Positions 1 to 34,048 of a DNA stretch of 34,048 bases are shown piece after piece. Location of the stretch: positions 1 to 34,048 of IMG/VR virus record IMGVR_UViG_3300003523_000007; one strand, 5' to 3'. The stretch is from a virus. The notes below the pieces were generated by a model, which worked only from the letters and a program-made list of their open reading frames with translations, was not told where the DNA came from and searched no databases. The translations under genes and the position numbers were made by a program. Positions within the stretch are counted from its first letter, which is position 1; every line of letters begins with the position of its first letter.

Positions 1-49
1 GGCAAAAAGGCGATTGTAAAAGAACGGGCGGCAGCATTAAAGAAAAGCG
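1..49. repeat. Terminal overlap, copy 1 (identical to 34000-34048); indicates a circular, complete contig
   Basis: The 49-nt string ggcaaaaaggcgattgtaaaagaacgggcggcagcattaaagaaaagcg is read at both window ends. An ORF reads cleanly through the join. Confidence 0.95.
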
Positions 50-111
50 TAAACGAATACATAAACGATCTTATCAATGAGGATCTAAACAAAGAAACGG
101 ACGGCAAATAA
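1..111 (+). CDS. 3' end of the junction-spanning ribbon-helix-helix protein gene that starts at 33850 (non-redundant part 50-111, stop TAA 109-111)
   Basis: The frame carried over from 33850 continues as ...KGKKAIVKERAAALKKS-VNEYINDLINEDLNKETDGK*. The strand-helix-helix pattern is typical of Arc/CopG-type proteins. Confidence 0.6.
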   Translation, partial: GKKAIVKERAAALKKSVNEYINDLINEDLNKETDGK

Positions 112-124
112 GACCGTCCGTTTT
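97..124. terminator. Bidirectional rho-independent terminator between the RHH gene (+) and the integrase gene (-)
   Basis: The 8-bp stem ACGGACGG (97-104) pairs with CCGTCCGT (114-121) around a 9-nt loop. It is followed by TTTT on the + strand and by TTCTTTGTTT on the - strand. Confidence 0.6.
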
Positions 125-174
125 ATATTCCATTTTATACCGTTTCTTGTTCCCTTTTACTACACTTCTTTAAC

Positions 175-1896
175 CTATTTACTACACCAAATAAAACGCG
201 CTTCAAGTCCGTTTTTGAATAGGATCGAAGAAACAAGACCGTTTTTAATTTCTATCTTTTCAATAATGGTATTTACAAAGGCTTTCAAAGTTTCATTGCC
301 TACGATCGGGGCGAAATCATTATATATTATTTCTTCGCCGGATTGGATCTTATACGACAAAAGAAATTCGCTTGCAGATTGTACGAAAGACAATTCCGAA
401 ACATCATTAAAGGCGGCTTCTTCGTCGTCGGCTATTTCATTCTTTAATCGCGTAAGATCTTCTTCAAGTTGGGATCTTGTCGTCAAATATTCCCGTTCGT
501 CCATTGCGTCGTCGTCGAATAAATACGCCTTTTTAAGTCGTTCCATTGCCCGCGCGATCTTGTCAATTTCTTTACGCTTCGCAGCAATAGACGCGCCCTT
601 TTCTTTGCTTTGCGGCAGCGGGGCGGGGATATAAGAAGAAGCGGAGCGGGAAACCCCGCGCAGGGCGTCGAAGATTTGCCGAAGTGATCCGGCGTCAAGT
701 TGTTTTATATCCTTGAACGGATCGCCACGAAGTAACCGTCTTTCGACTTCTTCAATTCCGGCGGCGCAGATCTTCCGGCGATCTTTTGAAACCGCAATAA
801 GATTTGATACAAAGTTAAACACGAACGCACCGACAACAATATCGCTTGTATTTGGAGCGTTGCACGCCCGCTTTTGCGTTCTTGTATAACAACGGTAATA
901 TGACGGCTTAAAACCGTTTAGGCGGGTTTTATCCGCGCCCACGCATTGAAAGAACGCCCCACAATCGCAGCAGACCAAAAGACCCGCGAAAACGTGCGCA
1001 TATTTCCTTTTATGGCTTAACCCGTTCAAATTACGGGCGGTATAATTCGCGGACATTTGCTTTTCTACACGGTCGAATAATTCGCCCGATACAAGCGGCG
1101 GGAACACGTCTTTAATATATACGACTTCTTCTTCCGGTTTCTTCTTCCCGCGTGCGCTATGGCGATAATTATATCTATAATCGCCGCGGTTTATAGGATT
1201 GTGCAATATATCGCCGACGGTTTTTGTCGTCCAATATCCGCCGCGCTTCGTTGGGATCGAATTATTATTCAGATAATCACGAACAACACTTGTCGAATGT
1301 GATTTGTCGTATAATTCGTACATATAACGCACGACGTCGGCTTCTTCGGGGTGGTGGATCGGTTTTTCTTCCTTTTCGTCCCACGCCCAACCGTAAGGAA
1401 CGCGCGCGCCGTTCCATTTCTTTTCTTGTGCGCGTCCGATCATAACGCCCGTTACACGTTCGCTTGTAAGTTTTCTTTCTAATTCAGCAAATACAAGGAT
1501 AATTTTTAAGACGGCTTCGCCGATCGCGCTTGACGTGTCGAATTGTTCGTTAAGAGATATAAACGTCGTCCGGTTGTCTTTGAATGTGTCGTACATCAAA
1601 GAGAAATCGACAAGGTTACGACTTATTCGGTCAATCTTATAAACAACAACCCGCGCAACGCTTCCGGCTTTAACCTTTTTCATCATTCTTTGAAACGCGG
1701 GGCGGTCGGTATTCTTTCCGGACTTTCCCGCGTCTTCGTAGATTTCTAATTCGTCCGGCGATAAATGCAGGACGTGAACACAATAATTTTTTAATTCTTT
1801 CTTTTGAAATGGTAAAGAGTCTTTATCTATTTGATAACCCGTTGAAACACGGACATATAAAGCCGTGATCCGGTTATCGCTTCCCGCCTTTTTCAT
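175..1896 (-). CDS. int: Large serine recombinase (phage integrase)
   Basis: 573-aa ORF. The N-terminal resolvase-type catalytic domain includes ALYVRVSTGYQ and VVVYKIDRISRN. It is followed by a recombinase domain, a Cys-rich zinc-ribbon-like segment (LLVCCDCG...YYRCY...C) and a C-terminal coiled coil. Confidence 0.9.
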   Translation of the reverse strand: MKKAGSDNRITALYVRVSTGYQIDKDSLPFQKKELKNYCVHVLHLSPDELEIYEDAGKSGKNTDRPAFQRMMKKVKAGSVARVVVYKIDRISRNLVDFSLMYDTFKDNRTTFISLNEQFDTSSAIGEAVLKIILVFAELERKLTSERVTGVMIGRAQEKKWNGARVPYGWAWDEKEEKPIHHPEEADVVRYMYELYDKSHSTSVVRDYLNNNSIPTKRGGYWTTKTVGDILHNPINRGDYRYNYRHSARGKKKPEEEVVYIKDVFPPLVSGELFDRVEKQMSANYTARNLNGLSHKRKYAHVFAGLLVCCDCGAFFQCVGADKTRLNGFKPSYYRCYTRTQKRACNAPNTSDIVVGAFVFNFVSNLIAVSKDRRKICAAGIEEVERRLLRGDPFKDIKQLDAGSLRQIFDALRGVSRSASSYIPAPLPQSKEKGASIAAKRKEIDKIARAMERLKKAYLFDDDAMDEREYLTTRSQLEEDLTRLKNEIADDEEAAFNDVSELSFVQSASEFLLSYKIQSGEEIIYNDFAPIVGNETLKAFVNTIIEKIEIKNGLVSSILFKNGLEARFIWCSK

Positions 1897-1948
1897 TGTG
1901 GTTTATTCCTTTCGTTTAAGTAAACAATATTATCAACAACAAAACCGC

Positions 1949-2350
1949 TTACCCCGCGTTTTGTCCGGACGCTTCGCCCGCCCTTTTTTCTTCAAGACCA
2001 AGTGACCGTAAAATCATATTCTTTTCGCCGTCCGGCAATGCCCGAAACCGAATAATAATTTGTTCTTCGAGATCCGACAAAGAAAAAGCGGCAGCAGGCG
2101 CGACCGGATCGTTTATTGCGACGGGCATATCATCAACCGCCGCGACAAGATCATCAACGCGCATATTCATAGCCGCCGCAATCTGATTTAATTTTGTTAA
2201 TGTGGGGACAACGGGGCGACCGCTTGACGGCTGCCGTCCGGTTTCAAGCATGGACAAATACGAATTACTTACGCCGGATTGTTTTGCAAAGTCCCGAAGA
2301 CTTAACCCGTGGTCTACACGGTAACTTTTTATTATTTCGCCTAATTTCAT
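1949..2350 (-). CDS. CI-like XRE-family HTH repressor
   Basis: HTH motif LSLRDFAKQSGVSNSYLSMLETGRQ. It is divergent from a Cro-like gene. I moved the start to ATG 2350 (MKLGEI...), which has GAAAGGCGGG 6 nt upstream; the GTG at 2380 in the ORF track lies upstream of that RBS. Confidence 0.8.
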   Translation of the reverse strand: MKLGEIIKSYRVDHGLSLRDFAKQSGVSNSYLSMLETGRQPSSGRPVVPTLTKLNQIAAAMNMRVDDLVAAVDDMPVAINDPVAPAAAFSLSDLEEQIIIRFRALPDGEKNMILRSLGLEEKRAGEASGQNAG

Positions 2351-2384
2351 ACCGTACCCGCCTTTCTTATTAGTATTCACACGT

Positions 2385-2396
2385 TTAATATATTAT
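2385..2396. promoter_or_regulatory. Operator-like site O1 (TTAATATATTAT)
   Basis: Near-copy of the palindrome TTAATATATTAA found at 2458-2469 and 2708-2719. Confidence 0.5.
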
Positions 2397-2420
2397 ACAT
2401 TAGATTAAGAAATTAAACAA
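2392..2420 (-). promoter_or_regulatory. Candidate repressor promoter (-35 TTGTTT, 17-nt spacer, -10 TATAAT on the minus strand)
   Basis: Reverse complement reads ttgttt-aatttcttaatctaatg-tataat. The -10 overlaps operator copy 2385-2396. Confidence 0.5.
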
Positions 2421-2435
2421 TAATAAAAATAGTGC

Positions 2436-2464
2436 TTGACATATTAAACACACACGCTTAATAT
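2436..2464 (+). promoter_or_regulatory. Candidate early rightward promoter (-35 TTGACA 2436-2441, 17-nt spacer, -10 TAATAT 2459-2464)
   Basis: Consensus -35, 17-nt spacer and an A/T -10, about 45 nt upstream of the Cro-like start. Confidence 0.6.
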
Positions 2465-2469
2465 ATTAA
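2458..2469. promoter_or_regulatory. Operator-like palindrome O2 (TTAATATATTAA) overlapping the -10 of the rightward promoter
   Basis: Perfect 12-bp palindrome in the context GCTTAATATATTAAAC. Confidence 0.55.
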
Positions 2470-2510
2470 ACATAAGCAAGGCAAACACGCCGGAAAGGAG
2501 ATAAAACAAT

Positions 2511-2711
2511 ATGGAATACGTCGGAAAACAGATTAGAGAAGAAAGACGGATCACACAAGAAGAATTAGCAAAGATTAGCGGCGTTTCACGTTCCATTATA
2601 AACGGGCTTGAAACGGGCAGGACAGACACAACAACAACAAAAACATTGTTTCGCATTGCAAAAGCCCTTGACGTGAATATAAACGAACTTTTTTCGGGCG
2701 TAAATGCTTAA
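2511..2711 (+). CDS. Cro-like XRE-family HTH protein
   Basis: 66 aa with HTH ITQEELAKISGVSRSIINGLETGR. RBS GGAAAGGAG lies upstream. It is divergent from the repressor. Confidence 0.8.
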   Translation: MEYVGKQIREERRITQEELAKISGVSRSIINGLETGRTDTTTTKTLFRIAKALDVNINELFSGVNA

Positions 2712-2721
2712 TATATTAAGC
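2706..2721. promoter_or_regulatory. Operator-like perfect 16-bp palindrome O3 (GCTTAATATATTAAGC) overlapping the cro-like stop codon
   Basis: Third copy of the TTAATATATTAA core, with extended symmetry. Confidence 0.5.
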
Positions 2722-2750
2722 GGAACAATAGAAAGGCGGGAAAAGCAACA

Positions 2751-3647
2751 ATGAATTATCAAATAAGAAATCACATTCGCTTGATTGAACTTTTCGCGGG
2801 CATAGGGTCGCAGGCTATGGCGTTGCGAGATATGGGCGCAGACTTTGAAAGTTGGTTGACTTGCGAATGGTGGACGCAGGCGAACGCGAGTTACAAAGCG
2901 ATCCACAAAGAGAACGACACAACAGATTATAGCGCAGGCAAGACGCGCGAAGAAATTATCGAATTTCTATTTACAAAAGGAATTTCGGCAGACAGTAAAA
3001 AACCAATGACGCGGCAGCAGATAGCAAAGAAGCCGGAACAATGGCAGCGGGACACATATAACAACATCAAAGCAACAAAGAACCTTGTAAACATTCAGAA
3101 CGTACACGGAAGCGACTTAAATATCGTCGATCCGGATAAAAACACATATATTTTAACGTATTCTTTCCCGTGCCAAGATTTGAGCGTCGCCGGAAAAATG
3201 CGCGGTATGGACAAAGGAAGCAACACAAGATCATCTATGTTATGGGAAGTTGAAAGGTTGTTGAACGAGTGCGAAACATTACCGCAAGTATTACTAATGG
3301 AAAATGTACCGCAAGTAATGGGAAAGAAAAACGAAAAGAATTTCGAGATTTGGCAAGACTTCTTGAAAAGCAAAGGCTATTCAAACTTTGCGCAAATTAT
3401 AAATGCAGCAGATCACGGAGTCGCGCAAGCAAGAAAGCGCGCTTACATGGTTTCAATATTAGGCAATTACGAATATTCATTCCCCGAACCTTACGACCTT
3501 GATAAATGTATGGGCGACTACATGGAAGACGAAGTCGAAGACAAATTTTATTACACAAGCGAACAGACGGAACAGTTAATAAGCGAAAGAAAATACGAAC
3601 AGATCAAAAACAAGACGGTATCAAATACCGTTAGAGGGGGGGCATAG
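2751..3647 (+). CDS. DNA cytosine-5 methyltransferase, N-terminal part (motifs I-VIII), ending at TAG right after a G7 tract
   Basis: Motif I ELFAGIGS, motif IV SFPCQDLS, motif VI LLMENVPQ, motif VIII QARKRAYMV. It ends ...NTVRGGA*. Confidence 0.85.
   Translation: MNYQIRNHIRLIELFAGIGSQAMALRDMGADFESWLTCEWWTQANASYKAIHKENDTTDYSAGKTREEIIEFLFTKGISADSKKPMTRQQIAKKPEQWQRDTYNNIKATKNLVNIQNVHGSDLNIVDPDKNTYILTYSFPCQDLSVAGKMRGMDKGSNTRSSMLWEVERLLNECETLPQVLLMENVPQVMGKKNEKNFEIWQDFLKSKGYSNFAQIINAADHGVAQARKRAYMVSILGNYEYSFPEPYDLDKCMGDYMEDEVEDKFYYTSEQTEQLISERKYEQIKNKTVSNTVRGGA
3636..3642. repeat. Poly-G tract (G7) at the first methyltransferase interruption
   Basis: Counted in the sequence. The -1 frame continues GGG-IGSLDRHEWDAVVV. 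Confidence 0.9.
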
Positions 3648-3719
3648 GGTCGCTTGACCGCCACGAATGGGACGCGGTAGTCGTAAAGAAAAGACAAACA
3701 ACCGAAAGGACGGCGACAA

Positions 3720-3872
3720 ATGGCAAAGAGTAAAGAAGTTAAGCAGATCGGAAACATATTAAAAGGCATTTCGGCGTGGGATAACCCAAGCGTCGGCAGG
3801 GTTTACGATCAAAACTATTGTTCCCCAACTATCAACACTTGCAGCGGGGGGGCAAGCAACCGTACATCATAG
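3720..3872 (+). CDS. 50-aa ORF encoding a methyltransferase target-recognition-domain fragment (possible pseudogene piece or small subunit)
   Basis: MAKSKEVKQIGN...GRVYDQNYCSPTINTCSGGASNRTS*. Same frame as the flanking MTase ORFs. RBS GAAAGGACGG lies 7 nt upstream. It is not in the ORF track because it is under 60 aa. Confidence 0.35.
   Translation: MAKSKEVKQIGNILKGISAWDNPSVGRVYDQNYCSPTINTCSGGASNRTS
3846..3852. repeat. Poly-G tract (G7) at the second methyltransferase interruption
   Basis: Counted in the sequence. The -1 frame continues GGG-KQPYIIVKG. Confidence 0.9.
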
Positions 3873-3890
3873 TAAAAGGAAGAAAAGACA

Positions 3891-4307
3891 ATGTTAAAAG
3901 GTCTAATGATAAAGCAAGCAACAAAACCGGGCGTGATCTTTTGGAAAGTAGGGGGGGGAGCGGACTTATCTTTCCCGACATCTAAAACACGACGCGGCAG
4001 AGTGCAGGGCGACGGCGATTTATCGCCAACCATATTAGCAGGAGCAAACGAGATTTGTTTTTTAGAGGTAAATGACATGAACGAGGATAAAGAAGAAATA
4101 AGACGTATAACACCCCGCGAAGCGTGGCGACTAATGGACTTTAGCGACGAAGATTACGACAAAGCGGCGGCAATCAATAGCCAAACGGCGTTATACGCAC
4201 AAGCAGGAAACGCGATTGTTAGACAAGTGCTTATAGATATATTCGGGCAAATGATCGAACCGAAAGAAAGTGAGGTTGTAAACAATGGGACTTATGGACG
4301 CATTTAA
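3891..4307 (+). CDS. DNA cytosine-5 methyltransferase, C-terminal part (TRD plus motifs IX-X)
   Basis: IKQATKPG...SKTRRGRV...LSPTILAG (TRD and motif IX-like), then ITPREAWRLMDF and QAGNAIV (motif X). AAAGGAAG lies 9 nt upstream of the ATG. Confidence 0.75.
   Translation: MLKGLMIKQATKPGVIFWKVGGGADLSFPTSKTRRGRVQGDGDLSPTILAGANEICFLEVNDMNEDKEEIRRITPREAWRLMDFSDEDYDKAAAINSQTALYAQAGNAIVRQVLIDIFGQMIEPKESEVVNNGTYGRI
3951..3958. repeat. Poly-G tract (G8), in frame (encodes VGGGA)
   Basis: Counted in the sequence. Confidence 0.9.
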
Positions 4308-4866
4308 CCCCGAAGCAACGACAGAAATAAAAGTCGGGGAATTATACCAAATGTTGCAGCAGGCAGCAGAGAACGCGCAGACGGCGAAGTTTTTATTAAA
4401 CGGAGTCAAAAACGAAGTGCCTTATAAGTATATTCGCGAAGTTATAACCGGAGAGAAAGAACCGGACGCAACCGAAGATCCGGTCGTTATGAACGCAAAT
4501 ATCGAGATCCACGCGTCAGAACTTGCAAAGACAATTAAGAAAACAATACTTGACAAGGCAGCAGGAGAAGACGACGAAGACGCCGACCCTTGCGACGATT
4601 GCGTACACTTTGACGATTGCCACCCGTGGAAAGCAGCAGGCAAAGAAGTCACAAAAGAAGACGAAGACTTCCGCCCTTTACCATTTCCGGAAGTATGCAA
4701 GACGCCGGAAGAAGTAGAACGCTATCACTTTTTAGCAGGCGAAACAAAAACAGATCTTGAACATATCGCGTATGAATTAGGGGTATTAAACGGATCGCAA
4801 CTTTCAAAAGAAACATTGTTAGAATACATCATCACGCAGGAAAGAAAGGCAGGCGGGGAAGCATGA
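4285..4866 (+). CDS. Hypothetical acidic early protein
   Basis: 193-aa ORF co-oriented with its neighbours. GAAAGTGAGG lies upstream. I recognise no motif. Confidence 0.6.
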   Translation: MGLMDAFNPEATTEIKVGELYQMLQQAAENAQTAKFLLNGVKNEVPYKYIREVITGEKEPDATEDPVVMNANIEIHASELAKTIKKTILDKAAGEDDEDADPCDDCVHFDDCHPWKAAGKEVTKEDEDFRPLPFPEVCKTPEEVERYHFLAGETKTDLEHIAYELGVLNGSQLSKETLLEYIITQERKAGGEA

Positions 4867-5105
4867 CAAAGACACCGTACACATTAAACGTATTATTACC
4901 GACACTTTCGCCCGCTGCCGTTATTGCTATCTATGAAGAAACAAGAACGGATCACAAAGAATTATTTAAGGGCGTAGTTATCAAGATCGCAAGATCGGAA
5001 GAAGAAAAGATCTTAAAGTTACGCGATAGAGAAGTAAAACATATCGGCGTAAATGAGATCAACAAGGACGCGCAGCATAAAACAATCGAAGTATTTGTCT
5101 ATTAA
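4863..5105 (+). CDS. Hypothetical protein
   Basis: 80-aa ORF with an ATGA overlap onto the previous stop and a GGCGGGG RBS. Confidence 0.55.
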   Translation: MTKTPYTLNVLLPTLSPAAVIAIYEETRTDHKELFKGVVIKIARSEEEKILKLRDREVKHIGVNEINKDAQHKTIEVFVY

Positions 5106-5123
5106 GGCAGAAAGGGGCAGCAA

Positions 5124-5474
5124 ATGACCGTTAAAGACTTTCTTAATATCCTTTACGGCGGTATTCCAACCGTAAGGATCATTGATATAAACGTCCCGCA
5201 GGACAACAACCGCGACAATTCCGGCGTTATGGCGTGCGCTTACCTTGATAGTCTTATGAAGAATAACAGAGAGTGGGCGGCGTTCGAGGATTGCGAAGTA
5301 AAACGCTTCAAAGTAACTCACGAAGTTTCACATAAAGAATATAAAGAATTGGGATTGATCCCGCCGTATCGTCCGGATCTTACGCCGGAATATTCAATCG
5401 GGGATCTTAACCAAAAGACCTATTACGACATTTATATCGACGGAGCAACGGCGGGGGACGGTTGGAACAAATGA
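5124..5474 (+). CDS. Hypothetical protein
   Basis: 116-aa ORF with RBS GAAAGGGGC. Confidence 0.6.
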   Translation: MTVKDFLNILYGGIPTVRIIDINVPQDNNRDNSGVMACAYLDSLMKNNREWAAFEDCEVKRFKVTHEVSHKEYKELGLIPPYRPDLTPEYSIGDLNQKTYYDIYIDGATAGDGWNK

Positions 5475-5710
5475 GAAGAAAGAAAAAAGTTAAAAGGGAG
5501 TTTATAGAAATAGACGGAATGTTGATTTTTGAGCGTAAAGCCTTTTTCAAAGACTATTTAGAAGCACAGATCGGCGCGAATTGGTATTTGATAAAGCGAT
5601 CCTTATTTGACGCAGGCTATACGGCAGAAGAAACAAACGATTATAGAAACAAATTATTAAACGACTTCCGGAGTATGTGCAAAGAACACGGCTTCACGGA
5701 ATACATTTAA
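5471..5710 (+). CDS. Hypothetical protein
   Basis: I prefer ATG 5471 (MRRKKK...), which forms an ATGA overlap with the previous stop, over TTG 5462 in the track. Confidence 0.5.
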   Translation: MRRKKKVKREFIEIDGMLIFERKAFFKDYLEAQIGANWYLIKRSLFDAGYTAEETNDYRNKLLNDFRSMCKEHGFTEYI

Positions 5711-5727
5711 GGAAAGGCGGTTATAAA

Positions 5728-6123
5728 ATGGCGGACGTAGTAAAGGCAGAAATAACAAGGCTTGCGGATATGGAGTTAGAAGCAGCGATCGAAAGATTTA
5801 ACCTTAATCATTCAGATCATGAAAGTTACGCCGTACTTCGCGAAGAAATCGAAGAAGCACACGAAGAAATGATAAACGTTGAATATCTTTCGGGCAGGCT
5901 TTGGGATCTTACAAAGAATAACGCTTCTCCGGAAGCAAAACGCGAAGTATATACAAATATTTACAATACCGCGTTAAACCTTGCCGTTGAAGCAATACAA
6001 ACCGCAGCAATGGCGCGTAAAGGGATCTTATCAAATATAGAGATCTACAAGGAAAGCAACAAAGCGGAAGCGTTAGAAGAAGCCGCCAAAAGGCAGCAGG
6101 CGGAGAAAGGCGGGGGCGAATGA
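5728..6123 (+). CDS. Hypothetical helical protein
   Basis: Internal ATG (MADVVKAE...) preceded by GGAAAGGCGG. The upstream extension in the ORF track overlaps the previous gene. Confidence 0.6.
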   Translation: MADVVKAEITRLADMELEAAIERFNLNHSDHESYAVLREEIEEAHEEMINVEYLSGRLWDLTKNNASPEAKREVYTNIYNTALNLAVEAIQTAAMARKGILSNIEIYKESNKAEALEEAAKRQQAEKGGGE

Positions 6124-6305
6124 TTGCAGCAGATCAAAGAAGCCGTCTTGAAGCGGAGTTGTTAAAGATTGGAATAAAGAACGAAGCGGACTTACGAAAC
6201 GCAATTAAGAAATTGCCCGCGCTTCAAATTGGTATTATGACCGATCCGATCAAAGACAGAACGCGAAAGGGGGCGGGGATATATGCCGGATATGGCAGGA
6301 AATAA
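6120..6305 (+). CDS. Hypothetical protein
   Basis: 61-aa ORF with an ATGA overlap. Confidence 0.45.
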   Translation: MIAADQRSRLEAELLKIGIKNEADLRNAIKKLPALQIGIMTDPIKDRTRKGAGIYAGYGRK

Positions 6306-6723
6306 GATTTACGCCGTTGATTTCGACGGTACATTGTCGCAGGGTGCGCCGTTTCCGGAAGTGGGGACACCAAATAAACCGTTAATTGATTTCTTAATAA
6401 AAGAAAAGGCAGAGGGCGCAAGGATCATTTTTTACACTTGCAGAACCGGACAAGATCTTAAAGTCGCGGTTGTGTTTTGCCAACAAAACGGGCTTTACTT
6501 CGACGCGATAAACGAGAACTTGCCGGAAATGATAAAACTTTACGGCGGAGATACAAGAAAGATCAACGCAGATTGTTATATAGACGATAAAAATTTATTG
6601 TTCCCGACCGTTCCAAGATCCGATTATTTACCGGACAACGAAGAAGAAGCGGCAGCGATCCAAACATACAACGCGGAGCGGGCAGCAGCACACGAAGCGT
6701 ATTTGAAATCGTTAGAAGAATAA
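6283..6723 (+). CDS. HAD-superfamily hydrolase-like protein (nucleotidase-like)
   Basis: DxDGT motif (YAVDFDGTL), a later YTCRTG and CYIDDK, consistent with HAD motifs I, II and IV. Confidence 0.5.
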   Translation: MPDMAGNKIYAVDFDGTLSQGAPFPEVGTPNKPLIDFLIKEKAEGARIIFYTCRTGQDLKVAVVFCQQNGLYFDAINENLPEMIKLYGGDTRKINADCYIDDKNLLFPTVPRSDYLPDNEEEAAAIQTYNAERAAAHEAYLKSLEE

Positions 6724-6757
6724 ACCACAAATAAACCACAAGGGAGATTGAAAGAAT

Positions 6758-7042
6758 ATGTATAAATCATTGTTTAATTTAAGGAACTTCAAAAAGGGGT
6801 TACGTCTTGTTGAGATTATCGCAAAGCAGAACGACCAAAGGGCGATTGATTACGCTTGCGGTTATGCGATCGCAAGTATTAAGGCAATGAAGAAAGCCGG
6901 AAAGATCACAAAGAACCAAGAAAAAGCCTTGATCGACCTTGCATACGATACCGCAGACGATACAACCGCGGAGATCTACGAAGACGAAAGAAGAAGAATA
7001 ACAGAATTGCAGATATTAGACTTTGACGAAATACAAGCATAA
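6758..7042 (+). CDS. Hypothetical protein
   Basis: 94-aa ORF with RBS AAGGGAGA. Confidence 0.55.
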   Translation: MYKSLFNLRNFKKGLRLVEIIAKQNDQRAIDYACGYAIASIKAMKKAGKITKNQEKALIDLAYDTADDTTAEIYEDERRRITELQILDFDEIQA

Positions 7043-7048
7043 ATAAAA

Positions 7049-7087
7049 AGCCCGACGCAAGGCGGGAAACCAAAACGTCGGGCTTTC
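7049..7087 (+). terminator. Terminator-like hairpin
   Basis: The 9-bp stem AGCCCGACG (7049-7057) pairs with CGTCGGGCT (7076-7084), followed by TTTC. The loop is long (18 nt). Confidence 0.45.
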
Positions 7088-7132
7088 AAATAAACCACGG
7101 CTATATTTTAGCAGAAAGGCGGGAAAAACGCA

Positions 7133-7447
7133 ATGTATAAGGAAGAAAAACCCAAGATATACACCGAGTACGACGCAGAACGGCGCGCGCAGGAGATCGC
7201 GGGCGAAATGTTGGCGGGGTGCATTGCAAGGCTTGAAGAATTAGAACAAAACACGTTGTCACTTATGAAATACAACGAAACGTTGCGGGGACAATTAAAG
7301 AAAGGGCAGGAAGCGACAACGCAGCATTTACAAGCGATCATATATTACGACGAAACATATAATCGCTTACCGGACGAAATGAAAGCGAAGTTTAGGGAGA
7401 TCGGGAAAGGAGTAATAAAAGATTATGACTTACCGTATGAGGGATAA
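7133..7447 (+). CDS. Hypothetical coiled-coil protein
   Basis: 104-aa ORF with RBS GAAAGGCGGG. Confidence 0.6.
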   Translation: MYKEEKPKIYTEYDAERRAQEIAGEMLAGCIARLEELEQNTLSLMKYNETLRGQLKKGQEATTQHLQAIIYYDETYNRLPDEMKAKFREIGKGVIKDYDLPYEG

Positions 7448-8180
7448 AAAGAAGAAAAAGAGATATTACGGGAAAAGAACCGCCGCGGTTGGTTTCTTTC
7501 CCGTTGTTATCGTTGTTCTTGTCTTCTTGTTAAACTTTGCAACACTTCTTATTAAAGGGGCGATTAAAGACGCTTACGCCGGAGAACAAACCGAAACGAT
7601 CTTTGAGCCGATCGAAGAAGCGGAAGCGGCGGAAGAAGAACCGGACGACGTGCAGCAGGACGCAGCAACCGCAGGAAGTACGGAAGAAAATACCAATAAT
7701 ACGGAAGAATTTACCTATACGGTAAAAGATCCGGTCTTCGTATTGCTTCCCGTGGATATGCCCGAAGAAGAACAAAAAATCGTTTTTGAGATCGCGACAG
7801 AAAATAACATAAGTTATTCGTTTGTAATGGCGGTTATAGGACACGAAAGCGAATTTACGCGTACCGCAAGATCACAAACGGGCGATACCGGATATATGCA
7901 AATAAACGATTGTAACGTTGAAGAAATGGCAAAGCGTGGGTTTACGGATCTTTACGATACCGAAGACAATATCGGCGCGGGCGTTTCTATATTGCGGGAT
8001 CTTTTTAATACTTACGGCGAAGACGAAGTCCATAAAGTTTTAATGGCTTATAACATGGGAGCGGGCAGGGCGTCCGAATTATGGGCGCAGGGCGTGACCG
8101 AGTCGGAGTATTCAAAAGAGATCGTGAGCCGTGAAAGAGAATATAGCGCATATATTGACGACGTTTTAATGAATGAATAA
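7425..8180 (+). CDS. Membrane-anchored lytic transglycosylase (SLT domain)
   Basis: N-terminal hydrophobic helix (AAVGFFPVVIVVLVFLLNFATLLI), an acidic linker, then the SLT signature VIGHESEF...GYMQIN. The start could instead be ATG 7437. Confidence 0.75.
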   Translation: MTYRMRDKKKKKRYYGKRTAAVGFFPVVIVVLVFLLNFATLLIKGAIKDAYAGEQTETIFEPIEEAEAAEEEPDDVQQDAATAGSTEENTNNTEEFTYTVKDPVFVLLPVDMPEEEQKIVFEIATENNISYSFVMAVIGHESEFTRTARSQTGDTGYMQINDCNVEEMAKRGFTDLYDTEDNIGAGVSILRDLFNTYGEDEVHKVLMAYNMGAGRASELWAQGVTESEYSKEIVSREREYSAYIDDVLMNE

Positions 8181-8195
8181 GAAAGGGGCGGCAAT

Positions 8196-8501
8196 ATGGG
8201 AATGAAATTTATTATAAACGGTTTGAAATACGAAACCGACAACATGGAAGAAGTAGCAGACGTTAAGAAATGGTATAGAACATCAAGCGCGATCATAAAA
8301 GCGATCTATGGAAATAACGACGTCGGGCATAATCATATTTGCACTTTATGGAGATCGAAAAAGGGTAATTGGTTATTGACCCACGAAGAAGATTATACGA
8401 AAAAGGGCGAAGCGATCGACGAAGACGAAGCAAAAGAACTTCTTATGAAATATGCGCCGGACAAATACGAAGAACTATTCGAGGAAATACCGGAAGCATA
8501 G
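8196..8501 (+). CDS. Hypothetical protein
   Basis: 101-aa ORF with RBS GAAAGGGGCGG. Confidence 0.6.
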   Translation: MGMKFIINGLKYETDNMEEVADVKKWYRTSSAIIKAIYGNNDVGHNHICTLWRSKKGNWLLTHEEDYTKKGEAIDEDEAKELLMKYAPDKYEELFEEIPEA

Positions 8502-8520
8502 CAGGCAGCGGGGCGGATCA

Positions 8521-8763
8521 ATGAAGATAAAAGCAATTAGCGGCATTATGTGGGCGGCGGATATTCTAAACGGCGGGCGCGAGTTTCCGACCTTTAATAA
8601 GGAAGACGCCGCAGACGCGCCGCAGGACGCCGACACGGGCGCAGATTTCGGAAAAGTATTTAGTGACGCAATGCAGCAGCAACGCGCCAAAATGGACGTT
8701 ATACGGAAGCGGCAGCAGGGGCAGCAGGACAAGCCCGAAGCGGCAGCAGATCCGGAAACGTAA
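8521..8763 (+). CDS. Hypothetical protein
   Basis: I prefer the internal ATG (MKIKAISG...). The upstream part of ORF 8452 overlaps the previous gene. Confidence 0.45.
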   Translation: MKIKAISGIMWAADILNGGREFPTFNKEDAADAPQDADTGADFGKVFSDAMQQQRAKMDVIRKRQQGQQDKPEAAADPET

Positions 8764-8830
8764 TTTGTGTTTCTTCCTATATAAAGGAAACATAGTTAAG
8801 ACGACCTTGTAATAGGTATTAAGTATTCGT

Positions 8831-8947
8831 AAATATTACATAATATGTTTTATATAAATATATATTGTGTAATATGTGACAGTATAAATATATATATTAT
8901 GTAATATGTAAAGGGTAGAAGATAGATAATATATATTGCGTAATATG
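8831..8947 (+). repeat. Four direct copies of a 17-bp dyad motif (AWATATTRYRTAATATG) in an AT-rich gap: candidate iterons or replication origin
   Basis: Copies at 8831-8847 (aaatattacataatatg), 8860-8876 (atatattgtgtaatatg), 8892-8908 (atatattatgtaatatg) and 8931-8947 (atatattgcgtaatatg). They lie immediately upstream of the Rep gene. Confidence 0.7.
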
Positions 8948-8967
8948 ACAGATAAAGGCGGGGTAAT

Positions 8968-9849
8968 GTGAGAAGTAAAAAACATTATGACAATTACGAT
9001 TATGAGGAAGCATATAACAAACAGATCGAAGCGTTAGAAGAAGCAGAAGCGCAGAGGATCGAAAAAAGAAATAATAGCGGGATCGCATACAGAACAACAA
9101 CGACGGAAGCGGGAAACCAAATTGAAATTGATATATACCCAACTTTCAACGTCAAACACGATATGCCCCGCACGAATAGAAAGAGAGAAAGCAGACCCGC
9201 ACAAAAGAACCTTAACGACAAAAGGGCAAAGCGTTATTTGAACCAATTAGCAAGCGCGAATTTTGGCAAGGGCGATTTGTGGGGGACTTTCACATATAGA
9301 GCCGGAGAAGAACCGGAAAGCATAGAGGACGCCGAAAGGATCTTCGGAAATTTCATAAGGCGAGTTAATCGCAGGAGAAAGAAGCAAGGCAAACCAAATT
9401 TGAAATATATCTATGTGACAGAGTGGAGCAACGACGAACAAAAAGGCGTTCGCGTTCATCATCACATGATATTCGACGGAAATACCGATCGTGACGAAAT
9501 AGAAAGTTTATGGGATCACGGCGACCGAACAGAAACAAAAAGACTTGCACCCGATCCCGACACGCACATAACCGGACTTGTGAAATACATCACGAAAGAC
9601 ATTAAAGGCGAAGAACGCCCGAAGCATAAAAGACGTTGGAAGACTTCAAAGGGACTTAAAAAACCAACCGTCACAAGATCTTATAGCAAATTCGGAAAAG
9701 CAAGCGTCCGCAAAATGGCTTTCGATCATGCGCAGATTGAAAGCGAGTTGAAGAAGAAATATAAAAACGCCCGATTTGTTGACGCAAAAGTATATATCAA
9801 CGATCTAAACGGCGGCTTTTATATATATGCCCGCATGGTGCGGGATTGA
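8968..9849 (+). CDS. HUH-superfamily rolling-circle replication initiator (Rep)
   Basis: Motif 1-like DLWGTFTY, motif 2 VRVHHHMIF (HUH), motif 3-like GLVKYITKD (catalytic Tyr). GTG start 4 nt after AAAGGCGGGG. Confidence 0.65.
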   Translation: MRSKKHYDNYDYEEAYNKQIEALEEAEAQRIEKRNNSGIAYRTTTTEAGNQIEIDIYPTFNVKHDMPRTNRKRESRPAQKNLNDKRAKRYLNQLASANFGKGDLWGTFTYRAGEEPESIEDAERIFGNFIRRVNRRRKKQGKPNLKYIYVTEWSNDEQKGVRVHHHMIFDGNTDRDEIESLWDHGDRTETKRLAPDPDTHITGLVKYITKDIKGEERPKHKRRWKTSKGLKKPTVTRSYSKFGKASVRKMAFDHAQIESELKKKYKNARFVDAKVYINDLNGGFYIYARMVRD

Positions 9850-9876
9850 AAAAAGACAGAGGGAGAAAAAGCAAAC

Positions 9877-10389
9877 ATGAGATTGCAGAACATGAAAGCA
9901 GGGGAAACGACGGAACAAATAAAGGTTTTTAATTGGGCACGATCCGTCGAAGATATTATCCCCGAATTGCGATTACTTTATCACGTCCCAAATGAGGGCA
10001 AGCGATCGCAGGGCGGCGGGCAGATCTTAAAGGCTGCCGGATTAAAAAGCGGCGTGCCGGATATTTGTTTACCCGTTGCGCGTCGTGGCTTCAATTCGTT
10101 GTATATCGAAATGAAGTACGGGAAGAACAAGACAACAAAAGCGCAAAAGGAATTTTTAGAAGCCCTTAAAGCAGAGGGCGCAAGAACGGCGGTTTGCTAT
10201 TCAGCAGAAGAAGCGCGCGAAACGATCCGTTGGTATTTATCGCCCGCGGACGGCTTCAACCTTGTTAATTGCGAACACGCTTTCAGAACGCGCGAGGGGT
10301 GCGAGGGAATAAACGTTGACTTCGCGCCTTGCGATAAATGTAAAAATCACATAGACGCCAAAGGCGGGAAAGGACAAACACAATGTTAA
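9877..10389 (+). CDS. VRR-NUC domain nuclease
   Basis: GVPDICLP...LYIEMKYGKNKTTKAQKEFLEALKAEG matches the VRR-NUC D...ExK pattern. The C-terminus is Cys-rich. Confidence 0.75.
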   Translation: MRLQNMKAGETTEQIKVFNWARSVEDIIPELRLLYHVPNEGKRSQGGGQILKAAGLKSGVPDICLPVARRGFNSLYIEMKYGKNKTTKAQKEFLEALKAEGARTAVCYSAEEARETIRWYLSPADGFNLVNCEHAFRTREGCEGINVDFAPCDKCKNHIDAKGGKGQTQC

Positions 10390-11150
10390 CGATCACAACA
10401 AACAAAGAGGAAATCGCGGCGATTGCAGCAGGCGAAACAACACAAAAGGCGTTACCGCTATCGGACTTTTGGGAAAAGCGAATTATAAATTTATTAGGCT
10501 TTTCAGATAGCGACACAAGAACAATCATTCACAATATGCGAGAGGATCGAAAAGGAACGACCGACGCAGAAAGGGAAGTAAGATTTACGGCAGGCGGAGC
10601 GGCAAGCGTTACCGCGAAAGCGATCTTTAAGATCGGCAAGTTAAACCCGCTTGCGGCAGAAACATTTATTTTAACAATCAAAGAGATAATACAGACAAGC
10701 GGAATTGAGAACGCGGCAGCAGGCGAAGAAGTCGAGAACGTAAGCGGCGACGTTGAGGGTATGCCAAACGCGCCCGCCGTTAGAGTCTTAACGCAGCATA
10801 CGGCGTTTTGTAAGTATTGCCACCAAGCGCGATTGATAGAAGCACCGGACGGATTGAGCGCGGCAGATTACGCAGAGTTAGCAACCCAAAATTGCGATTG
10901 CGACGAAGCAATGAGAGAACGCGAGAAGCGCGCCAAAATGGAAGCCGCCGGAATGTGGGCGAAGAATATCTTTTCGCAGAGTGACGGACAACTACAAGTT
11001 GTATTATGTGCGATCCGCGCCACGTTCGACGGTAACGTCGATTATGTAACCGTGAAGATCGGGAAGCATACACACAAGATAGATCGCGATAGTGACGGAA
11101 TGATCCGGATCAAAACGACATACAGAGATAGCAACGAAGAAACATTCTAA
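10383..11150 (+). CDS. Hypothetical protein (Cys cluster CKYCH...CDCD)
   Basis: 255-aa ORF with RBS GGGAAAGGA. I recognise no family. Confidence 0.6.
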   Translation: MLTITTNKEEIAAIAAGETTQKALPLSDFWEKRIINLLGFSDSDTRTIIHNMREDRKGTTDAEREVRFTAGGAASVTAKAIFKIGKLNPLAAETFILTIKEIIQTSGIENAAAGEEVENVSGDVEGMPNAPAVRVLTQHTAFCKYCHQARLIEAPDGLSAADYAELATQNCDCDEAMREREKRAKMEAAGMWAKNIFSQSDGQLQVVLCAIRATFDGNVDYVTVKIGKHTHKIDRDSDGMIRIKTTYRDSNEETF

Positions 11151-11171
11151 AGCAAAGGGGGAGCGTTTAAG

Positions 11172-11525
11172 TTGGGGCGTTACTACATGGACGACGACGA
11201 AAAAAGAATAGTGCGATCATTAGTACGCCTTGACGATAAACGCCGACGCGGAAAGTTGAAACGCAGGGAAACACCAATAGACCGCAAGACACGGGCAGCA
11301 ATAGAGAGGGCAGAAAAGGAAATAGAGTTAGGCGGAGCAACCGGAGAGGTTAGGGAACTACTAATCGCCAAGATCCGCGAAAACATTATAGGCGGCACAA
11401 CGTGGGAAAGGTTGGGCGAAACATACGTCGGGCGTGATACGTTTTACAGATATTCACGACGTTATCAACAACTAATCGCGCGTTACGTTGGATTGATAGA
11501 CGATAGCAAAGGAAAGGGCAAGTAA
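11172..11525 (+). CDS. Putative late transcriptional regulator (RinA/ArpU-like, sigma region-4-like C-terminus)
   Basis: It sits immediately upstream of HNH and terminase. The C-terminal GRDTFYRYSRRYQQLIARYVGL resembles the HTH tail of RinA-type activators. TTG start 10 nt after AAGGGGGA; an alternative start is ATG 11187. Confidence 0.4.
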   Translation: MGRYYMDDDEKRIVRSLVRLDDKRRRGKLKRRETPIDRKTRAAIERAEKEIELGGATGEVRELLIAKIRENIIGGTTWERLGETYVGRDTFYRYSRRYQQLIARYVGLIDDSKGKGK

Positions 11526-11845
11526 TGGCGAAAGAATACGCGAAAGACTTTTACAATTCGCAGGCGTGGAAGAAGACACGCAAAGCATATTACACATTAC
11601 GCCGCGGACAATGCGAACGTTGTATGAAAGAGTTTAAGGCAGGACAACGCAGGCTTGAAGATATAAACGTCGGGGTTATTGTTCATCACAAAGAATACAT
11701 AACACCGGAGAACCTAAACGATCCGTCGATCGCTTTGTCGTTTGATAATTTAGAATTACTTTGTGAAGATCATCACAACAAGGAACACAAAAGCAAAACA
11801 AAACGATATAAGTTTGACAAGAACGGACGCATTATTGAAGCATAA
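11525..11845 (+). CDS. HNH endonuclease
   Basis: CERC...VHHKEY...LELLCEDHHNKEH is an HNH/zinc motif. The position before the terminase genes fits. Confidence 0.85.
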   Translation: MAKEYAKDFYNSQAWKKTRKAYYTLRRGQCERCMKEFKAGQRRLEDINVGVIVHHKEYITPENLNDPSIALSFDNLELLCEDHHNKEHKSKTKRYKFDKNGRIIEA

Positions 11846-11885
11846 ACAAAATAATTTTTATTAAACAAAAATATTTTTTATAAAA

Positions 11886-11934
11886 CATATTACACAAATA
11901 ATTTATTAGCATATTGCGCATTTAGTAGAGTTAT
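11886..11934 (+). promoter_or_regulatory. Dyad-motif pair plus weak promoter-like element upstream of the packaging genes
   Basis: CATATTACACAAATA (11886-11900) and CATATTGCGCATTTA (11910-11924), the latter preceded by TTAGCA. The layout matches 33129-33186. Confidence 0.35.
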
Positions 11935-12025
11935 ACCCCCCGAGGGTCGCCGAAAACGACCCACCAAAAGAACCGAGGGAGTGCCTTAAAAAAAACTCTA
12001 CGCGTGCGCACGCGCGATAGGGGGG
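11935..12025. other. GC-rich structured island: candidate cos or packaging-recognition region
   Basis: C6 (11936-11941) and G6 (12020-12025). Hairpin GGGTCG (11944-11949) with CGACCC (11957-11962). Direct repeat CCGAGGG at 11940 and 11973. Perfect 14-bp palindrome CGCGTGCGCACGCG (12001-12014). It lies between HNH and TerS. Confidence 0.35.
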
Positions 12026-12031
12026 TCAAAA

Positions 12032-12526
12032 ATGGCAAGAAATACCACCAAAAAGAGCGACAACGGGAAAGATCCGGAAACTTTGAAAGAGTTAAAAGAA
12101 CTTTTGGAGATATACGAAAAGATCCCGCAGGATCGCCGAAAGAAAATTTTAGAGAGTGCAAAGCGTGAAGCAGCGGGCGAGATCCTAACAGACGACGAAG
12201 TCGAGAGAGAACGAAAGACGCTTCAACGCTTCTTCTCCGGAGTCAAGGACAACCGGAAGAAAAAGTTAATTGCCCGCAAGATCGAAGAAGTAGCGTTCCA
12301 AGCCGTATTGATCCGGCAGGCAAAAGAAAGTTTGATTACCGAGGGTTTACAAAAAGAGGTTGTCAACGGGTCGCAGCATTACCCGAAAGAAAACCCCGCC
12401 GTCGGGATCTATGATAAAAATTGCAGGGCGTACCAATCCAACATTGACAAGTTGATCGAGTATTTACCACCAAAGGAAGAAAAGGCAAAGTCAGCGTTAG
12501 CAGCATTACGCGACGAGTTTAGTTAA
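12032..12526 (+). CDS. terS: Terminase small subunit (P27-like)
   Basis: 164 aa, directly upstream of the large terminase. The ...NGSQHYPKENPAVGIYDKN... segment resembles P27-family small terminases. Confidence 0.6.
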   Translation: MARNTTKKSDNGKDPETLKELKELLEIYEKIPQDRRKKILESAKREAAGEILTDDEVERERKTLQRFFSGVKDNRKKKLIARKIEEVAFQAVLIRQAKESLITEGLQKEVVNGSQHYPKENPAVGIYDKNCRAYQSNIDKLIEYLPPKEEKAKSALAALRDEFS

Positions 12527-12527
12527 T

Positions 12528-14270
12528 ATGGCAAAAAAGGCAGCAGGCGCAGTACGCGCGCCGTATAGCAATTACATATTCGAGTATTACGACAAGATTG
12601 TCCGGATCAAGAACGGGGAAAAGATCGAGGGTGTAAGAGCCGCGGGAAAATACACGCACGCTATTTACAAGATCTTGACCGAGGGGATCGCAAAAGGCGT
12701 TTACGAATACGACGAAAAGAAAGCAAACAAGGCGATCAAGTTTATAGAGAATTTTTGCCACCATTCAGAGGGGCGAAGCGATCTTCTTAAACTTGAACTA
12801 TGGCAAAAGGCAGCAACCGCCGCAATGTTTGGAATATTAGACCCCGCGACACATTACCGACAGTTTCGCGAGGTCTTTTTGCTTGTCGCCCGTAAGAACG
12901 GTAAAACGCTTTTTGCTGCCGCGATCATGGCGTATATGGCATATATCGACGGCGAGTACGGCGCGAAACTTTATTGTCTTGCGCCAAAATTAGACCAAGC
13001 CGAATTATGTTACGACGCCTTTTATCAGATTACGCAGGCGGAAAAGGAATTGTCCGACATTACCAAAAAACGCCGCGCGGATATTTACATCAAAGAATTT
13101 AACACGTCAGTTAAAAAGATCGCGTTTAATTCCAAGAAGTCCGACGGTTTCAACCCGCACTTTGTCTTAAACGACGAAATGGAAGCATGGGCGGGCGATC
13201 AAGGCTTAAAGCAATACGAAGTTATGACGTCGGCGTTAGGTGCAAGGCGTCAACCGCTTATTTTATCCACATCAACGGCGGGTTACATCAACGACGGTAT
13301 TTTCGACGAACTTATGAGAAGATCAACCGCGTTTTTGAAAGGCAGATCCGACGAAAAACGTTTGTTACCGTTGCTTTATATTATCGACGATCCGGAATTA
13401 TGGTTTACGCGCGACGAATTGGAAAAGTCAAACCCGAATTTGGACGTTTCCGTTTCATGGGAGTTTTACGAAGAACAAATAGCGATTGCGAAAGCGTCGT
13501 TATCGAAAAAAGCGGAGTTTTTAACAAAGTATTGCAACATCAAACAAAATTCGTCGGTTGCGTGGCTTGAATATGCAGACGTCGAAAAGGCGGTCGGCAA
13601 GGACGCGGACGGAATACCGAAACGATTATCGCTTGAAGATTTCCGCGGTTGCTTTTGCGTTGGCGGGATCGACCTTTCAAGAACAACCGACCTTACGGCG
13701 GCTTGCGTCGTGATCGAACGCGACGGAAAGAATTATATATTAGCAAAATTCTTTATGCCCGCGGAGCGGTACAAGATCGCAATAAACGAAGAAAACACGC
13801 CGTACAATATCTTTCAAGAACAAGGCTTCTTGCAGATCTCCGGAGAAAACGCCGTCGATTACCACGACGTTTATAAATGGTTTTTCGATCTTGTCAAAAT
13901 CTACAAGATCCGCCCGTTAAAAGTTGGGTACGATAGATATTCGGCACAATATCTTGTGCAGGAAATGGCGGAAAGCGGCTTCCACATGGACGACGTATAT
14001 CAAGGCACGAACTTAACGCCGATCTTGCACGCGTTCGAGGGAGATTTGAAAGACGGAAATTACGACATAGGCGACAACGCTTTGTTGCAATCGCATTTCC
14101 TAAACGTTGCGGTTGATATAAATATAAACGATAGCCGCATGAAACCCGTTAAGATCGAAAAGCGCGCACATATCGACGGAGCGGTCGCCGTGTTCGACGC
14201 TTTGGCGGTCAAAATGAAGTATCACGAAGAAATAGGACGACAACTTAAAAATGAGCGCAAAACCGCGTAA
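12528..14270 (+). CDS. terL: Terminase large subunit
   Basis: 580 aa. Walker A-like LLVARKNGKTLFAAAI, followed by a nuclease-domain-sized C-terminus. The position fits. Confidence 0.9.
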   Translation: MAKKAAGAVRAPYSNYIFEYYDKIVRIKNGEKIEGVRAAGKYTHAIYKILTEGIAKGVYEYDEKKANKAIKFIENFCHHSEGRSDLLKLELWQKAATAAMFGILDPATHYRQFREVFLLVARKNGKTLFAAAIMAYMAYIDGEYGAKLYCLAPKLDQAELCYDAFYQITQAEKELSDITKKRRADIYIKEFNTSVKKIAFNSKKSDGFNPHFVLNDEMEAWAGDQGLKQYEVMTSALGARRQPLILSTSTAGYINDGIFDELMRRSTAFLKGRSDEKRLLPLLYIIDDPELWFTRDELEKSNPNLDVSVSWEFYEEQIAIAKASLSKKAEFLTKYCNIKQNSSVAWLEYADVEKAVGKDADGIPKRLSLEDFRGCFCVGGIDLSRTTDLTAACVVIERDGKNYILAKFFMPAERYKIAINEENTPYNIFQEQGFLQISGENAVDYHDVYKWFFDLVKIYKIRPLKVGYDRYSAQYLVQEMAESGFHMDDVYQGTNLTPILHAFEGDLKDGNYDIGDNALLQSHFLNVAVDININDSRMKPVKIEKRAHIDGAVAVFDALAVKMKYHEEIGRQLKNERKTA

Positions 14271-14292
14271 CCGCGCGGATTGCAGCAGGATA

Positions 14293-14330
14293 AAACGCCC
14301 GTGAAAGATAATAACAAACGGGCGTTTTTG
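14293..14330 (+). terminator. Terminator-like hairpin between TerL and portal
   Basis: AAACGCCCG (14293-14301) pairs with CGGGCGTTT (14319-14327), with a run of five Ts at 14325-14329. Confidence 0.5.
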
Positions 14331-14375
14331 TTGTGTAATATGTGGTTAGAATGTAAAGAAAGGGGGCGCGACAAT

Positions 14376-15680
14376 TTGGGTTTAATTCGAGATCTTTTGA
14401 ATTTAAGACGTTATAAGTACGCGCCTATATTCGCTTTTCGTGGAGAGTATCAAGGATCAAGCGACCTTTACACTTCCGACGTTGTGGGATCTATCGCCCA
14501 CGCGATCGGGCAGAATTTAGGAAAATTGACCCCGCAAGTGATCCGCAGGGACGCAAAAGGGCTTACCGTAAAAGACGACTATTTAGCAAAATTACTTTCG
14601 CTTCGTTGGGCGGCAGAAATTACACCGTTTGACGGGCTTTACAAAATGGCAAGTGATCTTGTGTATAAGTCAAACGCTTTTGCGGTTATCTTTTATACGC
14701 CGGACTTCACAAGGGTACAAAGCATTGTTCCCGTAACGGTTAATTCTTTCAGAATTTGGGAAGACGAAGAAACCGGAACAATCTTTATTCGCTTTATTTG
14801 GGAGTACGACGGCAAAGAATACACATTGCCTTATCAATCCGTTATTCACTTGAAAGCACGATACAACAAAAAGCGATTTATAGGAACTTCGCCGGAAAGT
14901 CAGTTAAAAACAACCCTTGAATTGTTAGACACGACGGGCGAGTCGTTAAGGAACGCCGTTAATAATTCGGCAAACCTTAAAGGTTATTTGAAATATAACA
15001 ACTTCGCAGACGAAGACGAATTAAAACAAAAAGTACAAGAATTTCAAGAAGCGTATATGAGCGCGTCAAACGACGGCGGCATTGCAGGACTTGACAATTC
15101 AATGGAGTTTCACGAAATCTCACAGAGAACAAACCAAATTCCGGTTACACAATCGGTTTTTCTTCGTGAAAACATATATCGTTACTACAACGTAAACGAA
15201 AAGATCCTTAATTCGACTTACAACGAAGCGGAGTGGAACGCATTTTATGAAAGCGTGATCGAACCGATCGCGTTACAACTTTCGCTTGAATTTACGTTCA
15301 AGTTGCTTTCAGAACGCGAACGCGGTTTCGGTAACAAGATCATTTTTTCCGCGAACCGCTTACAGTATGCAACATTGCAGACGCGCGTAAACGTAGGATC
15401 GCAACTTTTCGATCGCGGCGTTATCACAATAAACGAATACCGCGAGTTAATGTATTACGAACCGATCGAAGACGGCGACGTTCGCATGGTTTCTTTGAAC
15501 TATGTTAAAGCGGACGATCAAAGTATTTATCAGATCGGCGAGGAAAGCGCAGGCGGCAGCGGGGCAGATCCCGCAGCAGATCCGGCAGCAGATCCGGACG
15601 CGGCAGCAGGCGCACACAACAAATTGCAAGCAATCGCGTTATATATTCCGACGCAAAAAAGCGAAAGAAAGGGGGTGTAA
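14376..15680 (+). CDS. Portal protein (start uncertain: TTG 14376 or ATG 14340)
   Basis: Large ORF directly after TerL. GAAAGGGGG lies 9 nt upstream of TTG 14376. The 14280 start in the track runs through the hairpin. The C-terminus is low complexity (ADPAADPAADP). Confidence 0.7.
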   Translation: MGLIRDLLNLRRYKYAPIFAFRGEYQGSSDLYTSDVVGSIAHAIGQNLGKLTPQVIRRDAKGLTVKDDYLAKLLSLRWAAEITPFDGLYKMASDLVYKSNAFAVIFYTPDFTRVQSIVPVTVNSFRIWEDEETGTIFIRFIWEYDGKEYTLPYQSVIHLKARYNKKRFIGTSPESQLKTTLELLDTTGESLRNAVNNSANLKGYLKYNNFADEDELKQKVQEFQEAYMSASNDGGIAGLDNSMEFHEISQRTNQIPVTQSVFLRENIYRYYNVNEKILNSTYNEAEWNAFYESVIEPIALQLSLEFTFKLLSERERGFGNKIIFSANRLQYATLQTRVNVGSQLFDRGVITINEYRELMYYEPIEDGDVRMVSLNYVKADDQSIYQIGEESAGGSGADPAADPAADPDAAAGAHNKLQAIALYIPTQKSERKGV

Positions 15681-15683
15681 AAC

Positions 15684-16454
15684 GTGCCAAAGATTTTTAA
15701 TTGCTTTGAAGTCAAAAACGAAACCGAGCAAAAAGCCGATCTTTACTTTTACGGCGATATTGTTTCGGATTGGTGGGGAGCATGGCAAGACGAAGACCAA
15801 TACCCGAACGCGGTAAAAGATTTCTTGAACGCGCAGGCGGGAAAGGATCTTAATATTTACATAAATTCGGGCGGCGGATCAGTATTTGCAGGAATAGCAA
15901 TATACAACATGATCCAAAGACACGCAGCGAAAAACAAAGTCCAAATTTACGTTGACGGTTTGGCGGGGTCTATCGCGTCGGTAATAGCGTTTGCAGGAAG
16001 CGAACCGCCTAAAATTCCGTCGAACGCCTTTTTAATGATCCACAACCCGTGGACTTGTGGCGAGGGAAACGCCGCAGAACTTCGTAAAATGGCGGACGAT
16101 TTGGACGAAATCGCGGTCGGTATGCTTGCGATCTACGGCAAGCACTTAAAAGAGGGCGTGACAACGGAAGAAATCGCGGCGTTAATGGACGCGGAAACGT
16201 GGTTATCCGGAGAAGAAGCGGCAAAGTATTTTAATATCGACGTTACCGACGCCGTAGAATATGCCGCCGCCGTGGGCGATTATATGGATCGCGCCAACCG
16301 CGAAAAGATCCCGAAAGGGCTTTTATCATCAAAGCAGAGTCAACCGGAAGCAGCAAAGCAGAAAGAAGACGAAGCAAAAGCAAAACGCGAAGCGGAAACA
16401 ATCAAAGCCCGCAACGCAATAATGCGTAACTATTTGGAAATTATCACACAGTAA
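15684..16454 (+). CDS. ClpP-like head maturation protease
   Basis: YINSGGGSVFAGIAIYN, GLAGSIASVI and MIHNPW resemble the Clp/S14 serine protease core. GTG start after AAAGGGGG. Confidence 0.85.
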   Translation: MPKIFNCFEVKNETEQKADLYFYGDIVSDWWGAWQDEDQYPNAVKDFLNAQAGKDLNIYINSGGGSVFAGIAIYNMIQRHAAKNKVQIYVDGLAGSIASVIAFAGSEPPKIPSNAFLMIHNPWTCGEGNAAELRKMADDLDEIAVGMLAIYGKHLKEGVTTEEIAALMDAETWLSGEEAAKYFNIDVTDAVEYAAAVGDYMDRANREKIPKGLLSSKQSQPEAAKQKEDEAKAKREAETIKARNAIMRNYLEIITQ

Positions 16455-16475
16455 AAAGAAAGGGGTAAAACCAAC

Positions 16476-17708
16476 ATGAAACATGAAGATCTTATCAAAA
16501 TGAGCGTTAAAGACCTTGAAAAGCACATTGCGGCACTTGTTGAGAAGTCCAAGAGCGCAGAGGGCGAAGACCTTAACGCAATCGTAGCAGAGGTTGAGGA
16601 CGCAAAAGCAATTATCGCAGACGCAAAGGCGCGCGAGAGATTGCAGGCAATGGCAGGAGTAGCAGAACCCGAAGAAAACGACGTTAAGGAAGACGGCGTG
16701 CAGGGCGAAACCGGAGAAGTAAACGGCAAGATCAAAGCGTTTGAAGCAAGGGGCGCAGCAGCAAAGGCAGGAAAGGGCGTTAAGTATAGCGCAAAGACTA
16801 TTTCCCGCAAGGTTAAAAATAGCCTTTCCGTTGCAACAACCGCACCCGTTGTTCATACCGCAGGCGACGTTAAAGAAACTTTCAACGACGTATCAAGTCT
16901 TATTGATCGCGTTAAGGCTATTCCGTTGCAGGGTGGCGAAACTTATAACCGCGGCTTCGTAAAGTCTTACGGAACGGGCGGCGGAGTTACCGCAGAGGGC
17001 GCAGCATATAGCGCAAACGAACCCGTATTCGGCTATGTGGCAATCACAAAGCAGAAGATCACGGCTTACACAGAAGAACCCGAAGAAATGGTTAAACTTC
17101 CAAACGCAGATTATGACGGCGTTATCGAGGGCAGCGTTACACGTTCACTTCGTAGAATTATTACACGTCAGATCATGAACGGCGACGGCAGCACTTCCAC
17201 AATCAAGGGTATTTTCTACAATCCCGCTTCTTCAAGCGACGACGTTATCGACAGAAATACCGATCTTACAATGAGTGCAATCACAAATACTACACTTGAC
17301 GAGATCATTTATTCTTACGGCGGCGACGAAGACGTGGAAGCAATCGCAACACTTATTCTTAATAAGGCAGACTTAAAGGCGTTTGCAATGCTTCGTGATA
17401 GCGACGGAAGAAAGGTTTACACAATCGTAAACCACGGAAACACCGGAACAATCGACGGCGTGCCTTATATCATCAATAGCGCGTGTGACGCGGTTTCAGC
17501 AACAAAGACCGCCGCAACACCTTATTGCATGGCATACGGCGCACTTGATAATTTCGAGTTGGCTATCTTCTCCGACATTGACGCGAGAAAGTCCGAAGAC
17601 TTCAAGTTTTCAACCGGACAGATCGCATACAGAGGATCAATCTTTGTTGGTGGTGCGGTTTGCGCTTACAACGGCTTTATCCGTGTTAAGAGAGCAGCGC
17701 AGGGCTAA
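16476..17708 (+). CDS. Major capsid protein, HK97-type, with an N-terminal coiled-coil delta/scaffold-like region
   Basis: 410 aa, following the protease. An Ala/Glu/Lys-rich N-terminal stretch of about 110 aa precedes a capsid-sized body. Confidence 0.8.
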   Translation: MKHEDLIKMSVKDLEKHIAALVEKSKSAEGEDLNAIVAEVEDAKAIIADAKARERLQAMAGVAEPEENDVKEDGVQGETGEVNGKIKAFEARGAAAKAGKGVKYSAKTISRKVKNSLSVATTAPVVHTAGDVKETFNDVSSLIDRVKAIPLQGGETYNRGFVKSYGTGGGVTAEGAAYSANEPVFGYVAITKQKITAYTEEPEEMVKLPNADYDGVIEGSVTRSLRRIITRQIMNGDGSTSTIKGIFYNPASSSDDVIDRNTDLTMSAITNTTLDEIIYSYGGDEDVEAIATLILNKADLKAFAMLRDSDGRKVYTIVNHGNTGTIDGVPYIINSACDAVSATKTAATPYCMAYGALDNFELAIFSDIDARKSEDFKFSTGQIAYRGSIFVGGAVCAYNGFIRVKRAAQG

Positions 17709-17734
17709 TTTTAAGGTAAAGGGGTAACGATTTT

Positions 17735-18055
17735 ATGACAGTAGCGGAACTTTTGAGCGCGGCAAAGTTAAGAGTAAGGAAGACCGCAACCGACGGTTTA
17801 GACAATGACGTTCAACGTCTTGTTGATACCGCAATCGCGGATCTTAAACGTATCGGCGTCGATCCGTCGTGGCTTACCGCGCCCGAAGACCCGCTTTTAA
17901 TCGAAGCCGTATTATCTTACGTTAAAGCAAATTATAGTATTTCGGACGATTACGAAACGTTAATCGGCATTTACAACATGGTCTTAACAAAGATCAAAGG
18001 ATCGTCGCAATACTTCGCAGAAATGCCGGAGAGCAACGCGAACGACGGGGAGTAA
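17735..18055 (+). CDS. Head-tail connector (gp6-like) protein
   Basis: 106 aa, in the position after the capsid gene. Typical N-terminal helix pattern ...LRVRKTATDGLDNDVQRLVDTAIADL. Confidence 0.55.
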   Translation: MTVAELLSAAKLRVRKTATDGLDNDVQRLVDTAIADLKRIGVDPSWLTAPEDPLLIEAVLSYVKANYSISDDYETLIGIYNMVLTKIKGSSQYFAEMPESNANDGE

Positions 18056-18070
18056 GAAAGGCGGGCAACT

Positions 18071-18355
18071 ATGGAAGCGGAAATTATTTTAGTCAGCGTT
18101 GGAGCAAGCGCAGACGACGACGTCGAAACAACCGTATTTGCAGAAGTTGACCCCGTAGGACGTGACGAATTTAACGCAGCGGGACAAATGGGAATGAAAG
18201 CCGAATACAAATTTACGGTTTGGGCGGCAGAATATGACGGACAAGACGAAATCGAGTACGACGGCAAGCGACTTTCTATTTACCGAACTTACGGAGCAAG
18301 ACGCGACGACAAAATGGAGTTATACACGGCAGAAAGGGCGGGCAATGGTAGTTAA
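18071..18355 (+). CDS. Head closure / head-tail adaptor protein
   Basis: 94 aa. Size, position and the ...EYKFTVWAAEY...IYRTY pattern fit. Confidence 0.55.
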   Translation: MEAEIILVSVGASADDDVETTVFAEVDPVGRDEFNAAGQMGMKAEYKFTVWAAEYDGQDEIEYDGKRLSIYRTYGARRDDKMELYTAERAGNGS

Positions 18356-18749
18356 TATCGGTTACGACCAACTAACGGACGAATTGCAAAAGCAACTTTC
18401 GGAATATTCGCAGGATATAACCGAGGGTTTGAACAAGGTTTATAAAAGTCTTGCAGATCAAGGCGTCGCAGAGTTACAGAGAAACAAGCCGTACCATGAC
18501 CGGACGGGTCGTTATTCAAAAGGCTTTGCGGTAACGCAGAGAAAAGGCGCGCAATCCGTAACGGGCGGCGAGTCGTACACGATCCACAACAAAAAGCATT
18601 ATCAAATAACGCATTTGTTGGAATACGGACACTTAACCCGCAAAGGAAACCGGACAAGAACGTTTGAACATTGGAAACCTACGATCGAGAAGATCGACGC
18701 GGCAGCAGAAAAAGCGGTCGCCGAGGTTGTAAGAAATGCAGGCGGTTAA
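18345..18749 (+). CDS. HK97 gp10-like tail/neck component
   Basis: I use the internal ATG after GAAAGGGCGGG. The ...HLLEYGH... motif is typical of the HK97 gp10 family. Confidence 0.6.
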   Translation: MVVNIGYDQLTDELQKQLSEYSQDITEGLNKVYKSLADQGVAELQRNKPYHDRTGRYSKGFAVTQRKGAQSVTGGESYTIHNKKHYQITHLLEYGHLTRKGNRTRTFEHWKPTIEKIDAAAEKAVAEVVRNAGG

Positions 18750-18764
18750 AAGGGGGTCTATACA

Positions 18765-19112
18765 ATGCCAACATTCGACGAAATTGTCGCGAGGGCGTCG
18801 GCGTTGGGCTATCCAATCGCCGAAAACGAATTTACGATCACGAAGCAGAACCCCGCCCCGACTTTACCGTTTATTTGTTATATGAGGGTAGAGAGATACA
18901 CGGGAACGGATCAACGCGTAAGGATCAAGACAACGGACGGATCTTTCGAGTTTTACACAGATCGAAAACCAAGCGCAGCAGATCGCGCAGCAATCGCAGC
19001 GTTTGAAGCCGCCGTCTTTCCGGACGTAGATTTCGTTAAGACGCAATCATTTATTCGCGACGAAAACATGACACAAACGGCGTATGAATTTACGTTAGTT
19101 GAAAAGATATGA
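18765..19112 (+). CDS. Tail completion-like protein (hypothetical)
   Basis: 115 aa, between the gp10-like and major tail genes. Confidence 0.45.
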   Translation: MPTFDEIVARASALGYPIAENEFTITKQNPAPTLPFICYMRVERYTGTDQRVRIKTTDGSFEFYTDRKPSAADRAAIAAFEAAVFPDVDFVKTQSFIRDENMTQTAYEFTLVEKI

Positions 19113-19128
19113 AAGGAGCATAAAAAGC

Positions 19129-19932
19129 ATGAGTGCAGCAGAAAGAATTATTTTAGGATCGGGCTATTTGCACGTCGGCACTTACACAAGAGGGCAGACA
19201 GTACCAAACCCCGAAGATTTTTGTACCGACGATAACAAGTACGCGTACATTTCCGGCGGCGCAGAGTTAGAGTATTCGCCGGAGTTTTACGAAGCAAAAG
19301 ACGATATGGGTAAAGTTGCAAAGTCAGTTATGACAGAGGAAGAAGCAACACTTAAAGCCGGAATAATGACATTTACCGGAAACACCCTTGATAAACTTTG
19401 CGATACCGCGCGCGTTACAGAGAGAGTAAACGCGATCGACGGAAAGACTTACAGAGAAGTAAAAGTCGGCGGCGCAGGAAATCAGAGGGGCGCAAAGTAT
19501 GTTATTTGCTTCCACCATATAGACACAGTAGACGGCGACATTTACTTAATGATCGTCGGACAGAACCAAGCAGGATTTACACTTTCATTCAAGAAAGACG
19601 AAGCAACCGTCGTTGACGCAGAGTTTCACGCGCTGCCTATGGACGGAGAGGGAACACTTATTGACTACGTCGAAGAAGTGGTCGGAGCGGTTACAACTTA
19701 TAGCGTAACACAAAACCTTTCACACGTTACAAGCGACTATTCAAGCGAAGAAGTAGAAGCGGGCGAGGATCTTTCAATTAGTCTTACCGCGGCTTCCGGT
19801 TACACAATTAGCACCGTTACCGTACTTATGGGCGGCGAAGTTGTGGCGAACGCATGGGATAGCACAGAGGGCAAAGTAACAGTTGAGAACGTAAGCGGCG
19901 ACGTTAGTATTACCGCCGTTGCAACGGCTTAA
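19129..19932 (+). CDS. Major tail protein with a C-terminal Ig-like domain
   Basis: Start at ATG after GAAAGGAG. Its position before the chaperone pair fits. The last ~75 aa (VTQNLSHV...VSGDVSITAVATA) look like a beta-sandwich decoration domain. Confidence 0.65.
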   Translation: MSAAERIILGSGYLHVGTYTRGQTVPNPEDFCTDDNKYAYISGGAELEYSPEFYEAKDDMGKVAKSVMTEEEATLKAGIMTFTGNTLDKLCDTARVTERVNAIDGKTYREVKVGGAGNQRGAKYVICFHHIDTVDGDIYLMIVGQNQAGFTLSFKKDEATVVDAEFHALPMDGEGTLIDYVEEVVGAVTTYSVTQNLSHVTSDYSSEEVEAGEDLSISLTAASGYTISTVTVLMGGEVVANAWDSTEGKVTVENVSGDVSITAVATA

Positions 19933-19969
19933 TGAAAACCGATACCCGTAAACCACAATAAACAGTAGC

Positions 19970-20012
19970 GGCGGAGCGGGGCAAACACACAACCCGCCCG
20001 CCGTTAATTTCT
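19970..20012 (+). terminator. Terminator-like hairpin after the major tail gene
   Basis: GGCGG-A-GCGGG (19970-19980) pairs with CCCGCCCGCC (19993-20002), giving 10 bp with one bulge, followed by GTTAATTTCTT. Confidence 0.45.
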
Positions 20013-20043
20013 TATAACAGAAATACGAAAGGAAAATAATATC

Positions 20044-20373
20044 ATGGCTAATATTTCATTTGATTTCAATAAAATTAAAAGATCCTTTTTTAACGTAACG
20101 TTAAAGGACGAAAGAAAGTTACAAGTAAAAATGCCTACAAAGAAAACTTTTGAGAAGTTGCAGGCGTTACAGAACATGAAAGAAGACGAAGTCGAGATCG
20201 ACGACATGATGGACACTTTCGGCGCGCTTTGTGCCGAAACACTATCACACAACCTTAACAACGAAGAAGTTACGGTCGCTTATATGGTGGATAACTACGA
20301 CATAGAAGAAATGACCGAGTTTATAAAGACATTTTACGCGTTTGTTGGTGGAGTTGCAGAAGACCCAAACTAA
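20044..20373 (+). CDS. Tail assembly chaperone (G-like)
   Basis: 109 aa, immediately before the tape measure region. It ends in the slippery site CCCAAAC followed by TAA. Confidence 0.7.
   Translation: MANISFDFNKIKRSFFNVTLKDERKLQVKMPTKKTFEKLQALQNMKEDEVEIDDMMDTFGALCAETLSHNLNNEEVTVAYMVDNYDIEEMTEFIKTFYAFVGGVAEDPN
20364..20370 (+). promoter_or_regulatory. -1 programmed frameshift slippery heptamer C CCA AAC
   Basis: X XXY YYZ in the G frame, one codon before the stop. The -1 frame is open from 20295 to 20657. Confidence 0.65.
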
Positions 20374-20375
20374 AA

Positions 20376-20657
20376 TTGCCCTACTACGCAGGGGGCAAAA
20401 AACAAAAATACTATTACAAACCGGAAACAGAAAGCGAACATTTAGTGATCGCTTACACGGGTTTGAATATTAGGGAAATAGATAATATGGACTTCGACGA
20501 ATATTTGTTTTATGTGCGTGAAGCCTATATCTACAACTTAAACCAAACCGAAGACGGGCGCGAGTATTTACAAAATTGTTGGAGAATGACACAGACAAAA
20601 CCGGAAAGATCGAAACTTCGGGATCAATTCGGAAAGGGTGCAAAGCATGGCGAATAA
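20376..20657 (+). CDS. T-like extension of the tail assembly chaperone (expressed as a G-T fusion by a -1 frameshift; probably not a free-standing gene)
   Basis: It is in the -1 frame relative to 20044-20373. It has no ATG and no RBS of its own (the track start is TTG). Confidence 0.6.
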   Translation: MPYYAGGKKQKYYYKPETESEHLVIAYTGLNIREIDNMDFDEYLFYVREAYIYNLNQTEDGREYLQNCWRMTQTKPERSKLRDQFGKGAKHGE

Positions 20658-23634
20658 TATTAAAGGTATTACAATCGAAATCGGGGGATCTACACAAAAG
20701 TTAGATCAAGCGTTAAAGGGGGTTAATTCAACCGCGAAATCGTTACAGAACGAATTAAAGGCGGTAAATAATGCCCTTAAACTTGACCCGAAAAACGTTG
20801 AACTTGCAGCAAAGAAGCAGGAATTATTAAAAACCGCCGTTGACAACACGAAGCAGAAGTTAGACACCCTTAAAACCGCGCAGGAACAAGCACGACAAGC
20901 GTTTGAACGCGGAGAAATGGGCGAAGAAAAATACCGCGCATTAGAAACCGAGATCATCAACACCGAAACAGACTTAAAGCGTCTTGAAAGTCAGTTAGAA
21001 AACACTTCAAAAGACGCCGAAACGTTAGGATCAAAGTTTGAAACCGTCGGCAACAAAATGCAGGCAGCAGGCGGCAAAATGGAAGCCGCAGGAAAAGCAC
21101 TTGCGCCCGTATCGGCAGCAGCGGCAGCAATCGGCGCGGCGGCGATCAAGTCCGCAATGGATCTTGACGAGGGTTACGACACAGTAATAACAAAGACCGG
21201 AGCAACGGGCGAAGCATTGGACGGCTTAAAAGATAGCGTGGACAATGTATTTACAGACTTACCGACAACGGCAGCAGACGCAGGAACGGCGGTAGGCGAA
21301 GTTAATACCCGCTTTGGAGCAACGGGCGACGAACTTACGGAGTTATCAAAAGACTTTGTAAAATTCGCACAGATCAACGGAACGGATCTTAATACGGCAA
21401 TCGACGACGTAGACAGTATTATGACAAAATTCGGCGTCGATAGTAAAGAAACAAAGAACGTATTAGGGCTTATGACAAAAGCCGGACAAGACACGGGAAT
21501 TTCAATGGACACGTTGCAAAATTCCTTAAAGACGAACGGCGCAACATTAAAGGAAATGGGGTTAGGGCTTACCGAGTCCGTAAACCTACTTGCACAATTT
21601 GAGTCAAGCGGCGTTGACAGTACAACCGCCCTTGCAGGCTTAAAGAAAGCGCAGCAGAACGCAACCGCAGAGGGAAAAACACTTGACGAAGCGTTAGGCG
21701 AAACAGTAGAGAAGATCAAGAACGCCGGAAGCGAAACGGAAGCGTTACAGATCGCGACCGAGTTATTCGGCAAAAAAGGCGCGGCAGAAATGACGCAGGC
21801 TATACGCGAGGGGCGTTTTAGTCTTGACGATTTAACGGCGTCGTTAGGAGATTACGGAACAACCGTTGAAGATACATTTAACGCAACGCTTGATCCGTGG
21901 GACGAAGCAAAAGTCGCACTTAATAATTTGAAACTTGCCGGATCGGAACTTGCGGGCGAACTTTTGGCGTCGCTTCAACCCGTTATTGCGGCGGTTGTGG
22001 CAAAGGTAAAAGAGTTTACAACGTGGTTTAAGAATTTAGACGGCGGAACAAAACAAATTATTGCGAAGATCCTTTTACTTGTTGCGGCACTTGCGCCCGC
22101 GCTAACGATATTTGGGAAACTAACAACGGGCGTCGGGGGTTTGGTAACAAAAATCGGCGGTTTGATAACAAAAGTCGGGGGACTTCAAGGCGTGATCGCG
22201 GCTTTAACTTCTCCGGTCGGAATAGTTATTGCAGCAATCGCGGCGTTGGTTGCAGCGTTTGTATATTTCTATAAAACAAACGATCAATTTAGGGATAAAG
22301 TAAACGCAGCATGGGACAAGATCAAAACCGCGTTTCAAAATATGGTTGCAGCAATTAAACCGTTGCTTGAAAACCTTAAAACCGCGTTTGATAGTCTTAT
22401 GCAGGCATTACAACCGATCTTTGAATTATGGATCAATTATATTACCCGTCTTGTTTCGGGTATTATGGCAGCCGTTCCAAGTATTATTGCAGCGGTAACG
22501 AACGTCGTACAGTTTGTAACAAACATCATAAACGCACTTGTCGCATTGCTTCACGGAGATTTCGACGGTTTCTTTACTTATCTTTCCGCAGCATGGCAAA
22601 ACGTAGTTAATTTTATTACAAATATTCTTAATGCGTGGGCGGCGTTCCTATCAACGTTCTTTTCCGGAGTATGGACGACGGTTAAGTCGATCTTTTCAAC
22701 GGTTGCAACGTGGTTTGGAACAATGTTTACAAACGCCTATAACAATATCGTAAACGCCTTTAAGAATATCGGACAATGGTTTAGCGCGCGTTGGACGGAT
22801 ATTAAGAACGCTTTATCAACGGTTGCAACATGGTTTCTTACTATGTTTACAAATGCCTATACGAACGTTAAAAACGTATTCGCAGCGATCGGACAATGGT
22901 TTGCGGCACGTTGGCAAGATATAAAGAACGCTTTATCAACGGTTGCAACATGGTTTGGAACAATGTTTACAAATGCCTATACGAACGTTAAAAACGCGTT
23001 TGCTTCAATCGGACAATGGTTTAGCGCGCGTTGGACGGATATTAAAAACGTATTTTCGACGGTTTCAAGTTTCTTTTCGGAGAAATTCAACGCAGCGGCG
23101 CAGGCGGTCAAGAACGCGTTTAATTCAATACCGCAATTCTTTACAGATCTTTGGAATAAGATAACGGGGATCTTTAAGGACGCAGGGCAGAAAGTCGCCG
23201 ACGGAGTTATGGGCGCGTTTAAGTCCGCTTGTAATTCAGTATTCGGAACGATTGAAAATATCGTAAACGGTTTTGTTGACACGATAAACGGAGTTATCGG
23301 CGTAATAAATGAAATTCCGGGGGTTTCTATTGGCGGATTGTCCCGCGTATCACTTCCAAGACTTGCAAAAGGCGGCGTGCTTTCAAAGGGTCAAGCAATC
23401 GTCGGAGAAGCCGGAGCGGAGTTATTGACGGTTGGAAATGGTCGCGCAATCGTAACACCACTTTCGGACAAAAACAGATCCGACACGTTAGCGCAGGCAG
23501 GGGCAGCAGGCAGAAAGGGCGATTTTATACAAAACAATTATATTCAGAGTCCGAAAGCCTTATCGCCTTATGAAGTAGGAAGACAAACAAGAAATCAAAC
23601 CCGTAATATGGTTTTAGCATTACAAAAGGGGTAA
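20647..23634 (+). CDS. Tape measure protein
   Basis: About 995 aa. N-terminal coiled coil, hydrophobic Ala/Gly/Ile-rich central segments and internal tandem repeats. ATG 20647 follows GGAAAGGGTG. Confidence 0.9.
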   Translation: MANNIKGITIEIGGSTQKLDQALKGVNSTAKSLQNELKAVNNALKLDPKNVELAAKKQELLKTAVDNTKQKLDTLKTAQEQARQAFERGEMGEEKYRALETEIINTETDLKRLESQLENTSKDAETLGSKFETVGNKMQAAGGKMEAAGKALAPVSAAAAAIGAAAIKSAMDLDEGYDTVITKTGATGEALDGLKDSVDNVFTDLPTTAADAGTAVGEVNTRFGATGDELTELSKDFVKFAQINGTDLNTAIDDVDSIMTKFGVDSKETKNVLGLMTKAGQDTGISMDTLQNSLKTNGATLKEMGLGLTESVNLLAQFESSGVDSTTALAGLKKAQQNATAEGKTLDEALGETVEKIKNAGSETEALQIATELFGKKGAAEMTQAIREGRFSLDDLTASLGDYGTTVEDTFNATLDPWDEAKVALNNLKLAGSELAGELLASLQPVIAAVVAKVKEFTTWFKNLDGGTKQIIAKILLLVAALAPALTIFGKLTTGVGGLVTKIGGLITKVGGLQGVIAALTSPVGIVIAAIAALVAAFVYFYKTNDQFRDKVNAAWDKIKTAFQNMVAAIKPLLENLKTAFDSLMQALQPIFELWINYITRLVSGIMAAVPSIIAAVTNVVQFVTNIINALVALLHGDFDGFFTYLSAAWQNVVNFITNILNAWAAFLSTFFSGVWTTVKSIFSTVATWFGTMFTNAYNNIVNAFKNIGQWFSARWTDIKNALSTVATWFLTMFTNAYTNVKNVFAAIGQWFAARWQDIKNALSTVATWFGTMFTNAYTNVKNAFASIGQWFSARWTDIKNVFSTVSSFFSEKFNAAAQAVKNAFNSIPQFFTDLWNKITGIFKDAGQKVADGVMGAFKSACNSVFGTIENIVNGFVDTINGVIGVINEIPGVSIGGLSRVSLPRLAKGGVLSKGQAIVGEAGAELLTVGNGRAIVTPLSDKNRSDTLAQAGAAGRKGDFIQNNYIQSPKALSPYEVGRQTRNQTRNMVLALQKG
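22696..23055 (+). repeat. Three tandem 120-bp (40-aa) in-frame repeats inside the tape measure gene
   Basis: Units start at 22696, 22816 and 22936. The protein unit is STVATWFGTMFTNAY.N..N.F..IGQWF.ARW.DIKNAL. Confidence 0.9.
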
Positions 23635-23637
23635 AAC

Positions 23638-24519
23638 ATGAGCGCAGATAGAAAGATCACTTGTATAAACGAAGATAACGTCGAAGTTTCTTTCGATTAT
23701 GACGACACAAGCGCGTTTTTTCTTGAAAGTATCGACGGCGTCATGAGCGTTACAAACAAGGTTACGACTTCGGAGAATACGACCGTTGACGGATCAACTT
23801 ATCAAGGAAGCGTAACGCAGCAAAGAAACATAGTAATAACCGCCCACATATCAAAGAAACACGTTTATTATCGTAATTTGCTTTATAAATGTTTCAAGCC
23901 AAAGACAAACGGGCGACTTACTTACGAAGAAGAAGACGAAAAAAGAATAATTGACTATCATGTGGAGTCGATCGAGGTTGACGAAAAAGGCGTTGTCCGT
24001 AACGCGGTTATATCGCTTATTTGTCCCGATCCGTTCTTCAAGGACGAAGAAGACACCGTTGTAACAATGGCGGGTTGGGAAGCACGTTTCGAGTTTCCGC
24101 ACAACTTCACGGCAGAAAAAGAACCGTTCGGCGAAAGAGTCGCAGAGATCATTAAAGAGATCGAAAACGATAGCGCGGCGGACAATATCGGTATTGAAAT
24201 ATTGATCGAAGCAATGGGGGCGGTAACAAACCCCGCAATTTATCACACCGAACAAGATATTTACATCAAAGTCGGAACGGAAAACAACCCGCTTTCGATC
24301 GCCCGCGGCGACAAAATCAAAATAACAACCGGAACGAACGAAAAAGCCGTTTACTTAATACAAGGCGAAACGACAACCGAGATCAACGAGTATTTAGACG
24401 AGGGATCGGAGTTTATACAGTTAGTACACGGCAAGAATACGTTTACTTACGCAGCGGCAGCAGGGCGCGACTATATGAACGTAACAATAACGTATCGCTT
24501 CCGTTATTTGGGGGTATGA
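23638..24519 (+). CDS. Distal tail protein (Dit-like)
   Basis: 293 aa, immediately after the tape measure. Called from position and size. Confidence 0.55.
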   Translation: MSADRKITCINEDNVEVSFDYDDTSAFFLESIDGVMSVTNKVTTSENTTVDGSTYQGSVTQQRNIVITAHISKKHVYYRNLLYKCFKPKTNGRLTYEEEDEKRIIDYHVESIEVDEKGVVRNAVISLICPDPFFKDEEDTVVTMAGWEARFEFPHNFTAEKEPFGERVAEIIKEIENDSAADNIGIEILIEAMGAVTNPAIYHTEQDIYIKVGTENNPLSIARGDKIKITTGTNEKAVYLIQGETTTEINEYLDEGSEFIQLVHGKNTFTYAAAAGRDYMNVTITYRFRYLGV

Positions 24520-24520
24520 T

Positions 24521-25564
24521 ATGGAAATACGCGTTTACAATTCGGATCTATACCGTATCGGGCAGATCGAAAACCAAACGTCGTTAATATGGACGCGTAA
24601 ATTCTTTGAAGCCGGAAACTTTGAGATCCACGCACCAATAACACAAAAGAACCTTTCTTTATTCGTCGCCGGAAATATTGTTAGTATTAAAGGCGCAAAG
24701 GAAGCGGGCGTTATTGAAGACATAGAGAAAGAAGAAAGCGACATTAAAAACGAAATAACCGTAAAAGGACGCTTTCTTTCTTCCTATCTTGACCGCCGGA
24801 TCATTACCGGAACGGTAAATTATAACAACGCCAAAATCGAAGTTGTTATGCGTGAATTATTAAGCGGAGTTGAAACGATCCCGCTTGTAGAGTTGGGAGA
24901 ACTTCACGGCTTCGACGATCGCGTATCATTTCAAGCGACGTATAGAAACTTGCAGATCGTTTTAACAAAGATCGCAAAATATGGGCTTATCGGCTATCGT
25001 TTCACGCCGGACTTTGACGCCCACAAAATCGTATTTGACACCATGAAAGGAACGGATCACAGTTTCGCACAAAGCGCAAATAACCGCGTGATCTTCTCCG
25101 AAGACTATAACAATTTGACAAATGCGATTTATAAATACAATAACCAAGCCTTGAAGACTTACGCAATAGTAGGCGGGCAGGGCGACGGCGACGACCGCGT
25201 GATCGTTACGGTCGGCAGCGGCAGCGGGTTAAATCTTCGACAAGTGTTTGTTGACGCCCGCGACCTTTCCGCGGACGGGCTAACAACGGCGCAATATCAA
25301 GAAGTATTACGACAACGCGGCTATGAAGCATTACAAGAAGCAATAGAAGCGGAAAGTTTAGAGTGTGAAACCGCGCCGGAAATCAACTTCAAATATAAAA
25401 GCGACTACGATTTGGGCGACATTGTAACCGTTAAAAAGAGATCGTGGGGGCTTTATATGAATAAGCGTATTACTGAAATTCAAGAAGTTTACGAATACGG
25501 CGGGGGGTATGTAGTACCAACTTTGGGCGATCCACTTCCCGAAACGATAGATTGGGGGGACTAA
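24521..25564 (+). CDS. Tail tip / baseplate hub-like protein (Sipho_Gp37-like)
   Basis: 347 aa, following Dit. The N-terminal pattern MEIRVYNSDL.RIGQIE...SLIWTRKFFEAGNFEIHAP resembles siphovirus Gp37-like minor structural proteins. This is from memory, not a search. Confidence 0.45.
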   Translation: MEIRVYNSDLYRIGQIENQTSLIWTRKFFEAGNFEIHAPITQKNLSLFVAGNIVSIKGAKEAGVIEDIEKEESDIKNEITVKGRFLSSYLDRRIITGTVNYNNAKIEVVMRELLSGVETIPLVELGELHGFDDRVSFQATYRNLQIVLTKIAKYGLIGYRFTPDFDAHKIVFDTMKGTDHSFAQSANNRVIFSEDYNNLTNAIYKYNNQALKTYAIVGGQGDGDDRVIVTVGSGSGLNLRQVFVDARDLSADGLTTAQYQEVLRQRGYEALQEAIEAESLECETAPEINFKYKSDYDLGDIVTVKKRSWGLYMNKRITEIQEVYEYGGGYVVPTLGDPLPETIDWGD

Positions 25565-25568
25565 TACC

Positions 25569-26651
25569 ATGAGTGAATACGCAATGTTTTATAATTCCGT
25601 AGAGGGCGACAGAGTTTACGACGCCGACGACATGACAGATTGGTTAAAACCTTTCTTTGTAACCGGAGTTTTTAACGGTCAAATGCAAGTAACCGCAAAC
25701 GACGACATGACAATCACGGTTGCGTCGGGTTATTGCAATATCGGCGGTAAAGTTAAGAACTTCCGAAACGCGCAGACTTTCGACCTTGAAACGGCAAGCG
25801 GTACATTAAACCGTATCGACAACGTAGTATTACGCAGGGACGACACAAACCGAGATATAACAATCGAAATTGTTAAAGGCGGTTACGCAGAAAATCCCGT
25901 TGCACCCGCGCTTGTTAGATCCGGCGCGTATTACGATTTGAAGTTAGCAGAAATTTATATTGCTGCCGGAACAATCGCAATTACGCAGGATAATATAACA
26001 GACACCCGCGCGAATAGTGACGTGTGCGGTTGGGTCGTTGCAACGGTAACGGAGATTGATTTTTCGCAGATTACGGCACAGTTTAACGCCTACTTTGCCC
26101 GTTACCAAGCCTTGATTACTTCACAGTACGCAACATATCTTGCGGTTATTCAGAATTTAGAAGATCAAGGAAATTCGGCGTATCAAAATATGCTTGCGGA
26201 CTTTCAGAGTTACAAGACAACGCAGGAAACACGCTTCAACGCTTTGTATGAAGAAATGCGCGATCTTATCGGAGAAGCAACCGCGGCAAACTTACAAAAT
26301 CAGATCGACGACATTGTGAACACAACCGGAGTTATGGCGGACAATTTGGCGACAAAGTTAAAGTTTACAAACGGTACAAGCGAAACACTTACCGACTTTG
26401 TGATCGTCGTAACCAATACCGACACCGGAACGGTTACAAATTATACGTTTGACGCTAACAATCCGTTGAAACTCACAGAACACGGAAGTTATACAGTTGC
26501 AGCAGCGGACGACGATTATACGATCATTCCGCATACATTCGATCTTGATTACACAAAGACAACCGAAACAATCGACTTTAATATCTACAATGACGCGGGC
26601 TATGCTTACGTCGGCGGATATGTGGGCGCGTTTGTTTCAAGCGCAAATTAA
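25569..26651 (+). CDS. Tail fibre / baseplate protein
   Basis: 360 aa in the tail-tip module, with a central coiled-coil-like region (QYATYLAVIQNLEDQGNSAYQNMLADF...). Confidence 0.45.
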   Translation: MSEYAMFYNSVEGDRVYDADDMTDWLKPFFVTGVFNGQMQVTANDDMTITVASGYCNIGGKVKNFRNAQTFDLETASGTLNRIDNVVLRRDDTNRDITIEIVKGGYAENPVAPALVRSGAYYDLKLAEIYIAAGTIAITQDNITDTRANSDVCGWVVATVTEIDFSQITAQFNAYFARYQALITSQYATYLAVIQNLEDQGNSAYQNMLADFQSYKTTQETRFNALYEEMRDLIGEATAANLQNQIDDIVNTTGVMADNLATKLKFTNGTSETLTDFVIVVTNTDTGTVTNYTFDANNPLKLTEHGSYTVAAADDDYTIIPHTFDLDYTKTTETIDFNIYNDAGYAYVGGYVGAFVSSAN

Positions 26652-26675
26652 ATTAAAAGAAAGGGGTAAAATACC

Positions 26676-27113
26676 ATGCGCAGATTTCCAAAGAACCTTA
26701 AAACAAGGGCAGATATTTATAATTGTCTTGATATGGTACGCGCGGGAGAACTTAAAGCGTCGGATCTTGTAAAGGCAATTCACAAAATCAAAAATCAGAA
26801 CTACATAAACGCGGTAATTTCGGACATTTCGGAAGACCGAAAGACGATCACAACGAATTATCTTTGTGAAGCGGAAGTCGATAAAACCGCAAAGGTTGGC
26901 GAACTTATGGTTACAATCGAGTCTTTAACCCACATTGAGGGAGAACCGGACGCAGAGGGCAAAACAAGTTTTGTTTCAACCGCGATCGACGTTTCCCGCG
27001 CCGTTTCCGGAAGTGCAACAATCTTTGGTCTTGTTAGAATACCGTCCGTTTACGATAGATACAACGTAACCGAAGACGAGTTAGACGAGATTTTAGCAGA
27101 GTTTGAGGGTTAA
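26676..27113 (+). CDS. Hypothetical tail-module protein
   Basis: 145-aa ORF with RBS GAAAGGGG. Confidence 0.55.
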   Translation: MRRFPKNLKTRADIYNCLDMVRAGELKASDLVKAIHKIKNQNYINAVISDISEDRKTITTNYLCEAEVDKTAKVGELMVTIESLTHIEGEPDAEGKTSFVSTAIDVSRAVSGSATIFGLVRIPSVYDRYNVTEDELDEILAEFEG

Positions 27114-27131
27114 GAAAGGAGTTAAAAGACA

Positions 27132-28244
27132 ATGGCAAAGTTTTTTCTTTATGATGAGTCTATGCAGAACACCAAAGCAAAGATCACAACCGCTAAACTT
27201 GCCACAATGGGCGACATTGTAGCAGGCGACAAAGCGTTTATCTATGCTTCGGGCGAAGACGCACCGGACGAATTAGTCGTTATGGGCGACGTACTTGTCG
27301 CCGTTGGGTCTTCAATCTTTAAGACCACAGAAACAACACTTACCGCCGCCGATCTTGATAGTGGCGAAGCATTTACCGTTGGTACAGATTACAACGTGTT
27401 TATTTGCGATCCAACAAGCGGGGACGAAACCGTCGATACAAACGAGATCTTTAAGATTTCGGCTTCTTCGACTTATCCGTCCGGCTATACCGCTTCAAAT
27501 TCCCGTCGTATTGGTGGTTTCCATTACGGCGTCGTAAGAAAGGTTAGCGACGCGGGCATTCCGGTTAATTCCGGCGGTACAGAGTCCGGCAGCGGTTGGG
27601 AAAGTAACGTTTATAACGGTATTGTTCCTAATTCCGTATGGACGCTTTTATTCCGTCCAAAGTGTGATCCGGCGGGTATGGTTTATATTGGTAACGGTCT
27701 TTGGGGCGATATTTACTTATCGTCAGACGATAGCAACGACGGTTTGGCTTCCGCTTACGGAATAAACCCTATTACCGGAACAGAGGGGCTTAATTGGTAC
27801 ATTGCAAACGAGAAAGCCCGCCGCGTTGGGAAACGTTTACCGTCTTACGCCGAATTTTGTCAAGCAGCGTTCGGAAGTCCCGAGGGGCAGGACGGCAACA
27901 ATACTTACGCATGGAGCGCAACCGGAAATACGGGTCGTACAACTTGCGGTAACGTAACTTACGCCGTTTCAGCGGTCAACGTTCGCGACCTTGTCGGCAA
28001 CGTTTGGAAATGGGTTGACGAATTTTGTCTTGATCCGACCGCGTCTTCGTGGGCATGGCAGGACGTATTAGGAAGCGGACACGGCGACGCTTATATTCCG
28101 TCAAGTACCGCGCTTCACGCTTTCCTTTGCGGCGGGGGTTGGAACTACGGCGTCCACGGCGGCGACCGTGCCGTGCATTGCCACAATTACCCGTGGTACG
28201 TCAACACGAACTTTGGCGTTTGGTGCGTTTGTGACTCACAGTAA
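27132..28244 (+). CDS. DGR target protein: tail-fibre-like receptor-binding candidate with a C-terminal FGE-sulfatase/C-type-lectin-fold domain carrying the VR
   Basis: 370 aa. ...NWYIANEKARRVGKRLPSYAEFCQAAFG...VGNVWKWVDEF... resembles the FGE/CLec fold used by DGR targets. The last ~42 codons are the VR. Confidence 0.85.
   Translation: MAKFFLYDESMQNTKAKITTAKLATMGDIVAGDKAFIYASGEDAPDELVVMGDVLVAVGSSIFKTTETTLTAADLDSGEAFTVGTDYNVFICDPTSGDETVDTNEIFKISASSTYPSGYTASNSRRIGGFHYGVVRKVSDAGIPVNSGGTESGSGWESNVYNGIVPNSVWTLLFRPKCDPAGMVYIGNGLWGDIYLSSDDSNDGLASAYGINPITGTEGLNWYIANEKARRVGKRLPSYAEFCQAAFGSPEGQDGNNTYAWSATGNTGRTTCGNVTYAVSAVNVRDLVGNVWKWVDEFCLDPTASSWAWQDVLGSGHGDAYIPSSTALHAFLCGGGWNYGVHGGDRAVHCHNYPWYVNTNFGVWCVCDSQ
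28109..28236 (+). repeat. DGR variable repeat (VR)
   Basis: It aligns with 28799-28926 at a constant offset of 690. There are 9 mismatches, all at TR adenines. Confidence 0.9.
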
Positions 28245-28251
28245 GCAGAAA

Positions 28252-28274
28252 GGCGGCGGCGAAAGCCGACCGCC
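28252..28274 (+). other. GC-rich hairpin with a GAAA loop just downstream of the VR (candidate DGR target-recognition element, or a transcript-end hairpin)
   Basis: GGCGGCGGC-GAAA-GCCG-A-CCGCC forms 9 bp with one bulged A. It starts 16 nt after the end of VR/TR homology. Confidence 0.5.
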
Positions 28275-28310
28275 TATAACTAAAAGATCAAGGAAAGGCA
28301 AGGCGGCGTA

Positions 28311-28739
28311 ATGCAAAATGCGAAAGAGTACGAAGCAAAATACAATGTGCCGCAAGTCGTGATTGATACAAAAGCCGATTACGTTCATACAAAAGCACAT
28401 CAAGCGGCGTATGATTTTAGCGTATATCTTCACGAAAAAATGAAGAAGTTACCGCATTACGAAAAGTTTACGTTACAAAAAGAGATCCGCGAAGCGATCG
28501 ACGTTATTATGGACGAAATCGAACAATACGAAATCACGAAAGTTATTTCGCACTTGTACGCAGCAGATCGGCAAAAGCGGCGGTTAATGCGTAAATTGCG
28601 ACTTGCGTATGATCTTAAATATTCGGCGATAAACGACGACGTTTTATTTTATTGTGCGTCCCAAACCGCTATAATCGGGGCGTTAATCGGCGGACTTATC
28701 GCAGAAGCAAAAGAGAGAAAGACGGCGGCGGGCAAATAA
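28311..28739 (+). CDS. avd: Avd-like accessory variability determinant (four-helix-bundle protein)
   Basis: 142-aa basic helical protein, in the canonical position between the target gene and the TR. Confidence 0.7.
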   Translation: MQNAKEYEAKYNVPQVVIDTKADYVHTKAHQAAYDFSVYLHEKMKKLPHYEKFTLQKEIREAIDVIMDEIEQYEITKVISHLYAADRQKRRLMRKLRLAYDLKYSAINDDVLFYCASQTAIIGALIGGLIAEAKERKTAAGK

Positions 28740-28756
28740 CCCGCCCCGTTTATTTT
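28727..28756 (+). terminator. Weak terminator-like hairpin at the avd stop
   Basis: GGCGGG (28727-28732) pairs with CCCGCC (28740-28745), followed by CCGTTTATTTT. Confidence 0.35.
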
Positions 28757-28798
28757 GGGGCAACTGTTATTACCGTATCGTTGGGGGTTGCATTTCCG

Positions 28799-28926
28799 CG
28801 CGCTTCACGCTTTCATTTGCGGCGGGAATTGGAACAACGGCGTCCACGACGGCGACCGTGCCGTGAATTGCAACAATTACCCGTGGAACGTCAACACGAA
28901 CATTGGCGTTTGGTGCGTTTGTGACT
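28799..28926 (+). repeat. DGR template repeat (TR)
   Basis: Non-coding copy of the VR. In the VR frame it is rich in AAY codons: ...AFICGGNWNNGVHDGDRAVNCNNYPWNVNTNIGVWCVCD. Confidence 0.9.
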
Positions 28927-29140
28927 TGTGAATTTTAGACGGCGGCTTCTCCGGAAACGTCGCAAGGGCTTTTAATGTAAAGTCGTTTACATTGAGTCAG
29001 ACGGTTGTAAAGAGCGTTTAACGCTTCCCGTTCCTTTACCGGACAAAGATTAAAGAGAACCGATCGAGAAGTAACCCGTATTGCTAACGGCGCAGGGCGA
29101 AACGCGACACGGTCAAATTTTTATAAAGTGAATAGAGAAC
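28927..29140 (+). ncRNA. TR-RT spacer, probably part of the DGR template RNA
   Basis: A 214-nt non-coding gap with no ORF and local hairpins (ATGTAAA-gtcg-TTTACAT at about 28975-28992; AGCGTT/AACGCT at about 29013-29025). Confidence 0.4.
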
Positions 29141-30202
29141 ATGAAAACAGAAAAACACCTTTTAGACGTGATTTGTACGGAACAAAACGCCGTTAAAGCG
29201 TATAAAAAGGCGCGAAAGTGTAAACGATACCGTCCCGAAGTGTTAAAGTTTGAAACGGATCGCGAATTGAATTTATTACAAGCGATTATTGATATTCAAA
29301 ACGGAACTTATCACGCGGGGCGGTATTATTGTTTTAAGGTATTCGAGCCAAAAGAACGGCTTATTATGGCGTTACCATTTTACGATCGCGTAATACAACA
29401 CATGATCGTAAATATTATTGAACCGATCTTTGAAAAACGCTTTATATTTCATTCTTACGCTTGCAGGAAGAAAAAGGGCGTACACGAAGCAAGTACGACG
29501 CTTTCAACGTGGCTTTATAATATGCAAGTCGTACAAGGTAAAAAGATCTACGCGATCAAAGCGGATATACACCATTATTTCCAAAGCATAGACCACGAAG
29601 AATTAAAAAGAGAGATCCGGCGTTATATATCAGATAAAGATGTTTTACGGATATTAGACCATATTATCGACCATAACGGCATATATCCCGACGGGGTCGG
29701 TATTCCGGTCGGAAACCTTACGTCGCAATTATTCGCGAACGTTTATTTGAATATATTAGATCATTACATAAAGCATACTTTACACGTCCGGTATTATATT
29801 CGATACATGGACGATTTTATTATTTTGGGCGAAGATCCGGAAGAATTGCGGGCATTATTGCAGCAGATCGAAAAGTTTATCAATGAACGGTTAAAACTAT
29901 CACTAAACCCAAAGACAACGATCCTTGCAGCAAAGAACGGTATAGACTTCGTAGGTTATCGACACTTTGCAACCTTTAAGATCATGAGAAAAGAAGCGAC
30001 GCGCCGTTTACGAAAGTTAATACACGCATTTGAAACCGGAGAAGTTGACGAAGAATTATTCGACCGATCAATCGAAAGCAGGATCGGACACGCGCGACAC
30101 GCCGACACGTTCCAATTTTGCGCGGATCTTCGAGAAGAAATAAAAGAAATAAAGATAATAACAAACGACCGTTTTAATTGCGTAATATGTAATTACAAAT
30201 AG
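29141..30202 (+). CDS. rt: DGR-type reverse transcriptase
   Basis: RT motifs LIMALPFYDRVIQH and YAIKADIHHYFQSIDH, the DGR-typical GIPVGNLTSQLFANVYL, and the catalytic YIRYMDDFIILG. Confidence 0.9.
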   Translation: MKTEKHLLDVICTEQNAVKAYKKARKCKRYRPEVLKFETDRELNLLQAIIDIQNGTYHAGRYYCFKVFEPKERLIMALPFYDRVIQHMIVNIIEPIFEKRFIFHSYACRKKKGVHEASTTLSTWLYNMQVVQGKKIYAIKADIHHYFQSIDHEELKREIRRYISDKDVLRILDHIIDHNGIYPDGVGIPVGNLTSQLFANVYLNILDHYIKHTLHVRYYIRYMDDFIILGEDPEELRALLQQIEKFINERLKLSLNPKTTILAAKNGIDFVGYRHFATFKIMRKEATRRLRKLIHAFETGEVDEELFDRSIESRIGHARHADTFQFCADLREEIKEIKIITNDRFNCVICNYK

Positions 30203-30221
30203 GAGAAAGGAAACTTTTATT

Positions 30222-30611
30222 ATGCACGAACCAATTATGTTTACACCACAAGACGTGGTAAATGCAATTTTGGCAATTTGCGGCGCAATAACCGCGATTG
30301 CAGCAGCAACCGCCGTAATTGTCAAGGCGGTTACGGCATTAAGAAAACCCAATAAAACGCAGGACGAAAGGTTGGACGCTTTGGAGCAAGACGTAAAAGG
30401 GGTAAAAGAGAGAATAGACGTAGAGTGCGAACGAATTACAAAGAGATTTCGCGACGACGCAAGCCACATTGACAAGATCGAAGAAGCGAACGTCGTAACA
30501 CAACGCGCGTTGCTTGCCCTACTTTCACACGCAATAAACGGGAATGATGAAGACGCCCTTAAACGGGCTAAAACAGATCTTGAAAACTATTTGACGACAA
30601 ACAGTAAGTAA
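30222..30611 (+). CDS. Membrane-anchored coiled-coil protein (lysis-module associated)
   Basis: N-terminal TM helix (VVNAILAICGAITAIAAATAVIV) followed by a coiled coil. RBS AGGAGAAAGGA. Confidence 0.55.
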   Translation: MHEPIMFTPQDVVNAILAICGAITAIAAATAVIVKAVTALRKPNKTQDERLDALEQDVKGVKERIDVECERITKRFRDDASHIDKIEEANVVTQRALLALLSHAINGNDEDALKRAKTDLENYLTTNSK

Positions 30612-30625
30612 AGAGGGGGCAGGCA

Positions 30626-30769
30626 ATGGCAATTATTATTATGATCGTAACTTTAACGGGGTTTGGGTTAATGTGTGCCGGATTGCTTGCGGGGGTATTC
30701 GCATTTGCAAACGCAGGCGAAGCACAAAAAGCGTTAGAGGGAATGAAAAACAATGTTAAAGAGAAGTAA
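30626..30769 (+). CDS. Small 47-aa membrane protein (not in the ORF track)
   Basis: MAIIIMIVTLTGFGLMCAGLLAGVFAFANAGEAQKALEGMKNNVKEK. AAGAGGGGG lies 6 nt upstream. It overlaps the next gene by 17 nt. Confidence 0.5.
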   Translation: MAIIIMIVTLTGFGLMCAGLLAGVFAFANAGEAQKALEGMKNNVKEK

Positions 30770-31043
30770 AGCAAAAAAGAAAAAGAAAGTCGAAACGTCG
30801 AAGATCCTTTTAATTATTTCGGACGTTATGACGGGGGTTTGTACGATCGCGGCAATCGTCGCGGTATTTGTGATTAAGGACGCAACGCCGCTTACATTTT
30901 TAATTCCGGCGGCTTATGGTCTTTCCGCAACTTCACACGGCTTTTATTATTGGAAAGCCAAAGCGGAGAATTTACAAAAGTTTGGAAGATCCGACGCAAT
31001 CACGCTTGAAGATCCGACAAACGAAGATCCTAACATCATGTAA
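30753..31043 (+). CDS. Putative holin (two TM segments)
   Basis: Lys-rich N-terminus, two hydrophobic helices and a charged C-terminus, upstream of the endolysin. Confidence 0.5.
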   Translation: MLKRSKAKKKKKVETSKILLIISDVMTGVCTIAAIVAVFVIKDATPLTFLIPAAYGLSATSHGFYYWKAKAENLQKFGRSDAITLEDPTNEDPNIM

Positions 31044-31069
31044 CACAATAGAAAGGAAGTGAAAACCAC

Positions 31070-31402
31070 ATGACAGTAACTTTATTTGCAACAATTCTTA
31101 CGATCGGCGCAATGGTTAATACATTGCTTACCGAAGCAATCAAGAAAATGTACGCGAACGCGGGGAAAGAGTATTCGGCAAACGTCGTTGCACTTGCCGA
31201 CGCGCTTATTATAGGCGGGTTGGGAACGGCTGCCGTTTATATGCTTATGGGTATTCCGTGGACGGTCAACAATATTATTTGTTTAATTATTATGACCGTC
31301 GCCGTTTGGGTCGCTTCAATGGTAGGTTATGACAAAGTTATTCAGTTAGCGAAACAGATCGAGAAAATGAACACAGACACGCAGGAAAGAAAGGAAGTGT
31401 AA
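31070..31402 (+). CDS. Putative holin (three hydrophobic segments)
   Basis: 110 aa with three hydrophobic stretches and a charged C-terminal tail, directly before the endolysin. Confidence 0.55.
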   Translation: MTVTLFATILTIGAMVNTLLTEAIKKMYANAGKEYSANVVALADALIIGGLGTAAVYMLMGIPWTVNNIICLIIMTVAVWVASMVGYDKVIQLAKQIEKMNTDTQERKEV

Positions 31403-31405
31403 TTT

Positions 31406-32119
31406 ATGGCGGTATATGTAGGATCGGCAAGAATAGACGAAAGAGGACGCGCAAGCGGGGGCAAAGCAGGAGATCAAAAGCAAACATCAATTCCGGACTA
31501 TTCCGGCGAAGTATCGCAGCAAAAGTTTTATGTGCATAGCAAGGGTTGGCACATATTACGCGCGAAGTCTTCGGACATTGCCTTAAAGATCGCGGCGGCT
31601 ATGATTACCGCGTGCAATAATAAAAACATTGGTTACGATCAAAGTAACCGTTTAGGCGTTATTAAATACGGTACGGGATCAAAGGTTGCGACCGAGTGCG
31701 ATTGTTCAAGTCTTGTTCGCGAGTGTGTAAAAGAAGCGTCCGGCGTTGACGCGGGCAATTTCACAACCGGAAACGAAAAGAATATGTTATTAAAGACCGG
31801 ATTGTTTGACGCCCTTACCTATTCTTCCGGAATGATCCTTTATACGGGCGACGTGCTTGTAACAAAAACAAAAGGACATACCGTTATTGTAACCGTAGGG
31901 GCAGCGCGCAGCGTTTCCGGATCTTCTTATTATCCAACATACGCAGGATCAACCGTAAGCATTGTTGCGGCACTTGCAGCGGTTGGAGAGAAAGACACAA
32001 GTTATTCGCATAGATCCAAGATTGCAGCAGCAAACGCAATTTCCGGATATAGAGGAACGGCGGCACAAAATACAACAATGCTTAATCTTTTGAAGCAGGG
32101 AAGATTAAAGAAAGCATAA
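31406..32119 (+). CDS. Putative endolysin, NlpC/P60-like cysteine peptidase fold plus a C-terminal wall-binding-like domain
   Basis: Its position after the holins fits. Candidate catalytic Cys in ECDCSSLV and His in KGHTVIV. Confidence 0.6.
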   Translation: MAVYVGSARIDERGRASGGKAGDQKQTSIPDYSGEVSQQKFYVHSKGWHILRAKSSDIALKIAAAMITACNNKNIGYDQSNRLGVIKYGTGSKVATECDCSSLVRECVKEASGVDAGNFTTGNEKNMLLKTGLFDALTYSSGMILYTGDVLVTKTKGHTVIVTVGAARSVSGSSYYPTYAGSTVSIVAALAAVGEKDTSYSHRSKIAAANAISGYRGTAAQNTTMLNLLKQGRLKKA

Positions 32120-32247
32120 CAAGGGGTAACGGGGCAGATCCGACCGCGGCGGTTTGCGGTCAATGATCGCAACACAACACGTTATAAGTCGGTCGGACGC
32201 CCAAAACATAAAACCACAATATTATTATTAAAAGAAAGGGGCTTAAA

Positions 32248-32625
32248 ATGGCAAAGAAAAAAGCAGATCCCGCGGCAGCGGTTGAAGAAAAGATCGAAGC
32301 ACCAAGCGACGATTTTATGAACCCACCCGTTGAAGCGGACGACGTGCAGCAGGGCGAAGCGGCAGCAGAACCCGAAGCAAAGAAAGAAAGCAAAGCAAAG
32401 AAAGATCCGGCAGCAGGCGCGGACGATTTCAAAAGGGGCGTTGAGTATGTAGCGCGTGAAGTTTTGGCAATCTACGACAAAGCAGACGGCAAACCAACCG
32501 GAAAGAACGTTTATAAGTTTGACAAGGTAAAGGCGGAAGCGGTAGAGAGTAAAGGCGGGCGCGTATGGTTAAAGATCGACGGCGGCTTTGTATGCGCCAA
32601 AGAGGGCGACGCGGTTTATTTCTAA
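32248..32625 (+). CDS. Hypothetical protein (disordered acidic N-terminus, small beta-rich C-terminal domain)
   Basis: 125-aa ORF with RBS GAAAGGGG, after the lysis cassette. Confidence 0.55.
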   Translation: MAKKKADPAAAVEEKIEAPSDDFMNPPVEADDVQQGEAAAEPEAKKESKAKKDPAAGADDFKRGVEYVAREVLAIYDKADGKPTGKNVYKFDKVKAEAVESKGGRVWLKIDGGFVCAKEGDAVYF

Positions 32626-32765
32626 ACCGTAAGCGTTTCTTTTGCCGTGATCCTTGCAGATCCGGCAGCAAAACAAAATAAAATTCTTTTGGTCTATAAG
32701 GAAATGAATATATCACGGTATAAAACGGGGCGGGCTTAACGTTGTTTTGTTCGCTTCGTTTTTTA

Positions 32766-32794
32766 TTGCCGAAACGGGCGAAATAATATATAAT
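32766..32794 (+). promoter_or_regulatory. Promoter (-35 TTGCCG, 17-nt spacer, -10 TATAAT) in front of the MiaB-like fragment
   Basis: ttgccg-aaacgggcgaaataata-tataat, read directly. Confidence 0.55.
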
Positions 32795-32832
32795 ATCACG
32801 CGTCACAATAAAAAGAAAGAGAGTAAACCGCA

Positions 32833-33075
32833 ATGAGTTTTAACGACGATATAGAAAAGGTTATCGCAGGGATCGACACTTCAAAAGAGCCGCCCACGGA
32901 AGAACCTTTAAGACAATATTATTTTATAAAGAAATGCCGCGAGATCATCAAGAAGAAGTCCGAAGAATTAGGACGCCCGCTTTTCTGTAATACTGTAACT
33001 TTCGGTTGTCAAATGAACGTTGTATCACAGACGCAGCAAACGCCGGAAATAAAGCATTTCTTAACTTGCCGATAA
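32833..33075 (+). CDS. 80-aa ORF whose first ~62 residues resemble the N-terminus of a MiaB-type methylthiotransferase (truncated host-gene fragment)
   Basis: ...GRPLFCNTVTFGCQMNV... matches the (Y/F)GCQMN start of the UPF0004/MiaB domain, including the first conserved Cys. The similarity stops right after it, and the ORF ends 18 codons later. Confidence 0.45.
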   Translation: MSFNDDIEKVIAGIDTSKEPPTEEPLRQYYFIKKCREIIKKKSEELGRPLFCNTVTFGCQMNVVSQTQQTPEIKHFLTCR

Positions 33076-33082
33076 CTTGCAG

Positions 33083-33109
33083 GACGACGACGAAAGCCGC
33101 CGTCTTTTT
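33083..33109 (+). terminator. Terminator-like hairpin with a GAAA loop and T5
   Basis: GACGACGAC-GAAA-GCCGCCGTC (7 of 9 pairs) followed by TTTTT. Confidence 0.45.
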
Positions 33110-33128
33110 GATTGCAAAAATATTTTCA

Positions 33129-33186
33129 CATATTACGCAATATTTTATAAAAACCTATTGACATATTGCGCAATATGCTATATTAT
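33129..33186 (+). promoter_or_regulatory. Promoter with embedded palindromic operator: dyad CATATTACGCAATAT, then TTGACA (33158-33163), a 17-nt spacer containing CATATTGCGCAATATG, then TATTAT (33181-33186)
   Basis: Read directly. 33162-33177 is a perfect 16-bp palindrome. 33129-33143 is the exact reverse complement of 8933-8947. Confidence 0.6.
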
Positions 33187-33232
33187 AATATCACAAGGAA
33201 CAAATAAACCACACACAGAAAGGCGGGACAAT

Positions 33233-33397
33233 ATGACAATCGAAACAGTAAGAGAAGTAAAAGGCTATAAAGTACAGAGATACGCAGGCACACGCCGCGC
33301 ATACTTCGTAAATATCCGAGAGGGTAAAGGCTTCCGCGAGTTTCACACATTCCAAACAATCAAAGCGGCGGTCGAGTTTATCGAAAAGGCATTATAA
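33233..33397 (+). CDS. Small hypothetical protein (54 aa)
   Basis: ATG preceded by AGAAAGGCGGGACAAT. The longer track ORF from 33077 runs through the promoter. Confidence 0.55.
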   Translation: MTIETVREVKGYKVQRYAGTRRAYFVNIREGKGFREFHTFQTIKAAVEFIEKAL

Positions 33398-33404
33398 ACC
33401 ACAA

Positions 33405-33422
33405 GGGGCGGGCAACCGCCCC
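33405..33422 (+). other. GC hairpin GGGGCGG-GCAA-CCGCCCC (intercistronic)
   Basis: 7-bp stem with a GNRA loop and no T tract. Confidence 0.4.
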
Positions 33423-33446
33423 ACATAAAAAGAAAGGCGGGACAAT

Positions 33447-33617
33447 ATGTTTATAATAAAAGATATGAGAACGGGCGAAAAGGCAATAGCAAGATCAAAA
33501 GAAGAAGCAGAAGCAACCGTAAGAACCTATGTTGCATTTACAAACGATAGAATTAAAAGAGGGATCATAAAAGGAAAAAGAGTCAGTAAAAAGAACTTTG
33601 CAATAATAGAAGCATAA
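33447..33617 (+). CDS. Small basic hypothetical protein (56 aa; not in the ORF track)
   Basis: MFIIKDMRTGEKAIARSKEEAEATVRTYVAFTNDRIKRGIIKGKRVSKKNFAIIEA. It has the same AGAAAGGCGGGACAAT-ATG context as 33233. Confidence 0.5.
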   Translation: MFIIKDMRTGEKAIARSKEEAEATVRTYVAFTNDRIKRGIIKGKRVSKKNFAIIEA

Positions 33618-33625
33618 CGGCAGCA

Positions 33626-33645
33626 GGGGCGGCGCGATCCGCCCC
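33626..33645 (+). other. GC hairpin GGGGCGG-cgcgat-CCGCCCC (intercistronic)
   Basis: It has the same stem sequence as 33405-33422. Confidence 0.4.
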
Positions 33646-33670
33646 GCAGATCCGGAGAAAGGCGGGGAAC

Positions 33671-33853
33671 ATGGCAAGAAATAGAAATATCAAAGTCACA
33701 TTACACGACGAAGAATACGACTTCTTAAAACGGCTTGCAAAGCGGGATAACGTAACCGTCGGCGAAGAAATGAAAATGTTGTTTAATCTTCAATTATCCG
33801 AAGAAATGGACTTGTATTTGGAAGAAATGCAGCAGGAAAGGGGCGAACAATGA
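33671..33853 (+). CDS. Ribbon-helix-helix (CopG/Arc-like) protein
   Basis: NIKVTLHDEEYDFLKRLAKRDNVTVGEEMKMLF fits the strand-helix-helix pattern. RBS GAAAGGCGGGG. Confidence 0.55.
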   Translation: MARNRNIKVTLHDEEYDFLKRLAKRDNVTVGEEMKMLFNLQLSEEMDLYLEEMQQERGEQ

Positions 33854-34048
33854 AAGATCTATCGAAAGTTGAAGCAAGGCAGCAGGCGGCAGCAGATCCG
33901 GCAGCGGGGCAGCAGGAGAAACCCGCGTTTAATCAAATTGAATACATGAACCAATACAACCGGACAAATTACGATCGCGTAAACTTAACAATGCCAAAAG
34001 GCAAAAAGGCGATTGTAAAAGAACGGGCGGCAGCATTAAAGAAAAGCG
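33850..34048 (+). CDS. Ribbon-helix-helix protein, 5' part; continues across the circular junction to base 111 (86 aa in total)
   Basis: ATGA overlap with the previous stop. ...RVNLTMPKGKKAIVKERAAALKKS... continues at base 50. Confidence 0.6.
   Translation, partial: MKDLSKVEARQQAAADPAAGQQEKPAFNQIEYMNQYNRTNYDRVNLTMPKGKKAIVKERAAALKKS
34000..34048. repeat. Terminal overlap, copy 2 (identical to 1-49)
   Basis: Direct comparison of the two window ends. Confidence 0.95.

Follow-up and report, generated by a model that had tools for sequence, protein, structure and literature searches.

A very probable BPP-1-type diversity-generating retroelement in a temperate siphovirus of ruminant gut communities

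Organization of the locus

The window, i.e. the whole 34,048-nt stretch of viral DNA that was analysed, encodes on its + strand a target gene (27132..28244, 370 aa), an avd gene (accessory variability determinant; 28311..28739, 142 aa), a non-coding repeat named TR (28799..28926) and a reverse transcriptase (RT) gene (29141..30202, 353 aa, intact in this genome). The three open reading frames are present as described in an earlier sequence-only reading of this DNA, and the succession target, avd, TR and RT is, as that reading had stated, the canonical order of a diversity-generating retroelement (DGR), the same as in BPP-1. The second repeat, VR (28109..28236, +), covers codons 327-368 of the 370 codons of the target gene, i.e. 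a run of 42 codons at its end.

The VR/TR repeat pair

A computed alignment of VR (28109-28236) with TR (28799-28926) revealed a 128-nt direct repeat with an offset of 690 and 93% identity. Nine mismatches are present, all of them at TR adenines (28815, 28827, 28828, 28836, 28849, 28866, 28872, 28887 and 28902, replaced in VR by C, G, G, T, G, C, C, T and T, respectively), and a check of the non-adenine TR sites of the window found none. The coordinates, the offset and every base change that had been read from the letters were reproduced, and the peptides given earlier for TR and VR were recomputed with an exact match. The TR adenines, previously counted as about 27, are exactly 27 in 128 nt, and the probability that 9 random mismatches all hit A is 2.5e-7.

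The VR changes are confined to codon positions 1 or 2 of the TR codons ATT, AAT, AAC and GAC, in agreement with the AAY, ATT and GAC codons named beforehand. The 27 adenines are located in 18 variable codons, 10 of which are AAY, and none of the 41 TR codons has an A at its third position (P ~1.7e-4, given 19% A at third positions elsewhere in the target gene). No additional VR-like copy was found within the 34,048-nt window. A 58-aa mechanical ORF (28755-28931) overlaps TR in frame; such a frame is expected of a TR that reflects a protein-coding VR, and it was not taken as a sign of a gene.

The VR 3' end and the downstream hairpin

The 3' end of VR (28213..28236, +) is an undiversified, IMH-like segment of 24 nt, identical to TR 28903-28926, directly after which the two sequences part. 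VR sites that vary among related genomes span 28117 to 28212, and the sole A of the IMH-like segment (28234, equivalent to TR 28924) is constant in 18 VRs. In one related lineage (L093), TR and VR differ at repeat position 121 and the difference is not carried into VR, which sets a 3' boundary of transfer. A GC-rich 14-mer IMH like that of BPP-1 was not found at the VR 3' end; an IMH identical to IMH*, its counterpart at the TR 3' end, occurs in some DGRs (Wu 2018, PMC5758913).

A GC-rich hairpin/cruciform (28251..28275, +) starts 14 nt past the VR end and is composed of a 10-bp stem with one bulge (28251-28260 with 28265-28275) and a GAAA loop (28261-28264). Its DNA fold reaches -14.5 kcal/mol (z -4.3), a value equalled in 0 of 200 shuffles. 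The related genomes retain the GC stem with other sequence (covarying stems) and carry GAAA, GGAA, GATA, GGCA or GACA loops. In BPP-1, such a hairpin is required, and is described by a GC stem of 7-10 bp, a 4-nt GRNA loop and a location 4-34 bp past VR (Guo 2011, PMC3240598); the hairpin of the window has all of these properties and could, by analogy, be the target-recognition element. A role as classical terminator was rejected, since no T-run stands behind it. No comparable GC-rich GRNA hairpin was found in the first 44 nt after TR, where the fold is weak (-8.6 kcal/mol, z +0.77).

The DGR RNA

TR is bracketed by two sequences (+ strand) that would pair as a long-range duplex resembling the cPRT-Stop duplex of BPP-1, a type of element described in bioRxiv 10.1101/2023.10.23.563531. 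The upstream arm is UGGGGCAACUGUUA (28756..28769), a motif that is kept 27-46 nt upstream of TR in relatives; the downstream arm (28998..29030) consists of CAGACGGUUG at 28998-29007 and CUUCCCG at 29024-29030, and is split in the window clade by a hairpin insertion (29008-29025, AGCG-UUUAA-CGCU core). The duplex shows covariation: an A:U pair of the L005 clade is C:G in the window clade, and in L023 one pair is lost on both sides.

The spacer (Sp; 28927..29140, +), a non-coding stretch from TR to the RT gene that forms the 3' part of the DGR RNA, contains conserved blocks and covarying hairpins in an 11-sequence alignment and has no match in Rfam. Within it, AGUCA (28995..28999, +) is able to pair with TR 28922-28926 (UGACU) and would act as the primer strand, with adenosine 28999 as the putative priming nucleotide, corresponding to Sp A56 of BPP-1, the only system for which the priming chemistry is established (PMC6182149). 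The priming motif, GGUCA56GCCGGUU in BPP-1, reads AGUCAGACGGUU in the window and is unchanged in 11 relatives. Compensatory variants of the primer duplex were also observed, namely UGAUUC:GAAUCA in L032 and UGACG:CGUCA in L063 and L076. By alignment of the initiation sites (GUCUG117 then UGCCC in BPP-1, GUUUG then UGACU in the window), G28921 (+) is the equivalent of TR G117 and thus the likely first templating nucleotide; a cDNA start at this position would fit A28924, located 3' of it, being unmutated in every VR, and the nucleotide 5' of the primer duplex is always G in the relatives. A candidate Avd-binding stem-loop just 3' of TR is weak and thermodynamically undistinguished (z +0.77), and the whole-RNA fold is not better than those of shuffles (z +0.55).

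Variation among related genomes

In seven near-identical related genomes, the pairwise difference amounts to 11.6% for VR, compared with 0.31% for the remainder of the target gene and 0% for TR, and the VR differences are located almost only at TR adenines; VR thus evolves ~37-fold faster than the gene that contains it, while TR is frozen. Across 17 TR/VR pairs of related genomes, TR adenines account for 207 of 237 mismatches; of the other 30, 24 are lineage-fixed differences. Furthermore, 14 protein variants of the 90% cluster of the target are hypervariable exactly at the TR codons AAY, ATT, GAC, CAC, TAC and ACG, and apparent partial conversion tracts are visible in related VRs. One TR sequence is shared without a change by 12 related loci, and only 5 TR variants exist among 26 loci; between the window and a related clade of ~80% identity TR is 99.2% identical, vs 79-85% for its flanks (P 3e-9). 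Such A-restricted hypervariation of VR next to an invariant TR provides population-level evidence, at the level of sequence comparison, for DGR activity in the relatives. This evidence comes from related clades because the nearest complete relatives share only ~80% DNA identity with the window.

Not all lineages have an active element, since some related genomes contain an inactivated RT or TR/VR differences outside the adenines. Among the RT copies of related genomes, 6 of 18 are disrupted (5 distinct mutations: a start-codon loss, two nonsense mutations and two frameshifting deletions) vs 0 of 93 copies of six neighbouring genes. The start-codon allele (ATG to ACG) occurs with two very different VRs and may for this reason be down-tuned rather than null. 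Tentatively, wild populations could have knocked out the RT repeatedly and independently, with target, Avd, TR and neighbouring genes left intact, either because the loss is selected or because mutation is strongly biased towards it, the diversifier being switched off after a useful VR has arisen. If true, RT loss would represent a 'lock-in' phase that occurs naturally in the dynamics of DGRs, of which no description was found in the literature searched.

The same decay (6 disrupted copies among 18 close RTs) could also suggest that the DGR of the window is complete but now a silent relic, whose nine A-site differences are a frozen record of past homing. Two genomes from different samples (L003 and L104) indeed have the same VR, a mutated TR and, between the two repeats, 6 mismatches outside the adenines, and the signs of activity come from related clades rather than from reads of the window's own population. 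In the window, however, neither the two DGR proteins (RT and Avd) nor TR, the hairpin, the priming motif or the long-range duplex shows any damage, and the zero non-A mismatches indicate that no drift has occurred since the last homing event. A silent relic is therefore considered unlikely.

The target protein and Avd

The target gene encodes an Mtd-like tail protein (putatively receptor-binding) with a C-terminal CLec/FGE-like domain that contains VR. Residues 44-157 match Pfam mtd_2nd (PF21916) at 9.1e-29 (100.5 bits, cutoff 24.6), and FGE-sulfatase is matched at 9.6e-6 with 25.9 bits, above the cutoff of 23.3, which supports the FGE/C-lectin-like C-terminus announced in the sequence-only reading. 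The protein aligns with Mtd (PDB 1yu2) at 3e-18 across residues 65-368, VR included, and its VR follows the Mtd VR scaffold GGxW...G.R...G..CD. In view of this succession of mtd_2nd and a C-terminal CLec domain, the protein is a true, full-length homologue of Mtd. It also belongs to PHROG 11262 'tail protein' (5e-66). The gene comes after those for the tape measure, Dit and Gp37-like tail proteins, i.e. downstream of the baseplate genes as had been proposed, and closes the tail module; the DGR and the lysis genes follow directly. Together with the PHROG family, this position after the Dit and Gp37-like genes would fit a trimeric protein at the tip of the tail fibre that binds receptors through its VR residues.

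Receptor binding by the target is suggested by the Mtd homology and by the position of the gene. Since this function is deduced from homology and gene position, and since the baseplate genes and the target are separated by genes for two proteins of uncharacterised function (360 and 145 aa), the diversified protein might have a role other than binding a host receptor, e.g. as a binder of a non-host ligand, a decoration protein or an adhesin. Such a role is improbable, given that the homology to Mtd extends over most of the protein and includes mtd_2nd, that the PHROG family is one of tail proteins, and that the gene stands at the end of the tail module. A receptor-binding tail protein is thus favoured.

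In DGRs, Avd is a basic four-helix-bundle pentamer encoded beside TR. The 142-aa protein (pI 8.8), described earlier as Avd-like, is Avd according to profile comparisons. Indeed, it matches PHROG 3206 'Avd protein of DGR' at 6.2e-13, and a profile built from 24 syntenic Avd sequences matches bAvd over its full length (4dwl, 4.5e-9; 8ub7_B, 3.9e-8). The single-sequence scores with NCBIfam DivGenRetAVD (2e-9) and Pfam bAvd (2.8e-7) are both under the curated cutoffs.

The reverse transcriptase

The RT aligns with BPP-1 bRT (PDB 8ub7_A) over residues 3-330 with 37% identity (207 bits, 3.3e-60), vs at most 71 bits with group II intron or 'retron-type' RTs (best group II E-value 7e-19). The GNLTSQ and YMDD motifs pointed out beforehand are both present, the first as VGNLTSQ, which fits the DGR RT signature [I/V/L]GxxxSQ (PMC7826257), and the second in agreement with the catalytic YxDD. 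In the 8ub7 alignment, the equivalents of bRT K29, F66, R74, I76, G182, Q187 and the catalytic Asp are retained, with V in place of I181. The protein matches PHROG 1423 at 4e-124, and its tblastn neighbours are known DGR phages (BPP-1, ANMV-1, VP585, FP_Lagaffe and crAss-like phages), the closest GenBank phage RT being <45% identical. Search scores and signature motif support its assignment to the DGR RTs.

An RT from a defence system or from another kind of retroelement (group II intron, retron, DRT/UG), placed beside the repeat by coincidence, could be suspected from the best NCBIfam model (group II intron RT/maturase, 133 bits), from PADLOC DRT models scoring up to 94 bits and from homologues labelled 'retron-type' in GenBank. 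This is hardly credible, as the NCBIfam and PADLOC scores are far under the curated cutoffs (300 bits for group II), bRT scores 207 bits vs 71 bits for group II RTs, and the motif is VGNLTSQ and not QGxxxSP. The protein also lacks a maturase/X or endonuclease domain, and neither an intron RNA nor an Rfam match was found. In addition, at least 573 related RT loci are present in IMG/VR, and most of the 80 examined keep the synteny of avd and TR in a VR - avd - TR - RT layout.

Finally, the idea that the target gene's 3' end was simply duplicated not long ago and then diverged by ordinary mutation, a course that could in principle yield a 128-nt direct repeat at this identity and that the sequence-only reading had itself raised, is refuted by the restriction of all nine differences to adenines of one copy only, by the same pattern in the related genomes, by the fast VR and frozen TR, and by the location of the repeat between Avd and a DGR-type RT.

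Proposed mechanism

The region is very probably a complete BPP-1-type DGR (target - avd - TR - RT, all on the + strand) in a ~34-kb temperate siphovirus of ruminant gut communities. From direct observations (locus anatomy, homologies, A-specific differences between TR and VR, and A-restricted VR hypervariation next to invariant TRs in relatives), and with the priming site, initiation site, ribonucleoprotein architecture, hairpin role and receptor binding taken from BPP-1 biochemistry, the following course may be proposed. RNA of at least ~28756-29140 (upstream arm, TR and spacer) would form a ribonucleoprotein with the RT and a pentameric Avd, TR being bracketed by the long-range duplex (28756-28769 with 28998-29007 and 29024-29030). 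The spacer AGUCA would anneal to the UGACU of the TR 3' end, and the 2'-OH of A28999 would prime cDNA synthesis, with the first base incorporated opposite G28921. TR would then be copied faithfully, except for misincorporation at its 27 adenines, and the cDNA would replace VR (28109-28236), guided by the VR 3' end and by the GAAA hairpin (28251-28275), which is absent from TR. Such mutagenic retrohoming, in which an A-misincorporating cDNA replaces VR, is what we infer for this phage group.

As a result, in the C-type-lectin domain of the Mtd-like tail protein, up to 18 codons of the ligand-binding face could be re-randomised. The corresponding repertoire is ~1e16 proteins, and stop codons are unreachable. 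Diversification of this kind would let the phage follow changing host surface receptors.

Comparison with known systems

The DGR described in the sequence-only reading was upheld, all of its elements having passed independent tests, but the emphasis placed there on it as the most unusual system was not: the element is a further example of a known system and not a new kind, with the canonical BPP-1 architecture of a very common phage DGR type. No DNA similarity to an isolate or GenBank phage was found. An identical 2.8-kb contig is present in the camel rumen metagenome 3300002597, which is among those of the survey of Roux et al. (2021, PMC8144416), and the rumen biome is shared with the gut/rumen metagenome phage DGRs of that survey. 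The host phylum is probably Firmicutes/Clostridia, according to the MAG bin and the sample types. Faecalibacterium phage FP_Lagaffe and Clostridium phage Saumur, which are temperate DGR phages of gut Firmicutes (Clostridia), have RTs 37-43% identical to that of the window and, compared by RT alone, are only distant relatives. The avd-TR-RT arrangement with one upstream C-Lec target, of the phage structural class, is the same as architecture B1 of Wu et al. 2018 (PMC5758913).

Gene order and strand are identical to those of the BPP-1 DGR (mtd - avd/bbp7 - TR - brt). The target is homologous to Mtd over mtd_2nd and CLec, with VR as the last ~42 codons and an alignment identity of about 30%; Avd is homologous by profile but has 142 aa vs 128 aa, with a longer N-terminus; and the RT is homologous to bRT with only 37% identity, position 181 being V here and I in bRT. 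Several differences concern the non-coding parts and the phage itself. The GC-rich 14-mer IMH of BPP-1 is absent here, where IMH and IMH* have the same 24 nt; with 214 nt vs 144 nt, the spacer is longer, and an extra hairpin is inserted in the long-range duplex. BPP-1 is a Bordetella phage, whereas the window carries siphovirus-type tail genes (tape measure, Dit) and is probably from a rumen phage of Firmicutes/Clostridia. Both elements nevertheless have an AAY-rich TR of similar length (128 nt here, 134 nt in BPP-1) and a GAAA hairpin past VR; the priming motif GUCAGNCGGUU is present in both, and a G appears, by homology, to be the first templated base in each.

Repeat structure

Two direct repeats of 128 nt (28109-28236 and 28799-28926; offset 690, 93% identity) were detected by a repeat finder and by direct alignment. 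The first is the variable repeat (VR), which forms the 3' end of the target gene (27132-28244), and the second is the template repeat (TR) of a diversity-generating retroelement (DGR). The sequence-only reading of this DNA had listed nine mismatches, all at TR adenines (28815, 28827, 28828, 28836, 28849, 28866, 28872, 28887 and 28902) that become C, G, G, T, G, C, C, T and T in the VR; every position and every substitution was reproduced in that order, and the computed alignment contains zero mismatches at non-adenine TR positions. The approximate figure of 27 TR adenines is exact (27 of 128 nt), and the probability that nine of nine mismatches fall on adenines by chance is 2.5e-7. As had also been reported, all nine changes are located at first or second codon positions, in TR codons ATT, AAT, AAC or GAC. 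The third codon positions of the TR hold no adenine at all, versus 19% A in the remainder of the gene (P about 1.7e-4). The two peptides quoted for the TR and the VR were recovered exactly, and the target, avd (28311-28739) and reverse transcriptase (RT; 29141-30202) open reading frames are present as described. No second VR-like copy was found within the window, even when every TR adenine was allowed to be any base.

Proteins of the DGR

The target is a 370-aa protein scoring 100.5 bits against the Pfam 'Mtd second domain'; it also passes the Pfam cutoff for FGE-sulfatase (C-type-lectin-like), in agreement with the FGE/C-lectin-like C-terminus first proposed. Its PDB relatives are only six Mtd variants of Bordetella phage BPP-1, the phage with the reference DGR (E 3e-18 to 4e-16; residues 65 to 368 aligned). 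The window VR aligns onto the VR of Mtd, and the scaffold residues GG.W, G.R and G..CD are common to both. The PHROGs match is to a tail protein (5e-66), and by analogy with Mtd the target is likely the receptor-binding protein of the phage. Eighteen codons would be variable, none of them convertible to a stop codon, giving a theoretical repertoire of about 1e16 proteins.

The 353-aa RT shares its highest similarity among solved structures with bRT, the RT of BPP-1 (8ub7; 207 bits, E 3e-60, residues 3-330), versus at most 71 bits with group II intron RTs. Together with the signature VGNLTSQ and the YMDD motif, these scores sustain its earlier assignment to the DGR type; [I/V/L]GxxxSQ is the DGR RT signature, in place of the QGxxxSP of other RTs (PMC7826257). 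In the alignment with 8ub7, the equivalents of bRT K29, F66, R74, I76, G182 and Q187 are kept. An origin among group II introns, retrons or DRT systems is not favoured, the corresponding NCBIfam and PADLOC models scoring either far under their cutoffs or under the generic RT model.

For the 142-aa product of avd, single-sequence scans gave only sub-threshold matches, and a PDB search with the single sequence returned only noise, so that a syntenic profile was needed. This profile of 24 syntenic homologues matches, over the full length, both bAvd of BPP-1 (4dwl, 4.5e-9) and the Avd chain of the bRT-Avd-RNA complex (8ub7_B, 3.9e-8). With the PHROGs match to 'Avd protein of DGR' (6e-13), this upholds the suggestion that the protein is Avd-like. 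It is basic (pI 8.8).

Natural variation in related genomes

The 90% cluster of the target comprises 38 proteins, and fourteen full-length members are hypervariable exactly at the residues of A-containing TR codons. The DNA of related genomes was obtained via their Avd proteins. The TR is the same in all of seven near-identical genomes, whose pairwise difference is 11.6% in the VR versus 0.31% in the rest of the target gene; a TR that is frozen beside a VR that churns is the hallmark of a DGR. Within single genomes, VR and TR differ at 9-19 positions. The mismatches in 17 TR/VR pairs amount to 207 at TR adenines (120 A to G, 51 A to T and 36 A to C), with a further 30 at other positions; 24 of these 30 are lineage-fixed in two sublineages. 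All TR adenines are substituted at the DNA level except two, 28846, for which a substitution is present in protein variants (H342R), and 28924, which never varies. These natural variants indicate that the element is at work in related genomes.

The window DNA is only about 80% identical to these clades. Their TRs differ from that of the window at 1 of 128 positions, versus 15-21% for the flanking DGR parts (P 3e-9), which indicates either a strong nucleotide-level constraint on the TR or a recent TR exchange. For L084 (3489-3616), these values correspond to 99.2% identity in the TR and only 79-85% in the flanking DGR parts.

Several particular cases were noted among these loci. (i) The window VR (28137-28182) shares five identical A-site substitutions (repeat positions 29, 30, 38, 51 and 74, counted along the 128 nt) with the VRs of L093, L095, L101 and L102, a clade only about 80% identical to the window genome-wide, and differs from them in the 3' half. 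These shared substitutions could be partial conversion tracts or convergence; as a signal of convergence they are only marginal (P about 0.04, a rough hand estimate). (ii) The VR of L082 (2799-2925) carries a 1-nt deletion adjoining an AAC site; its last ~13 codons are frameshifted and the target reading frame, called as 392 aa, is fused through to the avd start. This could be a real A-site indel, as reported for other DGRs, or an artefact of a mixed-VR consensus. (iii) L003 (3976-4795) and L104, from different rumen samples, have an identical VR with 6 non-A differences from their TR, and this TR is itself altered, with CG in place of AC at repeat positions 51-52. Although its RT is intact, the sublineage seems to be frozen or inactive.

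Putative recognition elements of the VR

DNA folding shows a hairpin 14 nt after the VR, at 28251-28275 (z -4.3); its GC-rich stem of 10 bp has one bulge and carries a GAAA loop. Relatives whose RTs are 42-58% identical have GC-rich stems of other sequence in the same place, with GAAA, GGAA, GATA, GGCA or GACA loops. In stem, loop and spacing the window hairpin matches the element required for target recognition in BPP-1 (PMC3240598), where a GC stem of 7-10 bp with a GRNA loop of 4 nt lies 4-34 bp downstream of the VR. No comparable hairpin was found 3' of the TR. Over their final 24 nt, the candidate site of IMH in the VR and of IMH* in the TR, the two repeats do not differ and are undiversified, and the GC-rich 14-mer of the BPP-1 type is absent at the 3' end of the repeat. 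At repeat position 121, one lineage (L093) has a TR/VR difference, the TR base having failed to pass into the VR; this marks the 3' limit of information transfer.

The DGR RNA

Cis-priming in BPP-1 occurs from spacer adenosine Sp A56 (PMC6182149), which was placed with the annotated BPP-1 cassette, in GGUCA56GCCGGUU. In the spacer between TR and RT (28927-29140), the block AGUCAGACGGUU (28995-29006) is invariant in 11 relatives; by homology, A28999 would be the priming nucleotide and G28921 the first templated base. AGUCA is complementary to UGACU at the TR 3' end (28922-28926), an arrangement that would account for the lack of variation at A28924. Compensatory changes were found in this duplex (UGAUUC:GAAUCA in L032; UGACG:CGUCA in L063 and L076), and its 5' neighbour in relatives is always G. 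Scanning distant relatives for contiguous duplexes gave little information in most cases; the scan misses even the real, interrupted duplex of BPP-1.

A long-range duplex pairs UGGGGCAACUGUUA (28756-28769, upstream of the TR) with CAGACGGUUG (28998-29007) and CUUCCCG (29024-29030). It has an A:U pair in the L005 clade where the window clade has C:G, and in L023 one pair is lost, on both strands. This duplex corresponds to the 'cPRT Stop' duplex flanking the TR, known from BPP-1 and predicted for a further 207 DGRs (bioRxiv 10.1101/2023.10.23.563531). In the window clade, but not in the L005-L023 clade, the long-range duplex is interrupted by a small inserted hairpin (29008-29025; AGCG-UUUAA-CGCU core). 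A pair of overlapping, terminator-like hairpins, each with a T-run, spans the avd stop codon (28727-28761). In the second, the 3' arm (UGGGGC) shares nucleotides with the upstream arm of the long-range duplex, so that formation of either structure would preclude the other.

A candidate for the expected Avd-binding stem-loop just 3' of the TR (about 28940-28962) is weak and indistinguishable from shuffles, and folding the whole RNA (28740-29140) gave no improvement over shuffled sequences (z +0.55). RNAalifold on 11 spacers yielded only a weak consensus (-16.4 kcal/mol); its local GACGG:CCGUU helix competes with the better-supported long-range duplex. No Rfam family matches anywhere in the window at the gathering threshold; consequently, no curated DGR RNA family applies.

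Disruption of the RT gene in close relatives

The RT of the window is intact. Disruption affects 6 of the 18 full-length RT genes from close relatives and involves five different mutations: a start codon changed from ATG to ACG (L083 and L086), W124 to stop (L085), E158 to stop (L087), a 1-nt deletion (L090) and an 11-nt deletion (L100). No such lesion was seen in 93 copies of six neighbouring genes; if lesions were random by sequence length, the chance of all falling in the RT would be about 1e-3, as estimated from the disruption counts. The lesions may reflect a repeated switching-off of the diversifier, judging from these gene sequences. L085 and L086 have nearly the same VR, one A site apart, beside different RT lesions, and the ACG-start allele of L083 and L086 is found with two strongly divergent VRs, which have 19 and 14 mismatches to the TR. 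Recombination, trans-complementation or a leaky ACG start are possible explanations for this lack of match between VR and RT lesion. A literature search on recurrent DGR RT inactivation found nothing relevant. This apparent inactivation is the only lead with wider reach and, if real, would be relevant to the way in which hypermutation is shut off in nature, and to its timing.

Genome context and origin

Nucleotides 1-49 are identical to 34000-34048, and this 49-nt terminal overlap shows the assembly, of about 34.0 kb, to be complete and circular. Its genes include those for a serine integrase (175-1896, minus strand), a methyltransferase, a replication initiator, a large terminase, a portal and a major head protein. 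Also encoded are a 998-aa tape measure, Dit, a Gp37-like minor tail protein and two uncharacterised proteins, after which come the Mtd-like target, avd, TR, RT, small membrane proteins and an endolysin; from this order, the tail module of a temperate siphovirus ends with the DGR. Of the uncharacterised pair, the 360-aa protein (25569-26651) matches only 'head/virion structural' PHROGs and the 145-aa protein (26676-27113) is without a family match in Pfam or PHROGs. Lying between the Gp37-like protein and the target, both may be part of an Mtd-carrying tail-tip complex.

JGI metagenome 3300002597, a camel rumen sample, contains an identical contig of 2.8 kb. Three DGR entries for this metagenome appear in the supplements of Roux et al. 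(2021), and among the entries listed there no match to the contig was obtained. Sheep and further ruminant gut metagenomes yielded related contigs. The invariant 24-mer at the VR/TR 3' end has one match in species-representative genomes, a phage-sized contig of 34,013 nt binned into an 'uncultured Clostridia bacterium' MAG, a weak indication of a Clostridia host. GenBank phage DNA related to the DGR region was not found by blastn, and no GenBank phage RT reaches 45% identity to that of the window.

Comparison with known DGRs

The identification as a DGR, already made in the sequence-only reading, proved right. Anatomy, homology and population pattern were observed directly. The gene order, rightly described as canonical, is that of the annotated BPP-1 cassette, which is the most common 'B' architecture of Wu et al. 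The BPP-1 model is the best-supported one for its operation: an RT-Avd-RNA particle would form as in BPP-1, cis-priming would occur from A28999, the TR would be copied faithfully except at adenines, and the VR would be replaced, guided by its 3' end and the hairpin. The priming chemistry, the role of the hairpin and receptor binding would thereby follow those of BPP-1.

The element has the BPP-1 architecture, and related RTs are encoded at at least 573 loci in an IMG/VR scan. Most of the 80 loci fetched have the VR - avd - TR - RT layout and A-biased mismatches. Phage DGRs from rumen metagenomes with C-lectin structural targets have been catalogued at scale (Roux et al. 2021), and the element adds nothing that changes the knowledge of DGRs. 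In summary, a cleanly documented DGR is added to the rumen virome, in a complete circular genome and with its canonical cis and trans parts mapped to the nucleotide. It is a convenient comparative partner for BPP-1, because the same RNA logic is found in a distant phage and host background.
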